Of a stretch of DNA of 49,933 nucleotides, positions 1 through 49,933 are shown one piece after another (the first letter of the stretch is position 1; each line of letters opens with the position of its first letter). Source of the stretch: a bacterium (lineage in GTDB: Bacteria > Eisenbacteria > RBG-16-71-46); assembly GCA_043779265.1 (NCBI GenBank), contig JAYWEM010000016.1:1-49933 (forward strand). The letters are read 5' to 3'. The notes beneath the pieces were generated by a model. It was not told where the DNA came from. It did not search any database and saw only the letters and a list, made by a program, of their open reading frames with translations. Position numbers and translations under genes: made by a program.

Positions 1-102
1 ATCTACCACGGGCGCATCGTCACGATCCTCAAGCCGGACGCCAGCGACGAGCAGTTCGGGCTGGCGATGGCAGGCGAGCTCGCCGAGGCGGCTCACGCGT
101 GA
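1..102 (+). CDS. Sugar-type ABC transporter ATP-binding protein, C-terminal fragment (5' end outside window)
   Basis: Frame 1 reads IYHGRIVTILKPDASDEQFGLAMAGELAEAAHA*, resembling the 'xGxI...GLxMAG' tail of CUT2-type ABC ATPases. Its stop overlaps the GTG start of the permease (GTGA). Confidence 0.7.
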   Translation: MYHGRIVTILKPDASDEQFGLAMAGELAEAAHA

Positions 103-1151
103 GCGGCCGGGCCGACCTGCTCAAGAGCGTGCAGGAACAACTGCGCGAGGTCGGTATCCCGCGCCTCGTGATCGGTCTGTTCCTGGCGATCCTGTTCGCG
201 ATCGCCGTGGCGAAGCAGATGGATGTGCCGGGCCTCGTCACCGACTCGCTGCTGCGCGTCGGCCGCAATGGCCTGCTCGTGCTGGCGCTGCTGCCCGCCG
301 TGCAGGGCGGCGTCGGGCTCAACTTCGGCCTGCCGCTCGGCATCCTGTGCGGGCTGGTGGGCTGCGTCACCGCGCTCGAGCTGAAGATCGTCGGCTGGCC
401 CGGGCTGGCCGCCGCCGCCGCCATCGGCATGCTGCTCGCCGCCCCGGTCGGCGCGGGCTACGGCTGGCTTCTCAACAAGACGCGCGGCCAGGAGATGATG
501 GTCGGCACCTATCTCGGGTTCGCGGCCGTCTCATTCATGAGCATCTTCTGGGTGCTGGCGCCCTACCGCGATCCGTCGCTGGTGTGGGCGATCGGCGGCA
601 AGGGGCTGCGCACCACGCTGACGCTGGCCGGCGGCTTCGATAAGTTGCTCGACAAGCTGTGGGCGTTCGAGATCGCGGGGGTCACGGTCCCCACCGGAAC
701 GCTGCTGATGTTCGCCTTCATGTGCCTGCTCGTGTGGCTGTTCTTCCGCTCGCGCGCCGGGATCAGCATCAGTGCCGCCCGCAGCAATCCGCGCTTCGCC
801 CGCGCCGCCGGCATCTCCGATTCGAACACACGCATCCAGGCGACCATGATGAGCACGATGTTGGGCGCGTTCGGAATCGTGATCTTCGCGCAGAGCTACG
901 GGTTCATCCAGCTCTACACGGCGCCTCTGCTCATGGCGTTCCCGGCCGTCGCGTGCCTGCTGATCGGCGGCGCCGCCGTCTCGCGCGCCACGATCACCCA
1001 CGTCGTGGTCGGCACCGTACTGTTCCAGAGCATCCTCACGGTGGCACTGCCGGTCACCCAGCAGGTCATCGAGGGCGACATCAGCGAGACTGCGCGGCTC
1101 ATCATCCAGAACGGCATGATCCTCTACGCGCTGACGAGGCGGAACGACTGA
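99..1151 (+). CDS. ABC transporter permease (BPD_transp_2-like)
   Basis: 350 aa multi-TM protein with GxGLNFGLPLG motif, 'RSRAGISISAARSNPRFARAAGI' EAA-like loop and 'LLIGGA' motif. Translationally coupled to both neighbours. Confidence 0.85.
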   Translation: MSGRADLLKSVQEQLREVGIPRLVIGLFLAILFAIAVAKQMDVPGLVTDSLLRVGRNGLLVLALLPAVQGGVGLNFGLPLGILCGLVGCVTALELKIVGWPGLAAAAAIGMLLAAPVGAGYGWLLNKTRGQEMMVGTYLGFAAVSFMSIFWVLAPYRDPSLVWAIGGKGLRTTLTLAGGFDKLLDKLWAFEIAGVTVPTGTLLMFAFMCLLVWLFFRSRAGISISAARSNPRFARAAGISDSNTRIQATMMSTMLGAFGIVIFAQSYGFIQLYTAPLLMAFPAVACLLIGGAAVSRATITHVVVGTVLFQSILTVALPVTQQVIEGDISETARLIIQNGMILYALTRRND

Positions 1152-2236
1152 TGAGCGCGCCCGCGCCGGTGACCCCGAAGCGCCGCGGCCCCGACTGGGG
1201 TTCGATCGCCGTGCCCATGTTGTTCTTGGTGCTGTGCCTGTTCGGCATCTGGGTCGCCGAGATCTCGCCGCAGTACCTGATGCGCGAGATGCTGGCGCGC
1301 TTCAGTCGCAACGCCCTGCTCGTGATGTCGCTGCTCATCCCCATCCTCGCCGGGCTCGGGCTCAACTTCGGCATCGTCATCGGCGCCATGGCCGGCCAGA
1401 TCGCCGCGATCATCGTCACGTTCCTCGGCATCGGCGGCATCGGTGGCTTCGCGCTGGCGTGGGTGATCGCAACGCCGATCGCACTCGTGTTCGGGGTGGG
1501 CACCGGCCATCTGTTCAATCGTGCCAAGGGCCGCGAGATGGTGACCGGACTGATCGCCGGGTTCTTCGCCAACGGCATCTACCAGCTCGTGTTCCTTTTC
1601 ATGGTCGGCTCGCTGATCCCGATCGTCGCGCCCCAGCTCATCCTGCCGCAGGGATTCGGGCTGCGGAACACGGTCGACCTGCTCGGCATCCAGTACGCGC
1701 TCGATGACCTGGTGCCGATCAAGATCATGCTCGAGAGCTCGCGGGTGCGCGTCCCGCTCATGACCATCGTGGTGATCGGACTGTTCTTCCTGTTCAACCA
1801 GTTCTTCCTGCGCACCAAGCTGGGCCAGGAACTCCGCGCGATGGGTCAGGATCCGCACATCGCGGCCAACTCCGGGATCGCGGTGGATCGCAATCGCATC
1901 ATCGCCACGGCGCTGAGCACGCTGTTCGCCGCGTGGGGGCAGCTGCTGTTCCTGCAGAACATGGGAACGCTCAACACCTACAGCTCGCACGAGCAGGTGG
2001 GCATGTTCTCGATCGCGGCACTGCTCGTCTCGGGAGCGACGGTGACGAAGGCCACCGTGTGGCAGGCGGTGATCGGCACGCTGTTGTTCCACACGCTGTT
2101 CGTCGTCTCGCCGCTGGCGGGCAAGGCCTTGGCGGGTGACGCGCAGATCGGCGAGTACTTCCGCGTGTTCGTCGCCTACGCCGTCATCACGATGGCGCTC
2201 GTCCTGCACGCCTGGCAGGGCCGCAAGAAGAAGTAG
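1151..2236 (+). CDS. ABC transporter permease (second, paralogous)
   Basis: True start is the ATG at 1151 overlapping the upstream TGA (the track ORF from 659 is over-extended). Has GLGLNFGIVIG, 'RTKLGQELRAMGQDPHIAANSGI' loop and many TM segments. Confidence 0.85.
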   Translation: MSAPAPVTPKRRGPDWGSIAVPMLFLVLCLFGIWVAEISPQYLMREMLARFSRNALLVMSLLIPILAGLGLNFGIVIGAMAGQIAAIIVTFLGIGGIGGFALAWVIATPIALVFGVGTGHLFNRAKGREMVTGLIAGFFANGIYQLVFLFMVGSLIPIVAPQLILPQGFGLRNTVDLLGIQYALDDLVPIKIMLESSRVRVPLMTIVVIGLFFLFNQFFLRTKLGQELRAMGQDPHIAANSGIAVDRNRIIATALSTLFAAWGQLLFLQNMGTLNTYSSHEQVGMFSIAALLVSGATVTKATVWQAVIGTLLFHTLFVVSPLAGKALAGDAQIGEYFRVFVAYAVITMALVLHAWQGRKKK

Positions 2237-2367
2237 CGGCGGCTCACACGCCTCTCGATGTCCGGAAATCGCCCAATCCGGACTCCTCCAGCCGTTTCGG
2301 GGCATCCTGCACGCCCCAGTGGACCGCAGGCGCCTCGCGTCCTAGCATCGGGGCCAACGGAGAGACC

Positions 2368-3366
2368 ATGCCCACACGATCCCTGCTTGTCGACACCCAC
2401 GGGCGGACGGTCCGCGACCTGCGACTGTCCATCACCGATCGCTGCAATCTGCGGTGCGTCTACTGCATGCCGGCCGAGGGTATGCCGTGGCTGCCCAAGG
2501 ACCACCTGCTGAGCTTCGAGGAGCTGACGCGGCTGGCCCGTGTCGCCATCGAGTGCGGGGTCGAGGGCATCCGGCTGACCGGCGGCGAACCCACCGTTCG
2601 AGCCGAACTGCCGAGCCTGGTGCGCATGCTCAACGAGCTGAAGCCCGACCTCGACCTGAGTCTCACCACCAACGGCCTCAAGTTGGTCGAGATGTCGACG
2701 GCGCTTCGCGAGGCTGGCCTCGTGCGCATCAACGTCAGCCTCGATACGCTGGATCGCGAGCGGTTCCATCGCCTCGCGCGCCGCGACCGTCTGAGCGAGG
2801 TGTTGGCCGGACTCGCGGCCGCCAAGCAGGCCGGCTTCGCGCCGATCAAGCTGAACACCGTGCTCATGCGCGGCTTCAACGACGACGAGGTGCTGCCACT
2901 CGCCCGCTGGGCTCGCGACGAGGGCTTCGAGCTGCGCTTCATCGAGTGGATGCCGCTCGACTACCAGCGCCAGTGGGACCGCGCCAAGCTGGTGCCCGCC
3001 GATGAGATCCTCGCCACGCTGGCCTCGGAGTTCGACCTCGAGCCCTCGGCCGATGACGACCCGAGCGCACCGGCGCGCACGTTCCGCTATCGCGACAACG
3101 GTGTCCGCGTCGGCGTGATCGCCTCGGTCACGCGGCCGTTCTGCGGCCAGTGCGACCGCATCCGGCTCACCGCCGACGGCCAGCTCCGCACCTGCCTGTT
3201 CAGCAATCGCGAGTACGACTTCCGGGGCCTGATGCGCTCGGGCGGGGATGACGATGCGATCGAGGCGCTGCTGCGCTCGGCGGTGCACCGCAAGGAGCCG
3301 GGCCACTTGATCGGGCAAGCGGCGTTCGTCCAGCCCGAGCGGGGCATGAGCGCCATCGGCGGCTGA
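2368..3366 (+). CDS. moaA: GTP 3',8-cyclase (molybdenum cofactor biosynthesis, radical SAM)
   Basis: LRLSITDRCNLRCVYCMP (CxxxCxxC), RLTGGEP, second cluster FCGQCDRIRLTADGQLRTCLF, C-terminal MSAIGG. GGAGAG RBS upstream. Confidence 0.97.
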   Translation: MPTRSLLVDTHGRTVRDLRLSITDRCNLRCVYCMPAEGMPWLPKDHLLSFEELTRLARVAIECGVEGIRLTGGEPTVRAELPSLVRMLNELKPDLDLSLTTNGLKLVEMSTALREAGLVRINVSLDTLDRERFHRLARRDRLSEVLAGLAAAKQAGFAPIKLNTVLMRGFNDDEVLPLARWARDEGFELRFIEWMPLDYQRQWDRAKLVPADEILATLASEFDLEPSADDDPSAPARTFRYRDNGVRVGVIASVTRPFCGQCDRIRLTADGQLRTCLFSNREYDFRGLMRSGGDDDAIEALLRSAVHRKEPGHLIGQAAFVQPERGMSAIGG

Positions 3367-3414
3367 TCCGGAGTACAGGCCCGCGGAATCGCTGCGGCCG
3401 CGCCGGGATCGCGA

Positions 3415-4413
3415 TCAGGCCGTCTGGCCCTTCACGTCCGAGAGGTCCGGCCGCTCACCGAGGAACATGACCTCCTCCTCGAGCTCGACCGAGAAACTCT
3501 CGCGCACCCGCGCCTTCATGATCTCGGCCAGCGTCAGGACATCCTTCGCCGTCGCATGCCCGGCGTTCACCAGGATGTTGGCGTGCTTCTCGAACACCAT
3601 CGCGTCGCCGACGCGCAGGCCGCGACAGTCGCAGGCATCCAGCAGCGCTCCGGCGGGGATGCGATGCGTGCCGGGCGAGTGCGGCAGCCCCGGCACCTGG
3701 AAACCCGGCGGCAGGTTCTTGAAGTACGAGCCCGCGGTCGGTTCCTGACGCCACTGCGGGTGCTTCACGCGGCGGATCTCGAGCTTCTCCTCCATCTCCT
3801 GTTGGATCGCGGCACGGTCCCCCGGCTCGAGCTCGATGACGCAGCTGAGCAGCGCATGCGCTTCTCGCTTGAGTCGGGAGTCGCGGTAGCCGAACTCGAA
3901 CCACGTCTTCGGCTCGGTCGTGACGCGCTCGCCATCGAGCGTGGCGATCGAGGCCTCGATCATGCGCGTGCCGATGTCCTGGCCGTAGCAGCCGGCATTG
4001 CCGTAGACCGCGCCCCCGACCGATCCGGGGATCCCCGAGGCGTAGGCGAGTCCGGCGAGAGAGCGGTCGCGGCAGACTTCGATGAACCCGAGGAAGTCCG
4101 CGCCGCCACCGACCTGTGCCGCACGTCCATCGAACTCGATGCTGGCGCAGCGATTCACCACCGTGAGCCCCTTCAGCCCGGAGTCCGACACGAGCAGATT
4201 GCTGCCGCCGCCGACCAGATGGACCTCGATGCCGAGCGTGTGCGCGATGCGCAGTGCGCCGACGAGGTCGTCGGGGCTGGTGGGCACGACGAAGTACTCG
4301 GCCGGGCCGCCGACTCGGAAGGTCGTGTGATGCCGCATGGGCTCGGCGAGTCGCAGCGAATCACCGAGCTTCTGGCGCAGACGCTGCTCGATCGTGGGTG
4401 TGTGGAGGGTCAT
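3415..4413 (-). CDS. murB: UDP-N-acetylenolpyruvoylglucosamine reductase
   Basis: HTTFRVGGPA, GGGSNLLV, GIPGSVGGAVYGNAG, FGYRDS, TAGSYFKN, KHANILVN and LEEEV motifs. Confidence 0.95.
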   Translation of the reverse strand: MTLHTPTIEQRLRQKLGDSLRLAEPMRHHTTFRVGGPAEYFVVPTSPDDLVGALRIAHTLGIEVHLVGGGSNLLVSDSGLKGLTVVNRCASIEFDGRAAQVGGGADFLGFIEVCRDRSLAGLAYASGIPGSVGGAVYGNAGCYGQDIGTRMIEASIATLDGERVTTEPKTWFEFGYRDSRLKREAHALLSCVIELEPGDRAAIQQEMEEKLEIRRVKHPQWRQEPTAGSYFKNLPPGFQVPGLPHSPGTHRIPAGALLDACDCRGLRVGDAMVFEKHANILVNAGHATAKDVLTLAEIMKARVRESFSVELEEEVMFLGERPDLSDVKGQTA

Positions 4414-4447
4414 GAGCGGCGCAGCATCGCGTCAGGGCCGAGGAGGG

Positions 4448-4927
4448 TCAAACGCGGCGCGAGTCGAGGCGTCCACCTCGGACGGTCGCGCCGATCACCA
4501 GCCCGGCGCTCACCAGCACCAGGTTCTTGATGATGTACTGCCCCTCGAGTGTCGGCGCATACGGCACGTGCGTGAAGCACAGCTCCGGGAAGAACAGGAG
4601 CGGCGTCACCGTGCCGAGCATCTGCGTCCACAACAGGAGCAGCGTGAATCGCATCGCGACACCGCTCAGGAGCCCGAGTCCGATCGCGACCTCCCATGCC
4701 GCGAGCACCGGCAGCGCGGTCGTGGCGGGGACCAGTCCGAACGACAGCTTCGCGATGGTGTCGGCGGCCAGCGTCTGCGCCGGGCTCAGGCCGGGGAAGA
4801 ACTTGAGCGCTCCGAACCACACGAACACGAGGCCCAGACTCAGGCGCAGCGCGAGGATGCCGTGGCGGGCCATCCAACGGGCGGCCGCTTCATCGAATCG
4901 TTCGGCGACTTCCGGCAATCGGGACAC
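4448..4927 (-). CDS. DoxX/DUF417-like membrane protein
   Basis: LRLSLGLVFVWFGALKFFPGLSPA and PTLEGQYIIKNLVL motifs, about 4 TM helices. Start placed at GTG 4927 behind a GAGG RBS. Confidence 0.8.
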   Translation of the reverse strand: MSRLPEVAERFDEAAARWMARHGILALRLSLGLVFVWFGALKFFPGLSPAQTLAADTIAKLSFGLVPATTALPVLAAWEVAIGLGLLSGVAMRFTLLLLWTQMLGTVTPLLFFPELCFTHVPYAPTLEGQYIIKNLVLVSAGLVIGATVRGGRLDSRRV

Positions 4928-5069
4928 GAGGACCTCGCGGGAGCGGGACGGGCGGTTCGGCTCGCGCCCGATGCTCGCCACGCCGGGCCCGTGGCGCAAG
5001 CGAGCCCGACTGCCGCTACACTGCGGTCTGACGCGGCATCAGGCCGCGGCGATCCCAGGGAGGTGCCGC

Positions 5070-5291
5070 ATGGCATTGGAGATCCGCTACTGCGTGAAGT
5101 GAAACTACATGCCCCGAGCTGCCAGGTTGGCAGCTGAGATCAAGCAGGCGCGTGGCATCGAAGCGACGCTCCTGCCCGGCAGTGGTGGTGAGTTCGAAGT
5201 GAGTCTCGACGGCGCGCCGATCTTCTCGAAGAAGGCGCTCGGGCGATTCCCCGAGACCGAAGAGGTCCTGGCGCAACTGCCGACGAGCTGA
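5070..5291 (+). CDS. SelW/SelT/SelH (Rdx family) selenoprotein with in-frame UGA (Sec) at 5100-5102
   Basis: GGAGGT RBS then ATG 5070: MALEIRYCVK-U-NYMPRAARLAAEIKQARGIEATLLPGSGGEFEVSLDGAPIFSKKALGRFPETEEVLAQLPTS. CxxU motif plus the Rdx signatures GxFEV and 'IFSK...RFP'. The two track ORFs ending at 5102 and starting at 5109 are in the same frame. Confidence 0.92.
5117..5135 (+). promoter_or_regulatory. Putative bacterial SECIS hairpin
   Basis: Perfect 8-bp stem AGCTGCCA/TGGCAGCT with apical GGT loop starting 23 nt after the UGA, inside the coding sequence. This is the geometry of SelB-binding SECIS elements. Confidence 0.75.
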
Positions 5292-5312
5292 CGTGCCGGT
5301 GGGGCGGCGGCA

Positions 5313-5675
5313 TCAGCCCGCCGCCCCGCCCTTCTCCAGGCGCAGCGCGAAACGCCGCTCGCCGTCGGGCTCGAACACGATGGCATCGCCGACCGCGAGT
5401 TCCCGCTCGCGACACCACTTCATCATCCCCGGCAGCTTCGGCGAGCGCGGCCGGAACACCCACGAGCCGTACTGGATGTCGGTCTCGAACTCCCAACCGA
5501 GATCGGTCGCGATCGTGATCGGCCGCACCTCATACGGCCGCGGCGCGTCGGATGGGCCGCGCGGTCCGATGGCGTCCGAAGGGAAGCACTCGAGGATGTC
5601 CCACAGCGGAACATTGCGCTGGGTGAACGTCCACAGGTCCTCGGTCGTCCGGATCGCGATCCGCGCCGCGCTCAT
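5313..5675 (-). CDS. Hypothetical 120-aa protein, possible B3/EcoRII-N-like DNA-binding pseudobarrel
   Basis: ATG 5675 overlaps the TGA of the flavin reductase. Sequence MSAARIAIRTT...ECFPSDAIG...ITIATDLGWEFETDI...GMMKWCRERELAVGDAIVFEPDGERRFALRL. The fold assignment is by eye only. Confidence 0.65.
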   Translation of the reverse strand: MSAARIAIRTTEDLWTFTQRNVPLWDILECFPSDAIGPRGPSDAPRPYEVRPITIATDLGWEFETDIQYGSWVFRPRSPKLPGMMKWCRERELAVGDAIVFEPDGERRFALRLEKGGAAG

Positions 5676-6292
5676 CAGGCGGTCTCGCCGCTCGCCCGCG
5701 ACACGCGCGGCCGCGGGCGCTTCTCGACGTCGCGCAGGAGCGAGTACCACTCGCCGCCCAGTCGGCCCACCGCAGCCAGCTTGAGCGCATCGATGCGGCC
5801 GTCGCTGAGCATGGAGTCGTCGACGTGCGCCCACACCACTTCGCCCACGATGAGCACGCTGTTGCCCAATGGGATCTCGCGATGGAGCACGCACTCGAGA
5901 TGCAGCGGAGACTCCGCGACGCGCGGCGCCTTCACCCGTTCGGCAGGCGCCTCGGTCAGGCCCGAAGGCCCGAACTCCGAGGTGCCGCGCGGCCACTCGC
6001 CTGCCGTCTGGACCATCGCATCGAGCAGTGGCTCGCTCACGATGTTCACCACGAACTCGCGCGTCTGCTGGATGTTGCGCAGCGTGTCCTTGGGATCCCC
6101 CGAGCGCTCGTTGATCGCGATCGACAATAGAGGCGGCACGCTCGAGATCGCATTGAAGAACGAGAACGGCGCCAGGTTCGTGTGGCCGTCGGTGGCGCGC
6201 GTCGAGACGAACGCGATCGGTCTGGGGATGACGGCCGAGATGAGGAATCGATAGAGATCGGGGCCGGGAACGAGTCTGGGGTCGAGGTCCAT
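5675..6292 (-). CDS. Flavin reductase-like (DIM6/NTAB family) protein
   Basis: VIPRPIAFVST, NLAPFSFFN, KDTLRNI, EFVVNIV, APRVAESPLHLEC and VGRLGG motifs. Confidence 0.92.
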   Translation of the reverse strand: MDLDPRLVPGPDLYRFLISAVIPRPIAFVSTRATDGHTNLAPFSFFNAISSVPPLLSIAINERSGDPKDTLRNIQQTREFVVNIVSEPLLDAMVQTAGEWPRGTSEFGPSGLTEAPAERVKAPRVAESPLHLECVLHREIPLGNSVLIVGEVVWAHVDDSMLSDGRIDALKLAAVGRLGGEWYSLLRDVEKRPRPRVSRASGETA

Positions 6293-6325
6293 ATGGCCAT
6301 CCTAGCCGCCGGGGCCGTCGGCCCG

Positions 6326-6362
6326 AAACAAAGCGAGCCGGGGTCCGTGGACCCCGGCTCGC
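6326..6362 (-). terminator. Rho-independent terminator after the PDZ gene
   Basis: 13-14 bp perfect stem (GCGAGCCGGGGTC/GACCCCGGCTCGC) followed by TTTGTTT on the minus strand, about 15 nt past the stop at 6377. Confidence 0.85.
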
Positions 6363-6376
6363 CTGCTGTCGTCAGG

Positions 6377-6874
6377 TCAGTGGCTGGAGACGATGACCGC
6401 CGCGAACACCGGATCGAACTCGGCGCCACGGTGGGCGAAGCGGCTGGCCGCATCGGCCGGCATCTTCTCGAGCGTCACCTTCATCTGCTTGACCGACTTG
6501 CCACGCTGCACCTTGTACGTGACGGCGCTGCCGACGCTGCACTCGGCCTTGGACTCGCACATCTCACGCGACTTCTTGTCCGCGAGGTCGTAGCCGTTGA
6601 CGGCGAGCACGATGTCGCCCGTCTTGAGACCGGCCTTCTGGGCCGGGCTGTTCTTGGCGATGTCCGCAACCGTGATGGTGCCGGACGCCGAGCGCTCGAG
6701 CCACGCCCCTGCCCAGGCGTTGCTCGCCGAGGTCTTGGACGAGCTGCACGAGGACTTGCTGGCTGCGGCCGTGGCCTTGCTGTCACCCGAGCAGTGTGCG
6801 CCACCCGCGAATGCGGGCACCGCGAGCGCCAGGGCGAAGAGGGCTGCGGCTGAAGCCGTGAGCTTCTTCTGCAT
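6377..6874 (-). CDS. Small secreted PDZ-domain protein
   Basis: Signal peptide MQKKLTASAAALFALALAVPAFA, then PDZ signature 'VADIAKNSPAQKAGLKTGDIVLAVNG...VTYKVQRG'. Confidence 0.85.
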   Translation of the reverse strand: MQKKLTASAAALFALALAVPAFAGGAHCSGDSKATAAASKSSCSSSKTSASNAWAGAWLERSASGTITVADIAKNSPAQKAGLKTGDIVLAVNGYDLADKKSREMCESKAECSVGSAVTYKVQRGKSVKQMKVTLEKMPADAASRFAHRGAEFDPVFAAVIVSSH

Positions 6875-7104
6875 GAGAGCCTCCGGAAGCGAAAGTGGAA
6901 GTGACGGCCAGGAATGAGCCGGGCATGTGGCCCAGCGCTGAGGCGATGTTCGGCCCGGGAAGCAGGGCGAATCCAGACTGCTCCGACCAGCGGGCCCCAT
7001 GCAAGCACGAACGGACCAGCGCAGTGTGACTCGTCAACTCCGCGTCCAGCCCATGTCCCGCCCACGTGCGCGGGAGGGGGTGCTCGCGTAGTGTCCCTCG
7101 GCTC

Positions 7105-8427
7105 GTGACCCGCTCCCACCGAGATCCCAGCCTGCCTGTCACCACCCGCGAAGTCGTCCTCGCGTGGTGGCCGCTCGCCGCGAGCTGGCTGCTCATGGGG
7201 CTCGAGTTGCCGCTGGTCTCCGCGATCGTCGCGCGGCTGCCGGATGCGAAGCTGCAGCTCGCGGCCTTCGGCGGCGTCGTGATGCCCGTCGCGCTGCTGA
7301 TCGAGGCGCCCGTCATCATGTTGCTCTCGGCCTCGACCGCGCTGTGCCGCGACATGGCCTCGTACGCCATGGTCTCTCGGTTCATGTGGAGGTTGGGGGT
7401 CGCCTGCTCGGCGGTGCACGCGCTGGTGGCGTTCTCGCCGCTCTACGATCTCGTCGTCGTCCCACTGCTCGGCGTGCCCGAACCGGTTCGCGAACCCGCA
7501 CGGCTCGGACTGCAGATGATGGTGCCGTGGTCGATCGCCATCGCCTACCGCCGCACCCAGCAGGGCGTGCTGATCCGCACCGGCGACTCGCGCGCCGTCA
7601 GCATCGGCACCGCGGTCCGGCTGATCGCCAACATCGCCGTGCTGTCCGCGGCGCTGATGTGGCCCAAGCTGCAGGGCGCCACCATCGGGGCGCTCTCGGT
7701 CACGTTCGGCGTCATCGCCGAGGCGCTGTTCGTCCGCGCTCGCGTCCGCCCGGCGATCGCGCGCGGAGCATTGCCCGCCATCGATGGCTCGAGGCCGCCG
7801 CTCGATGCCGCCGCGTTCATGCGCTTCTATCTGCCGCTCTCGATCACGCCGGTCATCATGTTCCTCGGCATGCCGATCTCGACCGCGGCGATGACGCGCA
7901 TGCCGCTGCCCATCGACTCGCTCGCGGCATGGCCCGCCGTCACGGGGCTGCTGTTGACGTTGCGCAGCACCGGCTTCGCGTTCAACGAGGTCGTGGTCGC
8001 GCTGCTCGACCGGCCGGGCGCGGTGGAGAAGCTGCGCGCGTTCGCCTCGCGCCTCTCGCTGACGCTCACCGCACTCGTGCTGCTGGCCGCGATCCCCATG
8101 ATCGGCGGCTGGTGGTTCGAGCACGTCTCGGCGCTGCCGCCCGATGTCATCGGACTCGCGATCATGGCGCTCGCCGCGGGCGTGCCACTGCCCGCGCTGT
8201 CGGCCTACCAGAGCCTCTATCAGGGGACCCTGGTGCACGCGCATGCGACCCGGGCGGTGACCGAGTCCGTCGCACTGCAGCTGCTCGCGAGTTCATCCGT
8301 GCTGCTGTGGTGCGTCCGGAGTCAGCCGGGCCCGGGCATCATCTGCGCCGTCGGCGGCTTCACCGTGGGCGCCAGCATCCAGATGCTGTGGGTGTGGCGC
8401 CGAGCGAGGCGATTGAAGCTGGCGTGA
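7105..8427 (+). CDS. MATE/ANKH-like multi-pass membrane transporter
   Basis: About 12 TM helices in two repeated halves (WWPLAASWLLMGLE / FYLPLSITPVIMFLG), 'LAAFG' and 'QGVLI' motifs of the MOP superfamily. Start uncertain (GTG 7105). Confidence 0.65.
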   Translation: MTRSHRDPSLPVTTREVVLAWWPLAASWLLMGLELPLVSAIVARLPDAKLQLAAFGGVVMPVALLIEAPVIMLLSASTALCRDMASYAMVSRFMWRLGVACSAVHALVAFSPLYDLVVVPLLGVPEPVREPARLGLQMMVPWSIAIAYRRTQQGVLIRTGDSRAVSIGTAVRLIANIAVLSAALMWPKLQGATIGALSVTFGVIAEALFVRARVRPAIARGALPAIDGSRPPLDAAAFMRFYLPLSITPVIMFLGMPISTAAMTRMPLPIDSLAAWPAVTGLLLTLRSTGFAFNEVVVALLDRPGAVEKLRAFASRLSLTLTALVLLAAIPMIGGWWFEHVSALPPDVIGLAIMALAAGVPLPALSAYQSLYQGTLVHAHATRAVTESVALQLLASSSVLLWCVRSQPGPGIICAVGGFTVGASIQMLWVWRRARRLKLA

Positions 8428-8482
8428 CGAGGCGGGGTGGCGGCTGCCGCAGTCAACGGCAGCCCCCTCCCCGCTGCATTCC

Positions 8483-11400
8483 TCAGCGACTCGGCAGCAC
8501 CTTCGGCTTGGCGGGCACGACCGCCGGCACCTGCGCCTCGCTCACCATGCGATTGAAGCGCGCGACGTCCTCGTCCAGCAGACGCCGGTAGGTGGCGAGT
8601 TGCGCCTCGATCTTGGCCGACAGATCGGCGTGCACGTCGAGCGACTGCGCGGTCGGGCGGGCGTCCGCGCTGCCGACCGTGCTGGCCAGCGTCGCCAACT
8701 TGTCGTCGAGCCGGACCGGGAAGTTGAGCGGGTCCTGATTGCTCTTCGACTTGGTCTGGTGCAGCGCCTCCTCCACCGCGGTCAGCCGCTTGCCGATGGC
8801 TTTGGCGGAGTCCTCGAGCGCTCCGGTCTTGTCGGCGCGCTTGGCGCGTTCGATTGTGGCGTCGAGGTCGCGGCGAAGCGCGCGGATCGAGGCGACCGCG
8901 TCGTGTGCCCGCGTGAACTGGTCGCGGATCGTGACGAGCAGCGCGTGCTGGCTGCGAAAGTCCTCGTCGCTCGTCTCGAGGCGCGGGTCCTTGATGACCG
9001 CGATCGGCTGCAGCAGCTCGCGCTCGCCCACCTGGAGCCGTGCGGTGTAGCGACCCGGCACCGCCGTCGGAGCATCGGGCGTGCCGGCCCACAGCACGGT
9101 GCCCTCGAGGCGGAACGCGGCACGCTCGCGCAGGTTCCACACGAACGAGTTGGCACCGACCCGTGCCGGCACCTTGTCGCCGGTGCGTGTCTTGTCGGTC
9201 GTATCGGCGAACACCTCGCCCTTGCGATCCCACGCGCGCACCACGCGATTCTGCGAATCGAGGATCTCGAGCGTCACGGGGATGCTGTCGGCGGGCGCGG
9301 TCTTCAGCGTCCAGCGGATCACTGCTCCGGGCGCGGGATTGGTGCCGGCATCGGTGCGAGTCACGCTGGCACTCGCGAATCGCACCGCCGTCGCGGGTGC
9401 GAACAGATGCGCCTGGCTCTTGGCGACATCGGGCGTCAGCTGCCGCAGCGGCGTCACGTCGTCGAGGATCCAGAACGAGCGGCCCTGCGTCGAGATGCAG
9501 ACGTCGTCGCCCTTCACGAGCAGATCGGTGATCGGCACGGTCGGCAGATTGCGCTGCAGGCTCTGCCAGCGCTGACCGGCATCGAACGACACCCACGCCC
9601 CGGTCTCGGAGCCCGCGTAGAGCAGGCCCTTGCGCACCGGGTCCTCGCGCACCACCCGCACGAAGCTGTTCGCGGGCAACCCCGAGGTGATCCGGTTCCA
9701 CGACTTGCCATAGTCGCGCGTCACGTACACGTACGGCGCGAAGTCATCGAGCTTGTAGCGCACCGCCGTGATGAAGGCCGTGCCCGGCTCGTGCGGCGAG
9801 GCGTCGACGGAGTTGATCTGGCTCCACTCCGGCAGACCGCTCGGCGTCACGTCCGTCCACGTCGCGCAGCCATCTCGCGTCACGTGCACGCGGCCGTCAT
9901 CCGAGCCCGCCCACCACAGCCCCGCCTGCTTGGGGCTCTCACTCAGCGAGAAGATGGTGCAGTAGTACTCGACGCTCGTGTTGTCCTTGGTGATCGGTCC
10001 GCCCGATGCGCCCAGCTTGCTCGGGTCGTTGCGCGTCAGGTCGGGACTCACGGCGGTCCAGCTCTGGCCGTCATCGGTGGAGCGGAACAGGCGGTTGCCC
10101 GCGGCGTAGAGCGCCGAGGGATCATGCTTGGAGAACACGATCGGGAAGTTCCACTGGAAGCGGTGCTTCATCCCCTCGACGCCATGGCCGAGGGCGATGT
10201 CGGGATAGACCGTGACCTCGCGCTGCTGCTGCGTGCGCAGATCGATGCGCGACAGATAGCCGAGATAGCAGCCGGCGAACACGATCTGCGGGTCCTTCGG
10301 GTGCGGCGCCACCCAGCCGCTCTCACAGCCGCCGACGGCGAACCAATCCTGACGCTCGATGCCGAAGCCGGTGGTGCGCGACGGGATCGACACGGTGCTG
10401 TTGTCCTGCTGACCGCCATAGAGCCGGTAAGGGAACTGGTCGTCGGCGGCGACGCGATAGAACTGGGCGGTCGGCTGATTGCCGAGCGTCGACCAGTTGC
10501 GGCCACCATCCAGCGTGACCTCGGCGCCGCCATCGTCGCCGAGCACCATGCGCTGCGGATCCTCGGGCGCGATCCACAGGTCGTGGGTGTCACCATGCCC
10601 GACCGAGACGCCCTCGAACGTCCTCCCGCCATCCTTGGAGCGGTGCAGCGAGACATTGAGCACGTAGAGCCGATCGGGATCCACCGGGTCGGCGGTCAGC
10701 CGATTGTAGTACCAGGCGCGCTGGCGCAGCTTGCGCTCCTCATTGACGCGCTGCCACGAGCGGCCCGCGTCATCGGAGCGGAACAACCCGCCCTCCTCGG
10801 CCTCGACCATCGCCCACACGCGATCGGGCTTGGCCGGCGAAACCGTGACGCAGATCTTGCCCAGCATGCCCTTCGGCAGACCATTGCCCTCCTGCCCCGT
10901 CAGCTTGGTCCATGTGTCGCCGCCATCGGTGCTCTTCCACAGGCTCGAACCCGGCCCGCCGCTCTCGAACGTCCACGGCTTGCGCACCACCTGCCAGAAG
11001 CCCGCGTAGAGGATGCGCGGATTGGTCGGGTCCATGGCGAGGTCGCTCGCTCCCGTCTTCGCATCGACGAACAAGATGCGGCTCCAGGTGCGACCGCCGT
11101 CTCGGGAGCGGTAGATGCCACGCTCCTCATTGGGTCCGAACACGCGGCCCTGTGACGCGACGTAGATCACGTCGGGGTCCTTGGGATGGATGCGGACACG
11201 CGAGATCTGGCTGGTGCGCTCGAGCCCGAGGTGACGCCAGGTGCGACCGGCATCGGTCGAGCCGTACACGCCGTCGCCATGCGAGACGTTGCCGCGGATG
11301 GGCGTCTCGCCCATGCCGACCACGATCACGTTGGCGTCGCTCGCCGCGACGGCGATCGCACCGACCGATCCGGTGCCGAAGCTCGAGTCCGCGAGGCTCT

Positions 11401-11689
11401 GCCAGCTCGCACCGTCATCCATCGTGCGCCAGACGCCGCCGCCGGTCGCGCCCATGTAGAAGAGTCGCGGCTCGCCGGGCACGCCTGCCACGGCCGTGAC
11501 GCGCCCACCTCGGAACGGTCCGATCGAGCGCCACTGGAGCGCCGACAAGAGCGCCGGGTCGTAGGCGGGCGCGATCGTGCCGGTGTGGGCCGGGGCTGCG
11601 GCCCTCGTCGCGGCAGGGCGCTGCGCCAGCGCTGCGTCGTGAGGAGACAGCAGCATCACGAGAACGAACAGCAGGAGGCGGTGTCGCAC
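8483..11689 (-). CDS. Secreted BNR-repeat/VPS10 (sortilin-like) glycosyl-hydrolase-like protein
   Basis: GGAGG RBS and GTG 11689, signal peptide, WRSIGPFRGGRVTAVAG start and many Asp-box repeats (SxDGGxTW), C-terminal coiled-coil. The track ORF extension to 12430 is spurious. Confidence 0.88.
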   Translation of the reverse strand: MRHRLLLFVLVMLLSPHDAALAQRPAATRAAAPAHTGTIAPAYDPALLSALQWRSIGPFRGGRVTAVAGVPGEPRLFYMGATGGGVWRTMDDGASWQSLADSSFGTGSVGAIAVAASDANVIVVGMGETPIRGNVSHGDGVYGSTDAGRTWRHLGLERTSQISRVRIHPKDPDVIYVASQGRVFGPNEERGIYRSRDGGRTWSRILFVDAKTGASDLAMDPTNPRILYAGFWQVVRKPWTFESGGPGSSLWKSTDGGDTWTKLTGQEGNGLPKGMLGKICVTVSPAKPDRVWAMVEAEEGGLFRSDDAGRSWQRVNEERKLRQRAWYYNRLTADPVDPDRLYVLNVSLHRSKDGGRTFEGVSVGHGDTHDLWIAPEDPQRMVLGDDGGAEVTLDGGRNWSTLGNQPTAQFYRVAADDQFPYRLYGGQQDNSTVSIPSRTTGFGIERQDWFAVGGCESGWVAPHPKDPQIVFAGCYLGYLSRIDLRTQQQREVTVYPDIALGHGVEGMKHRFQWNFPIVFSKHDPSALYAAGNRLFRSTDDGQSWTAVSPDLTRNDPSKLGASGGPITKDNTSVEYYCTIFSLSESPKQAGLWWAGSDDGRVHVTRDGCATWTDVTPSGLPEWSQINSVDASPHEPGTAFITAVRYKLDDFAPYVYVTRDYGKSWNRITSGLPANSFVRVVREDPVRKGLLYAGSETGAWVSFDAGQRWQSLQRNLPTVPITDLLVKGDDVCISTQGRSFWILDDVTPLRQLTPDVAKSQAHLFAPATAVRFASASVTRTDAGTNPAPGAVIRWTLKTAPADSIPVTLEILDSQNRVVRAWDRKGEVFADTTDKTRTGDKVPARVGANSFVWNLRERAAFRLEGTVLWAGTPDAPTAVPGRYTARLQVGERELLQPIAVIKDPRLETSDEDFRSQHALLVTIRDQFTRAHDAVASIRALRRDLDATIERAKRADKTGALEDSAKAIGKRLTAVEEALHQTKSKSNQDPLNFPVRLDDKLATLASTVGSADARPTAQSLDVHADLSAKIEAQLATYRRLLDEDVARFNRMVSEAQVPAVVPAKPKVLPSR

Positions 11690-11712
11690 GGGGATCCTCC
11701 GGAGCCGACGCG

Positions 11713-13237
11713 TCAGCGCGGCAGATGGAAACCGACACCGGGGCCGATGGGCAGCCCCAGCATGTGGAAGGCAATGAGCAACAAGGTCCACGAGACGAAG
11801 AACACGATCGAGTACGGGATCATCAGCGTGATCAACTGGCCGACACCGGCGTCGGGACGGTAGCGCCGCATCGTCGCCAGCACGAATGGCACATAGGGCA
11901 TCAGCGGTGTGATCACATTGGCGCACGAGTCGCCGATTCGGAACGAGACCTGCGTCGCCTCGGGGGTGAAGCCCAGCAGCGCGAACATGGGCACGAACAC
12001 CGGGGCGAGAATGGCCCACTTGGCGCTGGCCGAGGTCATCAGCAGGTTCATGCCGCCCGAGAACACGACCAGCGCGACGAGCAGCGCGGTGCCGCCGATC
12101 CCGGCCGCGCGCAGCCCCTCGGCGCCGCCGATGGCGAGCAGTGCTCCCAGATTGGACCACGAGAACCAACTGGCGACCTGCCCGGCGATGAACGCCAACA
12201 CGAGGAACGGTCCCATCGTGCCCATCACCTCGCCGCTCATGCGCGCGACATCGCGATCGGAGCGGATGCTGCCGGTGGCGATGCCGTAGGCGAGGCCCGG
12301 CAGGAAGAACAGCACGGAGATGAGCACGACCATGCTGTCGAAGAACGGCTTGAGCGCCGAGATGCCGGTCGCATCGGGGGCGCGCAGCGGCGCCCCGGCG
12401 GGCACGACGAGCAGCGCGACGACGGTGCACCCGGCCAAGGCCGCGCCCAACGCCCAGCGCAGACCGCGCTGCTCACCCACCGAGATCGGCTGGGCCTCGC
12501 CCGAGCCCACGCCCTTCCAGGGTCCCAACCGCGGCTCGATGATCCGATCCGTGACCCAGGTCCCGAGCCAATGAGCAGGGGCGTCGCCGCCATCAGGAAG
12601 AACCAGTTGCCGAGGATCTCGACGGTGTAGCCCGGCAGCAGCTTCGAGCTGTCGATGGCGGATTGCGTCAGGCCGACGAGCAGCACATCGAGCGGATTGG
12701 GCAGCAGGTTGGCGCTGAAGCCGCCCGCGACGCCAGCGAACGCCGCCGCGATCCCCGCGAGGGGGTGGCGTCCGGCGGCCACGTAGAGCAGGGCCGCGAC
12801 CGGCGGCAGGATGACGATGCCGGCGTCCGCCGCGAGATTGGCGAGGATGCCGACGCACACGACGGTCGGCGTCAGCCATGCCTTCGGTGCCTTCACGACG
12901 AGCGCGCGCATCGTGACGCCGATCAGGCCGCTCGCCTCGGCGACACCGATCCCGAGCATCGCCACCAGCACGGTGCCGAGCGGCGCGAACCCCGTGAAGT
13001 TGCGCACGGTCTCGGTCAGGATGCGGCGGATGCCATCGGTCGAGAGCAGGTTCACCGCGGCCAGCGTGCTCCCGTCGGACGGGTGCACTGCCTGCCACCC
13101 GAACCGCGCGCCGAGCCACGAGGCGAGCAGGGTCAGCACGGCGATGACGGCGAAGATGGTGATCGGGTCGGGGAGTCGGTCGCCGGCGCGAGGAGACCTC
13201 GACGAGGGCTGACATCCTGCCGATCGGGCTGGGGCAT
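11713..13237 (-). pseudogene. abgT: AbgT-family (p-aminobenzoyl-glutamate) transporter disrupted by two frameshifts
   Basis: N-terminal half (RAGDRLPDPITIF...NFTGFAPLGTVLVAMLGIGVAE...GNWFFLMAATPLLI) and C-terminal half (LGTWVTDRIIEPRLG...SASAKWAILAPVFVPM...FRIGDSCANVITPLMPY...GLPIGPG) are in different frames, switching near 12570. The likely start MPQPDRQDVSPRRGLL (ATG 13237) is in a third frame, switching near 13190. Confidence 0.8.
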
Positions 13238-13371
13238 GGGGAGCGCATACTGCGGGCGCCACCAACGCGCTTCAAGAGGGACCTTCCCAGCGCGACATGA
13301 GGTTTGACGATGCCTGCCCCCGCTCCCACCATGCCGTTCACGATCACTCGATCCCCACGGAGAGGAACCGC

Positions 13372-14685
13372 ATGAGTCACGGCAAGAAGATGGCCATCCT
13401 GGTCGGCGGCGGGCCGGCCCCCGGTATCAATGCCGTGATCGGCGCGGCGACGATCCGCGCCTGCCTCGAGGGCATCGAGGTGATCGGGCTCGAGGACGGC
13501 TTCGAGTGGGTGATGCAGGGCGACATCGACCACTCGCGCCCGCTCACCATCGAGGGAGTGAGTCGCATCCACTTCCGCGGCGGCTCCAACCTGGGCACCT
13601 CGCGCGCCAACCCGACGAAGGACCCCGAGCACCTCGAGAACACGGTGCTATCCCTGCTGCGGATGGGTGTGACCGACCTGGTGACGATCGGCGGGGATGA
13701 CACGGCCTACTCCGCTCTCTGCCTCGAGAGGCAGTCCCAAGGTCGCATCGATGTCGTGCACGTGCCCAAGTCGATCGACAACGACCTCGACCTGCCTCCC
13801 TACGTGGACACGTTCGGCTTCCAGACGGCCCGCCATCTCGGCGTCGAGCTGGTGAAGAACCTGCTCGTCGATGCCAAGACCACCTCGCGCTGGTACTTCG
13901 TGATCGCCATGGGCCGCAAAGCGGGGCACCTGGCGCTCGGCATCGGCAAGGCCGCCGGCTCGACGCTGACGCTGGTAGCCGAGGAGTTCCAGCAGCGGCC
14001 CATCCGACTGAAGACGCTCACCGACACGCTCGTCGGCGCCATCCTCAAGCGGCTGACGACCGGGCGCCGCGACGGCGTGGCGGTGATCGCCGAAGGCGTC
14101 GTACTCGACCTCGACCCGAAGGACCTGGCGCTGCTCGAGGACGCCGAGCGCGACGCGCATGACCACCTGCGCATCGCCGAGGTCAACATCGGCGAGATCC
14201 TCAAGCACGCGGTCGAGACGCGACTCAAGGACTTCGGCATCAAGTCGACCATCGTCGCCAAGAACATCGGCTACGAGCTGCGCTGTGCCGACCCGATCGC
14301 ACTCGACATGGAGTACGCCCGTGACCTGGGCTATTGCGCCGCCAAGTACCTACTGCAGGGCGGCAACGGCTCGGTCGTCACCATGCAGGCCGGGCATTTC
14401 GTGCCCGTGCCGTTCGCGCAACTGATCGACCCGGTCGACGGCCGTCCGCGCGTGCGCCTCGTGGATGTGAACTCGGCGCGCTACGCGATCGCGCGTCGCT
14501 ACATGATCCGCCTGCGCCGGGACGATTTCGAGGACGCCCACGAGCTGGCCAAGTTCGCCACGACCGCGGGGTTGTCGCTCGAGGAGTTCCGCGAGGAGTT
14601 CGCCTACCTGATCGCCGACGAACCGCCGTCGTTCATCCTCGAGGGGCCCGGTAGTCCAGAGGTGGAGAGCAGCAGCGCCTGGTGA
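13372..14685 (+). CDS. pfp: Diphosphate--fructose-6-phosphate 1-phosphotransferase (PPi-type phosphofructokinase)
   Basis: GGGPAPGIN, GGDDT (Asp at the PPi-specificity position), PKSIDND (Lys), MGRKAGHLALG and GYELRC motifs. GAGG RBS upstream. Confidence 0.92.
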   Translation: MSHGKKMAILVGGGPAPGINAVIGAATIRACLEGIEVIGLEDGFEWVMQGDIDHSRPLTIEGVSRIHFRGGSNLGTSRANPTKDPEHLENTVLSLLRMGVTDLVTIGGDDTAYSALCLERQSQGRIDVVHVPKSIDNDLDLPPYVDTFGFQTARHLGVELVKNLLVDAKTTSRWYFVIAMGRKAGHLALGIGKAAGSTLTLVAEEFQQRPIRLKTLTDTLVGAILKRLTTGRRDGVAVIAEGVVLDLDPKDLALLEDAERDAHDHLRIAEVNIGEILKHAVETRLKDFGIKSTIVAKNIGYELRCADPIALDMEYARDLGYCAAKYLLQGGNGSVVTMQAGHFVPVPFAQLIDPVDGRPRVRLVDVNSARYAIARRYMIRLRRDDFEDAHELAKFATTAGLSLEEFREEFAYLIADEPPSFILEGPGSPEVESSSAW

Positions 14686-14863
14686 GCAGCTCGCTTAACT
14701 CCACGTCGCCTCACGCGACGATGTCGGAGATGACGCTGCTCTGCCCGCAACGTGCCGCGACTTGCTTGGGACCAGCCTCGTGGGGCGCGCTGACGGTCGA
14801 GACCACCCGCCCGAGCGAGATGACCCCGATCGATCCTGCGCCGAGGCACAGGACCACTGTCGC

Positions 14864-14899
14864 GCATGCGGCGAGAGGCCCGCGCCCCTCGCCGCATGC
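14864..14899. terminator. Inverted repeat between convergent pfp and oxidase genes
   Basis: 12-bp perfect arms GCATGCGGCGAG / CTCGCCGCATGC, about 25 nt beyond the stop at 14925. No U-tract, so terminator function is inferred from position. Confidence 0.5.
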
Positions 14900-14924
14900 C
14901 ACCGACACAGGACGGCTCAGTCGC

Positions 14925-17900
14925 TCACGGCGCCACCACCACGCGCGCGAGTCGGGTCCCTTCGCTGGAGCGCAGCCGCAGCACGTAGAGGCCGGGAGCA
15001 AGTCGTGCCCCGCTCGCGCCGCGTCCGTCCCACACCACCGCGTGCTCGCCGGCCTCGTGCCAGCCCTGCGCCAACCGGGCCACGCGCCGCCCTTGCACGT
15101 CGAGCACCTCGAGTCTCGCCTCGCCCGCGCGCGGCAGCGTGAACGCCACGCGCGTGCCGGCCACGACGGGGCTCGGGTGGGCGCCCGCGAGCGCGAGCAC
15201 CGGCGAGCGCGCGTCGCCCTCGTCGGCCGGTCGCTGAGCGGCGGGCAGATCGGCGCTGTAGACGCCGTGTGAGAGCAAGAACAACTCGCGCACGAGGCCC
15301 TCCGCGAGCGGCGGCACCTCGAACTCGAGCTCGACGCGCTCGCCAGGCGAGAGCGTCGTGGTGAGGTTGCCCACCGAGTCGAGCGCGCCGGTCACTTCGC
15401 CGAGTGATGAGTGCACGGCCAGTCGCAGCGGCAGCTTGACGCCCGCGATGGCGTCGCTCTCGTAGAGGAACCGCGCCAGAGTGCCGATACGGTGCGCTCC
15501 CTGCGCCACCAGCTGCAGCGTGCCGGTGTGCAGCGAGTCGAGCAGCCGCTCGTCGTCGTGCTCGCGCGGATAGCGCAGCGCCGCCAATCGCCAGCCGCCC
15601 GCGCCGTCGGGCGCCTCGACCCGGATGCCGCTGTGCTGTATCACCCACGCATCGGCCGACAGCCGCGCGCCGGGGCCGCGTGCGTCGGCGGCCATCTTGG
15701 GGTTCGCGCCTGGCCCTCCCCCCTTGCCGCCGTCGCCGTCGATGAACCCGCCGCCGCCGGGGTTCGTGCCGACCGCGCCGAGTGCGCCGGGTGCGCGCGG
15801 GTCCGACGAGGCACCTGCGGCGGGCGGCGCGGTGAGGTCGACCCACAGCGTCTCGCCCGAGGCGGTCGTGTGCCCGCCGCCGCCGGCCACGAACCGGTGC
15901 GTCAGATCACCAGCGAGGCTCGACCTCACACGATGCACCGGTGTGCGCATGCCGAGCCGCACGTGCTCTCCGACCGAGTGCGCCTCGAGCCCCGGCGCAT
16001 GGTCCACCGCCACCAGTCGCACCCGGTCGAGTGTGGTGTGCTCCTGCTCATCCTCTCGGATCGAGAGCCGCATGCGGCCCGCCTCCACGAGCGGCGCGTG
16101 CCGAAGGCGGTAGTCGTCGAGTGAGGCCGTGCCGGTGAGCGAACGCGACAGGATGGAGTTCTCCACCTGCCAGCCCGAGGCGGTCAGGGTCCAGGCGAAC
16201 GGACAGCCACCGCCGGCGTGCTGTGTCGCCTCGTTGCTCATCACCGACCAGTTGCGGTCGCTGTCGGCGTCGTCGCGGCTGATGAGGCGGAAGTGGTAGG
16301 TGAGGTTCGGGTCGAGGCCCGGCACGTCCACGAACTGTGCCGCCCCGCTCGTGCCGGGGGTGGGCGGTGACAGCACGCGCGTGCCGTGGTCGAAGAAGTC
16401 ATCGAGGGTGGCGATGGACTGCACCGCGCGGTAGCGCAGCTCGTAACGCGCCGCCCTGTTGACCGAGCCCTCGCCCTGGTCTCCTGGCGCGCTCCAGCTC
16501 AGCGTGTACGTGACCGTCGAGCCCGTGGGCGTGGTCGCGAACACCCCGAGGTCGATGGTCTGCGTCGGCGGGAGCGTGTCCCATGTGGCGAAGCTCGTTG
16601 CGGCCGCTCCCACGTTGACCCACCGCGCGATCGAGGGCACGCGCGACTCGACTCCCTGACTCAGCACGAACAGCAGGTAGTTGCCCGGCGGTGCGTGGTT
16701 GTTCGTGGAGCCCGCGGGCCAGCGCAGCGTGACCTTGTTGCCGACCTGCGAGACCACCTCGAGCGGCACATAGCGCTGGTCCTGGTTGAACGTGTGTGTC
16801 GCGGCGCCGGGACGGACGAGACAGGCCGACACGACCGGGTCCAGGCACGAGACCTTGAAGTCCTGCCCCCACGTGATGTGGTCCTGTGCGCCCACGAGGC
16901 GAGGCCGGAGCGCCGGTGAGCCCGAGTCGAACAGGTACGGCGGGCTGTACACATCGACCGAGCGCTTCACGGATTCCGGATGCGAGTCGTGCCCGCCCGC
17001 CGACAGGATGCGGCCGTCGGGCAGCAGCAGCGCGCTCGAGTGATGCGAGCGAGGCGTTGGCTGCTCGGCGAGCAGGTTCACATCACTCGCATTGGCGCCG
17101 TACCACCAACCGCGCTGGGCCCCGCTCACGTGCGTCGGGTCGAAGAGCTCGGGGCGCAGCCGCGGGACGGCATCGAGCGGGACATCACGGTAGCCGAGAC
17201 TGTTGCCGCCGGTCGCGATCGCCTCGCCCGTGGGGAGCACGGTGACAGTGTGGTCGCGGCGTCCCAGCGCCATCGGGTTGACCGAGGCGGCCCACGAGGC
17301 GGACGCCAGCCCCAGTTGCAACGTGGCCGTGGTGCCAGGCGCAGGCAAGCTGCCATCGGTGAAGTGCCCGCCGCACTTCATCACGAGGTCCGGGCGCAGC
17401 ATCGCGCCCGTGCCCGAGTCGTGGCCCAGCGTGCCGTCGCCGTAGTTCGACCACTGGCCGGTGGCGGGGTCGAGGCGAAGGTTGCTCGCCTGGCCGCCGA
17501 ACGTGGGACCCGGCACGTACAGCTTCCCGTCGGGCCCGTTGAACATCATGTGGTAGCTGAACATGTATCGCGGCGCGCCGAACGCGGCCCACGTGCTCGC
17601 GACCGGGTCGTAGACCTCTGCCTGCATCTCGGTCAGCTCGCGCGGCTCGCGGATCGCCGCATGCCCGCGCAGCGCCTGCGGCGCCGCCCCGCGTAGGCGC
17701 CACTGCTGCTGGTTGTCGAAGAGCTCCTTCTCGTACACGGTGGCATCCCACGCGCCGCTGGCGAGCGCGCCGCCGATCACCACCACCGTGAACGGATAGG
17801 CATCGTAGTAGACCATGCTCGCACGCTTGCGTGCGGAGATGCTGGTGCTCGAAGCGGACTTGTCGACCCACCGATAGCTCGTGCCGTCGCGCTTGATCTG

Positions 17901-19265
17901 CAGCTCCCAGAGCTGGTCGGAGAGCGCACCACTCGACGTGATACCGCCGAACACGTAGCCGATCACATGGTCGACGCTGGCCACCTTGGTGAAGCCGGGC
18001 TTCATCGCCATCGCGTGCTGTGCCCGCGGCCCCGGAGAGGGGCTGCCGGACTCGAGCGTGGGTGTGCTCCAGGTGTGCGCCGAGCCGACGCGGCGCAGCA
18101 GATGCACGGCGCCGTCGATGGGCTCGCCGGTACCCTGGCCGCCGAACAGCACCAACATCTCCTCGTCCTCGATCCATGCCGCGGCGTGACCGCTGCGGGC
18201 GGAGGGTGCGGGGCCGGTGGTGGTTACCTGGGTCCAAGCCCAGCCGGTGGTCTGCACGAGTCGCCAGAGGTCGTCGAGTGGCTGATTTGACGCGTCCAGT
18301 CCGCCATGGACGTAGAGCGTGGTAAGAGATGATGACTTGTCGACGGCCGCGGCGTGCAGCGCGCGCGCGGGGATCGGATCGCCGCCCGGTGTCACCTGGT
18401 GCCACTCGTAGGTCTCGACACTGATGTTGTCATCGGTCCGGACCAGTTGCCAGACGTCCCTCAGGGGCGTTCCGTTTACGTCACGACCGCCGAACAGCAC
18501 CGGCCGCACGCCCGACTTGGCCGACAGCGTGTGGTCCTCGCGCGCCTCGGGCCAGGGTTGTGCACCCGGTGCGAGCGTCGGCTCCCAGCCGCCGGAGAGC
18601 GTGAACAGGTAGCGTTCGATCTCGCGGCGCACGGTCCCGCCACTCTGTTGCCGCCCGCCGAACACCACCATGTGGTCGTACTTGTTGCCTCCACTCGCCA
18701 GCACCCGCCCGTCGCCCATCCCCGTCAGGTTGCCGTACCAGCGCCGGCCCGACATGGACGGGACCGCGGCCCACGTGCCGCTCTCGCGCACGAACCGCAC
18801 CGCCTCGCGGTAGCCGGCGATCAGCCGCTCGTGCCCGCCCGCGAACAAGAGGTCGCCGTTGGGAAGCGCCGCATGCGAGGTGCAGAACAGGTCGAGTCCC
18901 GGGTGCGCGAGCGTGCGCGGCGTCAGGTTCTGCATGGCGTTCGCGCCCACGTCGGTCTGCGGCTTCCACATCCACAGCCCGCCGTCACCCGCGTTGAACC
19001 GCTGGTCCCATGGCCCGAACGCGAGCACCTGCGAGTGCGTGCGGCCGTAGAGCGTGTCGGCGCGTGCGATGGCCATGTGCACCGCCTGCACGCCGACGGT
19101 GGAAGCGTAGGTGGTGCCCGGCCATGGCTGGCTCGTGGTCCACACGCCGGGATGATGCGGCGTGGGCGGCGCGGCCGCAGCGGGTGTGGCGAGGAGCGGC
19201 ACGAGCAATGCGGCGAGGAGACAAGACGAGACGAGCATGCGCGGGATGACGAGACGAGGACGCAT
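14925..19265 (-). CDS. Secreted galactose/glyoxal-oxidase-like (AA5 copper radical oxidase) protein with Kelch insert, FN3-like domain and C-terminal FlgD-Ig/T9SS-like domain
   Basis: Signal peptide; DLFC, RRWY, RSHHSSALLLPDGRILSAGG, YSPPYLF, ATHTFNQDQR and APPGNYLLFV (DUF1929-like) motifs; Kelch repeats (VFGG/LFGG/HGG); WSAPGD...YELRY; GGGCPF; CTD 'DVQGRRVARL...WDGRG...PGLYVLRL'. Confidence 0.85.
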   Translation of the reverse strand: MRPRLVIPRMLVSSCLLAALLVPLLATPAAAAPPTPHHPGVWTTSQPWPGTTYASTVGVQAVHMAIARADTLYGRTHSQVLAFGPWDQRFNAGDGGLWMWKPQTDVGANAMQNLTPRTLAHPGLDLFCTSHAALPNGDLLFAGGHERLIAGYREAVRFVRESGTWAAVPSMSGRRWYGNLTGMGDGRVLASGGNKYDHMVVFGGRQQSGGTVRREIERYLFTLSGGWEPTLAPGAQPWPEAREDHTLSAKSGVRPVLFGGRDVNGTPLRDVWQLVRTDDNISVETYEWHQVTPGGDPIPARALHAAAVDKSSSLTTLYVHGGLDASNQPLDDLWRLVQTTGWAWTQVTTTGPAPSARSGHAAAWIEDEEMLVLFGGQGTGEPIDGAVHLLRRVGSAHTWSTPTLESGSPSPGPRAQHAMAMKPGFTKVASVDHVIGYVFGGITSSGALSDQLWELQIKRDGTSYRWVDKSASSTSISARKRASMVYYDAYPFTVVVIGGALASGAWDATVYEKELFDNQQQWRLRGAAPQALRGHAAIREPRELTEMQAEVYDPVASTWAAFGAPRYMFSYHMMFNGPDGKLYVPGPTFGGQASNLRLDPATGQWSNYGDGTLGHDSGTGAMLRPDLVMKCGGHFTDGSLPAPGTTATLQLGLASASWAASVNPMALGRRDHTVTVLPTGEAIATGGNSLGYRDVPLDAVPRLRPELFDPTHVSGAQRGWWYGANASDVNLLAEQPTPRSHHSSALLLPDGRILSAGGHDSHPESVKRSVDVYSPPYLFDSGSPALRPRLVGAQDHITWGQDFKVSCLDPVVSACLVRPGAATHTFNQDQRYVPLEVVSQVGNKVTLRWPAGSTNNHAPPGNYLLFVLSQGVESRVPSIARWVNVGAAATSFATWDTLPPTQTIDLGVFATTPTGSTVTYTLSWSAPGDQGEGSVNRAARYELRYRAVQSIATLDDFFDHGTRVLSPPTPGTSGAAQFVDVPGLDPNLTYHFRLISRDDADSDRNWSVMSNEATQHAGGGCPFAWTLTASGWQVENSILSRSLTGTASLDDYRLRHAPLVEAGRMRLSIREDEQEHTTLDRVRLVAVDHAPGLEAHSVGEHVRLGMRTPVHRVRSSLAGDLTHRFVAGGGGHTTASGETLWVDLTAPPAAGASSDPRAPGALGAVGTNPGGGGFIDGDGGKGGGPGANPKMAADARGPGARLSADAWVIQHSGIRVEAPDGAGGWRLAALRYPREHDDERLLDSLHTGTLQLVAQGAHRIGTLARFLYESDAIAGVKLPLRLAVHSSLGEVTGALDSVGNLTTTLSPGERVELEFEVPPLAEGLVRELFLLSHGVYSADLPAAQRPADEGDARSPVLALAGAHPSPVVAGTRVAFTLPRAGEARLEVLDVQGRRVARLAQGWHEAGEHAVVWDGRGASGARLAPGLYVLRLRSSEGTRLARVVVAP

Positions 19266-19492
19266 GGGGACCCCCTGCACGCGCGTCGACAGGGCCGCGA
19301 CGAGGTGCCGCACTCCGCGACGGCAACGGGAGCGGAGCACGGACGGCTTCCGCTGGGAAGGACGGTGTGCGGCTTGGCAAGTGGCATGCCGGGGCATCGC
19401 CTGCTCGGCCGTGACGAATCTCACCCCCGATCCGCCCGATGCGGATGATACGCTCGGGTCTGGACGGATCGCCCGGGAGGCTCAACTCATCC

Positions 19493-21484
19493 ATGCGCAA
19501 CCTCATCGCAGGCCTCGGCATCATCGCGCTGCTCCCCGCCTCGGCACTTGGTGCCGCGTGGCAGCCCGGCGGTGTCCTCGTGAGCGGTGGCCCTCAGGAA
19601 GTGCAGCGACCGTTCGTGGTCGCGGATGGCACGGGCGGGGCGTTCATCCTGTGGGCGGATTTCCGCAACCCGAACGAGCCGCTCAGCAGTCCGAAGTCCG
19701 ACGTCTACTGTCAGCGCCTCACCCCGACGGGCGGCATCGCCCCGGGCTGGCCGGCCGCCGGGCTCGGCGTCGCCACGCGTCTCGGCAGCGACACCCCCTA
19801 CGGTGGCGTGCTCGATGGCGCGGGCGGGTTGTTCGTGCTGTGGACCAACAGCCGCGGCGATGGCGGCGACGTGTACCTTCAGCGCATCGCATCCACCGGC
19901 ACCGTCTCGCCCGGCTGGCCCGACACCGGGCGGGTGCTCAGCGCCGCGGCTGGCCGGCAGCACCACGCGAAGCTGGCGCCCGACGGCTCCGGCGGCGTGC
20001 ACGTGACGTGGCTCGACGAACCCGAGTTCCCGGTGCAGGGCACCGCCTACCGCACGCACGTGCTGGCCGACGGCGCGCTCGCCCCCGGCTGGCCGGTGAA
20101 CGGTCGCCGGCACCAGCCCGAGGTGGCGAGCGCCCGAGAGCCGGTCATGCTGCCGCTGTCCGATGGAGGGTTCTACGGTGCCTGGGCCGAGTACAGCCCC
20201 GACGGCTTCTACAGCGCGGCACGGTTGGTCGGCGCACGATTCGATGCGGCCGGCGGGATCGCTCCCGGCTGGCCGAGCGCGGGTGTGGAGCTTTGCCCCA
20301 TGCTGCCGCGGAGCCGCACCGACCTCGTGCTCGCGAGCGACCGCGCTGGCGGCTGCTTCGCCGTATGGAGCGACGAACGCTCTGCGACCGACGACCACGA
20401 CGTCTACGCCCAGCACCTGCTGCCCACCGCCACCATCGACCCACGCTGGCCGGCGAGCGGGCTGGTGCTCAGTGCGGTCCCGAACCGACCGCAGTGGGAC
20501 GTGGTGGCGTGCGAGGATGGGGAGGGCGGGTTCATCGCGGCCTGGGAGGACTACCGCATCCAGCCCGCTCAGGTGCATGCGCTGCGCGTGCGTGTCGATG
20601 CCACGCACCACCCGGCGTGGCCGGCCGGCGGACTGCGGTTCGACCCCGATGACGCGTTCCAACTCGACCCGCGCATCGTGTCCGACGGGATGGGCGGCGC
20701 GTACCTCGCGTGGAACGCGCTGAAGCTCGTCTACGAGGTGCATGCGCAGCACCTGGACGGGCTGGGGCGGCCCGCCCCCGGCTGGCCCGAGGGGAGCGTG
20801 CGGGTGTTCGACCACCCGGCATACCAGAACATCGTCGCGCTCGACGGCGACGGGTACGGCGGTGCCATCCTGGCGTGGGAGGACACGCGTAACGGAGCGC
20901 CAGCGGGTTTCTACGACATCTACGCGCAGCGCTACCTGCGCGACGCCCTGGTCTCGGTGCGCGTCTCGCTCGTGCGCGCGGAGGCGACATCGAGCGAGGT
21001 CGCGCTCGAGTGGCAGGTCGAGGGCGAGCGCCTCGCGCGGCTCGAGCGCCGCGAGGGCGTGGGCGCGCTGTGGCGCGAGCTCGCCGTGCTCGAGTCCGAC
21101 GGCGAGGGACGCATGCGCCACGAGGACCGCGACCTGACGCCGGGCGCCACGCTCGCCTACCGGCTCGCGTTCACCGACGGCACGCGCAGCGCCGAGGCTG
21201 AAGTGAGCGTGCCGCGAGCGCTGGTGTTCGCACTCGAGGGCGCGAGGCCCCACCCCGCACGCGAGCACGTGACGCTCGCGTTCACGCTCGCCGAGCCGGG
21301 CGAGGCTCGGCTCGTGCTGGTCGATGCCGCCGGTCGGCGCGTGGCGGAGCGGCACTGGCCGAGCGCGGAGCCCGGGCGGCACGTGGTCCGGTTCGACACT
21401 GCGGCTCGAACGCCGGGGCTCTACTGGGTCGTGCTCACTCAGGGCGATCGCCGCGAGTCGAGACGCGTGGTGGTGGTGAGGTAG
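19493..21484 (+). CDS. Secreted 8-repeat beta-propeller-like protein with C-terminal T9SS-like/FlgD-Ig domain
   Basis: GGGAGG RBS, signal peptide MRNLIAGLGIIALLPASALG, eight ~60-aa repeats (DGxGGxxxxWxDxR...DVYxQ...GWPxxG), CTD ending GLYWVVLTQGDRRESRRVVVVR. Confidence 0.8.
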   Translation: MRNLIAGLGIIALLPASALGAAWQPGGVLVSGGPQEVQRPFVVADGTGGAFILWADFRNPNEPLSSPKSDVYCQRLTPTGGIAPGWPAAGLGVATRLGSDTPYGGVLDGAGGLFVLWTNSRGDGGDVYLQRIASTGTVSPGWPDTGRVLSAAAGRQHHAKLAPDGSGGVHVTWLDEPEFPVQGTAYRTHVLADGALAPGWPVNGRRHQPEVASAREPVMLPLSDGGFYGAWAEYSPDGFYSAARLVGARFDAAGGIAPGWPSAGVELCPMLPRSRTDLVLASDRAGGCFAVWSDERSATDDHDVYAQHLLPTATIDPRWPASGLVLSAVPNRPQWDVVACEDGEGGFIAAWEDYRIQPAQVHALRVRVDATHHPAWPAGGLRFDPDDAFQLDPRIVSDGMGGAYLAWNALKLVYEVHAQHLDGLGRPAPGWPEGSVRVFDHPAYQNIVALDGDGYGGAILAWEDTRNGAPAGFYDIYAQRYLRDALVSVRVSLVRAEATSSEVALEWQVEGERLARLERREGVGALWRELAVLESDGEGRMRHEDRDLTPGATLAYRLAFTDGTRSAEAEVSVPRALVFALEGARPHPAREHVTLAFTLAEPGEARLVLVDAAGRRVAERHWPSAEPGRHVVRFDTAARTPGLYWVVLTQGDRRESRRVVVVR

Positions 21485-21516
21485 TCGGGACGTGCGTGCG
21501 CGATGAGATGAGAGCG

Positions 21517-22755
21517 CTACCCCCGCTCCTCCCAGACGCGCACGAGATTCAGCACGACCTCGACCGACTTCTCCATGTCCTGTTCCGAGATCCACTCGAG
21601 GCGCGAGTGGATCGCATGCTGCCCGGTGAACAGGTTCGGCGTCGGCAACCCGAGTTCCGAGAGGATCGATCCGTCGGTGCCGCCTCGGATCATCCGCTCG
21701 TCCACGGTCAGCCCGGCACGATCGATCGCCTCGCGCGCATGGTCGAGCACGTCGGGATGCTTCGCCAGCACGTCGCGCATGTTGCGATAGCTGACCTGCA
21801 CCTCGCATTGCACGCTCGAGCCGGGCCAGTCGGCGACGGTCTCTCGAGCGATGCGCTCGATCAGTTGCTCGTGCTCGGCGAGCTTCGCCGTCTCGAAGTC
21901 GCGGACGATGAACCGGACGGTCGTCCGATCGACGCTGCTCTCCATCTGGTTCGGATGCACGAACCCGCCGCGATCGCTGGTGGTCTCCGGAGCCAGGCCA
22001 TCCTTGGGCAGACGATTCACGAAGTCCGAGGCGACCTTGAGGCTGTTGACCATCTGACCGGTCGCGAGCCCCGGGTGCGTGTTGAAGCCCTGGAACGTCA
22101 CGCGCATCGAGTCGGCGCTGAAGGTCTCCGAGTCGAGCCGGCCGAGTCCCTCTCCATCGAGCGTGTAGGCGCAGTGCGCGCCGAAGCCGGCCACATCGAA
22201 CCGGCGCACGCCCCGTCCGATCTCCTCGTCCGGCGTGAACGCGACGCGAACTGCGCCGTGCTTCACCTCCGGGTGCTGCAGCAGCCATTCGATCGCGGTC
22301 ATCGCCACGGCGACCCCCGACTTGTCGTCGGCGCCGAGCAGTGTCGTTCCGCTGGCGGTCACAATCGACTCCCCTCGCTTGGAGGCGAGCGCCGGATGGT
22401 CCGTGACGCGGATCACCGCCGCAGGATCATCCGGCAGTTGGAGATCGGACCCATCCCAATCGCGCCACACGATCGGCTTCACGTTCTCGCCGCTCATCTC
22501 GGGCGAGGTGTCGACGTGCGCGACGAATCCGATCGCGGGCACGCCCTGCTTGCCCGTATTCGAGGGGAGCGTGGCCATCACGATGGCGTTCGCATCGCGG
22601 GCCGCGTCGCCGAGGCCGAGCGCTTTCAACTCCTCCACCAGCACATCGAGCAGCACCAACTGCTTGGCGGTGCTGGGAACCGTGGCCGAATCGGGATCGG
22701 CCTGCGTGTCGTAGCGGACATAGCGCAGGAAGCGTTCGAGAACGGAGGTCTTCAC
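21517..22755 (-). CDS. pepT: Peptidase T (tripeptide aminopeptidase, M20B)
   Basis: ERFLRYVRYDTQ, AHVDTS, GTTLLGADDKSG, FTPDEEIGRG, IRGGTDG and PTPNLFTGQHAIHS motifs. Confidence 0.96.
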   Translation of the reverse strand: MKTSVLERFLRYVRYDTQADPDSATVPSTAKQLVLLDVLVEELKALGLGDAARDANAIVMATLPSNTGKQGVPAIGFVAHVDTSPEMSGENVKPIVWRDWDGSDLQLPDDPAAVIRVTDHPALASKRGESIVTASGTTLLGADDKSGVAVAMTAIEWLLQHPEVKHGAVRVAFTPDEEIGRGVRRFDVAGFGAHCAYTLDGEGLGRLDSETFSADSMRVTFQGFNTHPGLATGQMVNSLKVASDFVNRLPKDGLAPETTSDRGGFVHPNQMESSVDRTTVRFIVRDFETAKLAEHEQLIERIARETVADWPGSSVQCEVQVSYRNMRDVLAKHPDVLDHAREAIDRAGLTVDERMIRGGTDGSILSELGLPTPNLFTGQHAIHSRLEWISEQDMEKSVEVVLNLVRVWEERG

Positions 22756-22899
22756 GGATTCCCCAGGTCAGAGACGAGTGGCCGGGATGCGATCATCCCG
22801 GTGGCAGTTGGTGCAGTTGACGGTCAGCAGGTTGCCCTCGCGAACGTGGTCACCGCAAGATGCCGCCCCCAGAACCAACCGACCGAAGGAGGTCCTCTC

Positions 22900-23841
22900 G
22901 TGGACGAACGCGTGATCCCCGCCTCGGGCGAAGCGATCGCGCGCGCCGCGGAGATCGTGCGCCGTGGCGGCCTCGTCGCATTCCCGACCGAGACCGTTTA
23001 CGGCCTCGGCGCCGATGCGCGCGACCCCAGCGCCCTGGCGCGGATCTTCGCCGTCAAGGGTCGGCCCGCCAATCACCCGCTGATCGTGCATCTCGAATCG
23101 GCCGAGTCGATCGACGACTGGGCCGCGGACGTCCCCGAACTCGCGCGCACGCTCGCGACGCGATTCTGGCCCGGCCCGCTGACGCTGATCCTGCACCGCG
23201 CCCGAGGCGTGCCCGATGCGGTGACGGGCGGGCAGGACACCGTCGGACTGCGTGTGCCCTCGCACGACGTCGCGCTGGCGCTCATCCGTGCGAGCGGCCG
23301 CGCCATCGCCGCTCCCTCGGCCAACCGATTCGGCCGCGTCTCGCCGACGACGGCCGAGCACGTGCGCGAGGATCTCGGCGACGACGTCGAGCTGATCCTC
23401 GATGGCGGGCCCTGTTCGGTCGGCGTCGAGTCGACGATCGTCGATCTGTCGGGCGAGGTCGCTGCGATCCTCCGCCCCGGCGGCTTGTCGCGCGAGGCGC
23501 TCGAAGCGGCCGCCGGCGTCTCGATTCCAGTCCGCGACACCGGCGTGCGTGCGAGCGGCACACTCGAATCGCACTACTCGCCTCGCGCCCGCGTCGAGGT
23601 CGTGGAGCCGCAGCTCCTGGCCTCGTCACTCGCTGCACATCGATCGAGCGGCACGCGGGTCGAGGTGATCGCACCCGAGGCCGCCACGCTCTACGCCGCG
23701 ATGCGCGACGCCGACCGGCGCGGCGCCGAGGTCATCCTCGTCGCGAGGCCCGAACCCGTCGGATTGGGACTCGCCGTGGCGGATCGGCTGAAGCGGGCGG
23801 CTCACGGCCACTCCGCCGAACCCGGGGCGGATTCGCCCTGA
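22900..23841 (+). CDS. sua5: Threonylcarbamoyl-AMP synthase (Sua5, YrdC domain plus short SUA5 domain)
   Basis: AAGGAGG RBS and GTG 22900; VAFPTETVYGLGAD, KGRPANHPLIVH, FWPGPLTL, AAPSANRFG, GVESTIVD, LRPGG, SHYSP and DRLKRAA motifs. Confidence 0.95.
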   Translation: MDERVIPASGEAIARAAEIVRRGGLVAFPTETVYGLGADARDPSALARIFAVKGRPANHPLIVHLESAESIDDWAADVPELARTLATRFWPGPLTLILHRARGVPDAVTGGQDTVGLRVPSHDVALALIRASGRAIAAPSANRFGRVSPTTAEHVREDLGDDVELILDGGPCSVGVESTIVDLSGEVAAILRPGGLSREALEAAAGVSIPVRDTGVRASGTLESHYSPRARVEVVEPQLLASSLAAHRSSGTRVEVIAPEAATLYAAMRDADRRGAEVILVARPEPVGLGLAVADRLKRAAHGHSAEPGADSP

Positions 23842-23856
23842 GCCCTGTCGACGGCG

Positions 23857-24948
23857 CTAGTTCAGCCGCTTGCGGCGATTGCGCACGAAGTCGCGGAACA
23901 CGTACGCACCCAGATCGCTCGGGTCGGTCTCGTAGATGCGACCGTGGTTCAACTCGGTCAGCTTGCGCACGAAATCGAGCAGCGTCGGGTCGGCCGCCAG
24001 CATGAACGTGGTGATGGTGATGCGCTTGCGACGGCACTGCGCCGCCTCGGCCAACGTCAGGTTCACGATCTTCGGGTCGAGCCCGAACGGATTCTTGTAG
24101 AGATTCCCGTGTTCTCGGATGCACGAGGGCTTGCCGTCGGTGATCATGAAGATCTGCTTGTTCGGCGTCTTGCGTGACTCGAGGATCCGGCGAGCCGCCT
24201 GCAGCCCCGCGCGCGTGTTCGTGTGGAACGGTCCCGCCTGGATGCGCAACAGGTCCTTGAGCGGCACCTGCACGGCATCATCGCCGAACAGCACGACGTC
24301 GAGTGTGTCCTTGGGGTAGCGCGTCTGGATCAGCTGGGTCAGCGCCAGCGCGATCTTCTTGGCAGGCGTGATCCGGTCCTCGCCGTAGAGGATCATCGAG
24401 TGCGAGATGTCGACCATCAGCACCGTGGCACACGCCGAGAGGTGCTCCTGCTCGAACACCTCGAGGTCGTCCTCGGTCACACTCAGATCCTCGATGCCAC
24501 CTCGCTGGATGGCGTTGCGCATCGAGCTGACCGGGTCGAGGTTGCCGAGGTCGTCGCCGAACTGCCACGGCCGCGTTTCACTGAGCCGCTCGCCGCCCTT
24601 GCCTGCCGAGGGTGTGCGGTGATCGCCTCGCCCGCCTGCCTCGAGTGTGCCGAAGATCTCGTTGAGCGAGTCCTGGCGGATGCGACGCTCACCCTTGGAC
24701 GTCATCTGGAAGCCCTGCGGCGTGCGCTCGGCCTCACCGGTCTCCTGCAGCATCCGCTTGAACTCGTCGATCCCGAAGCGATCGCCGAAGAAGCCGTACT
24801 CGCGTCCGAAGTGCTCCATCCAGCGCAGCGCCTCATCCGCATCCCCGCCCGTCTGGAGCAGCAGGTTGCGGTAGATCTCCATGAGCTGCTTGAGGAACGC
24901 CTCGTCCTCGGGACTCGGCCCCTGCCAGCGTGTGTAGTCGAATCGCAT
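23857..24948 (-). CDS. VWA (MIDAS) domain protein
   Basis: ETRPWQFGD, VDISHSM (DxSxS), HTNTRAGL and FMITDGKPS motifs. Co-oriented directly downstream of the AAA+ gene. Confidence 0.9.
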   Translation of the reverse strand: MRFDYTRWQGPSPEDEAFLKQLMEIYRNLLLQTGGDADEALRWMEHFGREYGFFGDRFGIDEFKRMLQETGEAERTPQGFQMTSKGERRIRQDSLNEIFGTLEAGGRGDHRTPSAGKGGERLSETRPWQFGDDLGNLDPVSSMRNAIQRGGIEDLSVTEDDLEVFEQEHLSACATVLMVDISHSMILYGEDRITPAKKIALALTQLIQTRYPKDTLDVVLFGDDAVQVPLKDLLRIQAGPFHTNTRAGLQAARRILESRKTPNKQIFMITDGKPSCIREHGNLYKNPFGLDPKIVNLTLAEAAQCRRKRITITTFMLAADPTLLDFVRKLTELNHGRIYETDPSDLGAYVFRDFVRNRRKRLN

Positions 24949-24983
24949 GGTTCAGCTCCTCGAAGGCGAGGATGCTCGGCGCC

Positions 24984-26492
24984 TCAATCCTCGCCGATCC
25001 CGCTCAACATGCTCTTCAGCATGTCCTTGTACTCGGTGCCCGCCACATCGGTGCGCTCGCGCGACAGCATGCTGCTCTGATGCAGCCCCTCGAGCACCAG
25101 CTCCATCGCCACCGCGTGCTCCGTGGCATCGGCGGGCTCCATGTGCTCGGCGGCCAGCGCATCCAGCCCCTGCACACGCTTCAACTCGTTCACGTAATCG
25201 ACCTGCGGCATGTCGTCGGCGAGCGAGAGCTGGTTGCCCGCGGTGAACCACTCGAGGATCGGGCGATACTCGCGACCCGCCTGCGGATCCGGCTCCTCGC
25301 TCGCAGCCGGGCCACGGCGCGCGCGTCGCGTCGGCTTGAACGCGTCGGGGAACCGCTGCTGGAAGAGCGACTTCACGCCGCGACCGAGCAGCGCGCGCGC
25401 CACATTGGCCGCGCCCTCCTGCTCGCCCTCGAGCACCAGCTCCACCTTGCCGCTGACGGCGCTGACAGCGTGATGCAGGTCGCAGACGCGCGTCACGACC
25501 GGGCTCTCGCCGGTGACCAGTCCGCGCCGCTCGGCGTTGCTCACCAGATTCTCCATGAGCGAGATGGTGAGTCGTGCCGAGACGCCCGAGCTCTGATCGA
25601 CGAACTCGCTGCTCCTCGCCTGGATCGCCACCTCCTCCACCAACTCGCGCATGAACGTGGGCACCACGACCTCGACTCCGTTCGAGCGACGGACCCATGC
25701 CTCCTGCGCGGTGATGCTCATGCCCTGCTCGCGCGTCGCGGGGTAGTGCGTCAGGATCTGCGAGCTGATCCGGTCGCGCAGTGGCGTGATGATGTTGCCG
25801 CGATTCGTGTAGTCCTCGGGGTTCGCGGAGAACACCATCGCCACATCCAGCGGGATGCGCACCGGGAATCCGCGGATCTGGAAATCCTTCTCCTCGAGGA
25901 TGTTCAAGAGCCCGACCTGGATTCGCGGCTGCAGATCCGGCAGCTCGTTGATCGCGAAGATGCCGCGATTGGCGCGCGGGATGATGCCGTAGTGGATGAC
26001 GCGCTCGTCGGAGTAGTCGAGTCGCATGGTGGCGGCCTTGATCGGGTCGAGGTCACCGATCAAGTCGGCGATCGTGACGTCCGGCGTCGCGAGCTTCTCC
26101 TGATAGCGCATATCGCGATGCAACCAGTGGATCGCGGTCGCATCGCCGTGCACCTCGAGCTGATGGCGTGCGTGATGGGTCAGCGGCAGGAGCGGGTCGC
26201 TGTGAAGCGGGCAACCCTCGATCTCGGGCACCCACTCATCGAGGAACTGCACCAGCGCGCGGAGCAATCGGGTCTTGGCCTGGCCACGCAGGCCGAGCAG
26301 GATGAAGTCGTGCCGTGACAGGAGCGCATTCACGATCTGCGGCTCGACCGACTGCTCGTAGCCGATGACGCCGGGGAAGAGCGGCTCGCGCGAGCGCAGC
26401 CGCGCGATGATGTTCTCCCGCAATTCATCCTTCACGGAGCGCGAGCGATAGCCGGCGGACTTGAGATCGCCGAGCGTGCGGGGTCGATTCAT
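24984..26492 (-). CDS. ChlI/MoxR-like AAA+ ATPase ('magnesium chelatase'-like)
   Basis: GGAGG RBS and ATG 26492; Walker A variant GLRGQAKT, Walker B variant IFAINELPDL, SANPEDYTNRGNIITPLRDRI and GVSARL motifs. Confidence 0.9.
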   Translation of the reverse strand: MNRPRTLGDLKSAGYRSRSVKDELRENIIARLRSREPLFPGVIGYEQSVEPQIVNALLSRHDFILLGLRGQAKTRLLRALVQFLDEWVPEIEGCPLHSDPLLPLTHHARHQLEVHGDATAIHWLHRDMRYQEKLATPDVTIADLIGDLDPIKAATMRLDYSDERVIHYGIIPRANRGIFAINELPDLQPRIQVGLLNILEEKDFQIRGFPVRIPLDVAMVFSANPEDYTNRGNIITPLRDRISSQILTHYPATREQGMSITAQEAWVRRSNGVEVVVPTFMRELVEEVAIQARSSEFVDQSSGVSARLTISLMENLVSNAERRGLVTGESPVVTRVCDLHHAVSAVSGKVELVLEGEQEGAANVARALLGRGVKSLFQQRFPDAFKPTRRARRGPAASEEPDPQAGREYRPILEWFTAGNQLSLADDMPQVDYVNELKRVQGLDALAAEHMEPADATEHAVAMELVLEGLHQSSMLSRERTDVAGTEYKDMLKSMLSGIGED

Positions 26493-26655
26493 GGATGGGC
26501 CTCCGGGAGGTCGCGAGCGGGGTCGGATCGCTCGGCGTGCGGTTTCCGCGAGTCTAGGGACCGTCCCATTGGAGCGCCAGCAATGCGCGCATTCCACACA
26601 TGGACTTGACCGCGACCGCTTGTCGGCGGCGAGCCCGTATCCGACTCTGCGGCTC

Positions 26656-27876
26656 ATGATCGTGTCCCCCACTCGCTTCGAACCCGCTCTCGGGCAACGT
26701 CATCCGTCTCGCTCGGCCGAGCGGTTGGCCGAGACACGCGCACTTCAGACGGCCTTCGCGCGCTTTCCCACTATCGAGGCCCTGCGCGCCTCGGCCGAGG
26801 GCCCACGGCTCGCCGAGCGAGCGGCGGCGCTGCTCGATGTCGTCCACTTGCACGCGCCCGCGACGCCCCCACCCGGGGCCGCCGAGGCCGCGACCCTTCG
26901 CGTCGTGCACTGGAACATCGAGCACGGCAACTGGTACGAGCAGGTCGAGACCGCGCTGCGCGAGCACGCCGTGCTCTCGACGGCCGACGTCGTGATGCTG
27001 AACGAGGTCGATCTGGGCTGTGCCCGCGCCGGCAACCGTGATGTGACGGCGGATCTCGCGGATGCGCTCGGCTTCCACGCCGCGTTCACGCCGATGTTCA
27101 TCGAGAGCACGCTCGGTCGCGACGATGACGAGGCTTGTGCAGCGGGCCTCGCCAATGAGGAGTCCCTGGTCGGCGTCTCGGTGCTGTCGCGCTGGCCGAT
27201 CGGCGACGTGCGATTGGTGCCGCTGCCCGGACCCGAGGCGATCCAGTTCGACCTCGAGCGCATGGTCGGTCGCTTCGTCGCGCTGGTCTGCGAGGTGCTG
27301 CATCCCGAAGCGCCGTTCCTCGCCGTCTCGGTCCACCTCGAGGTGCATCGCGCCCGTGTGCATCGTGAGCAGCAGATGGGCGCGCTGATGGCGGCACTCG
27401 AAGTCGAGCAGCGCCCGATCGTGCTGGCCGGCGACTTCAACTCGCACACGTTCGACCGCGGCCTGTGGAACTCGACCTGGTCCTCCGCCGTGCCACTGCT
27501 GACGTGGTCCGATCGCGCTCTGGGCGAGCGATTCACCCGGCCCGATCGGGGACCCCATCGTGAGGGCGTGTTCGATGCGCTCGCCTCGGCCGGCTTCTCG
27601 TGGTCGGAGTTCAGCGATCATGCACCGACGCTCGATGTGCGCTTCAATCGGCTCGATGAAGTGAAGCAACTGCCTGGGCCGCTGCAGCGCCTCACGCGAA
27701 GCGGCCTCGACTGGCTCGAGCGGCGTGCGAGGCTCCGGCTCGATTGGATCGCGGCACGATCATTCGTGGCCGCAGGCCCGGCACCCTCGGGCGCGACCGC
27801 GCTCGGCCTCGATGGCCCGGGACGCGCCAGCGATCACGCGCCCATCGCGGCATCGCTCGCGTGGCCCGCCCGCTGA
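26656..27876 (+). CDS. Endonuclease/exonuclease/phosphatase (EEP) family protein
   Basis: VVHWNIEHG, VMLNEVD, VHLE, LAGDFN, LDWI and SDHAPI motifs. Confidence 0.88.
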   Translation: MIVSPTRFEPALGQRHPSRSAERLAETRALQTAFARFPTIEALRASAEGPRLAERAAALLDVVHLHAPATPPPGAAEAATLRVVHWNIEHGNWYEQVETALREHAVLSTADVVMLNEVDLGCARAGNRDVTADLADALGFHAAFTPMFIESTLGRDDDEACAAGLANEESLVGVSVLSRWPIGDVRLVPLPGPEAIQFDLERMVGRFVALVCEVLHPEAPFLAVSVHLEVHRARVHREQQMGALMAALEVEQRPIVLAGDFNSHTFDRGLWNSTWSSAVPLLTWSDRALGERFTRPDRGPHREGVFDALASAGFSWSEFSDHAPTLDVRFNRLDEVKQLPGPLQRLTRSGLDWLERRARLRLDWIAARSFVAAGPAPSGATALGLDGPGRASDHAPIAASLAWPAR

Positions 27877-27913
27877 TCGAGAACCCGCCTCGCCGCTGGA
27901 GTATCCTGCCCGC

Positions 27914-28237
27914 GTGGAACCTCGAGAACCGATCGTCCGCCCGCGACCCGTAGCACCAGCCCCGTCTCGCACGCGCCGGCGCATCGCCTGGATCGTGGCG
28001 ATCGCCGCCGATGCGCTGCAGTGGATGCTGCTGCCGCTCTTCTGGGCGAGTGCCGCGACACCGTTCGACGAGGCCATCGACCTCGCGATCGGCTTCACTC
28101 TGTGGCGACTGCTCGGCTGGCACTGGGCGTTCCTTCCCGCGCTGATCGCCGAACTCATCCCGGGATTGGACCTCGTACCCACCTGGACGGCGGCGGTCTG
28201 GATCGCGACGCGAGGACGCGGCGCGAAGCCCGAGTGA
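27914..28237 (+). CDS. Small hypothetical membrane protein
   Basis: Hydrophobic 107-aa ORF (AWIVAIAADALQ...LLGWHWAFLPALIAELIPGLDLVPTWTAAV). TATCCT hexamer 6 nt before GTG 27914. Confidence 0.7.
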   Translation: MEPREPIVRPRPVAPAPSRTRRRIAWIVAIAADALQWMLLPLFWASAATPFDEAIDLAIGFTLWRLLGWHWAFLPALIAELIPGLDLVPTWTAAVWIATRGRGAKPE

Positions 28238-28327
28238 GCGTCGGCCGCCTCGTTGCGGTGCGCCTTCGGCATCCCTACTCTCCCTCGCCCGACCTCACAC
28301 CGCCTCCCTCATCCTCAGGAGCACGCC

Positions 28328-29563
28328 ATGTCCGCCCCGCCCGTCGCCCGTGACACGCTCGCGATCATCGGTGCGGGTCCGGTCGGACTCGAAGCCGCGG
28401 CGCATGCGCTCGAATTGGGTTTCGACGTCCACGTCTTCGAGCGGGGCGAAGTGGCAGCCCATGTGATCGCCTGGGGCCACGTCGACATGTTCACGCCCTG
28501 GCGCATGAACGTCGGGCCGGCGAGCCAGCGCCTGCTGACGAAGCATGGGTGGACAGCGCCCGAAGCCGACGCCCACCCGAGCGGCACCGAGTTCGCCGAG
28601 CAGGCGCTCGTTCCGCTCGCCGAGACACCCGAGCTGAAGCCGCGCGTGCACTCGCACGCCCAGGTGGTGCAGGTCTCGAGGCGAGGTGCGCTGCGTTCGG
28701 ACGCAGCCGATTCGCCGCCACGCGCCAACCACCCTTTCCGCCTGCTCGTCCGCGACGTCGGCGGCCGAGAGAACTTCCTGCACGCCCACACGCTGCTCGA
28801 TGCATCGGGCGTGATGGGCGCGCCGAATGCGCTCGGCACCGGGGGCATCCCCGCGAGGCAGGAACTCTATCTCGCACCCCAGATGAGCTATCAGTGCGAT
28901 GACGTGCTCGGGGCGAGGCGCGCGCGGTATGCGGGCAAGCGGACGTTGGTCGTGGGAGGCGGTGCCGGAGCGGTCACCGCCGTGCTCGCGCTGGCGAAGC
29001 TCGCGCGCGAAGCGGCGGGCACCAGTGTCGCCTGGGCGATGCGGCGCGCCGACGGCCACTTCCGTGGTGAGCGGCCGGGCGATCCGCTCGCAGCGCGCGC
29101 CGCGATGTTCGCCGAGGCCCGAGCGCTGCTGGCCCAGACCGACTCGCCGGTCACGCTGTTCACCGGCTGCGAGACCGAGGCGCTGGAGTACAACTCGGCG
29201 ACGCATCGCTATCGCGTCCAGATGTCGCATGCCGAGGGAACCCGCGCGGAGGAGGTCGACCACGTGCTCGTTCAGTGCGGCTACGGTCAGGATCGCGCGC
29301 TCATCCGGGAACTCCATCGTGAGGAGTGTCCTCGCTCGGGCGGACCTCTTGCGCTGTCGCGGGCACTTGAAGCGGCAGGAGCCGAAGCCGATCAGTTGGC
29401 CGTCACGGCCGAGTCGCTCGCTCACCCCGAGCCCGGCTACTTCGAGATCGGCGCCAAGGCCCATGGCAGGCGAGGCGAGTTCCTGCTCACCCAGGGTCAC
29501 GCCCAGGTCGCTGCCGTGATGCTGGAACTTGTCGCGTTTCGCGACACGGCCGCATCGCGCTGA
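28328..29563 (+). CDS. FAD/NAD(P)-dependent oxidoreductase (flavoprotein monooxygenase-like)
   Basis: AGGAG RBS; IIGAGPVGLEAA FAD motif, WGHVDMFTPW, DASG, second Rossmann motif VVGGG, C-terminal HPEPGYFEIGAK. Confidence 0.82.
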   Translation: MSAPPVARDTLAIIGAGPVGLEAAAHALELGFDVHVFERGEVAAHVIAWGHVDMFTPWRMNVGPASQRLLTKHGWTAPEADAHPSGTEFAEQALVPLAETPELKPRVHSHAQVVQVSRRGALRSDAADSPPRANHPFRLLVRDVGGRENFLHAHTLLDASGVMGAPNALGTGGIPARQELYLAPQMSYQCDDVLGARRARYAGKRTLVVGGGAGAVTAVLALAKLAREAAGTSVAWAMRRADGHFRGERPGDPLAARAAMFAEARALLAQTDSPVTLFTGCETEALEYNSATHRYRVQMSHAEGTRAEEVDHVLVQCGYGQDRALIRELHREECPRSGGPLALSRALEAAGAEADQLAVTAESLAHPEPGYFEIGAKAHGRRGEFLLTQGHAQVAAVMLELVAFRDTAASR

Positions 29564-29746
29564 GCGCGTGCGCCCCGTTCGCCTCGCGCGTTATCCGATC
29601 CAGGGTTGCGGCAGCAGCGCTCGTGTGATTGGTTGTCGATGCGATGCGCTGTCGCGCACGACCCCCTCGGACTCGACGGATGCCACATCGCGCGTCCCAC
29701 TCGACGCGCGAACGGCTATTGCCTGAGTTGCTGCGGAGGGGTGCAG

Positions 29747-30589
29747 ATGGGGGAGCCACTCGCCGGAGATCGTGACGCGACCGATTCCGCGACTGAGAAC
29801 GCTTCGAGCATCGCCAGCCAGCCCACGGGCAGCTCCGCGCCGGTCTCCGAGGAGGCGGCTGTCGCGCAACTGCTCGCCGAGAACAAACGACTTCGTGCCG
29901 AACTCGACCGACTGGGTCCGCTCGCCGAGGTCGGACTGCTCTCGGCTGGAGCCGCGCACGATCTCAACAACCTGCTCCAGCTGATCTCGGGCAGCGCCGC
30001 GCAGCTGAGCCCCGAGGCCGAGCCGGAACGCGACTCGCTCCGCCGACTCAATCAGGCGACCGACTCCGCGTGCGATCTCGCCCTGCAACTGGCTCGCTGG
30101 GGCAGCATCCACCGGAGCACGGCGCTGACCTGCGATCTCGCCGAAGCCGTCGAGCAGGTGGTCGATCTCGCCTCGCCCTCGGCGCCGGAAGGCGTCGGCG
30201 TTCGAATCGAGAACGCCATCGGCCTGCCGCTCGCCTGCATCGATCCGCACGCCGCGCACCGGATCATGCTGAACCTTCTTCTCAACGCCTGGCATGCGCT
30301 GCGTGGCGCCGGCGGCGAAGTGGTGCTCCGCACCGGCAGCGCCGCGCGCGAGCGAGTCTGGGTCGAGGTCGAGGACACCGGCGAGGGCATGGACGAGCAG
30401 ACCCGCGATCGACTGTTCGAGCCTTTCTTCACGACCGATGCCAGCGGGAGCGGCCTTGGCTTGGCGATCATCCGGGCGCTGGTCGATGCCGCCGGCGGCT
30501 CCATCGAAGTGTGGAGCGCGACCGGCGAGGGCTCGCGGTTCCGCGTGACACTGCCCGCACGAGCGTTCAGCGAGTCCGCACGAGCGTGA
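29747..30589 (+). CDS. Cytoplasmic histidine kinase without a sensor domain
   Basis: H box AHDLNNLL, N box LNLLLNAWHA, G1 EDTGEGM, F box FEPFFTT, G2 GSGLGLA. N-terminus is only a low-complexity stretch and a short coiled-coil. Confidence 0.88.
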   Translation: MGEPLAGDRDATDSATENASSIASQPTGSSAPVSEEAAVAQLLAENKRLRAELDRLGPLAEVGLLSAGAAHDLNNLLQLISGSAAQLSPEAEPERDSLRRLNQATDSACDLALQLARWGSIHRSTALTCDLAEAVEQVVDLASPSAPEGVGVRIENAIGLPLACIDPHAAHRIMLNLLLNAWHALRGAGGEVVLRTGSAARERVWVEVEDTGEGMDEQTRDRLFEPFFTTDASGSGLGLAIIRALVDAAGGSIEVWSATGEGSRFRVTLPARAFSESARA

Positions 30590-32285
30590 GTCGCCCCTCT
30601 CGCCCGGCCGCGATCAGCCGCGCGAGATAGATGCCGGGCGGAAGCTCGAGGCCCCGGTCGTCGAGTCCGTCCCACAGCACGCGCTGCGGACCAGCCGGTG
30701 CGGTCGGCCGCGACAGATCGCGCACGATGCGCCCCGCGGCATCGTGCAGCGTCAACATCACGGGCCCGGTCTCCGCGAGCGTGAACTCGATCGATGCGTC
30801 GAGGCGCGAGGGATTCGGAGAGGACGCGAGCGCGATCCGCGGCCCCGAGAGCAACGGCACATCGAGCGTCACCTCGAGCGGGATCTGCTGCGCGTGAATG
30901 TCGGTGCCCCCACTGCGCTGGTCGGTCCACACGACGATCGCCACCGAGTCCAGTTCGCCCACGATGAAGGGACCCAGCTGACTGGAGGGAGCGCTGCTGA
31001 CGATGCGGCCATTCGCACCCCACTTGGGCAGGCCGAGCGAATCCATGCGCTGGGCGTGGATGTCCCAGGCGCCGGTACGCAGATCCTCCCACGCGATCAG
31101 CGCTCCGCCTCGGCCATCGGAGACGAGCGTCGGGAACTGCTGCACGCCGCTCGCACCGCACACGAGCGCACCTCCCGCCGGCCAGTGGAGAGCGCCATAG
31201 GGCGCGACGCGCTGGGCACGGATGTCCTGCGACCCGACGAGCGTCTCGTGCCACGTCACGATCGCCCCGGTCGCGCGATCGCGAACCAGCGTGGGCCGTT
31301 TGCCGGCGCGCGAGGCCTGCGACAACGCGAGGCCACTCATGCTGGAGAACCGCGTCGCTCCGAGGATGTCGAGGTCGAGCAGCCGGATCGTGCTGCTGCC
31401 TCCCGCGTCGTCCTCCCATGCGAGGTACACGCGGTAGAGTTCGCCCTCGATGATCGCCGGCTCGATCTGCTCGCCGGGGCCACCGGCGATGAGCCTGCCC
31501 GTCGCCCCCCAGAGAAGCTGACCGACATCATCGACGCGTTGCGCCACGATGTCGTGCCCGTTCGCTCCCTGCTGCGTCCACGCGACGATCGCGCCACCCA
31601 CGCCGTCGGACGCCGCCACGGGCTCGAAGCGAGGAGGCGCGGCCGACGACAGCGCCACCCCGCTCGTGTCCCACAAGCGAACGCCGGTCGCGGAGAGCCG
31701 CTGCGCGTAGGTGCCCGAAGTGAGGCGGCGGTCCTCCCACACGACGATCACGGTGGAGAAGTCCGATCGCGCGAGCCGAGGCGCGAGTTGGTCGCCCGGC
31801 ATGCGGCAGACGGCCACGCCATCGGCCGCCCATTGCGGCGTTCCGTTCGCATCGATGCGCTGCGCGTGGATATCCGACTCCCAGCGCTTGCGATCGTCGC
31901 GCCAGGCGACGAACGCACCACCCGCACCATCGGCGAGCATCGTCACGTCGCCCTGCTGCCACGGTGCGCCACAGATGCGAACGCCCTGAGGCGTCCACAG
32001 CGCGACGCCGGCCGCACTCACGCGCTGCGCGTAGACGTCCGCGGTGTCGGATCGCTCGTCGGACCACGCGATGATCATCCCGCCCTGACCGTCGGGAATC
32101 GCGCTCCGGAAGTACTGCGCCCCGCTCGCGGTGCACACTGGGAGATTGACCGCCGGGCTCGAGGGCCACGCCGCATGTGCGGGCCCGGCGAGAGCGGCCA
32201 ACAGGAACGACGAAGCCGCCCGGCGGAGGACGCGACGGACGAGCGCTCGGATGGCGTGCGGGATGTGGGTGCTCGCGGGGGACAT
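30567..32285 (-). CDS. Secreted 8-repeat beta-propeller-like protein with C-terminal FlgD-Ig domain (paralogue of 19493-21484)
   Basis: Signal-peptide-like LLAALAGPAHA; eight repeats of DGxGGxIxxWxDxR...DIxAQR; CTD 'PNPSR...HDAAGRIVRDL...WDGLDDRG...PGIYLARL'. Start approximate. Confidence 0.8.
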   Translation of the reverse strand: MSPASTHIPHAIRALVRRVLRRAASSFLLAALAGPAHAAWPSSPAVNLPVCTASGAQYFRSAIPDGQGGMIIAWSDERSDTADVYAQRVSAAGVALWTPQGVRICGAPWQQGDVTMLADGAGGAFVAWRDDRKRWESDIHAQRIDANGTPQWAADGVAVCRMPGDQLAPRLARSDFSTVIVVWEDRRLTSGTYAQRLSATGVRLWDTSGVALSSAAPPRFEPVAASDGVGGAIVAWTQQGANGHDIVAQRVDDVGQLLWGATGRLIAGGPGEQIEPAIIEGELYRVYLAWEDDAGGSSTIRLLDLDILGATRFSSMSGLALSQASRAGKRPTLVRDRATGAIVTWHETLVGSQDIRAQRVAPYGALHWPAGGALVCGASGVQQFPTLVSDGRGGALIAWEDLRTGAWDIHAQRMDSLGLPKWGANGRIVSSAPSSQLGPFIVGELDSVAIVVWTDQRSGGTDIHAQQIPLEVTLDVPLLSGPRIALASSPNPSRLDASIEFTLAETGPVMLTLHDAAGRIVRDLSRPTAPAGPQRVLWDGLDDRGLELPPGIYLARLIAAGREGRLTLVRTR

Positions 32286-32467
32286 CGCTCTCGGGGGGGA
32301 GGTAGGGGGCTCGAACGGAAGATGGTGCGCGGGGCCGCGCGCCACTGTCAATGGGAGACGTACGGACTCGCCCCGTGGGACCGGGTTCGGGGCCAATGCC
32401 CCGACGCCGAGCCGCCGGCGCCGGCCACACAGATGCCGGATGACGGGCCCGGCCTTAGCATGGGGGG

Positions 32468-33940
32468 ATGCCACTGACCGAGCCGCAGGTGTCGGAGTTG
32501 AGAGCGCTGCTGGGCGAGTCGGGCGTGCTCGTGAGCGAACCCGCGCTGTTCACCTACGAGTCGGATGCGCTTTCGCTCGAGAAGCACCTGCCCGATGTGG
32601 TCGTGTTCCCGCGCAGTACCGACGAGGTGTGCGCCGTCGTCCGCTGGGCGCGCACGCATCGCCTCCCGGTCACGCCGCGAGGTGCCGGTACGGGTCTCGC
32701 AGGTGGCGCCACCTGCGAGCAGGGCGGCGTGTCGCTCAGCCTCAATCGCATGGATCAGGTGCTGAGTGTCGACGCCGAGTGCCACTTCGCCTGGGTGCAG
32801 CCCGGCGTGGTCAATCTGGCGCTCTCCAAGCATACGCATCCGCTCGGGTTGCACTTCGCGCCCGACCCCGCGTCGCAGCAGGTCAGCACCTTGGGCGGCA
32901 ACGCCGCGACCAACGCCGGCGGCCCTCATTGCCTCAAGCACGGCGTGATGGTGAACCACGTGCTCGCGCTGCGCGTCGTGCTGGAGAACGGAGTCGCCGT
33001 CACGTTGGGCGGTGAGGGACTCGACGAACCGGCCAGCGACCTGCTCAGTGCGATCGTGGGCAGCGAGGGGACGACGGCGATCGTCACCGAGCTGTGCGTG
33101 CGGCTGATGCCCGATGCCGAGGCGGTCGAGACGCTGCTGCTCGATTTTGCGAGCGTCGCCGACGCGTGCGACACCGTGTCGCGTGTGATCGCGGTCGGCA
33201 TCGTCCCGGCGGCGATGGAGATCATGGACCGCCACACGGTGGGCATGGTCGAGGCCTGGCTCGGGCTGGGGCTGCCGACGGATGCGGCCGCCGTTCTGCT
33301 GCTCGAGGTGGATGGTCCCGCGATCGCGCTGCCGTCACAGGTCGAGCGCATCCGAGCGATCGCCGCCGCCCACCGCGTCGGCGGCATCCGAGTGGCGCGC
33401 GACGCGGCGGAGCGGCTCGCACTGTGGAAGGGGCGCAAGTCGGCGTTCGGCGCGTACGGACGCGCCCGCAAGGGCTTCTACATCATGGATGGCGTCGTGC
33501 CCCGAACGCGGCTCGCCGAGGCACTCGACCGGCTCTATGCCATGGCCGCGGCGCACGGCCTCGAAGCCGGCAACGTGTTCCACGCCGGGGACGGCAACCT
33601 GCATCCGCATGTGATGTTCGATCCCGCGAACGAACGCGAGCAGCATGCGGCGCTCGAGGTCTCGCACGACATCCTCCGCATGTGCATCGAGATGGGCGGC
33701 ACGATCTCGGGCGAGCACGGCGTCGGGATCGAGAAGCGCCCGATGATGTCGGAGCTGTTCGCTCCCGATGACCTCGCGATCATGGAGCGCGTCCGCGCCG
33801 CGTTCGATCCCGAACGCAGGCTGAACCCGGGCAAGATCCTGCCCGGTGGTGGCGGCTGCGGCGAAGTGCGCACACGCGCCTCGTTCGAGCGAATCGCCGC
33901 GATGGCCTTGAAGCCGGATGCCGAGGGCCCATGGATCTGA
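32468..33940 (+). CDS. glcD: Glycolate oxidase subunit GlcD-like FAD-linked oxidase
   Basis: PRGAGTGLAGG, PDPASQQVSTLGGNAATNAGGPHCLKHG, GSEGT, DGVVPR, FHAGDGNLHP, ISGEHGVGIEK and LNPGKI motifs. Confidence 0.9.
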   Translation: MPLTEPQVSELRALLGESGVLVSEPALFTYESDALSLEKHLPDVVVFPRSTDEVCAVVRWARTHRLPVTPRGAGTGLAGGATCEQGGVSLSLNRMDQVLSVDAECHFAWVQPGVVNLALSKHTHPLGLHFAPDPASQQVSTLGGNAATNAGGPHCLKHGVMVNHVLALRVVLENGVAVTLGGEGLDEPASDLLSAIVGSEGTTAIVTELCVRLMPDAEAVETLLLDFASVADACDTVSRVIAVGIVPAAMEIMDRHTVGMVEAWLGLGLPTDAAAVLLLEVDGPAIALPSQVERIRAIAAAHRVGGIRVARDAAERLALWKGRKSAFGAYGRARKGFYIMDGVVPRTRLAEALDRLYAMAAAHGLEAGNVFHAGDGNLHPHVMFDPANEREQHAALEVSHDILRMCIEMGGTISGEHGVGIEKRPMMSELFAPDDLAIMERVRAAFDPERRLNPGKILPGGGGCGEVRTRASFERIAAMALKPDAEGPWI

Positions 33941-35166
33941 GTGCCGTGATCCCCTCGCTCGGTGCTGCGCGCGCCACCGACCCCGACGGCTACCGGATGA
34001 ACGGCCAGGCGCCGCGTGCAGCGGTGCGGCCCGAGGATGAACAGCAGGTCGCCGAGGTGCTGCGCATCGCGGGTCGTGAGGGACTCGCGATCGTGCCGTG
34101 GGGCGGAGGTGTGACGCTGTCGAGGCAGAACGCGCCCGAGCGCTACGACATCGCGCTCGACCTGCGATCGATCGCGCGGATCACCCGTTTCGAGCGCGAT
34201 GACTTCACGCTCACGGCCCAAGCGGGCGCGACGATCGCCGATCTGCGCGCCGCGGTCGAGGCCGAGGGCCTCGAACTGCCGCTCGAGGCGGCGGAGTCCT
34301 GGGGCGCCACGCTGGGCGGGGTGCTCGCCTCGAACAGCAGTGGGCCGAGGCGGCGGCGCTTCGGATCACCGCGCGATCGCATCCTCGGGGCACGCTTCGT
34401 CACGGGCGATGGCGTCGTGGCGCGCACCGGCGGCCAGGTGGTCAAGAACGTCGCGGGACTGGCGGTGCATCGCCTGCTCTGCGGCTCGCACGGCGGCCTC
34501 TCGGTGCTGATCGAGTCGAGCCTCAAGTTGAGGCCGCTGGCGACCGGCCGACTCGCACTCGTGCACGCGATGTCAGCCGCCGAGGTCGGCGCACGCGAGC
34601 GCTGGAACGGCTTCGCGCGCCGCGAGCCCTCCGCCCTCACCGTGCTCGGCCGGGCGATCGCGGCATCGAACCCCGCGCTCGCCAGCGACCACGACTTCTG
34701 CGTCGTGACCGTGTTCGAGGACGATCCCGCTTGGATCGCCTCGCAGGAATCATTCGTGCGCGAACGCCTCGGCGCGCCGCGATTCAAGGTGCAGGACGTA
34801 TCCGTGGCATCACTGCTCCAGCAGGTCACCGACCCCGAGGAACTGCCGGGGCTGCGACTGACGTTCACGACCGCTGCGAACACGCCCGATGCGCTCTCGA
34901 GCCTGAGCGGCGAGCGCGCTGCGGAGCGATCCGTGTTCCATGCGCCCGCCGGCCGATTGCATGTGTGGCCCGAGCCGAGCGAAGCCGCCTCGCTCGTGAC
35001 GCGGCTCGAGTCCCGAGGATTCACGTTGCTCGAGGCACGCGGCCTCGAACATCCCCCCGACTCGCCGGTCTCGGCGGGCATTCAACCACTTCGTGCGCGC
35101 CTGCGTGCCGCACTCGATCCGGCGAGGACGTTGGCGCTGGGTGACGTTTGGGAGACCCGCGCATGA
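33931..35166 (+). CDS. glcE: Glycolate oxidase subunit GlcE-like FAD-binding protein
   Basis: ATLGGVLASNSSGPRR, RDRILG, GGQVVKNVAG, LLCGSHG and terminal ALDP motifs. Overlaps the end of glcD. Confidence 0.85.
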   Translation: MDLSAVIPSLGAARATDPDGYRMNGQAPRAAVRPEDEQQVAEVLRIAGREGLAIVPWGGGVTLSRQNAPERYDIALDLRSIARITRFERDDFTLTAQAGATIADLRAAVEAEGLELPLEAAESWGATLGGVLASNSSGPRRRRFGSPRDRILGARFVTGDGVVARTGGQVVKNVAGLAVHRLLCGSHGGLSVLIESSLKLRPLATGRLALVHAMSAAEVGARERWNGFARREPSALTVLGRAIAASNPALASDHDFCVVTVFEDDPAWIASQESFVRERLGAPRFKVQDVSVASLLQQVTDPEELPGLRLTFTTAANTPDALSSLSGERAAERSVFHAPAGRLHVWPEPSEAASLVTRLESRGFTLLEARGLEHPPDSPVSAGIQPLRARLRAALDPARTLALGDVWETRA

Positions 35167-36956
35167 CCGCTTCGCGATCGCGACGACCCGCCGCCACGTC
35201 ACCGCCAGCGACGCAACCCAAGCCCGCCGCCTGGCAACCGCCGGTCGCCCTCCTGTGGGCAGCGCCGATCCTCGCACTGCTCTTGGTGCACGGCGGGGCG
35301 GTCAGGGGTTTCTTCGCCGCCGACGACATCGACTTCCTGATGCGTGCCCGTGGCCTCGATCCGACGCCTTGGCCTCTCGCCCGCCTCATCCCCGGCGCGT
35401 GGCGATGGCAGGGCATGACCGCCGCGTTCGGCGCGACGCCTCTGCCCCATCTCGCGCTGGCATTGGCCCTGCATGGCCTGACAGCCCTGCTCGCCACGCG
35501 GATCGCGGTGCTCGCGGGCCTCGGGCGCGTCGCCGCTCTGATCGCCGGGACGCTGGTCGCCGCCACGTCGATCGCCTACTCCTCGACGCACTGGGCCTCG
35601 GGGCTCGGCGAAGTGCTCGCCGCCTCGCTGACGCTGCTGGCGCTCGCGCTCCACTTCGAGTGCCGTCATCGCCAGCGGCCCGTGCTCGCCGTGCTGGCAG
35701 GCATCTCGATCGCGGCGGCCGTGCTCAGCAAGGAGTCGGCGATCCTCGCGCCACTCGCGATCCTGCTGTTCGACCGCCTCACGCGCGTGCGCAGTGAGGG
35801 CCGCGGCGCGATGCGCGAGGTACTGGCAGGCGGCGGCCTCGCTGCCGCGATCGCGGTCGCGCTCTATCTCCGGAGTCCCCACGTCGGCGGCGAGGCCTAC
35901 GCCCTCGCGTGGACGCCAGCGGTGTGGCTGGCCAATCTCGGCAACTACGCCGCCTGGCTCGTGATGCTGGGCGATCCCATCCGCGATCGCGTTGCCCAGA
36001 GCGACATGATCCTGCTCGCGCCCGGGGTCCTGGTGCTGGCCCTGTGGGGAGCTGCCGCCGCGTTCGAACGCCGGGAGCACACGCGGACGGTCACCGCGGG
36101 GCTCGCGTGGTTCGTCCTGCTGCTCGCGCCCGTCCTGCTGCTGGCGAACCACACGTATCTCTACTACCTCGTGCTGCCCTGGGTGGGAGTGGCGTTCGCG
36201 GTCTCGGTGCTGCTGTCGCGGCTCGTCGCGCGCTTCCCGGCGGCGACCGCACTCGCCACCATCGCGGTGCTCCTCGGCGGCTTCACCGTGAACGAGGCGC
36301 TCCAGATCCGCACGCGCCAGAGCTTGGACATCAGCGGCCTCAAAGTGGATCGGATCGCGCGCGAGAGCGAGATCCTGCGCAATGCCGTCACGAGTCTGCG
36401 TGGCGTCGGCCTGGCCACTGGGGACTCGGTTGCTTTCGTGAACCCCTATCCCCTGCTCTCGATGGACGCGAGTCGCGGCGAAGTGCACGGCGAAGGAGCG
36501 ACGCTCAGCGAGTACGCCTACATCCCGTTCGTCCTCGCGACGAGGGAGGGCCGCGCGCTCAAGCTGTTCGTCGAGGAACCGGTGATCGTCGGGATCAGCG
36601 ACGGCGTGCGCCGCGAGTGGGAGGGCGTGCGCATCCTGCGCTACGACAACGACGGCACGCTCACTGATGTCGGCAGCGGCTCCGATGCGCTGTTCGCCCT
36701 TTCCGAGGACTACCTGAAAGGCGAGCGCTGGCAGTACGCGCAACTGGCGCTCGAGCGCGTGCTCGAACTCGGGCGCGACGATGCCGAGGTGCGCTGGCGA
36801 CTCGGTCGCGCCGCCGGCTATCAGGGCAATGAGGCCGGGGCGCTCGAGCAGGCACGCGTGCTCCTCGAGCGTTGGCCCGATTCACCACGTGCCGTCTCGC
36901 TTCGCGAGAACGCGGCACGGGCCGGCATCTCGCCGACAGGCCAGCCCACTCGCTGA
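35163..36956 (+). CDS. GT-C fold (PMT_2/TMTC-like) membrane glycosyltransferase with C-terminal TPR-like helices
   Basis: FFAADD acidic pair after the first TM, LSKESA motif, YLYYLVLP late loop, about 11-13 TM helices, TPR-like tail. ATGA overlap with glcE. Confidence 0.6.
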   Translation: MTASRSRRPAATSPPATQPKPAAWQPPVALLWAAPILALLLVHGGAVRGFFAADDIDFLMRARGLDPTPWPLARLIPGAWRWQGMTAAFGATPLPHLALALALHGLTALLATRIAVLAGLGRVAALIAGTLVAATSIAYSSTHWASGLGEVLAASLTLLALALHFECRHRQRPVLAVLAGISIAAAVLSKESAILAPLAILLFDRLTRVRSEGRGAMREVLAGGGLAAAIAVALYLRSPHVGGEAYALAWTPAVWLANLGNYAAWLVMLGDPIRDRVAQSDMILLAPGVLVLALWGAAAAFERREHTRTVTAGLAWFVLLLAPVLLLANHTYLYYLVLPWVGVAFAVSVLLSRLVARFPAATALATIAVLLGGFTVNEALQIRTRQSLDISGLKVDRIARESEILRNAVTSLRGVGLATGDSVAFVNPYPLLSMDASRGEVHGEGATLSEYAYIPFVLATREGRALKLFVEEPVIVGISDGVRREWEGVRILRYDNDGTLTDVGSGSDALFALSEDYLKGERWQYAQLALERVLELGRDDAEVRWRLGRAAGYQGNEAGALEQARVLLERWPDSPRAVSLRENAARAGISPTGQPTR

Positions 36957-37169
36957 GGCGCTGCCGCCACGTTGAGCCACTGCCGCACCGTGCAGAACGC
37001 ATGACCGCGGGCCCGATGGCCCGTTCCTGCACGACGTCGCGCCCTATCTGACACGTTCACCGTCAGTTCGAGCTTGCCCTCTCATTTCGCGATTCGTCAC
37101 GCTTGTCCATGGCAACCCCTTGCCGCCCGTTCGACCACTTCATCGCGCACTGCAACGAGGGGAAGTGTC

Positions 37170-40100
37170 ATGCGATGCTTTCGACGGGATCGAGCGCGCT
37201 CCGGCGTGCTCGCGAGTCTTCTACTGGCCGCCTTCGCACCTTGGGCGGTTGCGGCTCCGTGTATCACCCAGCTCAATGTCGGCATCACCCATGGCTCGGG
37301 GAACACCCCGCAGGCCGTGGCGCTGGGCGATCTCGACGGCGACGGCCGACTCGACGCCGTCCTCGCCAATGGCAGCGCCAACACGTTCACCGTGCTCAAG
37401 GGTATCGCGGGTGGCGGTTTCGCGGCGGCGACCAGCATCGCCTCCGGGGTCAATCCGCGCTCGCTGACGCTCGCCGACCTCGATGAGGACGGCAGGCTCG
37501 ACCTGCTGCTCGGGACGACCGGTGGGATCCAGCACTGGCGCGGACTCGGTAACGCGACGTTCACGCTCGTGGCGACGCTCGACGCCGGAACGTCATCTCG
37601 CTCGATCGTCGCCGCGGACCTGAACGCCGATGGCGTACTCGATGTGGCCTCCGCCAACGCCGCCGCCAACGAAGTGCAGGTGCTGATCGCGAATGGCTCG
37701 AACGGCGTCCCCACCGGAGGCTTCGCAGTCGCTGTCCGTTACGCGGTGGGGAATTCACCGGCCCGACTGCTGGCGTGCGATGTCGATGGCAACGGCGCAT
37801 TGGACCTGGTGAGCGCCGACAACTCGGGCGGCACCGTGTCCGTGCTGCGCGGCCTGACCTCGGGCGGCGCTCCGAACGGTGCGTTCGCCGCCTCCGTACG
37901 CACGACCCTGGGCGGCAACCCTTCGGGCCTCGCCCACGGCGACGTGGACTCCGACGGGCGACTCGATCTGTTGGTGACGCATGGTGGCGGCAGCACGCTG
38001 CACGTCCTCCACGGCCGCGCGAGCGGTGGATTCACGATCGCCTCCTACCCGACGCCGCTCACCGCTCGCGAGTTGGCGCTCGCGGACGTGGACGGCGATG
38101 GCATCGCCGACGCGATCATGGTGTGCGCTGCGACGAATCAGATCGCCGTGCTGCCGGGCACCTCGGGCGGCGGCTTCGGCGCCGCTCGCACGTGGGCCAC
38201 TGGCTCATCCCCCACGGCTCTTGCAGTGGCCGATCTGAACGGCGACCTGAGGCCGGACGTCGTCGTCGCCAACACCGGCACCGCGACGCTGTCGCGCTTC
38301 ATGGGCGGATGCGCCGCGAATGCCGATGCCACGCTGAGCCTGCTCTCGCCGGTCGGAGGCGAGCCATGGTGGCCCGGACTGCCGCAGCGTGTGAGCTGGC
38401 AGAAGGGCGCGGCCGTCACGGCGGTCGATGTCGAGCTGTCGAGCGATGGCGGCGTCACGTGGCAGCCCTTGGCCACGTCCGTGCCCGGTACCACCACGAT
38501 GGTCGTCGCGCCGCCCCCGATCAGCGGCGATGCGCGGGTGCGCGTACGCGACCGTCACGTCCGGACACGCATGGCCTCGAGCCCGGCGCCGTTCGATGTC
38601 TGCGGTCTCCTCGCGGGCCCGGTCGAGTCGCCGGCCGGTCTGCTCGGCGCGACAGGTATGATCGCCGCCGACTTCGATGACGATGGCGTGCTCGATGCCG
38701 CACTCGCCAACTCGACCTCGATTTCCGTGGTGCGAGGGACCGGCGGCGGCAGCTTCGCCGCATGGGGCAGTGTGGGCGCCTTGGCGCCGCGCGCCCTCGC
38801 CGCAGCCGATCTCGACCGAGATGGTCGTGCCGACCTTCTGTCGCTCGAGGGCACGCGATTGATCATCCGCGCGGGCGGCGAGATGAGTGAAGGCTCGAGC
38901 CAGGCGATCGAACTGTCGGTCTCCGGCAGGGGGCTGACCATCGCCGATCTCGATCGCGACGGCGATCTCGATGTGGCGATCGTGACCGGCGATGCGGGCA
39001 GCGGGTCACTGCGAGTCCTGCTGGGCGATGGCGCGGGCGGTCTCGTGCCCGGCCCCGTTCAAGTGCTGAGCGCGCCGGGCGCGCGCGTGCTGGCGGCCGA
39101 CCTCGACTCGGATGGCTCGATCGAGTTGACCTTGACCACATCGTCGACGCTCGAAGTGTGGCGATTCGTCGCAGCCACCTGGGTCCCGGTCAGTGCACGA
39201 CTGCTGGCGGCTCCGGTCGGCGATCTCGCATGGGGCGACTTCGACCGCGACGGCCGGCTCGATCTGGCCGCCTGTCTCAGCGTGACCGGCGACGTCTGGC
39301 GGTTCCGCGGCAACAACACACTCGGCTTCGATGCGCCGAGCGCGTTCCATGCGGGCAACGGCCCCGCGCATCTGAGTGCCACCGACTGGGATGGTGATGG
39401 ACGCACCGACCTCGTGCTCGGCTCGAGCGGGGCCGCGGGCGTCGCGATGCTGCTTGGCGATGGCAGCGCGCCCGCCAGCGCGGGCACGTTCACGCCGGTC
39501 GAGCGATTCGGCGACGTGGCGACGAGCGGTGCGGCGATGCTGATCGCCGATCTCGATGGCGATCGCGCGCCCGACGTGCTGCTCGCGACGGCGGATGGCC
39601 GCATCGAGACGCGACCCTCGCCGTGCGCCCCGCAGCAGGCGGACACGCTGGCGTGGACAGGTCCCTCGAACTCGCTTGGTTCCGTCGATCCGGGTACCGA
39701 GATCGTTCTCGGCTGGACGCGCGGTCCTGCCGTGTCCCTGGCCGCGATCGAGCTGTCGCGAGACGGCGGCGAACACTGGGAGACGCTGCAGCCCGCGAGC
39801 GCCGGATCGCAGTGGCGATGGACCGTACGAGGGCCCGGCACCAGCAAGGCGATGCTCCGCGTCAGGGATGCCGTCGTCCAGGGTCGCCGCGCGGTGAGCG
39901 CGATGTTCGCCATCACCGGACCGGCGCTGGAGGTCGAAGCGCCCTCCTCGCGCACACTCGCTCTCTCGGCGCCCTGGCCCTCCCCCACTCGTGCTGGCGT
40001 GCAGCTGCGACTGTCGCTGCAAACGCCGGGCGACGTGCGCGCGGAACTCGTCGATCTGCAGGGACGCGTCATCCGTGTACTCGAGGACGGCGTTCTCGCA

Positions 40101-40229
40101 GCGGGAGGCCACTCGATCGGCTGGGACGGCCTCGACGCGAGTGGCTGCCGTCCGCATCCGGGCGTTCTGTTCGTGCGCGTGGCCGCGGGGGGCGAGAGTC
40201 TGACGAGGCGCGTCGTCGTGATGAGGTAG
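37170..40229 (+). CDS. Secreted FG-GAP/VCBS repeat protein with Ig-like domains and C-terminal FlgD-Ig/T9SS-like domain
   Basis: About 12 xDxDxDGxxD repeats in two blocks, each block followed by an Ig-like module containing 'ELSxDGGxxW'. CTD 'DLQGRVIRVL...WDGLD...GVLFVRV...RRVVVMR'. Confidence 0.88.
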   Translation: MRCFRRDRARSGVLASLLLAAFAPWAVAAPCITQLNVGITHGSGNTPQAVALGDLDGDGRLDAVLANGSANTFTVLKGIAGGGFAAATSIASGVNPRSLTLADLDEDGRLDLLLGTTGGIQHWRGLGNATFTLVATLDAGTSSRSIVAADLNADGVLDVASANAAANEVQVLIANGSNGVPTGGFAVAVRYAVGNSPARLLACDVDGNGALDLVSADNSGGTVSVLRGLTSGGAPNGAFAASVRTTLGGNPSGLAHGDVDSDGRLDLLVTHGGGSTLHVLHGRASGGFTIASYPTPLTARELALADVDGDGIADAIMVCAATNQIAVLPGTSGGGFGAARTWATGSSPTALAVADLNGDLRPDVVVANTGTATLSRFMGGCAANADATLSLLSPVGGEPWWPGLPQRVSWQKGAAVTAVDVELSSDGGVTWQPLATSVPGTTTMVVAPPPISGDARVRVRDRHVRTRMASSPAPFDVCGLLAGPVESPAGLLGATGMIAADFDDDGVLDAALANSTSISVVRGTGGGSFAAWGSVGALAPRALAAADLDRDGRADLLSLEGTRLIIRAGGEMSEGSSQAIELSVSGRGLTIADLDRDGDLDVAIVTGDAGSGSLRVLLGDGAGGLVPGPVQVLSAPGARVLAADLDSDGSIELTLTTSSTLEVWRFVAATWVPVSARLLAAPVGDLAWGDFDRDGRLDLAACLSVTGDVWRFRGNNTLGFDAPSAFHAGNGPAHLSATDWDGDGRTDLVLGSSGAAGVAMLLGDGSAPASAGTFTPVERFGDVATSGAAMLIADLDGDRAPDVLLATADGRIETRPSPCAPQQADTLAWTGPSNSLGSVDPGTEIVLGWTRGPAVSLAAIELSRDGGEHWETLQPASAGSQWRWTVRGPGTSKAMLRVRDAVVQGRRAVSAMFAITGPALEVEAPSSRTLALSAPWPSPTRAGVQLRLSLQTPGDVRAELVDLQGRVIRVLEDGVLAAGGHSIGWDGLDASGCRPHPGVLFVRVAAGGESLTRRVVVMR

Positions 40230-40492
40230 AGCGGGCAGGGCGCTCGAAGTCCGGACCATCGGGCGACAGCGGGCGCGTCCTCGTGCAATCCGCACGGGCG
40301 ATGGGCGCACCCACCGCGAGCGACGGCCGAGCGTCCTCGCAACTCCTTGCCGGGCCGCACCGGCTGGCCGGCGGCGCCACATCCGGAGGTGGCGGCCCTC
40401 TGGCATCCACCTTGCAGCCATCGAGGCCGCGTCATCGCCCGCGCGCGTTCGTTGGCGCCGGAGCGGCCCCCGACCACCTTGAAGAGGACCTC

Positions 40493-41296
40493 ATGACCTC
40501 ATCGCCCTTTCGCACCACCTGCCTCTCCCTGATCCTCGCCGCGACGCTCGCGGGTTGTGGCGGCAGCAGCAACACCGCCCCCGCATCGATCTCGCAGCAG
40601 CAGGCGAGTGAGGTGGCGCAGCAGGTCGCCGCACTTCTGTTCCTGGGGCCCAACCCCACCAGCGTCCCGTCATCCTTCACGAGCCCTGCCGATCGCGCCG
40701 ACCACACCGGCATGAACATGCACCGGCGTGGCAGCCTCGGGCCGATGGCGGTGCGTGCCGAGTCCGACCTGTCGTGGTCGTTCGACGTGCGCTGGTACGA
40801 CGCGAGTGGTGGGGAACAGTTCTGGTACGACTCCACGACGACAGCGCGAGTGGTGACCGACCAGACGGCGCGAGGTTCCTATTCGGGCGAGGGCTACACC
40901 GCCACGATGGGCCACGCCGGCCATGTCGATCTCGCGGGGCTGCTCGCCTCGCAGCCGCAGATCATCGTCAGCGCGACGCGCAACGACACGCTCGATGCCG
41001 CCTACTCCGGCATCCAGGGCGAGGCCCAGCTCTCGCTCAAGTGCTCGGGCGCCTACGCTCAGGTGAGCCGCCTCAAGCCGCTCGAGGAGAATCCGCATCC
41101 GTCGGCCGGCACGGCGAGCTGGTCGATCGTCGCGCATCGCGCCTTCCAGAACGGACAGGGCTCGCACGCCCAGAACTTCAATACGTCGGTGCTCGTGACG
41201 TTCAACGGCACGCGATTCGTGCCGCTGGTCGTGAATGGGCAGTGGCACTACACGCTTGACCTCGAGACCGGACAGGTCACGCCCGTCTCGGTCTGA
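40493..41296 (+). CDS. Hypothetical lipoprotein
   Basis: GAGG RBS; lipobox LAGC after a hydrophobic stretch (MTSSPFRTTCLSLILAATLAGC); beta-rich mature region; followed by a terminator. Confidence 0.8.
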   Translation: MTSSPFRTTCLSLILAATLAGCGGSSNTAPASISQQQASEVAQQVAALLFLGPNPTSVPSSFTSPADRADHTGMNMHRRGSLGPMAVRAESDLSWSFDVRWYDASGGEQFWYDSTTTARVVTDQTARGSYSGEGYTATMGHAGHVDLAGLLASQPQIIVSATRNDTLDAAYSGIQGEAQLSLKCSGAYAQVSRLKPLEENPHPSAGTASWSIVAHRAFQNGQGSHAQNFNTSVLVTFNGTRFVPLVVNGQWHYTLDLETGQVTPVSV

Positions 41297-41309
41297 TCCA
41301 CGCCGCGTT

Positions 41310-41351
41310 CGACGCCCGCGCGAGCCCTTGCTCGCGCGGGCGTCGTCGTTT
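41310..41351 (+). terminator. Intrinsic terminator after the lipoprotein gene
   Basis: 16-bp perfect stem CGACGCCCGCGCGAGC/GCTCGCGCGGGCGTCG with CCTT loop, followed by TCGTTT. Confidence 0.8.
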
Positions 41352-41416
41352 CCCCCCGCCTCACCTATAGTGCGCGCGTGCCGCAGGGACCATCCCTTCA
41401 CCGAGGAGACCCCGTC

Positions 41417-42445
41417 ATGCGCCGTCACTCGCCGCGGTTCGCCGCGCTCGCACTCGCGTGCCTCTGCCTCCCCGCGCCCGCCGCATCGGTCGTGCCTCCG
41501 GGCGCTTCCCCGCAATCGCTCGCGCACACGTACTCGATCGTCGCGCGCGATCCGGCCACCGGCGAACTCGGCGTGGCCGTGCAGTCGCACTACTTCTCCG
41601 TCGGACCCATCGTGCCGTGGGTGGAGCCCGGCGTCGGCGCCGTCGCGACGCAATCGCTCGTGCTCGTGGACTACGGCCCGCTCGGACTCGCGCTGATGCG
41701 CCAGGGATTCACGGCTCGCCATGCGCTCGACTCGCTGCTGCGCGCCGACGAGCATCGCGACGGCCGACAAGTGGCGATGGTGGATGCCGCGGGCGGCGTC
41801 GCCGCCTACACGGGACCCATGTGCATCCCCGATGCCGGCGACTTGCAGGGCGCGCAGTTCAGCGTTCAGGGCAATCTGATGAGCAACGCCACGGTGTGGC
41901 CGGCGATGAAGACGGCGTTCGAAGCCGCCAAGGGCGATCTCGCCGAACGCATGATGGTGGCGCTCGAGGCGGCGGAGAGGGCGGGCGGCGACATCCGCGG
42001 GCGTCAGTCCGCCGCGATGGTGGTGATGAAGGGAACGCCCAGCGGCAAGCCATGGAACGACTACCTCGTGAATCTCCGTGTCGAGGATCACGAGGAACCG
42101 CTCAAGGAGTTGCGCCGACTCCTGCGACTGCGGCGCGCCTACAACTTCGAGGACGAGGGCGACGCCCACACCGCGGCCAAGCGGCCGGTCGAGGCGGGAC
42201 GCGCCTACGCCGAGGCGGCGAAGTTGGCACCCGATGTGGTCGAGTTGCAGTTCTGGGCGGCGCTCAGCATGTACACGAACGGGCAGGAGAGCGAAGGTCT
42301 CGCGCTGTTCCGCAAGGTGTTCGCACGCGAGTCGCGGTGGATCGACTTGATCCCGAGGCTCGCCAAAGCGGGGCTGTTCCCGGACGACGCCAAGAAGATC
42401 GCCGAGGTGCAGAATCAGAAGCCGAGGGGCCGCACGCTGCGCTGA
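41417..42445 (+). CDS. Secreted DUF1028 (Ntn-hydrolase-like) protein with C-terminal TPR-like region
   Basis: GAGGAG RBS; signal peptide then TYSIVARDPATGELGVAVQS, GVGAVATQS, QGNLM, GGDIRGRQSAA and LRVEDHEEPLKELRRL motifs. Confidence 0.9.
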   Translation: MRRHSPRFAALALACLCLPAPAASVVPPGASPQSLAHTYSIVARDPATGELGVAVQSHYFSVGPIVPWVEPGVGAVATQSLVLVDYGPLGLALMRQGFTARHALDSLLRADEHRDGRQVAMVDAAGGVAAYTGPMCIPDAGDLQGAQFSVQGNLMSNATVWPAMKTAFEAAKGDLAERMMVALEAAERAGGDIRGRQSAAMVVMKGTPSGKPWNDYLVNLRVEDHEEPLKELRRLLRLRRAYNFEDEGDAHTAAKRPVEAGRAYAEAAKLAPDVVELQFWAALSMYTNGQESEGLALFRKVFARESRWIDLIPRLAKAGLFPDDAKKIAEVQNQKPRGRTLR

Positions 42446-42458
42446 TCGCTCGCGTGGC

Positions 42459-43607
42459 TCAGGCGCCGCAGGAGTCGCGGCGCTGCGTCTTCAGGCCATC
42501 GAGGAACTCGAGGATGCGGGCGACGGAGCGTTCGTGGGAGTGCGTCTCCGAGACGCGCTTGCGACCGGCGAACCCGATCGTCGCAGCAAGCGAGGGGTCG
42601 CGCGCGATCGCACTCAGCGCGGCGCCCAGTGCGCCGACATCCCCCGGCTCCACGAGCAGGCCCTCCTGCCCGGAGCGGATGAGGCGCTTGGTGGCCGACG
42701 TCGCCCCGGCCACGACGGGGCGCCCGATCGAGAGCGCATCGATCACCTCCTGGGGACGGACCGAGCCCTCATCGCGGGTCGGCACCACGACGATCGCGTC
42801 GCACAGTGCGAATACGCGCGGCTGTTCCTCGGCCGGGACCGCGCCGCACAGCATCAGGCCGACGTTCACGCCCGACGCGCAGCGCAGCATCTCATTGCCG
42901 CCCAGCGCGTCACCGACCCCGACCAGGCGGATTCGGACCTGCGTTCGGATCGAGCCGGCCGCTTCGATCAGCGTCAGCAGGTCCTCGACTGCGACACCGG
43001 CCGCCGAGAACCCCACCCGGAACTCAGCCGATGCGAGCCGAAGATGACGAAGGCCGGCCTCGATGCGGCTCTCCGGATCGCTCCGCAGCAGTTCGAACGG
43101 GACACTGCCCGGATCGATCATCGTGGCGTGCTGCTCCGGTGCCCGAGCGCGTACCCAGTCCGCGACCGATTCGCTGTCGCAGATCGAACCCGCGCTCGCG
43201 GCGAACCCCTCGCGCAGGTCGGCGCGAACGCCGCGACCATCGAGGGATTCGAGGGCGCGCGTCCGAGCGCCCTGCACTTCGTAAAAGTGTGGCACGCCGA
43301 TCTCGGCACAGGCACGAGCGCCGTGCGGCGCGTCGGGTCGCCATTGCTCGATCACCAGGTCCGGCAGCACGTGCGAGAGATGCCAATCGATCTCCCGTTC
43401 GCTGACGGGCAGTCGCAACACTCGAGTCTCGAGTCCCCGCTCGCTGAGCGAGGCGAAGCCCGACGCAGGGCCGGCATCCGGGAGCAGCGCCGTCACCGAG
43501 TGCCCCCCCGACAGCCACGCTCCCGCCTGCGCCCGAAGGTGCATCGCGGCACGCTGCGGCCCGGCCAATGCATGACCGGGGTCGACACTGAGGAGGGTGA
43601 TGCGCAT
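42459..43607 (-). CDS. Glycosyltransferase family 4 (GT-B fold), divergent
   Basis: GGAGAG RBS and ATG 43607 (MRITLLS), GHSVTAL, 'ALSIGRPVVA...EGLLVEPGDVGALGAAL...GRKRV' GT4 C-terminal domain. Confidence 0.8.
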   Translation of the reverse strand: MRITLLSVDPGHALAGPQRAAMHLRAQAGAWLSGGHSVTALLPDAGPASGFASLSERGLETRVLRLPVSEREIDWHLSHVLPDLVIEQWRPDAPHGARACAEIGVPHFYEVQGARTRALESLDGRGVRADLREGFAASAGSICDSESVADWVRARAPEQHATMIDPGSVPFELLRSDPESRIEAGLRHLRLASAEFRVGFSAAGVAVEDLLTLIEAAGSIRTQVRIRLVGVGDALGGNEMLRCASGVNVGLMLCGAVPAEEQPRVFALCDAIVVVPTRDEGSVRPQEVIDALSIGRPVVAGATSATKRLIRSGQEGLLVEPGDVGALGAALSAIARDPSLAATIGFAGRKRVSETHSHERSVARILEFLDGLKTQRRDSCGA

Positions 43608-43668
43608 GGGCTCTCCGACCGGGCGGGGATTCCGTCGGCCAGGCGGGTGTCCCCCGCCGGCTCCATCA

Positions 43669-43697
43669 AGAGGTGGGAACTGGCCCTCGCCTGATAC
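43669..43697 (-). promoter_or_regulatory. Putative ECF-sigma promoter for the glycosyltransferase (GTATCAG-N15-CACCTCT, copy 1)
   Basis: Minus strand reads GTATCAG GCGAGGGCCAGTTCC CACCTCT, ending about 60 nt before ATG 43607. Same arms and spacing as the copy at 44347-44375. Confidence 0.65.
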
Positions 43698-43748
43698 ATG
43701 CGCCCGACTTCGACGGACTTCCCGGGCGGGCGCTAGAGTCCTCCTCCC

Positions 43749-44459
43749 ATGGCCTCCCCTCCCGGAAACCTCGACCCCGATCTCGATGCGCGCCTCGTGG
43801 CGCGCTGTCAGGCAGGCGAACCGAGAGCCTGGGAGGCACTCGTCCGCCGCCACCAGCGGCTCGTGTGGAGCGTCTCGCGCTCCTATCGGCTGTCCGATGA
43901 GGATGCCGGGGACGTGTTCCAGGAGGTGTTCGCCGCGCTGATCCGATCGCTCGCTCGCCTTCGAGACGGGAGGGCCCTGGTGCGCTGGCTCAGCGTCACG
44001 AGTGACCGGCTCGCGCGAACCGCCGCGGTGCGGAGTCGCCGCGAGCAGGCCATGAATCGCTCGTCCGATGACCCAGCCGGAAACGCCTTCGAGCGATTGG
44101 CCGCATCCGATGAACCGATCGGCGCCGATCTCGAGCGCCTCGAGCGCGAGGCCATGGTGCGACTTGCGATGGGCGCGCTCTCGGATCGCTGCGTGCGGCT
44201 GCTGCGCGCCCTCTACTACGAGGACCCGACGCCCGGCTACGCCGAACTGTCCGAGCGGCTCGGAGTCCCGATCGGATCTCTGGGGCCGACGAGGGCCCGT
44301 TGTTTCGACAAGTTGCGACTGTCGTTCGTTTCGATCTCGAGCGGAGGTATCAGCGGAGGGCTCGACGCCACCTCTCTCAACGAGCAAGAGCCCCGCGGCG
44401 GAACGCCCGAGCGCGGCGGTAGCCCCAAGCGTGCCCATTCCGAGGAGGCCGCCGGATGA
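43749..44459 (+). CDS. ECF-type sigma-70 family RNA polymerase sigma factor
   Basis: Region 2 'AWEALVRRHQRLVWSV...DAGDVFQEVF...WL', region 4 'LSDRCVRLLRALYY...YAELSERLGVPIGSLGPTRARCFDKLR', then a low-complexity tail. Confidence 0.93.
   Translation: MASPPGNLDPDLDARLVARCQAGEPRAWEALVRRHQRLVWSVSRSYRLSDEDAGDVFQEVFAALIRSLARLRDGRALVRWLSVTSDRLARTAAVRSRREQAMNRSSDDPAGNAFERLAASDEPIGADLERLEREAMVRLAMGALSDRCVRLLRALYYEDPTPGYAELSERLGVPIGSLGPTRARCFDKLRLSFVSISSGGISGGLDATSLNEQEPRGGTPERGGSPKRAHSEEAAG
44347..44375 (+). promoter_or_regulatory. Putative ECF-sigma promoter internal to the sigma gene, driving anti-sigma/CHAT (copy 2)
   Basis: GTATCAG CGGAGGGCTCGACGC CACCTCT, located in the sigma tail after region 4 and 80 nt before ATG 44456. 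Confidence 0.65.
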
Positions 44460-45064
44460 AGCGTCACGACCGCGACGCCCATCTCGACACGCGAATCGCG
44501 CTCGACCTGCTCGAGCATCGGCTCGATGCCGAGAGCACGAAACGGATCGAGGCCCACCTCGCCCGCCCGTGTCCCGCCTGCCGTGAGCAGCTGAGGCGCA
44601 TCGGCGATCTGGTGGCGACGCTGCGAGCCGATCGCGGCGCCGAGGTGCCCGAGTCGCTCACGCTTCGCGCGCTGTCGGTGTTCGAGCCAAGTCTCGAACA
44701 GCCGCCACACGAACATCCGCTGGCGGGAATCGTGCGCCTGTTGTTCGACTCCCTCGACGCACCGCTGCCGGCCGCCGCCAGGCGATCGGTCGGCGAGGCA
44801 AGGCGGCTGCGCTATGCCCTGGGCGATGCGGAACTCGAACTCGAGATCGATCGCGATACGCGCTCGACCATGACGTTGCGGGGCCGACTCGGCGCCGTGG
44901 ATGCAGCACTGTGGTCGATCCGCGCCGAGACGCCGGGGGAGTCGCGAGCCACCTCACCCGATGCGGCCGGCTCGTTCCTGATCGCCTCACTGCCGGCCGG
45001 CCCCTGTCAGCTGCATCTGGAGGGACCCGGCGGCAGCTTCCGCATCCCGGATCCGTCCCCATGA
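44456..45064 (+). CDS. Soluble zinc-finger (zf-HC2/ZAS-like) anti-sigma factor with C-terminal beta-sandwich
   Basis: ATGA overlap with the sigma gene and GGAGG RBS; H-x(24)-HLARPCPAC motif; no TM helix; C-terminal beta-rich, carboxypeptidase-regulatory-like segment (PDAAGSFLIASLPAGPCQLHL). Confidence 0.75.
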   Translation: MKRHDRDAHLDTRIALDLLEHRLDAESTKRIEAHLARPCPACREQLRRIGDLVATLRADRGAEVPESLTLRALSVFEPSLEQPPHEHPLAGIVRLLFDSLDAPLPAAARRSVGEARRLRYALGDAELELEIDRDTRSTMTLRGRLGAVDAALWSIRAETPGESRATSPDAAGSFLIASLPAGPCQLHLEGPGGSFRIPDPSP

Positions 45065-47766
45065 GCGCCACGGAGCTACTCGCCGAGGTCGAGGGCATCC
45101 GTCGGGCCGAGCCCGCTCGCGCGCTCACCACTCTGGAAGCGGGCTTCGCCGCCGCATCGAGGCGCGCCGAACCCGCTGAGCGCGCCCTGCTGTGGCGGAC
45201 CCGCGCGCATGTGCTGCGCAGCCTGCGGCGCACTCGCGAAGCGGTGAATGCCTATCGCCGCGCCGCTGCCGCGTTCCATGCAGCGGGCGATGCACGCGAG
45301 GAAGGGCGCTGCGCCATCGGCCTCGTCGACGCGCTGATGTACCTGGGGCGTCACGCCGAGGCACGGCGGGCTGCCTCGAGAGGCCGCCGCCTCCTGACGC
45401 GCGTCGGCGATGACGCCGCCCTGTCGAGGCTTCTGAACAACGAGGGCAATCTCTGGCATCGCCTCGATCTGCCCGAGCGTGCGCTCGAGTGTTACCAGGC
45501 GGCGGTGAGCGGGCTCGAGCGTGCGGGGGACCTTCGAAGCGCGCGCATGATCGGCGTGAACGTGGGCAACTGCCTGTCGCTCCTCGGACGACTCGACGAG
45601 GCGAGGCGCCACTATCGAGAGGCGCAACGCGCCCAGCGGGCCGCGGGCGCGCTCAACGAGGCGCTCTCGGCGGCGTACAATCTCGCCTACCTCGACTTCC
45701 TCGAGCATCGATCGGAAGCCGCGCTCGAAGGGCTCGAGGCGGTGCGGATCGAAGCGGAAGCCCGTGCCTATCCCTCACTCGCCGCGCTCGCGCGGCTCGA
45801 CCGCGCCGAGATCTTTTTGCGCCTGGGTGCCCATGAACAGGCGCTCGAGGAAGCCGAGGCCGGTGTCACCGCGTGCGACGCGCTCGGGCTCGGCTACGAG
45901 ACGGCCAAGGCCGAGTTGTTCGCCGCGCTCGCGTGCTTCCGCCTCTCGCGGCGTGAGCGCGCCCGCAGCGGGATCGAGCGTGCGCTCACGCGATTCGGCG
46001 CCGAGGGCAACGAGGTGTGGACGGGCGAGGCGCTGCTCGGCCTGGCCACGCTATGGCGCGAGGACGGCAACGCGCCCGCAACCGCGGTGCTCCTCTCGGC
46101 TGCCAGGCGACGCTTCGCCGAGGCCGGCGATCGCGAGCGCGAGGCTTGCGCCGCTACACTCGAGGTGCGAGCCAGGCTCGATGCCGGCGAGCCCTCGGCC
46201 GCTCGCCGACTGATGGCGCGGGCCGATCGACGCCCGCCCAAGAACCCGAGCGCACGGCTGCAACATCTGACGCACGGCGCGCGCGCCGCGTTGGCTCGTG
46301 CCGCCGGCGACGTGCCGGCCACGAGGCGATGGCTTCAACTGGCCGCCACGCAATCCGAGCGACTGGCGGCACGCATCCTCGATGAGGAGTGGCGTGCGAC
46401 GTTCTGGGGGGACTGGGGCTGGCCGCATCGCGAACTGGCGCTGCTCGAACTGGAGCACGGCGATCCGGAGGCCGCGTTCGATGCACTCGAGGCGGGCCGG
46501 GGTCGGACGCTGATCGGGCGCTCCTCGGTGCGAGGAGCGAGCGGTCACGCGCTGCCGGCCGCCGTCCGGCGATGGACCGCGGCGCGGCAGGCGCGTGAGC
46601 ACGAACCCCGCCGCACCGCGGAGGCGAGTGCGGGATCGGCTCTGCGAAGCGTGCTCGCCCACCGCGCACCGCATCAGGTGACGGCGTCGAGCCTTCGGCG
46701 CCTGCTCGACGATGACACCTTGCTCGTGGACCACCTGACTCACGCGGGCGTGATCGGTGCCATCCGGTTGTCGCGCCGCGGCGCGCAGGGAGTCGCCCGA
46801 CTCGCACGAGAGGAGCACGTCTCGCGTCTGACCCACGAGGTGCTGTTCGCACTTCGAAGCGCCGCCTTCACGCCACGTGCATCCCGGCGGCTCGATCCAT
46901 CGCTGGTCGATGCGCTCACCGAGTTGAGCGCGCTCACCTTGTGGCCGCTGCTGGGCGAGGGGGTTCCCGCTTCGATGGTGCTCGCACCCACCCATGCACT
47001 CGCGCGCCTGCCATGGGCCGCACTGCCGCTCGCGGATGGACGTGTCCTCGCGCAGAGCACGGCGCTGGTGATCGCTCCCGGACTCCGCTCCGTGATGGGC
47101 GCAGCGAGGGAGACGGCGGGCGGACCGGGACTGGTCGTCGCAGTCGATACGGGGGACCTGGCGGCGATCGAGGCCGAGACCGCATCGGTGATCGCGTCGT
47201 TCCCGGGTGCGCACGTGCTCTCGGGCAGTGAAGCCACCGTCGCGCGATTCCGCGAGCTCGCCCCTCGGGCCGGCTGGATCCACTTCGCCGGGCACGGCGC
47301 ATTCCGCGCCGATGCGCCGGAGCGCTCGGGCCTGAGGCTCTTCGATCGTTGGCTCCTGAGCACTGAACTCGCCGCCCTTCGTCTGAGCGCCCGCTGGGTG
47401 ACGCTCTCGGCCTGTCAGACGGCGCGCGCGCTGGTGCGGCCCGGCGAGGAGTGGTTCGGATTGTCCCGTACGCTTCTCCTGGCCGGCGCCAACGCCGTGG
47501 TGGCGGCCCAGTGGGATGTCGAGGACGCCTCGACCGCCCTGCTCATGGAGGGGCTCTACCGGCGTCTGGCGACGGGAGCCGATGTGCCCCGAGCGCTCGC
47601 GGCGGAACAGGGCGAGAGGGCCGCCTCGGGCGAACACCCGCTCGATTGGGCTGGTTTCGTGACGCTGGGAGGGCCACGGGCGCTCGGCGCCTCGAGGTCG
47701 GCTCGCCCCCGGAACTTGCCCCGGAACCGAAATTCACCCGCGCGCCGCAAGCGCCGAATCCCCTAG
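45061..47766 (+). CDS. TPR-CHAT caspase-like (clan CD) cysteine protease
   Basis: ATGA overlap with the anti-sigma; long N-terminal TPR array; intact dyad HFAGHG (His 47293-47295) and LSAC (Cys 47413-47415); LPWAAL, GEEWFGLSRTLLLAGA, QWDVED and HPLDWAGF motifs. Confidence 0.93.
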   Translation: MSATELLAEVEGIRRAEPARALTTLEAGFAAASRRAEPAERALLWRTRAHVLRSLRRTREAVNAYRRAAAAFHAAGDAREEGRCAIGLVDALMYLGRHAEARRAASRGRRLLTRVGDDAALSRLLNNEGNLWHRLDLPERALECYQAAVSGLERAGDLRSARMIGVNVGNCLSLLGRLDEARRHYREAQRAQRAAGALNEALSAAYNLAYLDFLEHRSEAALEGLEAVRIEAEARAYPSLAALARLDRAEIFLRLGAHEQALEEAEAGVTACDALGLGYETAKAELFAALACFRLSRRERARSGIERALTRFGAEGNEVWTGEALLGLATLWREDGNAPATAVLLSAARRRFAEAGDREREACAATLEVRARLDAGEPSAARRLMARADRRPPKNPSARLQHLTHGARAALARAAGDVPATRRWLQLAATQSERLAARILDEEWRATFWGDWGWPHRELALLELEHGDPEAAFDALEAGRGRTLIGRSSVRGASGHALPAAVRRWTAARQAREHEPRRTAEASAGSALRSVLAHRAPHQVTASSLRRLLDDDTLLVDHLTHAGVIGAIRLSRRGAQGVARLAREEHVSRLTHEVLFALRSAAFTPRASRRLDPSLVDALTELSALTLWPLLGEGVPASMVLAPTHALARLPWAALPLADGRVLAQSTALVIAPGLRSVMGAARETAGGPGLVVAVDTGDLAAIEAETASVIASFPGAHVLSGSEATVARFRELAPRAGWIHFAGHGAFRADAPERSGLRLFDRWLLSTELAALRLSARWVTLSACQTARALVRPGEEWFGLSRTLLLAGANAVVAAQWDVEDASTALLMEGLYRRLATGADVPRALAAEQGERAASGEHPLDWAGFVTLGGPRALGASRSARPRNLPRNRNSPARRKRRIP

Positions 47767-47797
47767 ACTCGTGCGACACCCTGAGGAGGTCTCCCCC

Positions 47798-49126
47798 ATG
47801 CTCCGCCGCTCGTCCCTGCTCTCCATGCGCCATGCGCTCGCTCTCGCGTGCGCCGCGCTGATCGCCGCCTCGGGCTGTGGCAGCCCGATCGCCACCGCGC
47901 CACAGCGCTCGGCCGAGCCCACGCACTCGAGCGCGCCGAACGTCATCGAAGATGTGTCGGCCGAGGTCGTCGTCACCCTTGCCGAGGGTGTGAGCGCCTA
48001 CTACGTGGCCTACGACTTCTCGGCCACGCTGATCGAGTGGGAGAAGGACGAGCGCTGCGCCAAGTTCATCCCGCAGGCCGGCCAGCCGCGCGAGAAACTC
48101 GCCTACCTGCTCTCGATGGACCCGCGCTGCGAAACCGTGGACCTCAACACCTACATCGAGGAAGTCGAGACGCGCCAGCAGAGCTTCGCGTTCGATGACG
48201 GCATTCCCGGCGTGCAGCCCTACCTCGAGCAGGCGGCCGCACGCGCACTCCGGCTCGAGGCCGCGCACTTCGTCACGCGGGGCCGTGGCGTCCGAGTCGC
48301 CATCATCGACACCGGCGTCGATGCGACGCATCCCGCGCTCGCCGGCCGAATCCTCATGGGGCGCGACTTCGTCCAGGATGACGACGATCCGACCGATGTG
48401 GTCGATGGTGTCGATCAGGATGGCGACGGGCTCGCCGACGAGGCCTTCGGTCACGGCACGCACGTGGCCGGATTGGTGTCGCTCACCGCTCCCGAGGCGC
48501 CGCTGATGATCGCGCGCGTGCTGGATGCCGACGGTCGTGGCGATGTGCTCGATGTGGCGGCCGGGATCCGCTGGGCCACGCGCAACGGCGCCCGCGTCAT
48601 CAACCTGAGCCTCGGCACGCTCGATGAGATCGCCGCCGTTCAGAAGGCGCTCGAAGAGGCCGAGGCCCTCAACATCGTCGTCGTGGCATCCGCCGGCAAT
48701 CGCGGCAGCGCGATCCCCGAGGAGTACCCGGCGCGTTCGAACAACGCGCACGCCGTGGCCGCCACAGACGCCGACGCCCGCCCCGCGCCCTTCACCTCGT
48801 ACGCACCCTGGGTCGCCATCTCCGCCCCCGGCGTCGCGGTGCGCAGCGCCTATCCGGGTGGCGGCTATCGCCTGTGGAGCGGCACCTCGATGTCGGCGCC
48901 ATTCGTCGCCGGGGCCGCGGCCCTCGTGATCGAGCGCCATCCGAGCTGGACGTCCGATCGCGTGATGGGTCGTCTGCGCTGGACGACGCGTCCGATCCAG
49001 GGCGCCAGCGCGGAGCAACAGGGCATGCTGGGCCGCGGCATGCTCAATGTGCTCGCGGCGGTTCGCGCCGATCATGTCCGCGCCGGACCGGGTGAGGGTG
49101 ACGAACCCACGGACGGAGTCGAGTGA
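47798..49126 (+). CDS. S8 subtilisin-like serine peptidase, predicted lipoprotein
   Basis: GAGGAGG RBS; lipobox-like LIAASGC; triad IIDTG, HGTHVAG, SGTSMS; oxyanion SAGN. Confidence 0.93.
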   Translation: MLRRSSLLSMRHALALACAALIAASGCGSPIATAPQRSAEPTHSSAPNVIEDVSAEVVVTLAEGVSAYYVAYDFSATLIEWEKDERCAKFIPQAGQPREKLAYLLSMDPRCETVDLNTYIEEVETRQQSFAFDDGIPGVQPYLEQAAARALRLEAAHFVTRGRGVRVAIIDTGVDATHPALAGRILMGRDFVQDDDDPTDVVDGVDQDGDGLADEAFGHGTHVAGLVSLTAPEAPLMIARVLDADGRGDVLDVAAGIRWATRNGARVINLSLGTLDEIAAVQKALEEAEALNIVVVASAGNRGSAIPEEYPARSNNAHAVAATDADARPAPFTSYAPWVAISAPGVAVRSAYPGGGYRLWSGTSMSAPFVAGAAALVIERHPSWTSDRVMGRLRWTTRPIQGASAEQQGMLGRGMLNVLAAVRADHVRAGPGEGDEPTDGVE

Positions 49127-49893
49127 CGCAAGCCACGGAACTCCCGGCGCACGGTGATCGCTACCGCTGGACGACGATCGCGCACGCCCAGCGCACGCTG
49201 CTCGGACCGATCGCCGCCGAGGTCATCGCCAGTCTGATGGGGAGCATCGAGCGATCCCCGCTCGCCGTGCTGGACGTCGGCTGCGGCCGCGGCGCCATGC
49301 TGGTGGGCGCGATGGTGCGGTTCGGCGCCAGTGGCGTCGCGGTTGAACCCAACCCGCACTTCGCGGCAGCGGCACGCGCGCTGGCCGAGGCAGGCGGCGT
49401 CGCCGACGCACTCATAATCCACAACGCGGAGTATGCGCCGAGCCTGCTTGTTCGCGAGCGCTTCGGCCTCGCGATGTGCATGGGTGCGACCGGTGCCTTC
49501 GGCGGTTACTCCGGCGCGCTCTCGGGGTTGCACAAGATCGTCGAGCCCAGCGGGTACGCCATGATCGGCGAAGGCTGTTGGCGCCGGGAACCCGCGACCG
49601 AGTATCTCGCCGTGCTCGGTGCATCGCGAGAGGACATGGCCCAGGAGCCCGAGACGAGAGCCGCCGCCGAAGCCGCGGGGTGGCGCGTCGTGCGTTCGCA
49701 CTTGAGCACGGTCGCCGAGTGGGATGGCTACGAGGACGCCTACGCCGGTTCGATGGCCGAGTGGCTGAGCGAGAACTCGCGCGACCCCGATGCCGCGGGC
49801 TTTCGCGAACGACTCGAGCGCTGGCGCAATGCCTACCTCGACCACGGTCGCGACACGCTCGGTTTCGCCACGTACCTGCTCGAGCGGCGCTGA
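49123..49893 (+). CDS. Class I SAM-dependent methyltransferase
   Basis: VLDVGCGRG motif I, 'GATGAFGG', 'PSGYAMIGE' and C-terminal RDTLGFATYL. GTGA overlap with the S8 stop. Confidence 0.88.
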   Translation: MTQATELPAHGDRYRWTTIAHAQRTLLGPIAAEVIASLMGSIERSPLAVLDVGCGRGAMLVGAMVRFGASGVAVEPNPHFAAAARALAEAGGVADALIIHNAEYAPSLLVRERFGLAMCMGATGAFGGYSGALSGLHKIVEPSGYAMIGEGCWRREPATEYLAVLGASREDMAQEPETRAAAEAAGWRVVRSHLSTVAEWDGYEDAYAGSMAEWLSENSRDPDAAGFRERLERWRNAYLDHGRDTLGFATYLLERR

Positions 49894-49933
49894 GGCCCAC
49901 GAGAGAGGGTCGGGGGGGGGGGGCCCCCCCCCC

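Follow-up and report, generated by a model that had tools for sequence, protein, structure and literature searches.

The locus described here raises the question of what reads two copies of a bipartite motif, GTATCAG-N15-CACCTCT, one inside the 3' end of an ECF sigma gene and one on the opposite strand ahead of it, and which genes the two copies serve. An initial annotation had taken them for the -35 and -10 elements of this sigma factor, which would then induce its own inhibitor, a protease and a glycosyltransferase rather than itself. We examined this proposal in the window, by which we mean the whole stretch of 49,933 nucleotides analysed, and in related genomes. The window is one whole contig of a 3.43 Mb genome (68% G+C, 92% complete), and its features are listed in Table 1.

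Table 1. Positions of the predicted promoters and genes in the window.
Feature	Position	Strand	Remarks
GT4-type glycosyltransferase, 382 aa	43607-42459	-	target of site 2
Site 2, predicted start	near 43662-43664	-	about 55 nt before GT4 ATG (43607)
Site 2, ECF-type promoter (predicted), divergent	43697-43669	-	faces GT4 gene
Site 2, -10	43675-43669	-	
Site 2, -35	43697-43691	-	
Housekeeping-type -10 hexamer TAGAGT of the sigma gene	43734-43739	+	9 nt before sigma ATG
ECF sigma factor, 236 aa, ECF54-like	43749-44459	+	recognition helix GSLGPTRARC
Site 1, ECF-type promoter (predicted)	44347-44375	+	inside sigma 3' tail, just past sigma-4, facing the 202-aa gene
Site 1, -35 GTATCA(G)	44347-44353	+	followed by a 16-nt spacer counted after GTATCA
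Site 1, -10 CACCTCT	44369-44375	+	predicted start G44382, 74 nt 5' of the anti-sigma-like ATG
Predicted soluble anti-sigma factor (+1 protein), 202 aa	44456-45064	+	start overlaps sigma stop
TPR-CHAT caspase-like protease, 901 aa	45061-47766	+	His/Cys motifs intact; no clear membrane segment
S8 subtilase, 442 aa	47798-49126	+	D/H/S motifs intact; N-terminal hydrophobic stretch ending in lipobox-like ASGC
Class I SAM methyltransferase	49123-49893	+	overlaps S8 stop

A pattern scan returned exactly two exact matches in the window, at 43697-43669 (minus strand) and 44347-44375 (plus strand), where the initial annotation had placed them, with identical arms and 15-nt spacing. Its by-eye count of two was also borne out: with spacers of 13-17 nt allowed there are still only two window matches, compared with none in 100 shuffles, and a scan of the whole genome for the exact motif found the same two copies and no others. 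Because the motif had been picked after it was seen, we ran a look-elsewhere control, counting any gapped 7+7 repeat in order-2 Markov resamples of the 861-nt region. Such repeats arose in 42 of 300 resamples, and repeats as AT-rich as the real one (at most 8 G+C of 14) in none (0/300 resamples, 0/57 window tiles). The copies are largely identical, as had been claimed, with 22 rather than 20 of 29 positions in common on recount. The GAGGGC at the same spacer offset, which had been counted as part of the motif, is a coincidence, occurring in the spacer of 3 of 105 distinct sites from relatives. A third functional element in the spacer was rejected; spacer columns carry little information in a 115-site matrix built from relatives.

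The sigma family was found by search in 88 of 206 genomes of the phylum. Our ortholog comparison covers 37 close copies at ~53-74% identity, 33 of them taken from 32 fetched regions and 4 from short loci. The equivalent tail site is present exactly, as GTATCA-N16-CACCT, in 33/37 and in all 37 by a looser pattern written after variants had been seen, so that the check proposed in the initial annotation, a motif scan of the genome and homologous loci, came out in its favor. The divergent site is exact in 26/37 and loose in 32/37. None of the 37 copies has a site facing the sigma gene, and autoregulation of sigma from its own motif was rejected on this basis. Extra copies occur before the S8 gene in two ortholog loci and before a second GT4 gene in one.

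In a wider set of 122 sigma rows, near-duplicates included, drawn from this phylum, the phylum of a Terriglobia genome (presumably Acidobacteriota) and four actinobacterial records, a related site was called automatically just downstream of sigma-4 in 95, using a caller for which the third -10 base had to be C and the second A or T. Fifty of these sites are in the coding tail. Another 39 are entirely downstream of the stop codon, and in 6 the stop falls within the -35 or spacer, which places the constraint on the DNA. Manual correction of 11 rows after inspection added 7 sites, replaced 2 and removed 2, giving a site in 100/122 rows and in 65/87 among rows at ≤50% identity. Eleven of the 22 rows that have no site retain the Thr of the recognition helix unchanged.

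Co-occurrence with the sigma factor extends beyond the locus. In family f1, the 35 genomes with an ortholog (one holding it only as a fragment at a contig end) contain 121 matches to GTATCA-N16-CACCT compared with 9 for reversed controls, and each has at least one, although part of this co-occurrence follows from the position of the sites around the sigma gene. The 51 genomes that have no ortholog contain 10 matches compared with 16 for reversed controls, and the three with only a distant sigma homolog contain no exact match. About 58 of the 121 matches, by hand count, are outside the sigma locus. Among those listed, we fetched 52 regions, which hold 53 extra-locus sites found by pattern alone. 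Most are 50-150 nt before the start of a same-strand gene, and about six look intragenic. These sites, which include orthologous targets and hence are not independent, have T at motif position 29, two bases past the pattern, in 47/53 (background 0.15) and a pyrimidine-purine step at positions 35-36 in 35/53 (background 0.28). Genuine promoters show such a T and start signature, by the published passage on ECF promoters (PMC7776599). The sites share the consensus (G/T)GTATCA(G/C)-N15-CACCTnT, with a free spacer and a last T that was no part of the search pattern. The start positions of both window sites were inferred from the pyrimidine-purine enrichment in relatives' sites, which puts them near 43662 and at G44382, in agreement with the 43660 (minus strand) and 44382 (plus strand) expected in the initial annotation.

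We scanned 27 proteins downstream of extra-locus sites, and Pfam named 15. These include S8 proteases, BNR/Vps10 and other FlgD-tail secreted proteins, GT2, a sugar transferase, a TonB-dependent receptor, a transglutaminase-like protein and a radical SAM enzyme of the KamA family. A conserved 375-aa protein follows the motif in four genomes of one genus (L111, L113, L114, L127); the two of the four that were scanned matched nothing in Pfam or NCBIfam at the chosen thresholds. The motif also precedes an Ala-rich protein of 106-107 aa that matched no family, in three genomes (L118, L122, L126), with two tandem occurrences in G128. When the 115-site matrix was applied to the window's own genome, the two local sites scored 32.8 and 29.8 bits and the next matches 19.6 and 18.8; these next-best matches have a broken -35, and no gene start was seen nearby. 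The regulon of this genome appears reduced to the two local sites.

The sigma gene seems to be served by a different kind of promoter. The housekeeping-like TAGAGT pointed out in the initial annotation is present at its place, and TAnnnT occurs 4-22 nt before the sigma start in 31/37 orthologs compared with 8/481 upstream control windows. A full sigma-70 scan, which needs a -35, misses TAGAGT, as no good -35 accompanies it. The window sigma gene has no ribosome-binding site before its ATG, and a Shine-Dalgarno-like motif precedes the sigma start in 1/37 orthologs. Given a TAnnnT so close to the start and this near-absence of ribosome-binding motifs, a leaderless or near-leaderless sigma transcript is likely. 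The divergent ECF promoter and the housekeeping promoter lie back to back in the window (43697-43739), and in four orthologous loci (L037, L056, L057, L061) the divergent ECF -35 is only 18-41 nt from the sigma start and overlies the housekeeping promoter. With this overlap in several orthologs, polymerase occupying the divergent promoter could silence sigma transcription.

The sigma factor is of the ECF type (group 4), short and with sigma-2 and sigma-4 only; Sigma70_r2 and TIGR02937 match above cut-off, and its profile aligns along RpoE/AlgU. Residues ~195-236 form a variable C-terminal tail that reads through promoter site 1. Across clades the -10 differs at constant spacing (CAC, GAC, TAC, GTC, CTC, TTC). 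Covariation was measured over 70 rows, the window's clade having been reduced to 5 of them. The second -10 base is best predicted by residue 63, which aligns to RpoE K56, and the first -10 base by residue 91, which aligns to RpoE N84 (1or7 chain numbering with an inferred offset of 3). Todor et al. tied these same RpoE positions to these -10 bases, in the passage concerned (PMC7776599). K/R63 accompanies T at the second -10 base in 18/18 rows, with 13 further rows having T and no K/R at this residue, and N/D91 accompanies G at the first -10 base in 34/36. The window sigma has Ala at the K56 position instead of Lys/Arg, which fits CACC rather than CTCC. The raw covariation is confounded by kinship, and the kin-corrected tests are underpowered: supported branches yield no more than 2 and 4 independent pairs, none in the opposite direction, with p 0.25-1. 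Other -35 positions gave no interpretable covarying sigma column, and six sigma rows with SP(L/M)R have GTCT(C/T)T as -35. We take the residue-base covariation as support, not proof, of the sigma-promoter pairing.

A change in the -35 can be followed within a single genome. In G109, one paralog has PNRARC in place of PTRARC. Its tail carries GTACGA-N16-CACCT, a second copy of which stands 82 nt ahead of a glycosyltransferase gene, and the neighboring PTRARC copy keeps GTATCA. The locus (L055; G109:C8:11691-23113) consists of two tandem sigma-antisigma-CHAT-S8 cassettes, the second being the PNRARC cassette with both of its sites reading GTACGA-N16-CACCT, and this second cassette is likely a natural orthogonal sigma/promoter pair. 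Across the G109 genome GTACGA-N16-CACCT is not enriched (3 matches compared with 12 controls), and only its placement is telling.

The +1 protein has an N-terminal helical His/Cys zinc motif of the ZAS kind, with residues H9, H34, C39 and C42 invariant. Its spacing, H-x4-C-x2-C, is presumably one residue longer than in the usual ZAS motif. The structure model (pLDDT 81) contains four N-terminal helices and a beta-sandwich, the C-terminal domain being Ig-like/CarboxypepD_reg-like. Orthologs match zf-HC2 (10/34) and CarboxypepD_reg (15/34) weakly, below Pfam cut-offs, and the window's own protein has no zf-HC2 match in the profile scan. The +1 profile matches the ZAS-type anti-sigma chains 3hug_B (E 0.0016), which we take to be RslA, the anti-sigma of SigL, and RsiW (E 0.026). 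Foldseek gave no match at E 0.001 or better, with ChrR at rank 9 (E 0.02), and a wide fold search was filled by the Ig-like domain and barely probed the N-terminal domain. These features suggest that the +1 protein is probably a soluble zinc anti-sigma of this sigma. In the low-confidence interdomain linker, residues 97-118 (44744-44810) contain an invariant FDS and a near-invariant RR-x-VGEARRL, a candidate protease site or docking motif.

The two proteases that follow keep their catalytic motifs and would act in different compartments. The CHAT His/Cys motifs are present in 21/21 loci reaching the CHAT domain and the S8 catalytic motifs in 21-22 of 22 loci, and by hydropathy and inspection CHAT looks cytoplasmic and S8 exported. 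CHAT would thus be the only protease of the locus able to reach the sigma complex. The genome has eleven CHAT-domain matches in 3.4 Mb, one of which adjoins this sigma; with ten others present, the neighboring CHAT need not be the trigger and could be an output only. The methyltransferase is probably the last gene of the induced operon here, and a homolog lies downstream in 5/32 fetched ortholog regions (L037-L068). On the other strand, the GT4 gene is likely monocistronic, since it converges on a DUF1028 gene. The divergent gene in orthologs mostly encodes a glycosyltransferase-like protein, and the GT4 family is divergent among them (~30-50% identity). The window GT4 has QEVIDALSIG where relatives carry PLKLVEAMAAG-like motifs, and it may be catalytically atypical.

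Conservation, co-occurrence with the sigma, promoter hallmarks that were no part of the search and the residue-base correspondence all argue that the motif is a -35/-10 promoter, very probably read by the neighboring ECF sigma, as the initial annotation proposed. Its further claim, that the sigma induces the anti-sigma, CHAT, S8 and GT4 genes and not itself, is likewise supported, as the sites face those genes and 0/37 face sigma. On these sequence comparisons we consider this wiring highly likely, and the circuit would run as follows. The sigma would be made at a basal level from its housekeeping, near-leaderless promoter, and the overlapping stop and start would couple its synthesis to that of the zinc anti-sigma, so that it stays bound. 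The anti-sigma would be removed in response to a signal, for which the TPR region of CHAT is the probable sensor, plausibly by CHAT itself in analogy with the CASP system (PMC10028731, in the part describing that switch). This CHAT or proteolytic trigger is the least supported step and is put forward tentatively. Freed sigma would then act at the internal promoter, so that anti-sigma, CHAT and exported S8 increase, and at the divergent promoter, so that GT4 does; envelope or matrix genes would be raised as well, and sigma itself would not. The extra anti-sigma would end the response.

A different ending is conceivable, in which the motif is again the promoter of the sigma, the +1 protein is not a classical anti-sigma, and CHAT and S8 are outputs or degrade the sigma, giving proteolytic shut-off instead of re-sequestration. 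The ECF54 description has no anti-sigma and names proteases as possible regulators ('regulated by proteolysis'), as far as that entry goes (PMC7826278), and PCaspase cleaves its sigma directly (10.1101/2023.06.23.546230). The +1 protein of the actinobacterial locus L078 (153 aa) also aligns only to the C-terminal half of the window's +1 protein, with 26% identity over 88 aa. Set against this are the four His/Cys residues in ZAS-like spacing, invariant in 34/34 rows, the matches to ZAS-type anti-sigma chains and the stop/start overlap with the sigma gene, which together make purely proteolytic shut-off unlikely.

The motif could instead be bound by another conserved regulator of the locus and of scattered genes, either a different sigma or a transcription factor, and the sequence-only pairing of sigma and motif, together with the non-significant kin-corrected covariation, leaves some room for this. 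The motif, however, is non-palindromic and bipartite with a fixed 16-17 nt spacing and a start signature; its ~58 extra-locus matches (hand count) are found only in genomes with the sigma, and its changes follow sigma changes within G109, so that such a regulator is very unlikely. Still more remote is the idea that an encoded peptide or a role as RNA element explains why the tail copy is kept, with the second copy there by chance. Although 50/95 sites are in the coding tail, in one frame among close orthologs, 45/95 are wholly or partly non-coding, the motif codons are rare here (TCT 3/225 Ser, GGT 43/328 Gly), and the second copy is intergenic, on the opposite strand and kept in 32/37 orthologs. 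An Rfam search of 40000-49933 found no match.

With the motif read as the promoter of the neighboring sigma, the closest described group is ECF54. Its published entry (Casas-Pastor et al. 2021, PMC7826278), in the portion on this group, gives an entirely actinobacterial (100%) membership with a carboxypeptidase-regulatory-like gene, a subtilase and TPR-CHAT as neighbors, no anti-sigma, and a predicted GTATCAG / CTCC promoter upstream of the ECF operon. The window locus resembles that portrayal in its CarboxypepD_reg-like +1 gene, its subtilase and TPR-CHAT neighborhood and its GTATCAG -35. It differs, on the same partial portrayal, in its -10 (CACC(TnT), one base from the predicted CTCC), in its host (Candidatus Eisenbacteria, as for the named close homologs), in the position of its sites (downstream of sigma-4 and on the divergent strand), and in a +1 protein with a zinc site and an S8 protease that looks exported. 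Nonomuraea locus L078, which has the ECF54 context, carries GTATCAG-N14-CTCTCTG before an S8-sigma operon, an autoregulatory layout, and the sigma-4 G-P and R positions are invariant in 120/120 homologs of its sigma. A related sigma on a Streptomyces plasmid (L080, CP042595.1) is followed directly by GTATCC-N16-CTCTGTT and then by a gene that by eye looks P450-like, within what appears to be a biosynthetic cluster; 14.5 kb of sequence contained neither a CHAT nor an S8 match. In the search for further actinobacterial ECF54 loci with DNA context, the metagenome and viral scans each yielded a single weak locus, a pattern scan none and plasmid searches nothing new; since these scans added no good loci, the DNA comparison rests on L078 and L080.

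In a maximum-likelihood tree where ECF54 is represented by L078 (full context), its homologs and two Streptomyces plasmid sigmas, with no curated members, the 13 actinobacterial-type rows group on a branch of their own (88/97), which does not include the 6-row clade of the window. Holding the two together as one clade was not rejected (p-AU 0.278). The window sigma departs from ECF54 in host, clade and -10 but works like it, which places it in a wider ECF54-like group. ECF58 of the Planctomycetes, a neighbor of ECF54, was set aside as an identity, having a different context and no predicted promoter.

The wiring of the circuit has precedents in other sigma groups. The non-autoregulated layout described in the initial annotation stood, and its supposed unusualness did not: about half of ECFs are not predicted to autoregulate, in the survey passage cited (PMC7776599), and Corynebacterium glutamicum sigH-rshA is wired the same way. 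As excerpted, the study of that system (PMC3489674) describes sigH and rshA as co-transcribed from housekeeping promoters, one with the -10 TAGAGT, and a sigma-dependent promoter 62-66 nt before the rshA start, proposed to give fast shut-off. A housekeeping-driven sigma gene and a sigma-dependent anti-sigma promoter are thus common to both. Within the same excerpt (PMC3489674), sigH-rshA differs in its sigma group, GGAA/GTT promoter and redox/heat trigger, in having no CHAT/S8 protease or divergent glycosyltransferase, and in being experimental where the window circuit is predicted. In the sections consulted, the CASP and DdvS/DdvA systems, like the window, link a TPR-CHAT protein to an ECF sigma and inhibitor (PMC10028731, PMC11506125). 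In CASP-sigma/Csx30/Csx29 of type III-E CRISPR, inhibitor cleavage frees a sigma whose sites lie in its own locus (PMC10028731). As far as those sections go, the window inhibitor differs in being a small ZAS-like/Ig-like protein, the targets are envelope and secreted proteins, and cleavage is predicted only. No Cas7-11 or CRISPR link stood out among the scanned neighbors of the window locus.

The -35 GTATCAG is already known as the published ECF54 prediction, and so is the circuit type; neither promoter nor circuit is new in kind. What the window adds is probably a variant of the ECF54-like promoter, in Candidatus Eisenbacteria and next to a likely zinc anti-sigma. The publications consulted describe neither the -10 variant nor a site downstream of sigma-4, and they mention no zinc anti-sigma candidate, regulon or paralog swap of this kind. 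ECF54-type loci have been catalogued from sequence alone, and literature searches turned up no experimental study of one. We also entertain, as a doubtful extension, that a CRISPR-independent caspase-gated switch in at least three phyla forms one ECF54-like superfamily with a shared GTAT(C/T) -35 and clade-specific -10s, in which TPR-CHAT would cut a small zinc anti-sigma and the freed sigma would drive inhibitor and protease together with a regulon comprising glycosyltransferases, secreted proteases and secreted FlgD-tail proteins, with paralogs having re-coded sigma and promoter together into orthogonal switches.

Outside Actinobacteria, a search restricted to the sequence ahead of the sigma gene would overlook this promoter, since its place is downstream of sigma-4. 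The locus offers an exact promoter with predicted starts, a candidate anti-sigma unrecognised by the classification and a candidate protease trigger, and a natural sigma/promoter swap is available in which Thr-to-Asn goes with GTATCA-to-GTACGA. The predicted regulon would provide a first handle on a stress or envelope response in this uncultured phylum.
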